Shown in pieces: positions 1-40,236 of a stretch of 40,236 bases of DNA. The stretch's first letter is position 1; each line of letters begins with the position of its first letter. The notes beneath the pieces are model-generated. The model saw only the letters and a list, made by a program, of their open reading frames with translations, did not search any database and was not told the origin of the DNA. The translations under genes and the position numbers were made by a program. This DNA is from an uncultured bacterium (GTDB taxonomy: Bacteria; Cyanobacteriota; Cyanobacteriia; CAKZMO01): assembly GCA_964465285.1 (NCBI GenBank), contig CAYXJG010000001.1, positions 5,655 through 45,890 on the forward strand, given 5' to 3'.

Positions 1-60
1 AAAAGAGCGATCAATCAAAAGAGCGATCAATCAAAAGAGCGATCAATCAAAAGAGCGATC
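1..60. repeat. 16-bp tandem repeat AAAAGAGCGATCAATC, about 3.75 copies, possibly truncated by the window edge
   Basis: Units start at 1, 17, 33 and 49. The last copy runs into GCGATCGTC. Confidence 0.9.
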
Positions 61-549
61 GTCATAGAGCATAGAGGTTTGCTCTATGCTGTTACTTTTT
101 CAACCGCCAATAAATGTAGCAATCCTGAATGAAATGTAAGAGTTGGGGTGGGCTGCGTCCGCCTTAACTCTTATATTTCATTTCACAAATCACTTAGGAG
201 CGCGATGGGAACCTATGAGTAAAAATCTGAAAGGAATAAGTAAGAATTTGAAGGGAATAGGTGCATCTCATTTTTGTTGGGTGGACGAGCTGCGCCCGTC
301 CACCCAACAAGACCGAATTGATTAATTTGAAAAAGTGGGATGCTCCCAGTAGGAACCTGTAAGTAAGAACCTATAGTGACTAATTGGCAGTAGTTAAAAA
401 AACATCTGTCATTCAAGTCCGCTTGAGGTGAGTGGGCTAATGTGGAAGTTTCAGACAATGGCGATCGCAGTATTAATGCAGTAGTGACGGTTTCGTCATT
501 GCTCTGCATTGGCAATCAAGCATAATGATACCTAAGGAGTTTCATATTT

Positions 550-867
550 ATGACGACGACACAAAATGAAGGTCAGGAGAAAGGATTGTACGAAGAGCGA
601 GTGCGTGCAGAATTAGATAAACTCAATGCGCAAATTAATGAGCTGAAAGCGAAGAGTGAGCAAGCAGAGGCAGACGCAAGAATTCAATACAATAACCTGA
701 TTGAAGACCTTCAGACAAAGCAGGCGGCTGCAGAGAATAAGCTGAAAGAGTTGCAAGCAGCAGGCGAAAATGCTTGGGGCGACATTCAGGATGGTTTTGA
801 AAGCGCTTGGAAAGACCTTCAGACAGCGTTCGATCAGGCCATGTCAAAGATGAACGAGGCTAGCTAG
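550..867 (+). CDS. small coiled-coil protein (105 aa), function unknown
   Basis: ATG preceded by TAAGGAG. Heptad-like, charged, Ala/Glu/Gln/Lys-rich sequence. Lies 65 nt upstream of dps on the same strand. Confidence 0.6.
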   Translation: MTTTQNEGQEKGLYEERVRAELDKLNAQINELKAKSEQAEADARIQYNNLIEDLQTKQAAAENKLKELQAAGENAWGDIQDGFESAWKDLQTAFDQAMSKMNEAS

Positions 868-932
868 TGAAGCTGCGTTATTGAAGAAAATCTCGAAATT
901 TTCCAGAAACACGAAGGAGGATATCTAAACCT

Positions 933-1472
933 ATGGCAACTATTAAGCCAAACATCGGATTAACAGAAGAGCAGCGGTATGGTGTAATTGAGCTACTTAA
1001 CTCAGATTTAGCTGACACCTATCTGCTGCTTGTCAAAACTCGTAAGTATCACTGGGATGTAGTAGGTGCTCAATTTCGGTCACTGCATGAACTTTGGCAA
1101 GAGCATTATGAAGCGCTGTCTGAGAATGCGGATGCGTTTGCTGAGCGTGTGCGGATGTTGGGTGGCTACCCCGTGGGCACAGTCGCTAGCTTTTTAGACC
1201 TAACGTCTATTCAAGAACATCCAGGTGACTTGCCTGGTCCTGATGAAATGGTTGCACGACTAGTTCACGACCACGAGCAAATTGTTCGGAATCTACGCAA
1301 TCACATCGATCAATGTACTGAAAAGTACCACGATGAAGGTACTGCTGATTTCTTAACGGGAATTATGGAGCAGCACGAAGAGAGTGCATGGATGCTGCGC
1401 TCCTTCATTGAAGGCTCAACAGCTATTGGCGATAGTTTTGCAGCAAAGCGCGATGAGCCTGTGAAAGTTTAA
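933..1472 (+). CDS. dps: Dps family DNA-binding ferritin-like protein
   Basis: GAAGGAGG ribosome-binding site. Dps-type motifs YHWDVVG...F..LHELW..HY and HDHE. Confidence 0.9.
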   Translation: MATIKPNIGLTEEQRYGVIELLNSDLADTYLLLVKTRKYHWDVVGAQFRSLHELWQEHYEALSENADAFAERVRMLGGYPVGTVASFLDLTSIQEHPGDLPGPDEMVARLVHDHEQIVRNLRNHIDQCTEKYHDEGTADFLTGIMEQHEESAWMLRSFIEGSTAIGDSFAAKRDEPVKV

Positions 1473-1626
1473 GCACGCTAGAGTTCGTTCGAAGACAGGG
1501 ACGACTCTCCATAACGCCAATTTGGGTAAGCTCAAAGCTGCATTCAGTCATCTGCGACGTGGACGGCTGAATGCGGCTTTTTGGGGGCGGACGCACTGCG
1601 TCCGCCCCCCGAAAACTGCTCAACCC

Positions 1627-1725
1627 GACTTGGCAAAGTTCTCAAATTCACAACGCAAAAATAGGGGTCTGGCGCGCGCTCCGCGCGCCAGACCCCTATT
1701 TTTGCGTGAAACTTGCCAAGTCGTG
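1627..1725 (+). mobile_element. F1 MITE-like palindromic element, copy 1
   Basis: GACTTGGCAAAGTTCTCAAATTCACAACGCAAAAATAGGGGTCTGGCGCGCG-ctc-CGCGCGCCAGACCCCTATTTTTGCGTGAAACTTGCCAAGTCGTG. Flanked by the direct repeat GCTCAACCC (1618-1626 and 1726-1734). Confidence 0.85.
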
Positions 1726-1815
1726 GCTCAACCCAAACTGCAGGTTCCATAGGGTCTGCTAGAAAGTTTGCTGAAAAGCATCAGTTATCTGACTTAGCCC
1801 ATGCTGAGCTTGATC

Positions 1816-1978
1816 CTCCCTAACCCTCCCTAAAAAGCTAATCCTGTAGGGATTTTAAACTCCGATCTTGAACCTACGCGGTTTCAGCGATCGATGGTGC
1901 AAATCACCGATTCTGAAAGTGTTGTTGTGAGGGGTTTCGCAGAAACCCCTACAGGATTAGCCTAAAAAGGAGGGAACC
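1816..1978. mobile_element. about 165-bp element with inverted termini (GCTAATCCTGTAGGG / CCCTACAGGATTAGC)
   Basis: A 15-nt perfect inverted repeat sits near 1837-1851 and 1948-1962, extended by imperfect CCTCCCTAAAAAG / CTAAAAAGGAGGG. Confidence 0.55.
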
Positions 1979-2023
1979 AGATCGGAAGTCCCCCTTTTTA
2001 AGGGGGATTGAGGGGGATCTTGC

Positions 2024-2041
2024 ACGACTTGGCAAAGTCGT
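2024..2041. repeat. F1 termini-only mini-palindrome ACGACTTGGCAAAGTCGT
   Basis: The outer 7 nt of both F1 termini are joined with only GGCA between them. Confidence 0.7.
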
Positions 2042-2238
2042 GTTACTTGACAATTTGCTAGAATGATTGATTGCAAAAACTCTAGCGAGTGTTTAGACAA
2101 ATTCCTAGCACAGAAAAAATTATTGATACAAGAAAAATTAAATGCTGCGTTATGTTACGAGTGTTTTTACGCCATGTTACTTATTTGAACTAGCCGGGAA
2201 AGATATAAACTATATCAACACAGAGTTAGGGACCAACT

Positions 2239-2856
2239 ATGATTCATCCTGATACTGAACTTCGCTTCATAAATCCTGAGATGGGATATGGTGTTTTTGC
2301 TACAGCAGATATTCCAAAGGGAACAATCGTATATGTCCAGGATGAACTTGACATTGTAATTCCAGTGGATAGCCCATTGTTACAGAAGCCCCAGTATCGA
2401 GATATCGTTAAGCGATTTTCTTATTTTGAGAAAGGAAAATATATTATCAGTTGGGATATCGAAAAATACCTAAACCATAGCTGTGATAGTAATCGGTTGA
2501 CGACAGGATACGGTTTTGAAGTTGCCATTCGGGATATTAAGCAGGGTGAGGAATTAACCGATGACTATGGTGCACTGAATGTTGACTTTGATTTTCAGTG
2601 TAAATGTGGAAGCCATAATTGTCGGCGATCGATCTCGCGCAAACATTTCGGTTCTCATGTAGAAAAGTGGGATCGCAAAATTCAGGCAGCATTCACCCAG
2701 ACTAAAAATGTAGAGCAGCCGTTGTGGCAGTATCTTGACCAGGATACCCATCAGGCACTCATGAAGTATCTGAATACAGGTATTGGGTATCGTTCTGTTA
2801 GTGCTATTCAATATGTCCAAGACGATCATCTAGCAGAGACTATTTCAATGGCATAG
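2239..2856 (+). CDS. SET domain-containing protein (putative protein-lysine methyltransferase)
   Basis: GYGVFA...G..V, NHSCDSN, EELTDDYG and a post-SET Cys cluster CKCGSHNC. Confidence 0.85.
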   Translation: MIHPDTELRFINPEMGYGVFATADIPKGTIVYVQDELDIVIPVDSPLLQKPQYRDIVKRFSYFEKGKYIISWDIEKYLNHSCDSNRLTTGYGFEVAIRDIKQGEELTDDYGALNVDFDFQCKCGSHNCRRSISRKHFGSHVEKWDRKIQAAFTQTKNVEQPLWQYLDQDTHQALMKYLNTGIGYRSVSAIQYVQDDHLAETISMA

Positions 2857-2959
2857 GTAGGTGGTCATAATTAAGTGTAAAATTCACAAACCCTGTGCTC
2901 CCGCACAGCAGGCAGCCCAGGGTTTTGTAGTTAGTTTTTAATTGTGCTGAGGTACTTAG
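2857..2959 (+). mobile_element. F2 MITE-like element, copy A
   Basis: GTAGGTGGTCATAATTAA...central hairpin CCCTGTGCT..AGCCCAGGG...TTAATTGTGCTGAGGTACTTA. Starts at the SET stop codon. Related copies at 11641, 22820 and 25589. Confidence 0.75.
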
Positions 2960-2964
2960 CTATT

Positions 2965-3067
2965 ACGACTTGGCAAAGTTCTCAAATTCACAACGCAAAA
3001 ATAGGGATTTGGCACGCGCTCAGCGCGCGCCAAATCCCTATTTTTGCGTGAAACTTGCCAAGTCGTG
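2965..3067 (+). mobile_element. F1 MITE-like element, copy 2
   Basis: Full-length copy with stem variant TAGGGATTT/AAATCCCTA. Flanks TTAGCTATT / GTAGCTATC match 7 of 9. Confidence 0.85.
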
Positions 3068-3100
3068 TAGCTATCTTACTGACAGGGCCGCAATAGCAGC

Positions 3101-3865
3101 ATGACGATAGAGAGCATCGCCGTAGATATTACACCTGTGGCCATCACCGTGGCCGTGGTGATGGGTTTTGCCTCACTCATTCAAAGCATTGCCGGGTTTG
3201 GTTTTGCTTTAGTTGCAATGCCAGTCTTAGTGGACATGATTGGCATCGACCAAGCAGCTCCCCTAGTTGCCATGACGGGTTTATTCAACAGCACAGTCAT
3301 TTGGTTAGTGTATCGGCACGCCTCTCGAATAATGTCGGTATTGCGGTTGCTAGTGGGATCATGGATAGGCATTCCTATTGGATTGTATGGATTGCAGTAT
3401 TTACCCGATTCCATTGCCTTTGTATTACTAGGCGTTATTGTCAGTAGTTATGCTCTCCATAGCTTGATCGGAGCTAGTTTGCCGAAGCTCGATTCCCCTT
3501 TGTGGGGGTATGGGTTTGGAGCGGGCGCTGGTATGCTGGCAGGAAGCTATAACATTCCAGGGCCAGCGGTTGTGTTTTACGGGCAGTGCCGCCGCTGGCT
3601 ACCTGGTGAGTTTAAGGGCAACCTATCTGGATACTTTTGGTTCAATTCTGTGGCAGTGGTGGTGGGGCACCGAATCCAGCAAAATTTCGGCCATGATGTG
3701 CTGGTGCAGTTTGCGATCGCCCTTCCCGCTGTTCTTACAGGATTTGCTATCGGAACGATCATTTCGCGTCGCTTAAATCCCGACATTTTTCGCCGGATGG
3801 TGTTGTGGCTGTTGATGGCTACCGGAATCCGCCTTGTGTGGACAGGGGCAAACCAGCTTTTCTAG
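3101..3865 (+). CDS. TauE/SafE (TSUP) family membrane transporter
   Basis: 254 aa, polytopic and Gly-rich. The internally duplicated 4-TM pattern is typical of sulfite-exporter TauE/SafE proteins. Confidence 0.7.
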   Translation: MTIESIAVDITPVAITVAVVMGFASLIQSIAGFGFALVAMPVLVDMIGIDQAAPLVAMTGLFNSTVIWLVYRHASRIMSVLRLLVGSWIGIPIGLYGLQYLPDSIAFVLLGVIVSSYALHSLIGASLPKLDSPLWGYGFGAGAGMLAGSYNIPGPAVVFYGQCRRWLPGEFKGNLSGYFWFNSVAVVVGHRIQQNFGHDVLVQFAIALPAVLTGFAIGTIISRRLNPDIFRRMVLWLLMATGIRLVWTGANQLF

Positions 3866-3919
3866 TGGGAGTAGCGTATGATCAGAGGCATCATCGTGCC
3901 CATGGGACTCTAATCAGCA

Positions 3920-5977
3920 GTGCAAATGCCCCTTCAATTTGGACGTGAAATTTGCGGTGACTTATACACCGCATCTCAACGAGAATGGCTTGTGACCAAT
4001 GGTATTGGTGGCTATGCGTGCGGGACTGTTCCCGGTATTCTCACTCGGCATTATCATGGCATCTTAATTGCTGCCTTGGAGTCGCCCGTGGGCCGCATGT
4101 TAATGGTCACTAAGCTAGATGAGTCTGCGATCTACCATAACCAGATTTACCAACTCTGCGCGAATCGGTGGGCTGATGGCATTGTCAATCCAGAGGGACA
4201 TCGTTATTTAGAACAGTTTTCTCTGGACGGCAGTATTCCAACCTGGCGCTATGTATTTTCAGATGCAGCATTAACTAAGCAAGTTTGGATGCAGCAGGGG
4301 GAAAACACCACCTATGTCCGCTATACCCTGAACCGAGGAAGCGGATCAGTTTTTCTCAACCTGAAAGCGTTGGTGAATTATCGTAACCATCATGGAGGGG
4401 CAACGCTGGGCAACTGGTCAGTTGAGTCAGTCCAGCCTCTGGAAGCCGTGCCTGGGGATTCTTCCTCCCAGACTAGGGTTCGGGTCACAGCATTTAATGG
4501 AGCCACTCCCGTATATCTTTATACTCAACAAGGCAATATCTTAACGGAAAAGCACTGGTATCATAATTTCGATTTGTCGATGGAGCGCTACCGGGGCACC
4601 GGAGAGCTAGAAGATCATCTCCATGCCGCCACCGTTAAAATGACGTTGAATCCAGGGGAGAGCGTGACAGTGGTTGCGAGTACGAACCCGGATGTCTCTC
4701 TGGATGGCAGTGCTGCTTTGGGCGATCGCCATACCTACGACCAGTCTCTTCTAAAATCCTGGTATGCTGCTCACAACATCACCCCAGAGCAGACCCCAGA
4801 CTGGATTCGGCAATTAGTTCTCGCTGCTGATCAGTTCATCGTCGATCGCCCTCTTGCCGAAGAGTTAGATGGCAAGACTGTGATTGCCGGATATCCCTGG
4901 TTTAATGACTGGGGGCGTGACACGATGATTAGCCTACCTGGACTCACCATCAGCCCAGGCCGTCCCCATGTGGCCCGCCCCATTTTGCGAACCTTTGCCT
5001 GCTATCTGAGCCAGGGCATGTTGCCCAATCTCTTCCCTGACCGGGGCGAAACCCCAGGCTATAACACCGTTGACGCGATTCTCTGGTATTTCGAGGCGAT
5101 TCGGGCATACTATGATGCGACCGATGACCAGGCATTGCTAGCAGAGTTGTTTCCTGCCCTGGAGGAGGTCATTGACTGGCACTGCCGGGGGACGCGCTAC
5201 AGCATTCATCTCGATCCTCAGGATGGCTTAATCTATGCTGGGGAACCAGGGGCGCAGCTCACCTGGATGGATGTGAAAATTGGAGACTGGGTGGTGACGC
5301 CCCGTACAGGTAAACCTATTGAAGTCAATGCCCTGTGGTATAACGCCTTGCGGACAATGGCGCTATTTGCCCAGCGGTTGAACCAGTCGCCCAGTCGCTA
5401 CGAGGACATGGCAGAGCAGACCCGCCTGGGGTTTCAGCAATTTTGGAACCGAGCTGAGGGCTATTGCTACGACGTGATTGACGCGCCCCTGGGCTACGAC
5501 GATACCCTGCGACCAAATCAGATTTTTGCGGTGTCCCTTCCTTTTGATAGGGCCTATCACGAAGCTCCCCTGCTGACGGCGGAACAGCAGAAATCTGTGG
5601 TTGATGTGCTGGGGCGAGAGCTGCTCACCTCCTATGGCTTGCGCTCGCTCGCTCCCTCTGACTCAGACTATCGGGGAACCTATGGTGGGCCGCCCGCTGA
5701 ACGGGATGCCGCCTATCACCAAGGAACGGTCTGGGGATGGTTGCTGGGGCCCTACGTACAGGCGTACCTGCGGGTATATCAGAATCCAGAGCGGTGCCGT
5801 GAACTGCTAGGGGCGATCGCCAACCACCTCTCTACCATTGGATTGGGCACCATCAGCGAAATTTTTGACGGGGATCCACCACACTATCCTCGGGGATGCT
5901 TTGCTCAGGCGTGGAGTGTGGCGGAGGTGCTGCGTGCCTGGACGGTGGTGGAAGGGTTTGGGAGTAAGGGGGAATAG
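3920..5977 (+). CDS. glycogen debranching enzyme-like amylo-alpha-1,6-glucosidase family protein
   Basis: N-terminal WLVTNG.GGYA, GYPWFNDWGRDTMISLPGL and a C-terminal (alpha/alpha)6 region with AYHQGTVWGWL. Start is GTG 3920 or ATG 3926. Confidence 0.8.
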   Translation: MQMPLQFGREICGDLYTASQREWLVTNGIGGYACGTVPGILTRHYHGILIAALESPVGRMLMVTKLDESAIYHNQIYQLCANRWADGIVNPEGHRYLEQFSLDGSIPTWRYVFSDAALTKQVWMQQGENTTYVRYTLNRGSGSVFLNLKALVNYRNHHGGATLGNWSVESVQPLEAVPGDSSSQTRVRVTAFNGATPVYLYTQQGNILTEKHWYHNFDLSMERYRGTGELEDHLHAATVKMTLNPGESVTVVASTNPDVSLDGSAALGDRHTYDQSLLKSWYAAHNITPEQTPDWIRQLVLAADQFIVDRPLAEELDGKTVIAGYPWFNDWGRDTMISLPGLTISPGRPHVARPILRTFACYLSQGMLPNLFPDRGETPGYNTVDAILWYFEAIRAYYDATDDQALLAELFPALEEVIDWHCRGTRYSIHLDPQDGLIYAGEPGAQLTWMDVKIGDWVVTPRTGKPIEVNALWYNALRTMALFAQRLNQSPSRYEDMAEQTRLGFQQFWNRAEGYCYDVIDAPLGYDDTLRPNQIFAVSLPFDRAYHEAPLLTAEQQKSVVDVLGRELLTSYGLRSLAPSDSDYRGTYGGPPAERDAAYHQGTVWGWLLGPYVQAYLRVYQNPERCRELLGAIANHLSTIGLGTISEIFDGDPPHYPRGCFAQAWSVAEVLRAWTVVEGFGSKGE

Positions 5978-6005
5978 AGAAGGGGGAAGAAATTTTGGAG
6001 TTGCT

Positions 6006-6104
6006 GTTTTTATAGCGCTATGCAAGCGCATTCAGTACCGTGTGTTGAGTGGCGGCGCAGAGCGCCGCCACTCAACACATTTGGGTGTGCTTAATCAATT
6101 TGCA
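6006..6104 (-). mobile_element. F3 MITE-like element, copy 1
   Basis: TTATAGCGCTATGCAA...GTGTTGAGTGGCGGCGCAGAGCGCCGCCACTCAACAC...TTAATCAATTTGCAC. Reverse complement of the copy at 17618. Abuts F1 copy 3. Confidence 0.7.
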
Positions 6105-6208
6105 CACGACTTGGCAAGTTTCACACAAAAATAGAGATTTGGCGCGCGCGGCGCAGGCCCCAGGTCCCTAGTTTTGCCTTGTGAATTTGAGAACTCTGCC
6201 AAGTCGTG
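6105..6208 (-). mobile_element. F1 MITE-like element, copy 3 (decayed stem)
   Basis: Both termini are intact (CACGACTTGGCAAG / CTGCCAAGTCGTG). The inner stem carries several uncompensated changes. Confidence 0.75.
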
Positions 6209-6507
6209 TTCAGCGCATCAACGCGACACTATGTTCAGCATCGGGGAGCAACTTCCTCATTTTCTCGGACATTTAAACAAAGGAAGATGTGGTTAACTTA
6301 AAGGAAGAAAGAATCAGGTCATCAAGAATCATAAAACCTTAATAAATATTTGATTTTCGATGGGGGTTGCGCAGAACTCCAGTGGAAAATCGGACTGTAG
6401 TGAACGTGCAACAACGATTACAGTTGCAGTTAAGGTTTGATGAATTAGGGTGCGGAACCACTGCTCATATCGATTCTGTTTATCTCAAGATTGAAGGGTT
6501 CCCGTTT

Positions 6508-8601
6508 ATGACCGTCGCCGATCAGTCGTCTGCTCCTGATCACGAGTCTTACGTTCCAAAAAATTCAGTTCCCTATGTTGGTGCATTAGTTGGAGGCCGC
6601 TATCGCGTCACGTGCCGCCTGGCTGAGGGAACGTTTGGGCATACGTATCTCGCTAGGGACACGCATCTTCCCAACTCGCCTGAGTGTGTGGTTAAACAGC
6701 TCAAGCTTCAAACAAGTGCCAAGGCTATGGAAATGGCCCGTCGCTTGTTTCATAAAGAGGCTGAGATTCTATACAAGCTGGGCACTCATCCCCAGATTCC
6801 GCAGCTTCTTGCACACTTCGAGCAAGATAATGAATTTTTCCTGGCACAAGAATTGATTGATGGCTTTCCCGTTGCCGACGAATTGACCCCCGATCGCCCC
6901 TGGTCAGATGCCCAAGTCGTGCGCCTCCTCAGAGAAATCCTGGAAGTGCTGAGCTTTGTGCATGGACGGCAGGTGATTCACCGAGACATTAAACCGGGGA
7001 ACCTGATTCGCCGTAAGCACGACGGAAAGATTGTTCTCATCGATTTTGGGGCCGTTAAGGAAGTCACCAATCGGTTTTTGTCTACTCGGCCTGGAGAAAC
7101 AGACTACACCATTGCTATTGGCACCTTTGGCTACATTCCCAAGGAACAGTTGGGAGGACGGCCCCGCTTTAGTAGCGATATTTTTGCGGTGGGGATGCTC
7201 GGCATCCAGGCACTCACTGGCGTCCACCCGAATGAACTGATGGAAGATGAGCAAACCGCTGAATGGCGCTGGCGCGATCGCCTCACGGCTCCTATCAACC
7301 CTGAATTTGCCGACATCATCGACTGTATGGTGCGATACGATTTTCGCGATCGCTACCCCAATGCGGAAACAGCACTGCAGGCCATTCAGTCTCTTCCTGC
7401 TTCTTTCCTGGAAGCCGTGCCCGCTCCCCCGTGGCGAGTGTCATCTGCAACATACTCAAATTTGCCTCCCACAGATGCCTTTGGGTCAAATCTGGTTGTG
7501 CCAGAGGCATCCCAGGCCACGGGTTCGTCATCCCAACCATCAACACCGCCCTCATCTCAACATCCCAGCTCGCCGACCCGTCTAGGGTCTGATTTGAATC
7601 CATCAAGTCATTCATCTAATCTTTCGTCTGACCCGTTGGAGGGATCTGTTCCGGCATGGCCGACAGAATTTGACGCGCCTCCTGGTCAGCTACGTCAGGG
7701 GGTTGCCTCCCCGTCGGAGACACCAAACCGTGCATCGCGCTCTGATATACTGTCTTCCCAGATTCCCGCATCTGCATCGGCGAACGGTGTCTCCCCGGTT
7801 CGCAGTGCCCCGACCCAGATGACTGATGTGGTTGCCCCTAGTTTTAGCCGAAGCCACTCTCAGGCAGGTTCCGTTGCCGAGCCTCGTCCCCGTAGCTCCA
7901 AGGGGATTCCTCCAGCGCATCCGTCCATGCCATACAAGGGGCGATCGCCCTCTCCAATGCCTCCATTGCCACCCCTGACGTTTAAGCGCTGGAAAGAAGA
8001 TGTCCTGGTTGCTGCAGGCTGGGCACAACACTGGTTATCCCGCTCGTGGCATCTGGTTGTGCTGATTAGCAGCATGAGCTTGACCCTAATGCTGGTTCGT
8101 GGGGTCACGGCATCCCTGGGAGAACAGCCTGTCATGCGGTTGAATGTCCTCGAAGCGAATTACCTGAAAGATGCGGAACATCTGATTCAGAGCCTTTCCT
8201 CTATCGAAGAAACGCTGAGCCCCAGCATTGAAGCCCTCAACCTGCTGGAAGAAGCCCATCTCGTCCGAGAAGCAGGCCGCTATCAGGAGGCGATGAGGCT
8301 CTATCAGCAAGCGCTGGGTATGGACCCTAGACTAACCGACGCCATTTGGGGACAGTGTGCCGCGCTCAATGGCCAAGGACACTTTGAAATTGCATCATCC
8401 GTTTGCTATAAAGCTTTAGCCATTGATCCCAACCATGCCAAGGCACTATGGAGTTCTGCCGAAGCCAATGAGAACATGGGGCTTCATGAGCAGGCGTTTG
8501 AAGAACGAAGCCGCGCCCTCTCCATTGATCCGAACTTGCCTGAATCCTTACACAGCACCTTTGAGGAGGTACCTTCCCAAGACGACTCTACTGCTGATTA
8601 A
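6508..8601 (+). CDS. Ser/Thr protein kinase with S/P-rich linker, one TM helix and C-terminal TPR repeats
   Basis: Hanks motifs G.GTFG, VVK, HRDIKPGN, DFG and GT.GY.P.E. TPR-like YQEAMRLYQQAL..DP. I chose ATG 6508 over the ORF-track TTG at 6367. Confidence 0.85.
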   Translation: MTVADQSSAPDHESYVPKNSVPYVGALVGGRYRVTCRLAEGTFGHTYLARDTHLPNSPECVVKQLKLQTSAKAMEMARRLFHKEAEILYKLGTHPQIPQLLAHFEQDNEFFLAQELIDGFPVADELTPDRPWSDAQVVRLLREILEVLSFVHGRQVIHRDIKPGNLIRRKHDGKIVLIDFGAVKEVTNRFLSTRPGETDYTIAIGTFGYIPKEQLGGRPRFSSDIFAVGMLGIQALTGVHPNELMEDEQTAEWRWRDRLTAPINPEFADIIDCMVRYDFRDRYPNAETALQAIQSLPASFLEAVPAPPWRVSSATYSNLPPTDAFGSNLVVPEASQATGSSSQPSTPPSSQHPSSPTRLGSDLNPSSHSSNLSSDPLEGSVPAWPTEFDAPPGQLRQGVASPSETPNRASRSDILSSQIPASASANGVSPVRSAPTQMTDVVAPSFSRSHSQAGSVAEPRPRSSKGIPPAHPSMPYKGRSPSPMPPLPPLTFKRWKEDVLVAAGWAQHWLSRSWHLVVLISSMSLTLMLVRGVTASLGEQPVMRLNVLEANYLKDAEHLIQSLSSIEETLSPSIEALNLLEEAHLVREAGRYQEAMRLYQQALGMDPRLTDAIWGQCAALNGQGHFEIASSVCYKALAIDPNHAKALWSSAEANENMGLHEQAFEERSRALSIDPNLPESLHSTFEEVPSQDDSTAD

Positions 8602-8634
8602 AGGTCGCTGGAACTCTACAAAGAAAGAAATAAA

Positions 8635-8697
8635 GGGCTGGCGGAGCTACCGTACGCGACCAGCCTCCTATTTTTGCGTGAAACTTGCCAAGTTGTG
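8635..8697 (+). mobile_element. F1 half-element (3' arm) fused to a different hairpin
   Basis: Stem GGCTGG..CCAGCC followed by CTATTTTTGCGTGAAACTTGCCAAGTTGTG. Lies 34 nt after the kinase stop codon. Confidence 0.65.
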
Positions 8698-8817
8698 TGT
8701 GTAAACCTTGATGAATTGATTGCTTTTGGGCCTGATGCTTTTAGGTAATCTCTGGGAATGATTGAGATAAGGTGCCGATTGATTCACCGACAAACACTTC
8801 TTTCAATCCCCATTACC

Positions 8818-10326
8818 ATGACTGCCCCATCGCCCCTATCCAAACAGCTCGTCTGTCCAAATTGCAGCGGCAGTTTAACCTTTGACCCGCGCACGAAGCA
8901 ATTGTCTTGTTCCTACTGCGGGGCCAGTCAGGCTCTCCCAAAAACTTCAGGGGAGAAACCATCGGAGCAAAGCTTTGACGACTTTGGGGATGGGGATACC
9001 TCGTCGCCGTCGGCGCTCTCTAATACGGCAATGGAGGTTCAATGTCCGGGATGTCAGGCTCAGATTACCTTTGAACCGCCGGATGTGGCTGGAGATTGCC
9101 CCTTTTGTGGCACTCATATTGTTACTCAGCCCCAGCACGCCAATCCCACCATTGCTCCAAACGGGATTATTCCGTTTCAGTTTGGTCAGAAAGAAGCTCA
9201 GGAAAAAATTCGTCAGTGGCTAAGGACGCTCCGCTTTGCCCCGACAGGGCTGAAGAAACTGGCACAGCATGAGGACATTCAGGGGATTTACTTGCCCTTT
9301 TGGACGTTTGATTGCAACACCCAGAGCCGATACACCGGAAAGCAGGGAACGACCTACTACGTTGAGGTGTCTTATACCGAAACAGACTCGAATGGCAACA
9401 CCGAAACCAAAACTCGGCAAGAGGAGCGAGTCCGCTGGAAGGATGTGAGCGGATCGGTGTCCTATTTCTGTGATGACGTTTTAGTCGCAGCGACCTATGC
9501 CGTTGATAAAAAGCGTCTAGAAGAACTCAAGCCCTGGGATTTCAATAAATTATTGCCCTATCATCCATCGTATTTAGCTGGCTTCAAAGCGCAACGCTCT
9601 GAAGCCAATCTCAATCAGGCATTTGCGGTTGCAAAAGAAGAAGGGATTCGATCGGAGGTCTATGCGGCGATTCGGCGCGATATCGGGGGGGATCGGCAGC
9701 AAGTCAACTCGGCGCAGATAGAGTATACCGATGTGACGTTTAAACATATTCTGTTGCCCGTGTGGATTGCGTCCTATCGCTATAAGAGTCAGACATATCA
9801 AGTGGTGATCAATGCTCAGACTGGGGAGGTGTTGGGCGATCGCCCCTGGAACCAACTCAGACGCATGGCACCGGCGATCGCAGCGGGTTTTGTTGGATTG
9901 CTTGCAGTATTGACCCAGTGCGCCGACGGGATTCTCGACATGTTGCCAGAAGGGGCAGAACCCTCTCCGCCCACCCCCCAACCAACGGAGGTAATCCCTC
10001 CGGCATCGCAGCCGCCTAGTCCTGCCGCTCCATCATCATCATCCCCATCACCCGCATCCCCATCACCCGCATCCCAACCAGAACCCACCCTATCGCCGTC
10101 TGATATCGCCTTCCGAGAGGCGATTAACCGAGCAGGGCAAGCCGCCAACCTGACGCAAACGGCACAAACCCCCCAAGACTGGCAGCAGGTTGAAGCTCTG
10201 TGGACGCAATCGATTGAACTGCTGCTACAGGTGCAGCCGGATCATCCGAACGCCGAAACCGCGCGGCAAAAGGTTCAGGAATATCAGGTGAACTTGAACT
10301 ATGCGCGTCAGCAGGCAGATCAGTGA
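8818..10326 (+). CDS. double zinc-ribbon protein with one TM helix, Pro-rich linker and helical C-terminal domain
   Basis: Two CxxC...CxxC pairs (CPNCSG..CSYCG and CPGCQA..CPFCG), TM helix AIAAGFVGLLAVL and a PSPASPSPAS linker. I chose ATG 8818 over 8758. Confidence 0.6.
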   Translation: MTAPSPLSKQLVCPNCSGSLTFDPRTKQLSCSYCGASQALPKTSGEKPSEQSFDDFGDGDTSSPSALSNTAMEVQCPGCQAQITFEPPDVAGDCPFCGTHIVTQPQHANPTIAPNGIIPFQFGQKEAQEKIRQWLRTLRFAPTGLKKLAQHEDIQGIYLPFWTFDCNTQSRYTGKQGTTYYVEVSYTETDSNGNTETKTRQEERVRWKDVSGSVSYFCDDVLVAATYAVDKKRLEELKPWDFNKLLPYHPSYLAGFKAQRSEANLNQAFAVAKEEGIRSEVYAAIRRDIGGDRQQVNSAQIEYTDVTFKHILLPVWIASYRYKSQTYQVVINAQTGEVLGDRPWNQLRRMAPAIAAGFVGLLAVLTQCADGILDMLPEGAEPSPPTPQPTEVIPPASQPPSPAAPSSSSPSPASPSPASQPEPTLSPSDIAFREAINRAGQAANLTQTAQTPQDWQQVEALWTQSIELLLQVQPDHPNAETARQKVQEYQVNLNYARQQADQ

Positions 10327-10368
10327 AGTATCGGTCGTAGAGCATTCCAACCCTCTAAATCTCAATGC

Positions 10369-11547
10369 CTAGCGGCGGCGGGCTTTGCTGATCATTTTTC
10401 GGGACAGGCGCAGTTTGATGTCTTCCTTTTCCGCCCAGTCTTGCAGGAGCTTGAAAAAGGCTTGGCGATCGGTGGATTGCAGCACAGCCGTCTGGTCAGC
10501 GGTTTCGATGACGTAGGGATAGCCACTGCCAATGATGACTTCACCCCGCACCCAATCCATGACCCGATTAGCTAGACCGCTTTCATAGAGCCACACGGGC
10601 ATCTCGACCCGAGCAGGGTAGCTATCTCGGGTCGTTTTGAGATAAGTAAAGGCAATTTGGTCGCTCTGCTTGCCGTATTCACGGAGAATGCCGGAGCGAT
10701 CGCACCTGAAAATTGGTGTGCGATCGCCCCACTCCATAAACGGATTTAACAACTGAGCATCATGGATAGCAGGGCATTCCGGCAGATTGAACACCTGCTG
10801 GAGCATCACCGTCAAGTCGCGGGCATAGGAGGTGTCGATGAAGCCCACCAGGGGCACCCGGCAGGACTGACTGGTATTGAGCAGCTTCAGAAAACAGTCC
10901 ACATATTCTTTGCGGAGGTCTGCGTCGAAGGCGTCAGCAAAGGTGCCCACCAGGGAGCCATCAAAGAACACCAGGCAATCCTGGGGGTTTCGATGCTCCT
11001 CCATATACCGCACTAGGCGGTTGATTTCCATCTCAAACCGCCGAAAATTCACCCGCCGATCTGCAGGCTCTCCACTCGAAGACACCCGGAGGTCACTGGG
11101 GGTCATCACGTCCACTTCAATGTCTTTTTCGTAGCCGCCCACTTCCAAATGGGGATTCTCGAACCACCCAATCTGAATGAGGGCAACAGGCACGGACAGG
11201 TCTTTCCCTGGAAAAATTTGCGAACCGTCCACCGCAAAGGTGGTGATGTTGGTCAACCGCTGCCGCACCCAGCTCAGGCTCTGCTCCCGGTTTTCCCAAT
11301 TGAAATGGGATGAGATGACGCAGTTGGCGTGGCCCTCGGAGGATTCAAGGGCGATCGCCCCACACTCATGCCTACAAGTCCGCAGCTTCTTCTGGACTTT
11401 GTCGATAGGCCATGTGGAGATTTGATCTAGGGCACTTCGATATTTTTCGAGATAGTCCAGAGCCTTCTGGTTAAACGCCTGGAAGTCGTCACGCTTCTCA
11501 TCTAAAATGGCCTGAATCTGGGAAGGCTTTAGTGGCATAGGTCTCAT
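10369..11547 (-). CDS. NurA-like nuclease domain protein
   Basis: 392 aa. FAVDGSQI and FFDGSL acidic motifs resemble the NurA 5'-3' nuclease family. The function is inferred from recalled motifs only. Confidence 0.55.
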   Translation of the reverse strand: MRPMPLKPSQIQAILDEKRDDFQAFNQKALDYLEKYRSALDQISTWPIDKVQKKLRTCRHECGAIALESSEGHANCVISSHFNWENREQSLSWVRQRLTNITTFAVDGSQIFPGKDLSVPVALIQIGWFENPHLEVGGYEKDIEVDVMTPSDLRVSSSGEPADRRVNFRRFEMEINRLVRYMEEHRNPQDCLVFFDGSLVGTFADAFDADLRKEYVDCFLKLLNTSQSCRVPLVGFIDTSYARDLTVMLQQVFNLPECPAIHDAQLLNPFMEWGDRTPIFRCDRSGILREYGKQSDQIAFTYLKTTRDSYPARVEMPVWLYESGLANRVMDWVRGEVIIGSGYPYVIETADQTAVLQSTDRQAFFKLLQDWAEKEDIKLRLSRKMISKARRR

Positions 11548-11640
11548 ATCCCCTCAACCGCACTGTTGATCTTAATCGTTTCTTGTGTTGTCCGGCACAT
11601 AAAAATAATTTTCTTTTCAATATTCTCTTCATTTCAGTGA

Positions 11641-11749
11641 GTAGGTGGTCACAATTAACTATAAAACTCACAAATCCTGCGCTGCCCGCACAGCGGGGAG
11701 CACAGGATCTTAAGTTGGGTTTTAATTTTTAATTATGCCGAGGTACTTA
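11641..11749 (+). mobile_element. F2 MITE-like element, copy B
   Basis: GTAGGTGGTCACAATTAA...CCTGCGCTGCCCGCACAGCGGGGAGCACAGG...TTAATTATGCCGAGGTACTTA. Confidence 0.75.
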
Positions 11750-11902
11750 TCAAGGTTCAATTTCGGCTTCCTTCCCGTACCATGAAATTGGAGTTGCTGC
11801 TTTTAGGCGTGAATTTGTGTGTGGGAGGCGCGCACCGCGCTTCCCACACAGCAACGCCATGAAATTGATTTGATGTAGCGTTTTACATTCTAAGCATCGC
11901 CT

Positions 11903-12169
11903 ATGCCCTGGTTTGTCAAGATTGAAAAGGGAATCGTGAACAAGGCTGTTTTCGATCAGCATGTTCCTGCCCATAAAACCTTTGTGCAGGGACTCATTGA
12001 CAAGGGCCACCAGGCAAAAACGGGGTACTGGGCCGAGAAGGGTGGGGGAATGCTGTTATTTCAAGCTGCTGACCTGGATGAAGCGAAGGCGATTCTTGAA
12101 CAGGACCCGCTGATCTGGTCAGGTTGTGTTGACTTCGAGCTCCATGAATGGCGCATTGTGGTTGAATGA
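11903..12169 (+). CDS. YciI family protein
   Basis: 88 aa. Pattern H..F...L...G....G........G.M..F.A.....A......DP is typical of YciI-like proteins. Confidence 0.65.
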   Translation: MPWFVKIEKGIVNKAVFDQHVPAHKTFVQGLIDKGHQAKTGYWAEKGGGMLLFQAADLDEAKAILEQDPLIWSGCVDFELHEWRIVVE

Positions 12170-12202
12170 AGGAACGTTTGCGAAAGAATTAACCATCTGT
12201 CG

Positions 12203-12305
12203 AAGGAACGAGAGTTAAATAATTTGAATCAAACCTTGGTGGAGCAGCGCGGTAATGCATCGCCGCTCCATCAAAGCTGAATTGTATCTAACTCTTGGCT
12301 CTAAG
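12203..12305. mobile_element. F4 MITE-like element (degenerate right end)
   Basis: AAGGAACGAGAGTTAAATAATTTGAA...GGAGCAGCGCGG-taatgcat-CGCCGCTCC core. Related copies at 20003, 26787 and 38024. Confidence 0.6.
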
Positions 12306-12463
12306 CGATTGACAAGCTAGAGTCCTGAAATAAAAAGCCATAACTGAGAAGTAACGCAGCCTACTCCGAATCCTCAGGTCTGGCTTTTAAGTTCGAATAC
12401 GGCATCATTCAAACAGCAGCGTTGACCTACCAAGAACGCTTAATTATTCGCTTGCTTGTTTGC

Positions 12464-13051
12464 TTACTTATTAAGCTTTAGCGCAACGTCTGCAAGCTTC
12501 CTCCCAAGAGCTTCAATAGCTGCCTGCTGGGATTCATCAACTAGATTACTACTGTCATCGAAGGCCCGTGTAGCATTCGGAATCGCTTTCTGATCGGGAA
12601 TAACAAGTGTTCCAACCCCTTCCAGAATCTGGCGCAAATGATTAAGCCCTCGAAGCCCACCCAAGCCGCCAGGAGATGTTGACATTATAGCGGCAACTTT
12701 ACCCTTGAAGCAGGTCAACGATAAGGGGGCTTCTCCAGGTTCAGGCCGCGATACCCAATCAATCATGTTTTTCAACGCACCGGAAACTGATCCATTATAC
12801 TCAGGAGATGAAATCAGATATCCCTGGCTCTCTTTCATAAGAGATTTTAATTGAAGGACGGTGTCCGGAAACCCATTATCGTCAAACCAGTCCTGGTCGT
12901 ATACAGGCATTGGATAGTTCTTTAAGTCAATGCAAGTAACGCTAGCCCCTGCTACGTCGGCGGCACCTGCCGCTATTTTTACCAATTTCTTATTGAATGA
13001 TCCAGCCCTCAAACTCCCTGCAAATGCTAACACTTTCAGATGGGCTCCCAT
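12464..13051 (-). CDS. NADPH-dependent FMN reductase family oxidoreductase
   Basis: LAFAGSLR.GSFN near the N-terminus and SPEYNGS. 195 aa. Confidence 0.85.
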   Translation of the reverse strand: MGAHLKVLAFAGSLRAGSFNKKLVKIAAGAADVAGASVTCIDLKNYPMPVYDQDWFDDNGFPDTVLQLKSLMKESQGYLISSPEYNGSVSGALKNMIDWVSRPEPGEAPLSLTCFKGKVAAIMSTSPGGLGGLRGLNHLRQILEGVGTLVIPDQKAIPNATRAFDDSSNLVDESQQAAIEALGRKLADVALKLNK

Positions 13052-13161
13052 AGATTACTCCTGTTTTACATACATTTCCCTAGCTGTTGTAAACTAGCAG
13101 GTTTTCTCACACTCTTCCACTATCTAGAGTAAGAAGTGCTACAGTCTAAAAGATTCTCACA

Positions 13162-13206
13162 AACTTAAGGTAGAGCGTCAGCTAGGCTGACGCTCTACCT
13201 TAAGTT
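13162..13206. other. perfect 21-bp stem, 3-nt loop hairpin
   Basis: AACTTAAGGTAGAGCGTCAGC-tag-GCTGACGCTCTACCTTAAGTT. No flanking T-run. Confidence 0.9.
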
Positions 13207-13268
13207 CAGACAGAGCTAATCTTAAGGGTGTATTGTGAGTAAGCGTGTCGTCAGGGAAATATGTAAAT

Positions 13269-13365
13269 AAGGGACTTGCAAGAAAATAAAGTACTCGGAA
13301 AAGAGCAGCGGGCGCAGCCCGCTTCTTTTTTCTTCCGGTATCTTTTTTAGCCGCAGATCCTTAAG
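13269..13365. mobile_element. F5 MITE-like element
   Basis: AAGGGACTTGCAAGAAAATAAAG...GAGCAGCGGGCGCAGCCCGCT...TTTTTTAGCCGCAGATCCTTAAG. Related copies at 20090 and 40076, and a fragment at 13929-13957. Confidence 0.7.
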
Positions 13366-13556
13366 TTCACACGATTACTTAACACTTCCTGAAGCTCTTC
13401 TTATTTTTTTCTTAACTTTCTCTCAGGATTCACAAAGCAACTACTCAACTATCTTACCGATACTAGAAATATGTCGGTAATAGGTAAGTACGTCACTATT
13501 GCAAGCGCATCAAAATCTGTTACTGGCATGCTTAATAAGCACAGTGAGGTAACTGT

Positions 13557-13820
13557 ATGAGACGCTTTATGATTTCTGGAATTTCAATTGTTGTTCTAGC
13601 GGCCTTTGCATCACCTGCCGCCGCTTTGAGTGAGACCTATCGCAATGAGTTCTACGATGGCTTAGGGAACAAGCTTGAAGAGCGCTTTGAAGATGAGTTC
13701 TACGATGGCTTAGGGAACAAGCTCGAAGAGCGCTTTGAAGATGAGTTCTACGATGGCTTAGGGAACAAGCTCGAAGAGCGCTTTGAAGATGAGTTCTACG
13801 ATGGCTTAGGGAACAAGTAG
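13557..13820 (+). CDS. small secreted tandem-repeat protein (87 aa)
   Basis: Signal-peptide-like MRRFMISGISIVVLAAFASPAAA, followed by EFYDGLGNKLEERFED in 3.6 copies. GAGG lies upstream of the ATG. Confidence 0.5.
   Translation: MRRFMISGISIVVLAAFASPAAALSETYRNEFYDGLGNKLEERFEDEFYDGLGNKLEERFEDEFYDGLGNKLEERFEDEFYDGLGNK
13647..13817 (+). repeat. 48-bp tandem repeat, 3.6 copies, in frame inside the CDS
   Basis: Units start at 13647, 13695, 13743 and 13791. They are nearly identical apart from one silent CTT/CTC difference. Confidence 0.95.
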
Positions 13821-13883
13821 GATTAGACCTACTGAGCTGACTTGGGCTGTCCACTGATGGTCAGGAAACGTTGAGTAACAACA

Positions 13884-13920
13884 ATCAGGGGGAATCCTTG
13901 CTTTAAGGATTCCCCCTGAT
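13884..13920. terminator. 16-bp-stem hairpin between convergent genes (candidate bidirectional terminator)
   Basis: ATCAGGGGGAATCCTT-gcttt-AAGGATTCCCCCTGAT, followed by TCTTAGACGATTATCTTTTTT on the + strand. Confidence 0.55.
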
Positions 13921-13976
13921 TCTTAGACGATTATCTTTTTTAGCCGCAGATCCCTAATGGGGTTTTCGGATAGGCT

Positions 13977-15128
13977 CTAAGCAGGCGTTAATTCCTCAAT
14001 GTGAGACTCTAAAGAGTCTAGTAGTGAATCGTAAGGCCTTACAAACTTATCAATCCCTTCATCTAGCAGCTCGTTCATGACGCTATCTAAATTTATCCCG
14101 ATGTCGGGATCAGACAAGTTTTCCAAAAGAGTTTGAGCTTCGTGCGCATCTGTGATGACAGCATCGCAATTAACTGTACCATGATCACCAAAGGCTTCGA
14201 TGGTGCTGATGGGCATTGTGTTGACTGTATGCGAGCCAATGAGTTCATCCACATAGCAAACATCACTATATTCCGGGTTTTTGGTACTTGTGCTTGCCCA
14301 CAGGAGCCGCTGCATATTTGCTCCATGCTCCGCCAGATGCTTCCAGCGATCGCCATTGGCCAATTCCAGGAAGGTTTGATATGCGACTTTTGCGTTAGCG
14401 ATCGCCACCTGACCCTTTACGCTTTCCAGCTTCTTTTCAGCATTGAGATTATCGTTGCTAATTTTCTTCATTCGTTCATCGATCTGTTTATCGACTTTGG
14501 TGTCAATACGACTCAGGAAAAAACTAGCGACTGAGCTAATTTGATCGACCGGGCTACCTTGCTCGACCCGTTTTTCCAGTCCACGGATGTATGCTAAAGC
14601 TGCCTGCCGATACATCTCTACGGAAAATAGAAGGGTCACATTCACGTTGATGCCTTCGGCGATCGCCTGTTCAACAGCTGCGATTCCTTCCAAGGTTCCG
14701 GGAATCTTAATCATGACGTTATCCCGGTCAACTTCCTGGTAGAAGCGACGAGCTTCTTGCAAGGTTCCATTCAAGTCATGCGCCAAATGGGGCGAAACTT
14801 CGATGCTGACATATCCATCAATACCATCTGATTCATCATAAACAGGGCGCAGTTGATCACAGGCACGGCGGATATCATCAAACGCTAGCATTTCATAGAT
14901 ATCCTTTGGGGATAAGTTTTGGCGAATACCTTCTTCAATTGCGGGCCTGTAGGCGTCATCACCCGTCATTGCTTTTTCGAAGATACTGGGATTCGAAGTA
15001 ATTCCTCGTAGCAACTGGTTCTGGATGCGATCGCTCATCTCCCCTGAATCCAAGAACTGGCGACTCAGATAATCCATCCATAAGCTTTGTCCACAGTCAC
15101 GGAGCTGTTGAAATCTTGAGTTAGTCAT
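13977..15128 (-). CDS. tal: transaldolase (long cyanobacterial/actinobacterial type)
   Basis: GQSLWMDYLSR, GITSNPSIFEKA, IKIPGT and NVTLLFS motifs. Confidence 0.9.
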   Translation of the reverse strand: MTNSRFQQLRDCGQSLWMDYLSRQFLDSGEMSDRIQNQLLRGITSNPSIFEKAMTGDDAYRPAIEEGIRQNLSPKDIYEMLAFDDIRRACDQLRPVYDESDGIDGYVSIEVSPHLAHDLNGTLQEARRFYQEVDRDNVMIKIPGTLEGIAAVEQAIAEGINVNVTLLFSVEMYRQAALAYIRGLEKRVEQGSPVDQISSVASFFLSRIDTKVDKQIDERMKKISNDNLNAEKKLESVKGQVAIANAKVAYQTFLELANGDRWKHLAEHGANMQRLLWASTSTKNPEYSDVCYVDELIGSHTVNTMPISTIEAFGDHGTVNCDAVITDAHEAQTLLENLSDPDIGINLDSVMNELLDEGIDKFVRPYDSLLDSLESHIEELTPA

Positions 15129-15306
15129 CGTGATAATCTGCTACTTTCTACAAATTTTCTGCAAAACCCTCTGCAAGCCTTTCTACTAACAGAGGGGCAG
15201 CAATAGGGCAAATGGTACGTTGCACGAACGGCGCTTATGCCTCAAACTATGCGTACCAATAGTGTCCTAGGTAACCAAACATGAATAATCTCAAAATCTA
15301 AAAACT

Positions 15307-15335
15307 GGGGGAGTGCTCCGGAGGGGCACTTCCCC
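15307..15335 (-). terminator. candidate intrinsic terminator on the minus strand
   Basis: Minus strand reads GGGGAAGTGC-ccctccgga-GCACTCCCC followed by CAGTTTTTAGATTTT. Confidence 0.35.
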
Positions 15336-15528
15336 GGTTTCTAGGTTGAGGTTATTCATACCGACCCACTTACTCGTTCTATAAATGCAGAAGGCTCTTC
15401 TGCATAAAGGCGGCAACCCAAACCAGGGCCTGTTTGCGTAGTTGCCCTTGGTAATCGTCCATTAGAGTTACAAAAGTCTCCAGGGAAACACGTCAAATCA
15501 ATGTACTCTCGTGGTTGAGTAAGAATGT

Positions 15529-15771
15529 CTATAGCTCTGCAATGCCCTGATCATCTCCTAAACATTTGGATAAGCGTTGACGAGCATCAATATATCTAGG
15601 AAAGCCTGCAATAAAAAGGTGTTCGAGAACTGAATCCACAATATTAGAGAATCTATAGCATTGGATGAATCGTCGAATATCACTAGTCTCGAACATACCA
15701 TCCTTATCATACTGACAATCTTTTCTCGGGGTAATCCACCAATCGAGAGATATGGCGATCCTATTTGATTC
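15529..15771 (-). pseudogene. stop-bounded 80-codon frame with protein-like sequence but no 5' start (possible gene remnant)
   Basis: Hand translation gives ..ISLDWWITPRKDCQYDKDGMFETSDIRRFIQCYRFSNIVDSVLEHLFIAGFPRYIDARQRLSKCLGDDQGIAEL*. The only ATG is internal (15696). Confidence 0.3.
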
Positions 15772-15847
15772 CTATAAGGGAAAGTGAGCCCAAGGGATTT
15801 ACTAGGTGAATGCTACCTAGTATCGGAAGGCAGAAGTCAGAAGGATA

Positions 15848-15952
15848 CACAACTTGGCAAGTTTCAAGAAAAAATAAGAGTTTGGGGGGCGCGCTTCGCG
15901 CCCCCCAAACTCTTATTTTTTCGTTGTGAATTTGAGAGCCTTGCCAAGTCGT
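15848..15952 (-). mobile_element. F1 MITE-like element, copy 5
   Basis: Stem variant ATAAGAGTTTGGGGGGCGCGC-ttc-GCGCGCCCCCCAAACTCTTAT, compensated at two positions. Flanks GAAGGATAC / AAAGGATAA match 7 of 9. Confidence 0.85.
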
Positions 15953-16263
15953 AAAGGATAAAGGCAGAATGGAGATTCTTTATGTGCCAGGAGTTCTGCC
16001 TATCAAAAACAGTGGGGCTATTTACGCCGTCGAGTACTAGTTCCCTGGCAGGCGCGGTGCGCGTCATGCGCTACACCTAACCACCAATGGGCTCGATTGA
16101 GTTCTTGCTCCTCGTAGCCCATCAAAGCAACAGGGCCGAGTTGATGTGGCGCGCGCCGCGCACTACATCAGCTCGGCCGCTAGGCAACGCTCGCTTGGCA
16201 AACCACTAAATGACTTCAATTCGCAAAGCATCAGATGTTAAGGTAGGGCAGTAATTCACCTGA

Positions 16264-17595
16264 ATGTGCTGCCTGAAGCCGATCATGACTGCCACAATTG
16301 CCTCTACCCTCCACCAGGAAACTCTCTCCCTGCGCCATGATGAACTGCTGCGGGTGCTTATCCAAACCCCCAATCTGCTGATTGTTCAAGATCTGGATGG
16401 GGTGTGCATGGGGTTGGTGAAAGACCCCCTCACTCGCGTGATGAATGTGGACTACATCAAGGCGGCGCGATCGCTCTCGCCCTATTTTTATGTGCTAACC
16501 AATGGAGAGCATGGGGGAAAGCGGGGGGTGAATCGCATTGTAGAAACGTCTTTAGAAAAGGCAATGGGGGATGGGGCGATCGCCCGTCAGGAGGGCTTCT
16601 ACCTACCTGGACTGGCAGCCGGGGGCGTGCAGTGGCAGGATCGCTTCGGCACTATTCATCATCCGGGGGTGATGGAGAAAGAACTGGAATTTCTGGCCCA
16701 TGTGCCTGATCGCATTGGCGATCGCCTCTCCACCTTCTTTGACAAGCACCCGGACGCCATGAGTTCCGGCACCCTTCAGCGCTGCATCCAGTCGGCAACC
16801 CTTGATAACCGTGCATCCCCCACTGCAAACCTCAACGTCTTTTACGAACAGTTGGCAGACCGCCCTGCGCTATATGGCGATCTTCAGCAAGCGATGGCGA
16901 CATTGATGGCCGAGTTGTTGCAGGACGCGGCCCAGCAGGGCATGGCAGACTCTTTTTTTGTTCACTACGCCCCCAATCTGGGACGGGATAAAAACGGCAT
17001 GGAGATCCTGCGTCCCGTATCCAATACTGACTCTGGCACCACCGATTTCCAGTTTATGCTGCGGGGCGCAGTGAAGGAAGCGGGTGTGGTCGCCATCCTC
17101 AACCACTACTACCACCAGCGCACTGGAAGCTATCCCCTGGGTAAAGAGTTCAGTGCGCGGCAGGCTCCCCAGTCCCGTGAGGCATTGCTGGATCTGGTCG
17201 TAAAAAACTTTTCCCGCGAAGACATGCCGCTGATTGTGGGCGTGGGTGATACAGTTAACAGCACTGTAGAATTTCGAGACGGTAAGCCTGTTGTGCGCCG
17301 GGGAGGGAGCGATCGCAACTTTCTGCAACTGGTGCAAGACATTGGCTCCGAAATGGATTTGGGACACATCATCACCTACGTGGACAGCAGCGGTGGTGAA
17401 GTGCTGAACCGCAAGCCCCTTCAAGTTGAAGCCGTGACTGCCCAGGACGGATCGAACCATCCTAGAGTTATTGAAGGCCCCTGCGACCCCGACGATAAAA
17501 ATGATCCCTTGCAGCTCAACGTTGTGTTTCCAGGGGGGCACAAACAGTACATTGCTCTATTCCAGCAAGCCGCTCGGCAGCGCTCACAGCAGTAG
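16264..17595 (+). CDS. stpA: glucosylglycerol 3-phosphatase (StpA)-like HAD-type phosphatase
   Basis: LLIVQDLDGVCM (DxDG nucleophile motif), YVLTNGEH.GKRG and LPGLAAGGVQWQDR match my recollection of Synechocystis StpA. Not verified by search. Alternative start ATG 16285. Confidence 0.55.
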   Translation: MCCLKPIMTATIASTLHQETLSLRHDELLRVLIQTPNLLIVQDLDGVCMGLVKDPLTRVMNVDYIKAARSLSPYFYVLTNGEHGGKRGVNRIVETSLEKAMGDGAIARQEGFYLPGLAAGGVQWQDRFGTIHHPGVMEKELEFLAHVPDRIGDRLSTFFDKHPDAMSSGTLQRCIQSATLDNRASPTANLNVFYEQLADRPALYGDLQQAMATLMAELLQDAAQQGMADSFFVHYAPNLGRDKNGMEILRPVSNTDSGTTDFQFMLRGAVKEAGVVAILNHYYHQRTGSYPLGKEFSARQAPQSREALLDLVVKNFSREDMPLIVGVGDTVNSTVEFRDGKPVVRRGGSDRNFLQLVQDIGSEMDLGHIITYVDSSGGEVLNRKPLQVEAVTAQDGSNHPRVIEGPCDPDDKNDPLQLNVVFPGGHKQYIALFQQAARQRSQQ

Positions 17596-17617
17596 TCAGT
17601 AGGTGGCCACAATTAAC

Positions 17618-17700
17618 TTATAGCGGTGTGCAAATTGGTTAAGCACACCCAAATGTGTTGAGTGGCGGTGCAGAGCGCCGCCACTCAACACACTGTACTT
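17618..17700 (+). mobile_element. F3 MITE-like element, copy 2 (preceded by an F2 terminal fragment at 17598-17620)
   Basis: TTATAGCGGTGTGCAAATTGGTTAAGCACACCCAAATGTGTTGAGTGGCGGTGCAGAGCGCCGCCACTCAACAC. AGTAGGTGGCCACAATTAAC starts 3 nt after the stpA stop codon. Confidence 0.7.
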
Positions 17701-17702
17701 CA

Positions 17703-17805
17703 CACGACTTGGCAAGTTTCAAGAAAAAATAAGAGTTTGGGGCGCGCTAAGCACACCCTAAACCCCTATTTTTCGTTGTGAATTTGAGAACTTTGCCAAG
17801 CCGTG
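17703..17805 (-). mobile_element. F1 MITE-like element, copy 6 (stem arms not matched)
   Basis: Left arm ATAAGAGTTTGGGGCGCGC, right arm CCCTAAACCCCTAT. The termini are intact. Confidence 0.75.
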
Positions 17806-17968
17806 TAGTAAAAGCATCAATAATACCCAGCGGTTTTTGATGCCTAGGGATGAATACGCTGATGCGGCCTGTGCTTTCAGGGGGCGGGGGAACCTGCTAA
17901 ACTCACGGTGCAGATAGATAAATTGGTATGAATTGCTGCAACGTAAAACAAGCGTTCGGTGTCTTTGC

Positions 17969-18853
17969 CTAAAACTCCTGAAAAATGGCTCCCCGATGGA
18001 TGAGCGATCGCCTCAATTCCCTTGATAACCCAGTATTGTTGTAGAACTTGGTTTCTTGAACACTCAATAATCCCTCCAGGCGACAGGAATTAAATGTTGT
18101 GCGCCGAAAATTGGCTCCGGATAAATTGGCACCAAAAAAACTAACCCCTGCAACACTTGCCAACTCAAAGCTGGCACGATGAAGATTAGCGTTGTTTAAC
18201 TGGCATCCATCGAACGCAGCCTCGTAAAATGACGTGCCTTCTAATCTGGCATGGCGAAAATCAGCCTGGGTTAATGAAGAATAGCTAAAATCAGCATTAC
18301 TAAGCACGGCGTGAGAAAACCGAGTTGCCATGCATTGGGCGAACGCTAAGCGGCTCGCAATCAACTGAGCCGTTTGAAACTCAGTCCCACTTAGGCAAGC
18401 GCTTGATAAATCGGTTCCGTTCAGCGTTGAGTTAGAAAAATTGGTTGAAGTCAGGTCCGTATGCCGCAAATCGGCGTAACTCAAATCAGCGCCAGTCAAA
18501 TTTGCTGAACTCAAGTTTGACCGATAGAGATTGGCATGGATAAAATTTGCGTCTGCTAAGTTTGCCTGGCATAAGTTTGCAGATGGCAATGTTGCCCGAG
18601 ACAGGTTCACGTCCCTGAGGTCTGCACTGCTTAAATCAGCACCGCTCAAGTCAACATGATTCAAATCAGCGCCAGAGAAACTTGATCGGAGATTGAGTCC
18701 GGCTAACCTGGCAAGCTCTGCAAAGTTATCTGTCTCCGCACTAACGACAGCTCTAATGCGCCGCAGCAGTTCCTGCGTAGACTCGGTTTCTTCAGATGTA
18801 AATAATACGCTAAGACGTTCGACCAGCCTCTCAAGGTTCTTTTCTCTTCCCAC
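17969..18853 (-). CDS. pentapeptide repeat protein
   Basis: Long run of A(D/N)Lxx pentapeptides (ADLSGADLSSADLRDVNLSRATL...). GTG start. Confidence 0.85.
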   Translation of the reverse strand: MGREKNLERLVERLSVLFTSEETESTQELLRRIRAVVSAETDNFAELARLAGLNLRSSFSGADLNHVDLSGADLSSADLRDVNLSRATLPSANLCQANLADANFIHANLYRSNLSSANLTGADLSYADLRHTDLTSTNFSNSTLNGTDLSSACLSGTEFQTAQLIASRLAFAQCMATRFSHAVLSNADFSYSSLTQADFRHARLEGTSFYEAAFDGCQLNNANLHRASFELASVAGVSFFGANLSGANFRRTTFNSCRLEGLLSVQETKFYNNTGLSRELRRSLIHRGAIFQEF

Positions 18854-18876
18854 GGCCAGGTTATTTCCCCTGATTG

Positions 18877-19263
18877 TTAACTCGACATTCCATTAGAGAA
18901 TGCTACATGCCAATCAGGATAGCTTTCGGATGAGCTTTTATGCTCTCTTTTCTTTTTTTCTACAGAAATTGTGTTGGGTGACACAGTAGAATTACTTGGA
19001 TGTTCACTATGAACAGATTCCCAGGCATAAATCAAAGTTTCAATAATGGCTCGCTTATTCGGGCTTAAATCACTTTCCAAGATGCGCTTAATCTCAGCCA
19101 TCTCTTTTGACTGCTCAGAGTCACGCTCAGATTCAATTTGGGTCGAAGACGCATGATTGTGTTGAGAGGCGTAAGACCCTTTAGACAGAGCCTCGTAATC
19201 CTGAGCATAGTTTGAGCCATCCATGAAACTAACCTGCCGAGCTATTGAAATTGCAAAGACCAT
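18877..19263 (-). CDS. hypothetical protein (128 aa, or 115 aa from ATG 19224)
   Basis: Only a 23-nt gap to the downstream pentapeptide gene on the same strand. Ser/Glu-rich with no recognisable domain. Confidence 0.4.
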   Translation of the reverse strand: MVFAISIARQVSFMDGSNYAQDYEALSKGSYASQHNHASSTQIESERDSEQSKEMAEIKRILESDLSPNKRAIIETLIYAWESVHSEHPSNSTVSPNTISVEKKKREHKSSSESYPDWHVAFSNGMSS

Positions 19264-20002
19264 AAACGTCTTATAAAAGAAAGTTCACGCTTTTCTTATA
19301 AAACATATTTTTAGTTCATTTGTTTCGGATTACGCTTTTAGTAGGTGTGCCCTTGTGGGTTGTCATATGGGTTGCCACAGGGTCTACATAAAGCGTTTTT
19401 GAAGAAAGCATTGAACACACATTCTCTAATTTTAACGAATTAGTTCAGATACACAAGAATGCGAATCTAAATTTACCATTAATTAAGTATGAATTAGGGA
19501 TGAAGTTTATAGCTAATACCTCCCTTCCCGAAGGTATATTCTCTCTCCCGGTTTATCAGTAGAACACTTGTGTTGCAAGAATGTCAAGGACTTTGCTCAC
19601 CGAGGAAGCACCACGTATATTTGCCTAGGGTGTCAGCCGTCTATCCTTTATGAGCCAATTCTGAACTTGCTCTCTGCCAGATCTACACAGTCAATGTCCT
19701 TAGGCTTCATGACCTATACATATCTCTGGATCATTTTGGATGGATCATTTAATAATGACGGATCATTCCATAAAATATTCTGATAAAACTTTTTGCTTGA
19801 AACAGCGAAAGCTATTAAATATAACTCAGAACATTTATGCTCCTGAGTTAACAGTATCGCGTCCAACCATTTGATGTCATCGTTATATTTCAGGGATCTT
19901 TCAGGGATCATCGACGTCCTGCCCCTAGCTAACTCTGGACAATTAACTAGAGAGCTCAGCTACTTTGTTAGAAGCATGGACTTGAATAGATACCGGGTTG
20001 AC

Positions 20003-20089
20003 CCTAAGGAACGGAAATTAAATAATTTGAACTAAGTTCCGGCGAAGCAGCGCGGCATCGCTGCGCCGCTTCACCCAAATTGGATTCTA
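20003..20089. mobile_element. F4 MITE-like element
   Basis: CCTAAGGAACGGAAATTAAATAATTTGAAC...GAAGCAGCGCGGCATCGCTGCGCCGCTTC. Confidence 0.65.
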
Positions 20090-20186
20090 CTTAGGAATCT
20101 GCGGCTAAAAAAGACACCGGAAGAAAAGAGCAGCGAGCACAGCCCGCTGCTCTTTTCCGGGCATTTATTTTCTTGTAAGTCCCTTA
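20090..20186. mobile_element. F5 MITE-like element
   Basis: CTTAGGAATCTGCGGCTAAAAAAGA...GAGCAGCGAGCACAGCCCGCTGCTC...TTATTTTCTTGTAAGTCCCTTA. Reverse complement of the 13269 copy. Confidence 0.7.
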
Positions 20187-20251
20187 TAGCGCTGTGCAAG
20201 CGCTATAAGGGCAGTTTGTTGAGTGTGCTGAACCCATTGCACACCGCTATA
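20184..20251. mobile_element. short F3 derivative
   Basis: Termini TTATAGCGCTGTGCAA (left) and TTGCACACCGCTATAA (right). Confidence 0.55.
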
Positions 20252-20352
20252 ATCCTTGATCCTAACCCGAGAGGATGCGGGTAAAAGTGCCCGCCCTTGA
20301 ACCTTCGTTCAGGTAGACATATCCAGTTTGCACACTGTTGGAGAATCAAGGT

Positions 20353-22536
20353 TTACTGGGGTTTAGCTTCTGGCAGCATACATTTGTCGGAATCGCATCC
20401 GGCGGGGCCGGCCTCCATGCGATCGCCCTGATCATATCGGGACAGAGCCGCATAGAAGTCATCTACTTGGCGACGGGCCAGCACATCACGCATCATCGAT
20501 TCATAGGCTATCTGGCTAATGGGTTCAAAGGGTAAGCGGGGAAAGGTCTGGTGGTCATCGAAGCGGGCCAGTAGTGCCGCCGAGATGTAGCCCTCGTCGT
20601 TTTGAATGGCATCGTAGATTCGTTGACCCAGCCCATCCACTTCATGTTCCCGCAGCTCAATGGTGGCAGAGGTGTTGTGGGTGGTGTAATGCTGCTGCAC
20701 CTGCATGTAGAAATCAAATTGCGCCAGGGCTGAGAACTGGCTGATATCGACCTCATCTGCTCCGGGGAGGTTTGCCCAGGAGACTTCCGTGGGGATCTCC
20801 ACCAGCCACTCCGTACAGCGCGGATCAAAGGGATCATCCAGGAGCCGCCCCTCTTCATCTTTATCGGACTGGGCAGGCACAATCGAGTATCCGTAGTCTA
20901 GGCATGCCAGGGCGACGGGATCGTTTTTGCCGAAGGTGATGCGGCGGATGAACCGCTGAGCTTTCGGGGGATGCCATCCCGGTGATGCTCCTGTCAGCAA
21001 ACTCTTGGTGCCAGCAGGTTGAACGGTAGTGCAGCGATTAGGGCGCTTGAGGCCATGGCGATCGCAATAGTCCCCGACGACCTGATGCACAATATCTCGC
21101 CAGCGGTTCAGGTATTCCTGTTCCCGCTGTTTAAATTCGATGCCCACCATCGTGTTCGGACGCCCCTCTGCCCACCAGCGGAGCCACTCAGCTCCAAACG
21201 CATGGACGAAGAAGTCGAATAGTCCGGTGAACGACACCCCGACGATGGGGTCTTCCAGGCGAGATTTTTGATAGCGAGGTTCTACAAACTGGTGATTGAG
21301 CAATGACGCTACTGCCAGGGCTCCAGCCGTAAAGGCCCGTTCCTGTTCCTCCGTGTTTATGGGATCAAGGCGGTTCAGGTGAACTTCTGCAAGGTTGCAG
21401 TGGAAGTCTTCGCCAATGATCTCACCACAGGGGTTGAGTCCGTAGCGGCCTTCACCCTGGGCACGATGCTTTGCTTCCCCTGCCCACTGGATGGCTCCCT
21501 CCCCGGAATAGTACTGCTTACGCACGGCTTCGATACAGATGTCTCGGCTGGGTTTTTCGTGGAAGACGCGGGTATGGTTTGCCATGCGGAGGGCATCCCG
21601 CTCGGGATCAATGCGCCAGTTTCCGTCGCCGTCCTGCATCCACAGGTTGTCCTTGGCTGTTGCTGCAATGGTGTCATGGCTGTCAAATTGACGCATCCCT
21701 GCGCTTCTGCGGATGTTTCCAGCAACGACACAGGCTGCCGCTTCGTCGATCAGCAGACAGCACTCGATAGAGCTAAGCTGACGGCCTACCGCCTTATTGA
21801 GAATGCGGGTACAGCGGTCATAGAGGGACGGGAGTCGCACCGGGTTAGCAACGCCACCAAAGCCTTTCAGTCTTTCTCCAGCAGGACGCACATCACTGAG
21901 GTCAATCTCAACATGAACATCCCCATCAAAGCGTTCATCGGTGGAGAGTTCCAGAATGGTTTGGTAAGACGCGACCCAGCCTTTGCGGCTGTCGCCGACG
22001 CGAACCTGTACCCGGTTACCGTTGGCAATGACTCGTGTGGCTTCCTGGCGATCGCCCACCGGGGTTGCCCCGACCTCACCTACAGCAATCACTATAAGGC
22101 GGTTGCGAATGGCAGGCAGTTGGTTAATATATTTGGGTTCAAGCACTGCGCCCGTACCGCAGCCCATCATTGCCAGATCCATCATCAGGCCAAAGGCGTT
22201 CCAGTCCACCACGTTGGTGCTGGTGCAGTTGTACGCGCCAGAGAAATTTTCCGGTTTTTCTAGCCATCGGGTGCCGCCCACCCAGAGCCAGCGCCCAGAG
22301 GGCAGGGCTTTTACCTGGCGCTGCATGTCGGTGATGAGCTGAACTTCCGCGTCGGTCAGCTTGCCGAGTTTGGCGAGGCCACCAATAGTGCGATCGCACA
22401 CATCGCCCCAGGTTTCTCGGGGTTTTCCTTCGCCTTCGTTGCGACGGCTGTAGGTGCGGAAAAACACCGGATTGGCAGCGGGAGCTGTATCCGGAAATTG
22501 ACTGGCCTGACGGGTACGCTCAATATCTTGAACCAT
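20353..22536 (-). CDS. nrdJ: class II (adenosylcobalamin-dependent) ribonucleotide reductase
   Basis: 727 aa. Active-site NPCGEI, a C-terminal Cys pair (GCDSDKC), and the length and N-terminus typical of cyanobacterial NrdJ. Confidence 0.9.
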   Translation of the reverse strand: MVQDIERTRQASQFPDTAPAANPVFFRTYSRRNEGEGKPRETWGDVCDRTIGGLAKLGKLTDAEVQLITDMQRQVKALPSGRWLWVGGTRWLEKPENFSGAYNCTSTNVVDWNAFGLMMDLAMMGCGTGAVLEPKYINQLPAIRNRLIVIAVGEVGATPVGDRQEATRVIANGNRVQVRVGDSRKGWVASYQTILELSTDERFDGDVHVEIDLSDVRPAGERLKGFGGVANPVRLPSLYDRCTRILNKAVGRQLSSIECCLLIDEAAACVVAGNIRRSAGMRQFDSHDTIAATAKDNLWMQDGDGNWRIDPERDALRMANHTRVFHEKPSRDICIEAVRKQYYSGEGAIQWAGEAKHRAQGEGRYGLNPCGEIIGEDFHCNLAEVHLNRLDPINTEEQERAFTAGALAVASLLNHQFVEPRYQKSRLEDPIVGVSFTGLFDFFVHAFGAEWLRWWAEGRPNTMVGIEFKQREQEYLNRWRDIVHQVVGDYCDRHGLKRPNRCTTVQPAGTKSLLTGASPGWHPPKAQRFIRRITFGKNDPVALACLDYGYSIVPAQSDKDEEGRLLDDPFDPRCTEWLVEIPTEVSWANLPGADEVDISQFSALAQFDFYMQVQQHYTTHNTSATIELREHEVDGLGQRIYDAIQNDEGYISAALLARFDDHQTFPRLPFEPISQIAYESMMRDVLARRQVDDFYAALSRYDQGDRMEAGPAGCDSDKCMLPEAKPQ

Positions 22537-22712
22537 AGGTCAATGTCTCACTCTTAAAGTTTCAGGTGTAGTGCTGAGTCACGAATGTTTGACCATAGTA
22601 ACCCTAGTGGTAGCGTTTTTTCACCCCTAATCACGAGCTGTAATAGAATCAGCCGCTGAATAGTTCATGTGCTCTACTTCATCCTACTCTACACAGCCCT
22701 GTCTTTTTGCTC

Positions 22713-22816
22713 CACGACTTGGCAAAGTTCTCACATTCACAACGCAAAAATAGGGGTTTGGCGCGCGCTCAGCGCGCGCCAAACCCCTATTTTTGCGTGA
22801 AACCTGCCAAGTCGTG
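22713..22816 (+). mobile_element. F1 MITE-like element, copy 7 (near-consensus, perfect stem)
   Basis: GCAAAAATAGGGGTTTGGCGCGCGC-tca-GCGCGCGCCAAACCCCTATTTTTGC between intact termini. Confidence 0.9.
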
Positions 22817-22819
22817 TCA

Positions 22820-22922
22820 GGTAAGTACCTCGGCACAATTAAAACCCATAAACCTTGCGCTGCCCGCGCAGATGGCAGCGCAAGGTTTATGGGTTTTATA
22901 CTTAATTGTGACCACCTACTTA
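22820..22922 (-). mobile_element. F2 MITE-like element, copy C
   Basis: GTAAGTACCTCGGCACAATTAA...CCTTGCGCTGCCCGCGCAGATGGCAGCGCAAGG...TTAATTGTGACCACCTACTTA. Lies 3 nt after F1 copy 7. Confidence 0.75.
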
Positions 22923-22950
22923 CGTTGAGATGAACTACGTTGAGATGAAC
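22921..22950. repeat. perfect 15-bp tandem duplication TACGTTGAGATGAAC x2
   Basis: Direct reading. Lies 72 nt upstream of the 23022 CDS. Confidence 0.9.
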
Positions 22951-23021
22951 AAAGCCCGTTGTTATGGTGAAGAATAATTCGGGAATGCTTTAAGCGTCAT
23001 TACTATTTAGTTAGGTCGGCT

Positions 23022-24140
23022 ATGGACGGAAAACAATTGCTAAAACACTACGCCGACGGCAGACGGGATTTTAGTTGGGTTGACCTGAGAGGAATTGACC
23101 TCACCGGAGCGTGCTTGCCGGATATTAATCTGTACCGGGCTGACCTGAGTGGAGCAATCTTACAGCACGCAGACCTGCGAAGGGCGTGCCTTCTTAAAAC
23201 TAATTTAATTCGGGCAAATCTAACGGCTGCGAATTTAGCAGGAGCCAATTTGCGGCGAGCCGATCTGACAGGGACGGTGCTCATTGCGGCAATTCTCGAC
23301 GGTGTCAGGTTTTCAGATATCGCACTGCCTCAGGGAATCCCATCGATTTCGCCATCGGTGCGTCAGTTGGCAATGTACCCGTCGCCCGAACCCGCTCACC
23401 ATAGGTCTGTTCAGCAGCCTCGTCAAAACCTTGCAGTCCATCACCCTACCCCTGAGCAGCCTCCTCCGCCTTCGACACGAAGGCGATGGTCCAAAAATGT
23501 GGCTTCATCACAGACTCCCCTCCCGTTTCCGGGGGCTTCCTCCTTTTACCGTGCTCAAGCGCCTACCTTAGCCGAACTTCCAGTGCCGTCCCTAGCGTTG
23601 CTGTGGTCGGGATACTGCTGTTTTGGCGGGATTTTAGGCATCCACGAGGTGCCCGATGTTCTGTGGCTGATGGTGTGGATGACAGCCCTGGCATGGATGC
23701 TGGGCGAATCGATGGCATGGTTTACGCCCGTGTTGGCGGCGATCGCCGTGATGCTTGGCTCTGGGTTGTCTCTCTGGGCATTGATGTTCGCCGGATCGGT
23801 GTCCTTAGGCTTGGGTGTAGGGCTTGTAATGCTGGGGTGGTCGCTGTCCAAGGCGCTAAAAGACAGCCTGTGGATTGGCGGACTCATCGTTATTGTCATC
23901 AACCTCTCCCTCTGGCTCGTACAGGGGAATGGGCCTCGAGTGGTGTTGTCGGGCTATTTTCCCCTGGCATTTTTGTTGCTCATCGGCATGGGTACGTCGG
24001 GCATTGGGGCGATCGCCTGGCTCCAGATGCAGAAAGACGGGTTCAAGCGCAAGCATATTGCCTGGGCTTTTGGGGTTTGTGCGGCACTCGGATTGTTATG
24101 TGGAGGCATCGTCAGCCGGGGGATGCTGCCGTCCCTTTGA
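23022..24140 (+). CDS. pentapeptide repeat protein with C-terminal polytopic membrane domain
   Basis: N-terminal VDLRGIDLTGACLPDINLYRADLSGAIL..., a Pro-rich linker, then about six hydrophobic helices. Confidence 0.8.
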   Translation: MDGKQLLKHYADGRRDFSWVDLRGIDLTGACLPDINLYRADLSGAILQHADLRRACLLKTNLIRANLTAANLAGANLRRADLTGTVLIAAILDGVRFSDIALPQGIPSISPSVRQLAMYPSPEPAHHRSVQQPRQNLAVHHPTPEQPPPPSTRRRWSKNVASSQTPLPFPGASSFYRAQAPTLAELPVPSLALLWSGYCCFGGILGIHEVPDVLWLMVWMTALAWMLGESMAWFTPVLAAIAVMLGSGLSLWALMFAGSVSLGLGVGLVMLGWSLSKALKDSLWIGGLIVIVINLSLWLVQGNGPRVVLSGYFPLAFLLLIGMGTSGIGAIAWLQMQKDGFKRKHIAWAFGVCAALGLLCGGIVSRGMLPSL

Positions 24141-24281
24141 TTTAAGTAGTTGAGCAAAATTATTTACATACTTTTCTAGGGGTACACTCCGCCGGGGTGT
24201 GCCCCTAGGAAACTTGTTCCTTTGCTTCCCCTTGATCATCGCCTCCCTTTGACCAGAGACGCCGCTCTGCACTCAGAAACG

Positions 24282-25241
24282 TTACACGGCATCGACCATC
24301 ATGTGGGCAACATCTCGCATTGCATACTTAGCTTGCCATCCTAGCTTTGTTCGCGCCTTCGATGCATCGCCGCCGCTTACCGCAATATCAGTAGGTCGAA
24401 AAAGACTTTTGTCAGTCTCAACATGCTCCCGCCAGTTTAGCCCTAGGTAGGTGAAAACCTCTTCGACAAACTCTTCCAGGCTGTTGGTTTGCCCGGTAGC
24501 AATGACATAATCATCTGCTTCCTCCTGCTGAAGTATGAGGTGCATGGCCTCAACATATTCTGGTGCCCATCCCCAATCTCGCTGAATCGACGTATTGCCA
24601 AGGTAGAGCTTAACGTTTTTGCCCCGGGCAATGTCACTAGCTGTAGACACAATCTTTTGGGTAACAAAGCGTCGGGGCCGTAAGGGAGATTCATGGTTAA
24701 ACAAAATGCCGGAACAGGCAAACAGGCTATAGGCTTCGCGGTAGTTGGCAAGCTGCCAAAAAGCCGCAGACTTAGCAACGGCATAGGGGCTGCGGGGGCG
24801 AAAGGCGGTTTCTTCGCTGGCAGGAACGCCTCCCGTATCCCCAAAGCATTCACTGGAGCTAGCGTTGTAAATCTTTATGGGGGCACCGATAAACCGAATG
24901 ACTTCTAATAGATTTAGCGTGCCGATGGTGATGCTCTCCATCGTTTCCACGGGCAGTTCGAAAGACAGACCGACGGAGGTTTGCCCCGCCAGGTTATAAA
25001 TCTCATCCGGTTCAAGCTTGCTGATGAGCTGAAGGACGCTACGAAAGTCTTTCAGCGCCATTGAATAGACACTGATGCGATCGCGGATGCCGAGTCGAAT
25101 GAGATTGCGAAATGTAGACATCTGGGCATCTCGCGAGGTGCCAAAGACCTCATACCCTTTCGTTAGCAAGAGTTGAGCCAGATATGCGCCATCCTGACCT
25201 GAAATACCGCAGATGAGAGCTTTCTTCATAGAGGCGACCAT
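24282..25241 (-). CDS. gmd: GDP-mannose 4,6-dehydratase
   Basis: ALI.GI.GQDG.YLA..LL.KGYEV.G..R Rossmann N-terminus, the SDR YxxxK motif (YAVAK), NHESP.R and RDWG.A.EYV. Alternative start ATG 25229. Confidence 0.9.
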   Translation of the reverse strand: MVASMKKALICGISGQDGAYLAQLLLTKGYEVFGTSRDAQMSTFRNLIRLGIRDRISVYSMALKDFRSVLQLISKLEPDEIYNLAGQTSVGLSFELPVETMESITIGTLNLLEVIRFIGAPIKIYNASSSECFGDTGGVPASEETAFRPRSPYAVAKSAAFWQLANYREAYSLFACSGILFNHESPLRPRRFVTQKIVSTASDIARGKNVKLYLGNTSIQRDWGWAPEYVEAMHLILQQEEADDYVIATGQTNSLEEFVEEVFTYLGLNWREHVETDKSLFRPTDIAVSGGDASKARTKLGWQAKYAMRDVAHMMVDAV

Positions 25242-25438
25242 TTATTTGGGCGATCGCCCTTATTGTACTCAGTGTTGCTTTGAATCAAGTAGAGCTGACG
25301 CAATTTTTGAGGGGTGGTAGGCGATGCTTGCTACTCTCTGGAAACAATGTGCTATGTATCCTGCTGAGATTGGGAAATGGAGGTTTCTCGCAGTGTAGTG
25401 CGCCGCTACTCAGCAAACTGTGCTTAATGTGCTCGCAC

Positions 25439-25468
25439 AACGCTATCGACTCAAACGCTATCGACTCA
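25439..25468. repeat. perfect 15-bp tandem duplication AACGCTATCGACTCA x2
   Basis: Direct reading. Confidence 0.9.
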
Positions 25469-25498
25469 GAAGTTGTATCAGTCCTGGTAGGTAGCTTC

Positions 25499-25588
25499 AC
25501 GACTTGGCAAAGTTCTCACATTCACAACGCAAAAATAGGGGTTTGGCGCGCGCCAAACCCCTATTTTTGCGCGAAACTTGCCAAGTCA
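25499..25588 (+). mobile_element. F1 MITE-like element, copy 8 (loop-less stem)
   Basis: Stem GCAAAAATAGGGGTTTGGCGCGCGCCAAACCCCTATTTTTGC. Flanked by GGTAGCTTC / GGTAGCTTG, which is part of the terminus of the adjacent F2 copy, so this is a nested insertion. Confidence 0.85.
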
Positions 25589-25691
25589 GGTAGCTTGGCA
25601 CAATAAAAACTAGACTAAAACCCTGCACCGTTAGCGCAGCAGGCGGTGCAGAGTTTTACAGGCTTTGTAATTAATTGTGCTCACCTACTTA
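25589..25691 (-). mobile_element. F2 MITE-like element, copy D
   Basis: GGTAGCTTGGCACAATAAAAAC...CCCTGCACCGTTAGCGCAGCAGGCGGTGCAGAG...TTAATTGTGCTCACCTACTTA. Confidence 0.7.
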
Positions 25692-25763
25692 AGAAAGAAA
25701 TGGGAGGTTCCCTAGACGAGAACCTCCACCTCAGACGCAATGACAAACTCGATAATGGAAACG

Positions 25764-25857
25764 AACTATAGCAATCTCAAATGATTTTTGAGAAGAGGGG
25801 CGGGCCGCGCCCACCTCTCTTCTCACTTAACAGTTCACGATCGATTTAGTATCGCTA
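25764..25857 (+). repeat. about 90-bp repeat X (hairpin GAGAAGAGGGGCGGGC..CCCACCTCTCTTCTC), inverted partner at 33574-33658
   Basis: AACTATAGCAATCTCAAATGATTTTTGAGAAGAGGGG...CACTTAACAGTTCACGATCGATT is about 90% identical to the reverse complement of 33574-33658. Confidence 0.85.
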
Positions 25858-25952
25858 TATCTTTTTTGAGACATTTGTACTATATTCATCATGTCACCCA
25901 CTTGCATATCTCCGGACAGTCTATTCAGGTTTGCACTGGTTACAGGGCTATT

Positions 25953-26177
25953 CTAAACGGCGTGCTTGAACAGGGCGTCGAGATAGACGCGGGCTGTGCG
26001 CCGATAGTTGCGAGTGGCATCCATGCTAGTGCTGGTGCCATTTTGCAGCAAAAACAGGGAAAGAGCCGCTGAGAAGACGCGATCCTGATCCCAATCTGGG
26101 TGGGTTTCTAGATAGTTGCTTAGGGACTCATGCAGGTCTTCGGGAATTTCAGCCAAAATGCTGACAGTTGCGTTCAT
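25953..26177 (-). CDS. DUF2811-like small conserved cyanobacterial protein (74 aa)
   Basis: IPEDLHESLSNYLETHPDWDQDRVFSAALSLFLLQN matches my recollection of DUF2811. AGAGGAG ribosome-binding site. Confidence 0.65.
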   Translation of the reverse strand: MNATVSILAEIPEDLHESLSNYLETHPDWDQDRVFSAALSLFLLQNGTSTSMDATRNYRRTARVYLDALFKHAV

Positions 26178-26594
26178 GGGGGGACTCCTCTAAAACGGTG
26201 AATGGGCAATCAACCTCACGGCCCTCCGTCTGGAAATTCCTAAAATTTCTCAGGCGAAAGCGACGCCTTCTGACGGAGAGGAAATCCCTGCCCCCCTACG
26301 CGGACACGGCATAGCAGCTGTAAAGGGGGCAGAGCTTACTCAGGCCAGAGCGCCTTCATAAGGTAGGTGGGCATCATTCTGCGGTATGTCACCCAGAACC
26401 GTCAATGGCATTTATGTGAAGCGAAAGCGTTTACAAAAAGATCCGATTTACGAGGAAATGAGGCTTTGAGGTCGTTTTCTGTTACTTAACTTTACAAAAA
26501 ATAGGGATTTCTCAGGAAAATTACCCTTGTGTATTCGTATTCCCCAGCAAGAGACAGAGATCCTTGCAGCACGAAGGGTGGGCTGTTCAGAAGT

Positions 26595-26678
26595 TGTGGA
26601 AAACCTGGGGAGATGTGTGGAAAACTGTGGAAAACCTGTGGAAAGGATGGGGAAACCTTGTGGAAAGAGTGGGGAAAA
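26595..26678 (+). promoter_or_regulatory. array of eight co-oriented, helically phased DnaA-box-like 9-mers (candidate oriC or DnaA-binding locus)
   Basis: 9-mers start at 26595, 26606, 26616, 26626, 26637, 26648, 26659 and 26670. Three are perfect TGTGGAAAA, three have one mismatch, one has two and one has three. Spacing is 10-11 bp. Confidence 0.6.
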
Positions 26679-26786
26679 ACTCTCCGAAAGATAAGAATTG
26701 AAAAACGTCAGGAAATTCAAAATATTGCTATCCCCTAGAGCTTCACGGCAGGCTTGTGTAGAATAGCGATCGCCCATCTAGGGCAT

Positions 26787-26882
26787 GAAAATTAAATACC
26801 TTGAACTAAATTTGGCTGGAGCGGCGCGACGATGCCGCGCCGCTCCAGTAAGATTGAACTCGATTTAATCCTTGTTCCTAGG
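26787..26882. mobile_element. F4 MITE-like element
   Basis: GAAAATTAAATACCTTGAAC...GGAGCGGCGCGACGATGCCGCGCCGCTCC...GATTTAATCCTTGTTCCTAGG. Confidence 0.7.
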
Positions 26883-26883
26883 C

Positions 26884-26948
26884 TAAGTGAGGAGCATAAG
26901 TGAGGAGCATAAGTGAGGAGCATAAGTGAGGGGCATAAGTGAGGGGCA
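26884..26948 (+). repeat. 13-bp tandem repeat TAAGTGAGGAGCA x5 (last two copies GGGG variant)
   Basis: Units start at 26884, 26897, 26910, 26923 and 26936. The period is not a multiple of 3. Each unit contains a GAGGAG or GAGGGG core. Confidence 0.95.
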
Positions 26949-27015
26949 ACAAATCCCTTACGTCCATCATCATCTTCATTGCGTGATAAAAAAGAACATT
27001 GGGAGAGAACTGGTT

Positions 27016-27744
27016 GTGCCAAAGCTTGGTGTCAACATTGATCATATTGCAACCATCCGTCAGGCACGGCGTACCGTGGAGCCTGACCCAGTCGCTGCAG
27101 CCCTCCTCGCGGAACTGGCCGGAGCTGACGGCATCACCGCTCACCTGCGGGAAGACCGCCGCCATATTCAAGATCGAGATGTGCGCCTGTTGCGGCACAC
27201 TGTGCGAACTCACCTGAACTTGGAGATGGCCGCGACAGACGAAATGGTGGCGATCGCCCTGGATATCCGACCGGATTACGTGACGTTAGTTCCTGAGCGG
27301 CGAGAAGAGGTCACCACTGAAGGGGGGCTGGACGTGGCAGGGCAGCTTGAACGCATGAAAACGGTTATCTCTGCCCTCCAGGGGGCATCGATTCCCGTAA
27401 GCCTTTTCATTGATGCTGATCCCCAGCAAATTGATGCGTCTGCTACGACCCAGGCTCGCTTTATCGAGCTGCACACTGGCCCCTACGCAGAGGCGAAGGG
27501 TGAAGAAGCTCAGATGAAAGAATGGGAGGTGCTGCGCGTAGGATGTGAACGAGCGATCGACGCTGGTTTGCGCGTCAATGCAGGCCACGGCCTCACTTAT
27601 TGGAATGTGCATTCTGTTGCCTGTATTCGAGGTATGGAAGAACTGAACATCGGCCATACCATCATTAGCCGAGCTGCCCTGGTGGGGATGGAGCGAGCAG
27701 TGCGGGAAATGAAGCAAGCGATCCAGGGAACGGTATTATCATAG
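27016..27744 (+). CDS. pdxJ: pyridoxine 5'-phosphate synthase
   Basis: [41 protein letters not shown] and L.IGH. I chose GTG 27016 because the ORF-track ATG 26926 lies inside the 13-mer repeat. Confidence 0.9.
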
Positions 27745-27824
27745 ACTTCCGTATAGACCTTCGTTGCATCGAGATCTCCGTTGCGCTGGCTCCCATGAAA
27801 CCCCACTATCGAAGAAACTCTCTC

Positions 27825-27887
27825 TTGACTCCAATAAAAACGTTTGACTCAAACGAAAAAGATTAGCCCAAACGTAAAGGTTGACTC
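27825..27887 (+). repeat. three direct TTGACTC heptamers upstream of ycf54
   Basis: TTGACTC at 27825, 27844 and 27881. Two copies sit in the context ACG(T)..TTGACTC.AACG. Confidence 0.6.
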
Positions 27888-27919
27888 GAACGCAGCACAA
27901 ACCATAAGGAAACATAACC

Positions 27920-28249
27920 ATGACGACATACCATTATGTGCTAGCAAGCCAGCGGTTCCTGACTGAAGAAGAACCCCTCGAAGAGGTCTTGAGAGAGCGC
28001 ACCCGCAACTATCAAGAAAACGGGAAGGACGTTGACTTCTGGCTGATTAAGCAGCCTGCGTTTCTGGAAGCTCCTGCAATGTCAGCGATTAAGCAGAAAT
28101 GCCCCCAGCCCGCCGCCGCCATTGTTTCGACGAATCCCCAATTTATCACCTGGCTAAAGCTCCGCCTAGAGTTTGTCCTAACTGGAGAGTTTGAAGCACC
28201 GACAGAGGCCATTCCCGACCCCCTCGCCTCTGTCACTGCTGTTTCTTAG
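27920..28249 (+). CDS. ycf54: Ycf54 (DUF2488; Mg-protoporphyrin monomethyl ester cyclase complex factor)
   Basis: MTTYHYVLASQRFLTEEEPLEEVL.ER..NY and IVSTN..FI.WLKLRLE.VLTGEFEAP..AIPDPLAS match recalled Ycf54. Confidence 0.75.
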   Translation: MTTYHYVLASQRFLTEEEPLEEVLRERTRNYQENGKDVDFWLIKQPAFLEAPAMSAIKQKCPQPAAAIVSTNPQFITWLKLRLEFVLTGEFEAPTEAIPDPLASVTAVS

Positions 28250-28308
28250 GGCCTATTTGTGTCAAACTATCTGACAATTGTCTGCTCTGTTCTACTACCA
28301 GCTGAACC

Positions 28309-29016
28309 ATGCCCATGACTTTACGGCCTGTGCCGCGTAACGGTTTGCTTCGAAGATGGCTGTCCACGCTGTTTGCAGTAGCGCCAGGTTTGTTGTGGGC
28401 ATTGCCCATGAATGCCCAGGCACCATCGCTGTGTCAGTCTCCAGCGACAGGCGAATATGTGCTGTTAGTCGATAGTCAGACGGCAGAGGAACGCCAGCGC
28501 CTTGAGCAGGTCCTGCCTACGGGGGCCGAGGTCATTCCTTGCCAATATCTCAACCAGCCTGTGATTCGGGTGGGTACCTTTGAAAATGAAGAACTCGCCC
28601 GATCCTGGGCAGACTACCTGACCAATATTGAAGGATTTCAGACCACCGTAGCGCGGCCCCCCAGTGCTCCAGACCAGGGGGATTCTAATGAAGGAGCGGA
28701 GACATCGGCCCAGCCCGGAAACCAGACCAATACGGCAGCCTATTCCCCAGCGGTGATGGATACAGGATATGCTGTGCTGGTGCGATACTTTAACCGTCCC
28801 GAAATTGCAGTAGCCGTGCAGACTGTATTGAATGCGCCTGTGGGCTTAGCAGTGTACGAGCAGGAACCTTACTTGCTGGTCGCCTATAGTCCTGACCCGA
28901 CAGCAGCAGGTCAGGTGTTACAGGGGTTGAGCGATCGCCAGTTCAGCACGTTCATGGTGAATAGCCGGCAGGTCGTGGTTCTCACACCATCGGTTGCTAT
29001 TACCCCTGTGCCATAA
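28309..29016 (+). CDS. hypothetical secreted protein with two similar modules of about 70 aa
   Basis: Signal-like N-terminus (LSTLFAVAPGLLWALPMNAQA) and two repeats of a Y.LLV......-type module. The domain is not identified. Confidence 0.55.
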   Translation: MPMTLRPVPRNGLLRRWLSTLFAVAPGLLWALPMNAQAPSLCQSPATGEYVLLVDSQTAEERQRLEQVLPTGAEVIPCQYLNQPVIRVGTFENEELARSWADYLTNIEGFQTTVARPPSAPDQGDSNEGAETSAQPGNQTNTAAYSPAVMDTGYAVLVRYFNRPEIAVAVQTVLNAPVGLAVYEQEPYLLVAYSPDPTAAGQVLQGLSDRQFSTFMVNSRQVVVLTPSVAITPVP

Positions 29017-29070
29017 AAAAGGGCAAGCTAAGCTCCCCCTTCCTTGAGAGTTTTTATTCAAGTCTCCTAC

Positions 29071-29170
29071 ACGACTTGGCAAAGTTCTCAAATTCACAAC
29101 GCAAAGTAGGGGTTTGGGGCGCGCTGAGCGCGCCCCAAACCCCTACTTTGCCTGAAACTTGCCAAGTCGT
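29071..29170 (+). mobile_element. F1 MITE-like element, copy 9 (cleanest target-site duplication)
   Basis: ACGACTTGG...CCAAGTCGT flanked by a perfect 9-bp direct repeat GTCTCCTAC (29062-29070 and 29171-29179). Stem variant GCAAAGTAGGGGTTTGGGGCGCGC / GCGCGCCCCAAACCCCTACTTTGC is compensated at two positions. Confidence 0.9.
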
Positions 29171-29175
29171 GTCTC

Positions 29176-29640
29176 CTACCGCATCAGAGGCTTAGTGGAT
29201 GAAATGCCGTTGGGGAGGGTGTTAGGGGAGGCCGCCGACATCCCATGCTGCTCATAGTGCTTAGACGAGTTAGATGTGGACGATTCAGAAGGGCGATCGC
29301 TCGTCTCCAGGAACGCTGTCACATCCACAGGTAGGTCACTGGGCTGAATCGACGCCATGACGCCAAAAATGTATTGGGCAAATACCGCGTAGTCATTGGA
29401 CACAAACTCGTAGATTTTTTGAGCGTCATGAAGGGATGCGGTATTACTCTTGCTGTCCCGTAATGCTTGTGCCTGTGCAGCGTAGAAAGCAGCTTTCTTG
29501 TGGCACGCCACCAGAATACCCTGAATTGCCAGGTAACACTGCCGTGATGGATTGCGAATTATGGTGTAGAAAACTAGCGTCAGAGACATTAGCGCGATGC
29601 CCCAGGCAATCATTTCTCGAACACCAATCGTAAATTCCAT
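29176..29640 (-). CDS. hypothetical membrane protein (154 aa from ATG 29640)
   Basis: One clear TM helix (MIAWGIALMSLTLVFYTII). GAAGGA lies upstream of ATG 29640. The ORF-track start at 29694 is TTG. Confidence 0.45.
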   Translation of the reverse strand: MEFTIGVREMIAWGIALMSLTLVFYTIIRNPSRQCYLAIQGILVACHKKAAFYAAQAQALRDSKSNTASLHDAQKIYEFVSNDYAVFAQYIFGVMASIQPSDLPVDVTAFLETSDRPSESSTSNSSKHYEQHGMSAASPNTLPNGISSTKPLMR

Positions 29641-29758
29641 AGTGGCAGTTCCTTCAGCAGGTTGAAAAGCATACCCCTGAGATATTAAACCCAAAGGGTT
29701 GAATTCTTCCAGCTTTCAGGTTCAGGAACGAGAATTGAATCATGTGCGCGATAAAGTT

Positions 29759-30664
29759 CTAAGCGAAGGAACGGCGCAAGAGGGATCGAACTGCAAAAAG
29801 GGCGATCGCATCAAAGCCAACCAGCACCAGCAGTGCCGCCCACAGGGTCACTTCGCCAAAGGGGGCATTCATGACAACGCTCAATGCCGACCAATCGCTG
29901 TGAGTGTAGACATAACGAATCGGCTCAATGGCGTAGCTGAGGGGATTGAGGGACGCGACCCAGCGGAGCCAAACGGGCATGAAGGAGAGGGGCGCAAGGG
30001 CAGTGCTGGCAAAAAGCAAGGGTAGGTTCGTCACAAAGATAACCGCAATCAGCTCCACGTGCCCTGGTAGAGCAAAGGCGAGGGCAAGGCTTAGCCCAGT
30101 GACGCCCAGCACCAGTAACAGCACAATGGCGACCGTGAGCAAGAGTCCTGAGATGCCAGGCAGTCCCGCGCCCAAGACCGCGCTAGCGGCGACGATCGCT
30201 GCAGTCTGAATCACGCTGAGGGTGGCGATGAAGATAGAGGAGGCCAGCACAATGGAGAACCGGGATGCCAGCGGAGCCACTAGCAGTCGGTTAAGGAACC
30301 CGAATTCGCGGTCAAACATGACGGGGAGCCCCGCATTCAGCGCGCCGCTGAATGCGGTAAAGACAATAATGCCTGCCCCCAGGAACCGACCGTAGTTGAC
30401 CGCTTCGCCAAAGAGACCTTCGGGCACATTCTGAAATAGTGCGCCGAAGAGAATCAGCCACATGAGGGGCTGTATAACCCCAGCGACCAATGTGGAGGGA
30501 CGCCGCTGAAGCTGAATAAACAGTCGCTTGGTGAGCGCTGAGGTTTCCTGGATAAATTCACCGGAAAGGAGTCCGGGGGACTGGAGGGCGATCGCCCCTT
30601 GGCCTGCCGATGCCTGAGCAGTGATATTTTCAGAACCCTGAGGAGGCGTAATCGTTTGACTCAT
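29759..30664 (-). CDS. ABC-2 type transporter permease
   Basis: 301 aa, six TM helices, RRPSTLVAGVIQPLMWLILFG signature region and an AGGAG ribosome-binding site. No adjacent ATPase gene. Confidence 0.75.
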   Translation of the reverse strand: MSQTITPPQGSENITAQASAGQGAIALQSPGLLSGEFIQETSALTKRLFIQLQRRPSTLVAGVIQPLMWLILFGALFQNVPEGLFGEAVNYGRFLGAGIIVFTAFSGALNAGLPVMFDREFGFLNRLLVAPLASRFSIVLASSIFIATLSVIQTAAIVAASAVLGAGLPGISGLLLTVAIVLLLVLGVTGLSLALAFALPGHVELIAVIFVTNLPLLFASTALAPLSFMPVWLRWVASLNPLSYAIEPIRYVYTHSDWSALSVVMNAPFGEVTLWAALLVLVGFDAIALFAVRSLLRRSFA

Positions 30665-30831
30665 GGTACTCCTGAACGATATGGCTGAACAATACTGAGC
30701 GATATGCGTGCGTCAGTGTGCAATGCATTGCCTTTAGCCTAGCGTAAGTCCCGTTGGATTTGGAGTCCCTCACCACAATTCAGCAGAACATCAGGCCGTC
30801 AGCCCATACAATGGGGGTTATGTTTACAGCG

Positions 30832-30899
30832 GTGACAGGTTGGTTGCTGTGACAGGTTGGTTGCTGTGAACAGAGTTGTTGTGTGAATAGATTGACAAA
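30832..30899 (+). repeat. 17-bp tandem repeat, two perfect copies plus two decaying copies
   Basis: GTGACAGGTTGGTTGCT at 30832 and 30849, then GTGAACAGAGTTGTTGT and GTGAATAGATTGACAAA. Ends 18 nt before the hom start codon. Confidence 0.85.
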
Positions 30900-30917
30900 G
30901 AGTTTGGATAGATAGCT

Positions 30918-32246
30918 GTGGTTATTAAGATTGGTCTTTTGGGATGTGGAACCGTAGGAACCGGAACAGCACAAATTATTTTGCACCCCGACCAGCGTCA
31001 TCCCCTGGTGAATGATTTGGAGATCGTGAAAGTGGGCGTGCGATCGCCCGATAAACCCCGCCCTGTAGAGCTACCGGGCGATCGCTTCACTGCTGACCTG
31101 GAATCCATCGTGACCGATCCCGACATCGACATCATTGTAGAGGTCATGGGGGGTATTGAACCTGCCTGCTCCCTAGTTCTCAAGGCGATTCAACAGGGCA
31201 AGCATGTCGTTACGGCAAACAAAGCCCTCATTGCCCGCCACAGCGACGAAATTTTCTCAGCGGCGGAACAGTCAGGGGTGTATGTCTTGCTGGAAGCAGC
31301 AGTGGGTGGGGGGATTCCCGTCATCGAACCGCTGAAGCAGTCCCTCTGTGCCAACCGCATCAACCGCATCACTGGCATTCTTAACGGCACCACCAACTAC
31401 ATCCTCACCCGGATGCAGACGGAGGGCGGAGATTTCGAGTCAATTCTAAAAGACGCCCAAGCATTGGGCTACGCCGAAGCCGATCCTACCGCCGACGTGG
31501 ATGGACTAGACGCTGCCGACAAAATCGCCATTGTCGCGTCCTTAGCCTACGGAGGGCGCATCAACCTGGAGGAGGTTTACTGCGAGGGCATTCGCAAGAT
31601 TTCAGCCGCAGACATCATCTACGCCGACCGTTTGGGATTTGTCATTAAGCTTTTGGCGACAGCGCAGCGGAATCCTGCTCCCAACACAGCCCTTCCTGAG
31701 CACCTCCAGGTGCGTGTTCACCCGACCCTTGTCCCCAAAGACCATCCCCTGGCCAGCGTGAACGATGTGTTTAACGCCATCCTGGTGGAAGGCGACCCCA
31801 TTGGAAAAGTCATGTTCTATGGGCCGGGCGCAGGTTCTGGGCCTACAGCCAGCGCGGTTGTGTCGGATATTCTGAACATTGCTGCATTACTGAAGGTTGA
31901 ACGGGGCATCAGCACAAAGCCCGACGGCATGCCCATGCTCGATCCCCTCCTGGCTCCCTCCCACCAGCACCATTGCACCATCGAGCCTATTGATAACCTG
32001 GTGACCCGCTTCTACATCCGGCTATTGGCAAAGGACGAGCCCGGCGTCATTGGTACCGTCGGTACGTGCTTCGGCAAGAATAACGTCAGCCTGGAATCTG
32101 TCGTTCAAATTGGCATGAAGGACAAGCGGGCTGAAATTGTTGTTGTCACCCACGAAGTGTGCGAAGGCAATGTTCGCCAAGCCCTGGACGAGATCACCCG
32201 GTCTGATACGGTTGCCACTATTCCAAGCCTGTTAAGAGTTATCTAG
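30918..32246 (+). CDS. hom: homoserine dehydrogenase
   Basis: IGLLGCGTVGTG NAD-binding N-terminus, V.TANKAL, NGT.NYIL..M, YAEADPT.DV.G.D and a C-terminal ACT-like domain. GTG start. Confidence 0.9.
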   Translation: MVIKIGLLGCGTVGTGTAQIILHPDQRHPLVNDLEIVKVGVRSPDKPRPVELPGDRFTADLESIVTDPDIDIIVEVMGGIEPACSLVLKAIQQGKHVVTANKALIARHSDEIFSAAEQSGVYVLLEAAVGGGIPVIEPLKQSLCANRINRITGILNGTTNYILTRMQTEGGDFESILKDAQALGYAEADPTADVDGLDAADKIAIVASLAYGGRINLEEVYCEGIRKISAADIIYADRLGFVIKLLATAQRNPAPNTALPEHLQVRVHPTLVPKDHPLASVNDVFNAILVEGDPIGKVMFYGPGAGSGPTASAVVSDILNIAALLKVERGISTKPDGMPMLDPLLAPSHQHHCTIEPIDNLVTRFYIRLLAKDEPGVIGTVGTCFGKNNVSLESVVQIGMKDKRAEIVVVTHEVCEGNVRQALDEITRSDTVATIPSLLRVI

Positions 32247-32283
32247 AAGATGGATGTGACAAGTCCTGATATCAAGCCCTGAT

Positions 32284-33336
32284 ATGCTTCCACAGGCTAC
32301 AACTTTAATGTCTGAATTGCTGTTTGAATTGGGGTGTGATTTGAATTCATCTCCGCGTTCCCTGGGAATTAATGTAGTGATGCTGGGGTCGGTGTTCCTG
32401 GCGCTCCAAAATGTGATCCTGCGGTTCATCTTTGTGCCCAGTCCCCTGTTTGGGCAGGGGACGATTGGGGGATGGCTGGAGCCGAATTTTACGAATGCGC
32501 TGTTTTTGCTTTGGCTGCGGACGTTGCTGATGGCGGTGGTGCTGGTGACGATCGCCCCTCGTCTTCATCGTCCGGTGTTTTCGGATCTGCGTCGGCTCCT
32601 GGGCCAGCGATCGCTCCTGGGGTGGGTGGTGCTCAGTGGCGTGCTACTGGCAATTTCCCTTTCCTTGCTGAACCTGTCCATCAGCAAAATTGAGACGGGC
32701 ATCGCCATTGGGGTGTTTTTTACCCACCCCGCCTGGACAGTACTGCTGGCGTGGGGAGTGGGGGGCGATCGCCCCTCGCGGCTGCGGCTGTGGCTCATGG
32801 TTCTGATCGTTATCGGCATTATGCTCACTACCGCTCCTTCTGGCGGCATCGCGTCACCAAGTTTTGTCGTGGGGAGTCTGGTGGCGATCGCTGCCGCTGT
32901 CGTGTATGCCGTGTATAGCCTCATCACCCAACACTGCTTGCGGTCAACGCTGCCGCCCGCCAAGTGGAATGGCCGAAAACTCACATGCCTCCACCCCATT
33001 CCTTTTTCGATTTTCAATTTCGTGGTTGTAGTGGCAACGTCGAGCTTCATCTTGCTGAGTAGCGGTGGTGTTGATGTGGGTAAAGAGCCGCTTTCCCTGC
33101 TCCATGCGGGATTTTGGTCGGCGATCGCCGCTCTCCTCGCCTATGTCATGCTCAACGTTGGGGTCTCCTTGGTGGGTGCCGCCACCGCCAGCCTGTTCAG
33201 CTCGACCACGCCAATGCTTACTATTATCTTTGCCTGGATTGCCCTGGGTGAGACCTTACGAAGCTGGCAAATCATCGGCGTTCTCCTGGTTGCTGCCGGC
33301 ATTACAGCCCTTAGCCTTTCCAGTGAAAAATCGTAG
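32284..33336 (+). CDS. DMT superfamily (EamA-like) permease
   Basis: About 10 TM helices in two halves and a C-terminal ..GE......G..L...G motif. The start is uncertain (32284, 32308 or 32380). Confidence 0.65.
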   Translation: MLPQATTLMSELLFELGCDLNSSPRSLGINVVMLGSVFLALQNVILRFIFVPSPLFGQGTIGGWLEPNFTNALFLLWLRTLLMAVVLVTIAPRLHRPVFSDLRRLLGQRSLLGWVVLSGVLLAISLSLLNLSISKIETGIAIGVFFTHPAWTVLLAWGVGGDRPSRLRLWLMVLIVIGIMLTTAPSGGIASPSFVVGSLVAIAAAVVYAVYSLITQHCLRSTLPPAKWNGRKLTCLHPIPFSIFNFVVVVATSSFILLSSGGVDVGKEPLSLLHAGFWSAIAALLAYVMLNVGVSLVGAATASLFSSTTPMLTIIFAWIALGETLRSWQIIGVLLVAAGITALSLSSEKS

Positions 33337-33438
33337 CGGGTTCCTTGCCTGCGCTCGCACCCGCCACTGGACTTCTGCTGAGATGTGGCCCCACGAACTT
33401 AAGGGTTGCGTGAGTCCACCCCTGACCGTGAGGGTTAC

Positions 33439-33540
33439 ACGACTTGGCAAGTTTCGCGCAAAAATAGGGATTTGGGACGCGCTCTGCGCGCCCCAAATCC
33501 CTATTTTTGCGTTGTGAATTTGAGAACGTTGCCAAGTCGT
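33439..33540 (-). mobile_element. F1 MITE-like element, copy 10
   Basis: Flanks GAGGGTTAC (33430-33438) and GAGGGTTAA (33541-33549) match 8 of 9. Stem variant TAGGGATTT/AAATCCCTA. Confidence 0.9.
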
Positions 33541-33573
33541 GAGGGTTAAAGAGTGTGGCTATATGGCGATACT

Positions 33574-33658
33574 CAATCGATCGTGAACTGCTAAGTGAGA
33601 AGAGGGGGCGATCGCAGCCCGCCCCTCTTCTCACAAATCATTTGAGATTGCTATAGTT
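33574..33658 (-). repeat. about 90-bp repeat Y, inverted partner of 25764-25857; overlaps the last 7 codons of the tricorn-like CDS
   Basis: See 25764. The shared segment includes AACTATAGCAATCTCAAATGA (= N Y S N L K stop). Confidence 0.85.
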
Positions 33659-36600
33659 AAATGCCTTGTTCGGATAGGCTGGCGGTGGGGGGACGGCGAC
33701 AGGATCTTCGCGGATGCGCTCCTGGAGGTGGGCGATCGCATCATCCAACTGGGCGTCTTCGCCGTTGAAAGTGCAGTGGGGCAGGTTGTCCACAACGATA
33801 TCCGGTTCGACGCCGTGGCCCTCGATCAGCCATTCCCCCTCAGGGCCATAGACGCCGATTTCTGCGGCAGAGGCGATGCCCCGATCCACTAGCCAGGTCT
33901 GGAAGGAGAGCCAGATTTCGCCGCCCCAGGTGCGGGTGCCGATGACGGTGCCCAGCCCCAGCCGCCGGAACCCCTCGGTGAACGCTTCCCCATCGGAGGC
34001 GGTGCGCTCGTTGCAGAGCACGACCATGTGCCCCCGGAACGCCCACTGCATGTTCCAGAAGGGCTTTCCCACGCGAGGTTTCCAGAAAAACCAGGCTTTG
34101 CGGAGTAGCTTCTCCAGAATCCAGCTATCGATATTGCCGCCCCGGTTGTGGCGCACGTCGATGATGAGTCCCTCCCGGTTAAAGATAGGGTAGTAGTTCT
34201 CTACCCACTCGGTGAAATTGTCGCGCCCCATCGCCCGCAGGTGGACGTAGCCGAGCTTGCCATGCCCCTGCTGTTCGACCCGCTGCCGACAGCGATACTC
34301 CCAGTCGGAGTAGCGCAAATCCGCCGCTTCGGATGCTGAGATGGGGGTGGCGATCACGGGACGGCTTTCCGTCACTTCTTTATCTTTCACGTGAAGAAGC
34401 ACCTGCTGCCCTGCCTGTTTCTTGAGTAAGACGGCGGGATCGGGAACCGAAAGGACGGAAACGCCATTGATGGCTTCAATTACATCGCCCACCTGGAGCG
34501 CCACCTCGGGACGGGCGAGGGGGGCAGCCCGCTCCGGATAGTCGGGGTCGTGCTGGTAGAGATGATCAATGCGATAGCCGTCCTCGGTGCGCGTTAAGGA
34601 TGCTCCCAGGGAGGCAAGGCCAATGCGGTCTTGGCTATTGCGGCGATCGCCCGCCCTCACAAAAGTATGCAATGCCGCCAGTTCCCCTACTAGCTGAGCG
34701 ATAAGGTTATTCAACTCATCCCGGTCGGTGACCCGCTCCACCAGGGGCAGGTGCTTCTCCAACAGTCCCGACCAATCCACTCCGTGCAGATTGCGGTCGT
34801 AGAAGTAATCTCGTTCCAGCCGCCACGCTTCAATGAGCATCTGCCGCCATTCGTCCTGGGGATGAACGGAGAAAGCCCAGTTGGACAGGTTGACCTTTTT
34901 CTTATCTAGTTCCTTCTCTTTAGGGGCGTCTTTATCTGCATCTATCACATAAAAATCATCGTTTTTGCGGATAAGTAACTTTTTGCCGTCCATCGATAGC
35001 TCGTAGGAACGGATGTCTTCCATTACGGTTTTCAGTTCAATGGGATCGGCGTTGATTTCGAGGGAGATCAGTTCCTGCTTGCGCTCCTTAGTTACAGTGA
35101 TGTCCTTCCAGAAGAGACGATCGCAACTCATAGAGAGCTGGCGATAGTTACTCGCGTCTACGGGCACCACCATCACCCGCTGCGACAGGCCATCCAGGTC
35201 AATGGTGACCGTTATCGGTTCATCCGAGGATTTTTCATCATCATTCTTATCTTCCTTCGACCTAGAGTCAGGGTTATCTTCGCGCTTCTTCTCCGCTGCT
35301 TGCTGATCGAGGCTATCCTGATACAGCTCATCCATGGGTTGAAAGGGCGATCGCCCTCCCCGCACCAGGGACACATGATAAATCTTTGTGGTTTTGTCGA
35401 AGTACGGTTCTGGCTGCCGGGGTCCCCAGGGACTCGTCACCAAGGACTCAAAGTGGCGGTCGGATAGGAAGTAAAGCCATTTCCCATCGGGACTCCATAC
35501 GGGACTGTAGCTGTCCACGCGATCGCTCGTCAGGGTCACCGTGTCCCCACTCTCCAAAGAGTACAGACGAATCTGGCTGAATAAGTTATCGCAGGGAGCC
35601 ACATAGGCGAGCCACTGGCTGTCCGGTGACCAGCTCCAGTCATAGAATCCTCCCCATGCTTCACTTTCGGCAATACAGCGGGACTCTCGCGTTTCAAAGT
35701 TAAACAGCCAGAGCCGCTGATCCTTATCCCCAAATATCAACCACGCCCCATTGGGAGATGGTAAGCCTGCATAGCGGAACACCTCTCCATCCTGGGTCAG
35801 CACCTCCGGGGCACCGACGCCGTTTGCAGGAATCTGGCAGAATTCCAACTCCCCTGTTTCGTCGGTGAGGGCGATGAGAGATTTGCCATCGGGCATAAAC
35901 CTGGCACTGCGATAACGGGTGCGGCTTTCCCGTGTTGCTGCCACTAGCCGTCCTTGCTTCACTGGAGTCACAAACACCCGTCCCCGTGCTGTCAGGGAGA
36001 GGCGATCGCCCGTAGGCGACAGGTGGGCGGAGGTCAGATAATCCATCGGCTTCTTGATCCAGCGCTCCCGGGTCTGGTCAAAGTCCGAAGGCAGTACGAT
36101 ATCAAGCCGTTGATCCACCTCCCCGGCGATGGTGTAGAGGTGCAGGTCTGCCCCCAACTGATACACAATGCGCCCGTTGTGGAGTGAAGGCGACTGCACA
36201 TCCCAGCCCTTGTGAGTTGTATGCTGAATCAGATGGTTGCCATTCTCGTCCATGGACCAGAGATTCATCGTGCCGTCGCGATCGCTGGCAAAGTACACCC
36301 GTCCGCGCCACACCATAGGAGCCTTGCTGGTGCCAGGATAGTTGGTAGTGAGAGACACCGCCTCCGGTTCCCCAAAGGTAAACTTCCAGATATTCTGAGC
36401 AGTTCCCCCCTGGTAGCGCTTGGTATGACTCCCCTGGAAAGCGAGGCGAGTAAAAAATAGGGTTTGCCCATCGGGGGTAAAGCAGCCATCGCTGGCTTGA
36501 TTGAGAGGAAGCAGGCGGCGATCGCCCGTCTCTGGGTCAACCCCTGCCAACTGCACGTTGGGTAAGGTCGAATAATGGGCGGTGCAGTAGAGAATTTCCC

Positions 36601-36952
36601 CATCCGGCGTCCAGCCTACCACCTGCGTATTCTCTCCTTCGTAGGTGTGTCGAGTGGGTACGCCCCCCATCAGCGGCATGGAGTAGACCTCCATCGGCCC
36701 CTCATATTCAGCGGAAAAGGCAAGGCGGGTGCCATCCGGGGAAATGGCTCCGTGGGACTCAACCCCGTGGTGGGTGGTGAGGCGGCGAGCTAGTCCCCCC
36801 TCTACACCGACTGACCATAAATCCCCTTCTGCCGTAAATACAATGATGTCGTTGTGAATCGTGGGGGAACGATAAAACCCCAAAAATTGGTTATCAGAAA
36901 GGGAGGGTTGAGCCGCAGTCGATTGAGGGGAGGGGATATCAGCGTAGGACAC
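33638..36952 (-). CDS. tricorn protease homolog (S41 family, beta-propeller + PDZ + peptidase)
   Basis: 1104 aa. N-terminal F.R.P.I....I.F....DLW, repeated propeller-blade motifs (SPDG..LA), a PDZ-like GDVIEAINGV and a C-terminal S41 core (N.GG, SDGE). Confidence 0.85.
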   Translation of the reverse strand: MSYADIPSPQSTAAQPSLSDNQFLGFYRSPTIHNDIIVFTAEGDLWSVGVEGGLARRLTTHHGVESHGAISPDGTRLAFSAEYEGPMEVYSMPLMGGVPTRHTYEGENTQVVGWTPDGEILYCTAHYSTLPNVQLAGVDPETGDRRLLPLNQASDGCFTPDGQTLFFTRLAFQGSHTKRYQGGTAQNIWKFTFGEPEAVSLTTNYPGTSKAPMVWRGRVYFASDRDGTMNLWSMDENGNHLIQHTTHKGWDVQSPSLHNGRIVYQLGADLHLYTIAGEVDQRLDIVLPSDFDQTRERWIKKPMDYLTSAHLSPTGDRLSLTARGRVFVTPVKQGRLVAATRESRTRYRSARFMPDGKSLIALTDETGELEFCQIPANGVGAPEVLTQDGEVFRYAGLPSPNGAWLIFGDKDQRLWLFNFETRESRCIAESEAWGGFYDWSWSPDSQWLAYVAPCDNLFSQIRLYSLESGDTVTLTSDRVDSYSPVWSPDGKWLYFLSDRHFESLVTSPWGPRQPEPYFDKTTKIYHVSLVRGGRSPFQPMDELYQDSLDQQAAEKKREDNPDSRSKEDKNDDEKSSDEPITVTIDLDGLSQRVMVVPVDASNYRQLSMSCDRLFWKDITVTKERKQELISLEINADPIELKTVMEDIRSYELSMDGKKLLIRKNDDFYVIDADKDAPKEKELDKKKVNLSNWAFSVHPQDEWRQMLIEAWRLERDYFYDRNLHGVDWSGLLEKHLPLVERVTDRDELNNLIAQLVGELAALHTFVRAGDRRNSQDRIGLASLGASLTRTEDGYRIDHLYQHDPDYPERAAPLARPEVALQVGDVIEAINGVSVLSVPDPAVLLKKQAGQQVLLHVKDKEVTESRPVIATPISASEAADLRYSDWEYRCRQRVEQQGHGKLGYVHLRAMGRDNFTEWVENYYPIFNREGLIIDVRHNRGGNIDSWILEKLLRKAWFFWKPRVGKPFWNMQWAFRGHMVVLCNERTASDGEAFTEGFRRLGLGTVIGTRTWGGEIWLSFQTWLVDRGIASAAEIGVYGPEGEWLIEGHGVEPDIVVDNLPHCTFNGEDAQLDDAIAHLQERIREDPVAVPPPPAYPNKAFNYSNLK

Positions 36953-36990
36953 CAGTGATTACTCCGAGTTAGGTCGAAATTCTTCTGAAA

Positions 36991-37035
36991 AACGAAAATT
37001 AAATAAAAGTGGGTTCAAATTATTTAATTTTCGTT
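36991..37035. repeat. F4 termini-only palindrome
   Basis: AACGAAAATTAAATAA-aagtgggttcaaa-TTATTTAATTTTCGTT. The 16-nt arms are perfect and the GC core hairpin of full F4 copies is absent. Confidence 0.75.
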
Positions 37036-37181
37036 CCTGACCCTTTATCATTCCAGAATTATGTAAAAACTTAATGAGACTTTGGAATATCCCAAGATTT
37101 CATTCTGAAGACTGTTTTAGGTTCTTGCACGAGTCTTTCTGGTTTGGTTGTAGCCTCTACCCGTTACCATGAAGGAGTGGA

Positions 37182-38000
37182 ATGCAGCTATTGACTTCGG
37201 AGGACACTATGAGTCAGTCATCACCGCAAACCTCCAATCCACAATCCTCTAGGGGATGGGATCTGTGCCGACTTCTACGGACTCTCGCCTACTTTGGCGT
37301 TATTCCTGTCCTCAGCAGCTTTGGCTGGTTTCAGCAGCTTTTTAACAGCTCCACGAACCCCCGTGTAGATCAAAGGGCGATCGCCTATGGGCAACCGAGC
37401 AGTACAGCCCAAGCCCCATCTCCCTCGTCCACGGATACTCCAGCATTACCCGATACCTCTATGACTCATTGCCTGATTTTTGACTTCCGCCAGCCCGACA
37501 CCGCCCTGAGCGAAATTTGGGGAGCCGTGGATGATGTGGTCATGGGTGGCGTGAGCCAGAGTGGTATCACATCAACACCTGAAGGAGCACTGTTTTCAGG
37601 CAACGTATCAACGGAAAATTCTGGCGGGTTTGCGTCAGTCCGCACCCGAAATTTTGAGCCTGCCCTCGATCTCAGCGGCTACAGCGGCGTTGAACTCCGA
37701 GTCCAGGGTGACGGCAACCGCTACAAGTTCCTTCTCAGGGATGAGAGTCGCTGGGATGGCGTTGGTTATTCCCATTCCTTCGACACAGTGCCCGATACCT
37801 GGCTGACCATTCGCATTCCGTTCACCGACTTTGTTCCTGTGTTTCGTGCCCGCACGTTAACGGATGGGCAGCAAGTAGACCCTGGCAATATCCATGCGTT
37901 TCAGGTGATGCTGAGCAAGTTTGAATATGACGGGGCATTGAATCCAACGTTTAATCCGGGGGCGTTCAAACTCTCTATCGAGTCCATCAGTGCCTACTAA
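37182..38000 (+). CDS. CIA30 family protein
   Basis: W.AVDDVVMGGVS.S, F.G.VSTENSGGFASVR and YKF.LR motifs. GAAGGAG ribosome-binding site. Confidence 0.75.
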   Translation: MQLLTSEDTMSQSSPQTSNPQSSRGWDLCRLLRTLAYFGVIPVLSSFGWFQQLFNSSTNPRVDQRAIAYGQPSSTAQAPSPSSTDTPALPDTSMTHCLIFDFRQPDTALSEIWGAVDDVVMGGVSQSGITSTPEGALFSGNVSTENSGGFASVRTRNFEPALDLSGYSGVELRVQGDGNRYKFLLRDESRWDGVGYSHSFDTVPDTWLTIRIPFTDFVPVFRARTLTDGQQVDPGNIHAFQVMLSKFEYDGALNPTFNPGAFKLSIESISAY

Positions 38001-38023
38001 CGCAGCGTCATCATTCTTAGAAG

Positions 38024-38134
38024 CTAAGATTAAATAAAACCCAGCTTTGTTGAGGCGCAGCATCGCCGCGTCGCCTCAACAAAATTGGGTTCAAGTTATT
38101 ATTTGTTCAAGTTATTTAATTCTCATTCCTAAGT
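38024..38134. mobile_element. F4 MITE-like element (with an internal duplication of TTCAAGTTATT)
   Basis: CTAAGATTAAATAAAAC...GTTGAGGCGCAGCATCGCCGCGTCGCCTCAAC...TTATTTAATTCTCATTCCTAAG. Confidence 0.7.
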
Positions 38135-38145
38135 CGGAGGTCTCA

Positions 38146-38282
38146 TTGACTGACAAAATTTATGCACAGATCCTCCGGAAGCCCCTCACCCTAGCCCTCT
38201 CCCGAGGAGAAAAGGAACAAGACAGTGGATCGTCTCCCCTCGCCCTCTTGGAGAGGGGTTTGGCATGAGGAGCAACACCTTT
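38146..38282. mobile_element. 137-bp element with perfect 13-bp terminal inverted repeats (TTGACTGACAAAA / TTTTGTCAGTCAA)
   Basis: Termini at 38146-38158 and 38270-38282. The interior carries a CCCTCACCCTAGCCCTCTCCC...GGAGAGGGG motif. Confidence 0.7.
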
Positions 38283-38319
38283 TGTCAGTCAACCAGGTTG
38301 AAGTTATTTTTTCCAGGTC

Positions 38320-38372
38320 ATAAACCCAGTTTTTGAGTTGGGAAAATCCTGCGCTGCAAGCAGGATTTTCCC
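38320..38372. other. perfect 23-bp-stem hairpin
   Basis: TTTTTGAGTTGGGAAAATCCTGC-gctgcaa-GCAGGATTTTCCCAACTCAAAAA. Confidence 0.9.
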
Positions 38373-38522
38373 AACTCAAAAATTAAAGTTGTAGCCTGTA
38401 GCAGGATAAACCTCGCAGGCATTAACTCCATTCGCGGAATTGCCAGAACATTCTGGTCAACACCAGAATGACGCCTAACCGTGGGATACCCTGGCATCAT
38501 GCTTGAGGCATAAGGACTGGGT

Positions 38523-39272
38523 TTATGCGCGGATAGCGGTGCGGCTGACGGTGCCCAAGGCTTCAGCCAGGCTCCGGACAGCAGCAATCATCGCTACGTC
38601 ACTGTTCAGTTGGTTGATGGCAGTGCCCACCCCAATGCCGGATGCGCCAGCGGCGATCGCCATAGGTGCGGTGACGTTGGACAATCCCGATGCACACAAC
38701 ACCGGGACATCCACCACGCGAGAAATTTCGTAGGCGGATGCTAGAGTGGGTGCGGCTTTTTCAATCAGCCCCAGGGTTCCTGCATGGATGGGCTGGCAGC
38801 TCGTGCCCCCTTCGGTTTGGATAATATCTGCTCCTGCGGCCACTAATTCTTCCGCCAGATGAGTTTGCTGATCCAACGGAAGGATATGGGGGACAGTAAC
38901 GGATAGGGTGATATTCGGCAACAGGGAGCGGGTTTTATGGGTGAGGGCCAGCACTTCATCCGCCTCAAACCGAATGCCCTGGGCATAAAATGCGTCGAAG
39001 TTGCCGATCTCAATCAAATTTGCCCCTGCGTCAACCGCGGGCACAAATTTTTCTGGATCGACAGCGGATACGCAAATGGGCAGATGAGTGAGCTGACGTG
39101 CCATAGCAACCAGATCAGCATCAGCCGCAATGTCAATGAAAGTTGCGCCGCCTTGATCGGCTGCTTTCACCGTGGCAGCAACCCGAACAGAATCAGTATT
39201 GGTCAACCCGCTAATCACTTTAAGCGCCTGGTTTTGGTCAAAGGCAGCTTGTAACATTGGATGGATGGTCAT
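38523..39272 (-). CDS. ycf23: Ycf23 / DUF561 family protein
   Basis: LKVISGL.N.D...V...V.AA..GGAT.IDIA.D..LV and a TIM-barrel-like pattern. I chose ATG 39272 over 39302. Confidence 0.65.
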   Translation of the reverse strand: MTIHPMLQAAFDQNQALKVISGLTNTDSVRVAATVKAADQGGATFIDIAADADLVAMARQLTHLPICVSAVDPEKFVPAVDAGANLIEIGNFDAFYAQGIRFEADEVLALTHKTRSLLPNITLSVTVPHILPLDQQTHLAEELVAAGADIIQTEGGTSCQPIHAGTLGLIEKAAPTLASAYEISRVVDVPVLCASGLSNVTAPMAIAAGASGIGVGTAINQLNSDVAMIAAVRSLAEALGTVSRTAIRA

Positions 39273-39671
39273 AAGCCTTTTTATACTCAATCTATCGCTC
39301 AAATTGTAGGGCGTTTAGGCGAGAGTATGACGAGATTGATACGCTTTGTCAACGTGCAATCACATATTTCAGCAATTCTCATTTGGAAAATTTCGCGCCC
39401 TATAGGCGCTCACTAAATCCCTCTCCCAAACTTGGAAGAGGGTTGTTGAAGCCTTGCGCCCCGTTTCCTAGAAGAGGAGACGGGGCTGGGGGATATAGAG
39501 CTTTGCTCCTCCCGCAGGGTGGGCGATTCGCAAAAGTGGGATGCTCCTGGGGCAGCCTGTCCGTCTGGTAATTAGAAGATGGCAGTCCGGATTTTTCATC
39601 CAGGGTCGGAATGGTGTTGAGGGAATAAACCCCATGAGGGATTTCCACCGTCCGATGCTTGCCGAGAACCT

Positions 39672-40001
39672 ATGACGGATTCTTATATTTTCGAGCCAAC
39701 CTGTGAAGTGCTTGGCACGAAAGATGCTCCTGACCTATTATCCTGGATTTCAGGGAGCCTAGAGGGAGGAGCAGCGTTATTACTCATTGATTTAAACGCA
39801 GTCCAAATGCTTGAAAGTAGCGGCATTGGAATATTGATGGTTGCTCAAAATCGTGCTCGTCGCTCTGGGGCAAAGCTGGTACTGTGCTCTCTTAGTGACG
39901 ATATCTCCATGCAACTTGAGCGATCGGGGATGACGGAGAAATTTGAAATTTTTCGCAATCGAGATGAGTTTGAACGCTTTGCAATTACTTTCGACCGTTA
40001 G
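39672..40001 (+). CDS. STAS domain protein (anti-sigma factor antagonist-like)
   Basis: 109 aa. LLIDL..V..L.SSGIG.L and KLVLCSL...I...L...G are typical of SpoIIAA-like proteins. Confidence 0.75.
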   Translation: MTDSYIFEPTCEVLGTKDAPDLLSWISGSLEGGAALLLIDLNAVQMLESSGIGILMVAQNRARRSGAKLVLCSLSDDISMQLERSGMTEKFEIFRNRDEFERFAITFDR

Positions 40002-40032
40002 GATCAATGGCGTCATAAACCAAATCCTGATT

Positions 40033-40072
40033 AGGAACTGGAGTTTGCCCCGTGTGGAAAACTCCAGTTCCT
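40033..40072. other. 13-bp-stem hairpin downstream of the STAS gene
   Basis: AGGAACTGGAGTT-tgccccgtgtggaa-AACTCCAGTTCCT. There is no T-run, so it is only a weak terminator candidate. Confidence 0.6.
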
Positions 40073-40075
40073 AAC

Positions 40076-40180
40076 CTTAGGGATCTGGGGCTAAATCAAA
40101 GATACTGGAGGAGAGGGATGGTGGGCGCAGACCGCCGCCCCTCTCCTCCGGTATCTTTATTTTCCTTGCAAGTCCTTTAG
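40076..40180. mobile_element. F5 MITE-like element (variant core)
   Basis: CTTAGGGATCTGGGGCTAAATCAAAGA...GGAGGAGAGGG..CCCCTCTCCTCC...TTTATTTTCCTTGCAAGTCCTTTAG. Confidence 0.65.
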
Positions 40181-40184
40181 CAAC

Positions 40185-40236
40185 ACGACTTGGCAAGTTT
40201 CACACAAAGATAGGGGTTTGGCGCGCGCGGAGCGCG
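40185..40236 (-). mobile_element. F1 MITE-like element, copy 11 (cut by the window end)
   Basis: ACGACTTGGCAAGTTTCACACAAAGATAGGGGTTTGGCGCGCGCGGAGCGCG. Confidence 0.8.

Follow-up and report, generated by a model that had tools for sequence, protein, structure and literature searches.

What is a tightly phased run of DnaA boxes doing in a cyanobacterial intergenic region with neither dnaA nor dnaN beside it? The question arises from a stretch of 40,236 nt (hereafter "the window", meaning the whole stretch of DNA analyzed), in which a first-pass annotation picked out eight such boxes between a DUF2811 gene and pdxJ and offered three readings: a chromosomal origin in a non-canonical gene context, a datA- or DARS-like locus that regulates DnaA, or a DnaA-controlled promoter.

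A phased array within a conserved module

All eight of the same-orientation 9-mers described by the first-pass annotation are present on the + strand, and their consensus agrees at 9/9 positions with the cyanobacterial DnaA box (PMC4674748). The box, TTTTCCACA, is here read on the opposite strand. Three units are perfect TGTGGAAAA (starts 26595, 26616 and 26626), two read TGTGGAAAG (26637 and 26659), and the variants TGGGGAAAA (26670), TGGGGAAAC (26648) and TGGGGAGAT (26606) occur once each, with start-to-start steps, from left to right, of 11, 10, 10, 11, 11, 11 and 11 bp. Tandem Repeats Finder reports periods of 11, 21/22 and 31 for the array, and tracts of A3-A5 recur along it every 10-11 bp. 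In the 40-kb window, 17 sites match the box with at most one mismatch; 6 of these fall inside the 84 bp of the array, and the other 11 are dispersed at approximately the rate expected by chance. When the motif TGKGGAR is counted on the same strand in 90-nt spans, the array yields 8 copies versus a maximum of 2 in 300 shuffles of the window.

The array lies in a divergent spacer of 838 bp (26178-27015), the length given by the annotation, between DUF2811 on the - strand and pdxJ on the + strand. Alignments across lineages define a universally conserved core at about 26340-26705, which includes a ninth, inverted unit in addition to the eight originally listed. The features to which we refer below are as follows (coordinates in the window):

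25953..26177, - strand: DUF2811 gene, 74 aa (Pfam PF10929, E = 2.6e-28), the only constant partner of the module
26340..26372, - strand: highly conserved block just 3' of the predicted promoter, in which CAGAGCGCCTTCAT.AAGGTAGGTGG hardly varies among six lineages; presumably the 5' end of the leader of DUF2811
26376..26405, - strand: predicted sigma-70-type promoter of DUF2811, TTGACG-18 nt-CAGAAT (consensus scan)
26406..26537, no strand assigned: conserved spacer blocks from promoter to inverted unit, TTTATGTGAAGC, TTTACAAAAAGATC, ACGAAGGAATAAGGGTTTGAGG, GTTACNTAACTTTAC and TTTCTCAGGAAA
26538..26546, - strand: single inverted unit, TATTCCCCA on + and TGGGGAATA on -
26595..26678, + strand: array of eight head-to-tail 9-mers, consensus TGKGGAAAA, period 10-11 bp, eight helical turns
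26686..26705, no strand assigned: conserved tail block GAAAGATAAGAATTGAAAAA, beginning 8 bp past the last unit, within the AT-rich 26686-26730
27016, + strand: GTG start of pdxJ, followed by ycf54

The geometry of this module is kept with little change. Both hexamers of the predicted promoter, at which transcription of DUF2811 would start, are conserved across lineages, and the spacer between them varies in sequence while remaining constant in length. From the -35 hexamer to the inverted unit the distance is 137-140 bp in 7 of the 8 lineages in which both could be located (118 bp in L224, a genome resembling PCC 7367), and the array starts 41-54 bp beyond the inverted unit, either at 41-43 or at 54, a difference of one helical turn. 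The inverted unit has a TCCCCA core in every lineage checked except L086, where it reads TCCCCAA. The array itself spans 75-77 bp in the window lineage and in L082, L085, L086, L090, L094 and Desertifilum (L226), and is shortened to four or five units (54-65 bp) in Leptolyngbya ohadii (L097) and L224. Across 12 loci, all 67 units lie on one strand (67/67). The 9-mers are conserved and the linkers of 1-2 bp are variable; in lineages farther removed every other unit has decayed, and those that survive stay in a 21-22 bp phase. The last unit is TGGGGAAAA in seven of nine chromosomal lineages, TGGGGAATG in L226 and TGTGGAAAA in L224. Beyond it, the core of the tail block, AAGATAAGAA.T, is invariant in six lineages and found again in L226 and in two Nostoc plasmid loci (L228, L229), where the spacer blocks are also recognizable; the tail block is absent from L224 and L097. 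To judge from this pattern, the array appears to be a constrained nucleoprotein scaffold, its sites all turned to the same side of the double helix, and not a repeat generated by slippage.

Such phasing might also act through the DNA itself (A-tract curvature serving as a far-upstream promoter element) or through RNA, the repeats being transcribed as UGUGGAAAA or UUUUCCACA units, with no specific protein involved. The A3-A5 tracts at 10-11 bp intervals and a conserved TTGCAA-like hexamer 3' of the array would suit such a mechanism, but the TG.GG part of the unit is as strongly conserved as the A-tract, the exchanges between T and G follow no base-pairing logic, and there is neither an Rfam match, nor a terminator, nor a consistent downstream gene or conserved downstream RNA. 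We regard this explanation as improbable. Rfam 15 gave zero matches at the gathering score across the window, and a permissive threshold applied to 26100-27050 returned only matches at the level of chance (E ≥ 1); a tRNA scan of the window found none. The consensus RNA fold of the DUF2811 leader is weak (-4.4 kcal/mol, with one compensatory pair).

Several other elements of the spacer were examined. The AT-rich stretch at 26686-26730 reported earlier is indeed 73% A+T, placing it in the top 0.8% of 45-nt windows; the two copies of TTTACAAAAA are present and form part of a 29-nt imperfect direct repeat; and the fivefold 13-mer was recovered at 26884-26948 by Tandem Repeats Finder. The relative L084 contains another copy of the hairpin element found at 26787-26877. 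A TAGAAT element resembling a -10 hexamer (26759-26764), considered as a pdxJ promoter, is kept only in the four closest lineages and thus lies outside the universal module. A rightward promoter suggested by the consensus scan (TTGAAA-17-AATATT, 26698-26726) was set aside as its -10 hexamer is not conserved; its position is not followed by any gene in Desertifilum or the PCC 7367-like genome. A putative leader peptide, MKALWPE (26340-26363, - strand), is likewise not conserved. Inspection of the conserved blocks by eye for NtcA or HLR1-type sites gave no consistent match.

Co-inheritance with DUF2811 on chromosomes and plasmids

The annotation had treated the array as a property of the spacer between DUF2811 and pdxJ and suggested that related strains be compared. 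The best PdxJ identity in the genome collection was 81%; closer relatives were located by protein look-ups. Two of them (L082 and L085, with PdxJ identities of 93% and 87%) preserve both the synteny and the array in register. Farther away, it is DUF2811 and not pdxJ that the array accompanies. Nine chromosomal lineages have the array 380-700 bp upstream of DUF2811, on the strand opposite to the gene, while the gene on the other side changes: pdxJ in L094 and L. ohadii, ycf54 in L086, a GAF-HisKA kinase in L090, DUF1823 in Desertifilum and a nucleoside transporter in the PCC 7367-like genome. The regions upstream of pdxJ in distant cyanobacteria (L002-L036) contain neither the array nor DUF2811, and because the array belongs to DUF2811 its absence there does not reflect a true lack of conservation.

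The same association is found on plasmids. A tblastn search of a plasmid collection identified DUF2811 paralogues on 21 large cyanobacterial plasmids, and the whole module stands upstream of DUF2811 on plasmid1 of Nostoc sp. HK-01 and on pCC7120alpha of Anabaena/Nostoc PCC 7120:

NC_003276.1, 80,156-80,208: boxes of the pCC7120alpha copy
NC_003276.1, 80,566-80,763: DUF2811 of the pCC7120alpha copy

In the pCC7120alpha copy the counterpart of the promoter reads TTGACA-18-CACAAT, and by hand count the spacing is 137 from the -35 hexamer to the inverted unit and 42 from there to the array. Transcription is predicted to start near 26369 (- strand) in the window, a position whose counterpart on pCC7120alpha is about 80,420 (+). 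On Acaryochloris plasmids the module again precedes DUF2811 copies, with a perfect TTTTCCACA at the position of the inverted unit. It is missing at two plasmid copies of the gene, on A. marina pREB3 and L. boryana pLBA. The module is present in multiple copies per genome, plasmids among its locations.

Perfect 9-mers persist even in distant lineages (three in Desertifilum, three in the PCC 7367-like genome and two in pCC7120alpha), and perfect copies of the unit span Pseudanabaena-like, Desertifilum, Nostoc and Acaryochloris lineages. The array is thus conserved in register over long evolutionary time and linked to DUF2811 and to a predicted promoter with fixed geometry. The module is an ancient control region of fixed geometry that travels with DUF2811 on chromosomes and large plasmids.

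Separation from the dnaN-linked origin

Could the array nevertheless be a replication origin, whether the chromosomal oriC itself in uncommon surroundings or one of a secondary or plasmid type? Several of its properties would fit: a dense cluster of boxes (six with at most one mismatch, eight under the relaxed same-strand pattern TGKGGAAAN, within 84 bp), neighboring DNA of 73% A+T, a long conserved intergenic region, and occurrence on plasmids. The predicted origin lies away from dnaN in 13 of 68 cyanobacteria and adjoins dnaN or dnaA in the other 55 (PMC4674748). The array adjoins neither; dnaA and dnaN are missing from the entire window, in agreement with the annotation, and from all DUF2811 or pdxJ loci examined (1.48 Mb in total). 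Cumulative GC skew over the 40 kb is noisy, tracks gene orientation and is uninformative on the origin.

Further evidence comes from relatives in which both loci could be found. A scan of metagenomes for phased pairs of TGTGGAAAA returned 80 loci, of which 15 adjoin dnaA or dnaN and none adjoins DUF2811. One of the 80, L120, is a Leptolyngbya-type dnaN locus, and its DnaN was used to reach the dnaN loci of L. ohadii (GCA_002215035.1; L220) and of an Elainellaceae MAG (GCA_050331615.1; L223). Both genomes also carry the DUF2811 module (L097 and L095, respectively), in each case on a different contig from dnaN. Upstream of dnaN, L120, L220 and L223 each have 3-5 perfect copies of TTTTCCACA. The perfect boxes, four to five in all, occur in both orientations and end in the abutting pair TTTTCCACAGTTTCCACA, after which come a GC cluster of short length, trios of CTACTACTnCTA and finally an AT-rich segment. 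By its sequence, this layout is that of the basal unwinding system (PMC8287927), with DnaA-trios of the CTA type.

To search for this system elsewhere, we scanned for a single box or a pair of boxes separated by no more than 16 bp from three or more DnaA-trios of correct polarity, with AT-rich DNA beyond the trios (PMC8287927). The scan recovered it in 3/3 regions upstream of dnaN versus 0/7 DUF2811 spacers of relatives; in the window it gave one marginal match, which is not conserved and lies outside the array, and at the array itself no DnaA-trios of the required polarity. The direct units all face one way. Moreover, the AT-rich block at 26686-26730, which the annotation placed against the weaker end of the array, does not qualify as its unwinding side: in canonical origins of the clade the unwinding element is 5' of TGTGGAAAA on that strand. 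The block lies on the other side of the boxes, which is not the side that the polarity of DnaA-trios calls for.

A plasmid-type origin fares no better. No rep or par genes are annotated within 6 kb of the locus on pCC7120alpha, HK-01 plasmid1 or pREB3, and an origin of the iteron type was rejected on this ground and because the units measure 10-11 bp versus 17-22 bp for iterons; several copies per genome also speak against an origin. The annotation had named a GC-skew minimum and marker-frequency peak elsewhere, with a denser box cluster next to dnaN or dnaA, as observations that would count against its chromosomal-origin reading. To the extent that sequence allows this to be judged, the reading fails: L. 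ohadii and GCA_050331615.1, both module carriers, have a canonical box cluster directly upstream of dnaN, with a complete unwinding system. Given the canonical dnaN origins in module carriers, the lack of an unwinding system at the array, and its multi-copy and plasmid occurrence, the array is not the dnaN-linked origin, and that it serves as an origin of any kind seems to us very improbable.

DnaA and other candidate binders

With the chromosomal-origin reading no longer supported, the annotation's other two readings, a DnaA-controlled promoter and a datA/DARS-like locus, are the best candidates as far as the sequence can indicate. Our preferred reading, to which we assign a probability of roughly one half, is that the array is a non-origin site of DnaA oligomerization that ties transcription of DUF2811 to the state of DnaA, serves to titrate DnaA, or combines the two roles. 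DnaA oligomerization is favored because the consensus matches the box at 9/9 positions, perfect copies are retained in distant lineages, similar phased runs occur within origins, and G is found at position 3 with a similar frequency in both settings. Phased runs of boxes in the same orientation, weak TGGGGAAA-type units included, are also found inside the dnaN-linked origins L220 and L223. Domain IV of Cyanothece DnaA binds cooperatively to a pair of boxes separated by 2 nt (PMC4674748).

If the preferred reading is correct, DnaA would bind the perfect TGTGGAAAA units first and the weaker TGGGGAAA units would then be filled cooperatively, giving a head-to-tail oligomer that keeps to a single face of the helix for eight turns. 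The oligomer might also be bridged across 41-54 bp to the lone inverted unit. The spacing between this complex and the sigma-70-type promoter predicted to drive DUF2811 would be constant (about -190 to -280), so that expression of the gene would follow the cellular level of DnaA, probably that of ATP-DnaA. As a side effect each copy of the array might titrate DnaA, taking up some eight or nine molecules. We infer that DnaA is the protein bound, that the predicted promoter is the one in use and that binding alters transcription. A role for DnaA as a transcription factor where it is dispensable for replication was proposed in a review of cyanobacterial replication (PMC7198777).

Certain observations fit the preferred reading less comfortably. 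The two plasmid copies of DUF2811 that have no module count against it. The predicted promoter is at a conserved distance from the array, with its -35 hexamer at least 190 bp away, and at well-studied DnaA-regulated promoters the boxes are nearer than this. In E. coli, position 3 of the box contacts DnaA, and approximately a quarter of the array units have G there, making it possible that another protein, one that accepts G or T, is the binder. As a discriminator against DnaA, however, the frequency of T or G at this position is not significant, since G (TTTTCCCCA) occurs in 18/67 array units versus 5/25 in dnaN-linked origins (Fisher p = 0.59).

An operator for another sequence-specific protein, whose most attractive candidate would be DUF2811 acting as its own regulator, is therefore a rival that we consider possible though rather unlikely. 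Proteins of the ribbon-helix-helix type, among them ParR, omega and CopG, cover direct repeats of 7-11 bp arrayed beside their own genes, and here gene and array form a single inherited cassette, plasmids included, with G or T tolerated at position 3. DUF2811 has a disordered N-terminus followed by helices of 13 and 16 residues, as in a strand-helix-helix arrangement, and hhalign places it in the correct register, but the assignment is without statistical support (probability 22%, against hand-entered reference sequences). The AlphaFold monomer (pLDDT 58.8; helices 13-25, 31-46 and 52-71) gave nothing below E = 0.8 in Foldseek, Pfam returned DUF2811 only, with no clan match, and we found no paper that mentions the family. 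The protein is acidic (about 10 acidic versus 6 basic residues by hand count), an operator at least 190 bp from the promoter would be atypical for an autorepressor, and no gene for a partner NTPase lies nearby. An operator for a different protein leaves the exact 9/9 match to the DnaA box without explanation.

The alternative within the DnaA framework is an element whose main job is to titrate DnaA or change its nucleotide state, the link to DUF2811 being secondary. To our knowledge, the functions of datA and DARS are known from enterobacteria only. There, datA is a cluster of boxes that requires its IHF site and stimulates the hydrolysis of ATP bound to DnaA, and the DARS core consists of three boxes, of which I and II are adjacent and oppositely oriented. 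The eight or nine DnaA-box-type sites outside an origin match this general description, the conserved flanking blocks could bind an accessory bending protein, and occurrence in several copies and on plasmids would scale titration with the number of replicons. The arrangement of the DARS core is nonetheless absent (the eight units run head-to-tail and the sole inverted unit is 49 bp off in the window), inspection of the conserved blocks by eye showed no IHF consensus, and titration requires neither strict co-inheritance with DUF2811 nor a fixed promoter distance. We consider a dedicated element of this type unlikely, somewhat more so than an operator for another protein. E. coli datA, DARS1 and DARS2 do resemble the array in being non-origin box clusters beside specific genes that rely on accessory DNA-bending proteins (PMC10380432, PMC10950094); they differ in the number, orientation and spacing of boxes, and promoter linkage at a fixed distance is a property of the DUF2811 array and not of datA or DARS.

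Among known systems, the closest are the DnaA-box clusters of B. subtilis, the dnaA, nrdAB and mioC promoters of E. coli and gidA of P. aeruginosa. They share with the array consensus and near-consensus boxes outside the origin, in intergenic DNA beside a promoter, and by likeness to them the expected roles would be control of transcription and titration (PMC4447404, PMC11317965, PMC13438810). Unlike them, the array is strictly head-to-tail at 10-11 bp (eight units plus one inverted), its geometry is fixed over deep phylogenetic distance at 190-280 bp from the promoter, and the module forms a mobile cassette together with a single small gene, on plasmids as well as chromosomes. In architecture, the nearest counterparts are the low-affinity arrays of E. 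coli oriC (R5M-tau2-I1-I2 and C3-C2-I3-C1), which likewise consist of same-orientation 9-mers 2 bp apart in a mixture of strong and weak sites, an arrangement suited to head-to-tail oligomerization of DnaA (PMC10325909). The oriC arrays, however, are two opposed arrays inside an origin flanking its unwinding element, whereas the DUF2811 array is single, has no unwinding system and belongs to genomes whose origin is elsewhere. A further likeness is to the direct repeats of parC/ParR and omega, which are bound by ribbon-helix-helix proteins: the DUF2811 array too consists of direct repeats of about 10-11 bp beside a gene for a small protein, here one with a possible strand-helix-helix layout, and is found on plasmids. 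The DUF2811 cassette differs in that it has no ParM or ParA partner, its array is off the promoter, and its repeat is a DnaA box. We found no published description of a comparable element in cyanobacteria.

One practical consequence is that origin predictors which count TTTTCCACA boxes could mistake the DUF2811 module for oriC in cyanobacteria. The wider biological proposal, which we put forward as a speculative one, is that the cassette may be a conserved, pan-cyanobacterial, non-replicative target of DnaA and that DUF2811 may be an unrecognized replication or cell-cycle factor. If true, the level of DUF2811 would report DnaA status, or the protein would act back on DnaA boxes. Non-origin roles of DnaA in cyanobacteria are barely known, and the array offers a concrete candidate target that is open to genetic tests, as the cassette is present in a tractable model strain (pCC7120alpha, NC_003276.1, about 80,156-80,763). 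DnaA is dispensable for replication yet retained in Synechocystis and Anabaena, where a transcriptional role was proposed without known targets (PMC7198777). A DnaA-responsive DUF2811 cassette would explain why dnaA is retained where replication dispenses with DnaA, as in Anabaena PCC 7120, the host of the cassette-bearing plasmid pCC7120alpha.

Repeats around the DUF2811 module

Three repeat elements flank the DnaA-box-type array in the interval between DUF2811 and pdxJ.

26283-26337, - strand: inverted repeat AATCCCTGCCCCC / GGGGGCAGAGCTT, within the presumed 5' leader of DUF2811
26787-26877: hairpin-bearing element, with 20-nt arms at 26809-26855
26884-26948: tandem repeat of TAAGTGAGGAGCA, five copies, between the module and pdxJ

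The arms of the leader repeat have other sequences in L082 and L085, the close relatives that keep both the array and the DUF2811/pdxJ synteny, with complementarity apparently kept when the arms are compared by eye (CCCTCTTTGCAA/TTGCAAAGAGGG; CCTCTTTAT/ATAGAGGGG). Folding six leader sequences with RNAalifold gave only a weak consensus. The hairpin element is missing from the orthologous spacers of both relatives, and a second copy, 75% identical, lies downstream of ycf54 in L084; the element, which the first-pass annotation had called a MITE, is therefore consistent with a small mobile repeat. The five-copy tandem repeat has no counterpart in the relatives.

Box arrays and a rearranged module at other loci

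The canonical dnaN-linked origin of the Elainellaceae MAG GCA_050331615.1 (L223), a genome that carries the module on another contig, contains a perfect TGTGGAAAA followed by four phased weak units, and this run resembles an anchored low-affinity array.

L223 4627-4680, weak units in order: TGGGGAAAT, CAGGGAAAA, TTGGGAAAA, TGGGGACAA

Near-perfect 11-bp tandem arrays, each unit a DnaA box plus a 2-nt linker, were also seen on three metagenome contigs from unrelated organisms (GC 37-66%): TTTTCCACAgc in 11-12 copies in L110 (951-1088), TGTGGAAAAgc in 7 in L139 (61-135), and 5 + 2 copies in L103 (122-246). On an uncultured cyanobacterium contig (L028, 16049-16067), three TTTCCACA-type matches fall on one strand within 18 bp, 6 kb from pdxJ.

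In Leptolyngbya ohadii (L097 8289-9560, NKFP01000006.1), the DUF2811 module carries a direct duplication of about 125 bp, after which comes an inverted copy of the module's left half and part of pdxJ. The arrangement reflects either a genuine palindromic rearrangement or an assembly error.

DUF2811 paralogues on plasmids

In Acaryochloris, each strain has more than one plasmid with a DUF2811 paralogue, several as a rule (NC_009926.1, NC_009928.1, NC_009929.1 and NZ_AP026078.1, among others), and pREB1 has them at two places. In two plasmid records the gene sits at the extreme end. Neighbours of the plasmid paralogues include an RNA-binding protein upstream and a dsRNA-binding-motif protein downstream.

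Other genes and tandem repeats of the window

1-60: 16-bp repeat, 3.8 copies, 100% matches, at the window edge
8758-10326, + strand: 522-aa protein with weak zinc-ribbon matches
10369-11547, - strand: NurA-domain nuclease gene
13645-13817: 48-bp tandem repeat, 3.6 copies, 99% matches

The two genes are convergent (8758-11547). The 48-bp and 16-bp repeats show that young tandem repeats are abundant in the source genome, in contrast to the DnaA-box array, which is old and diverged.
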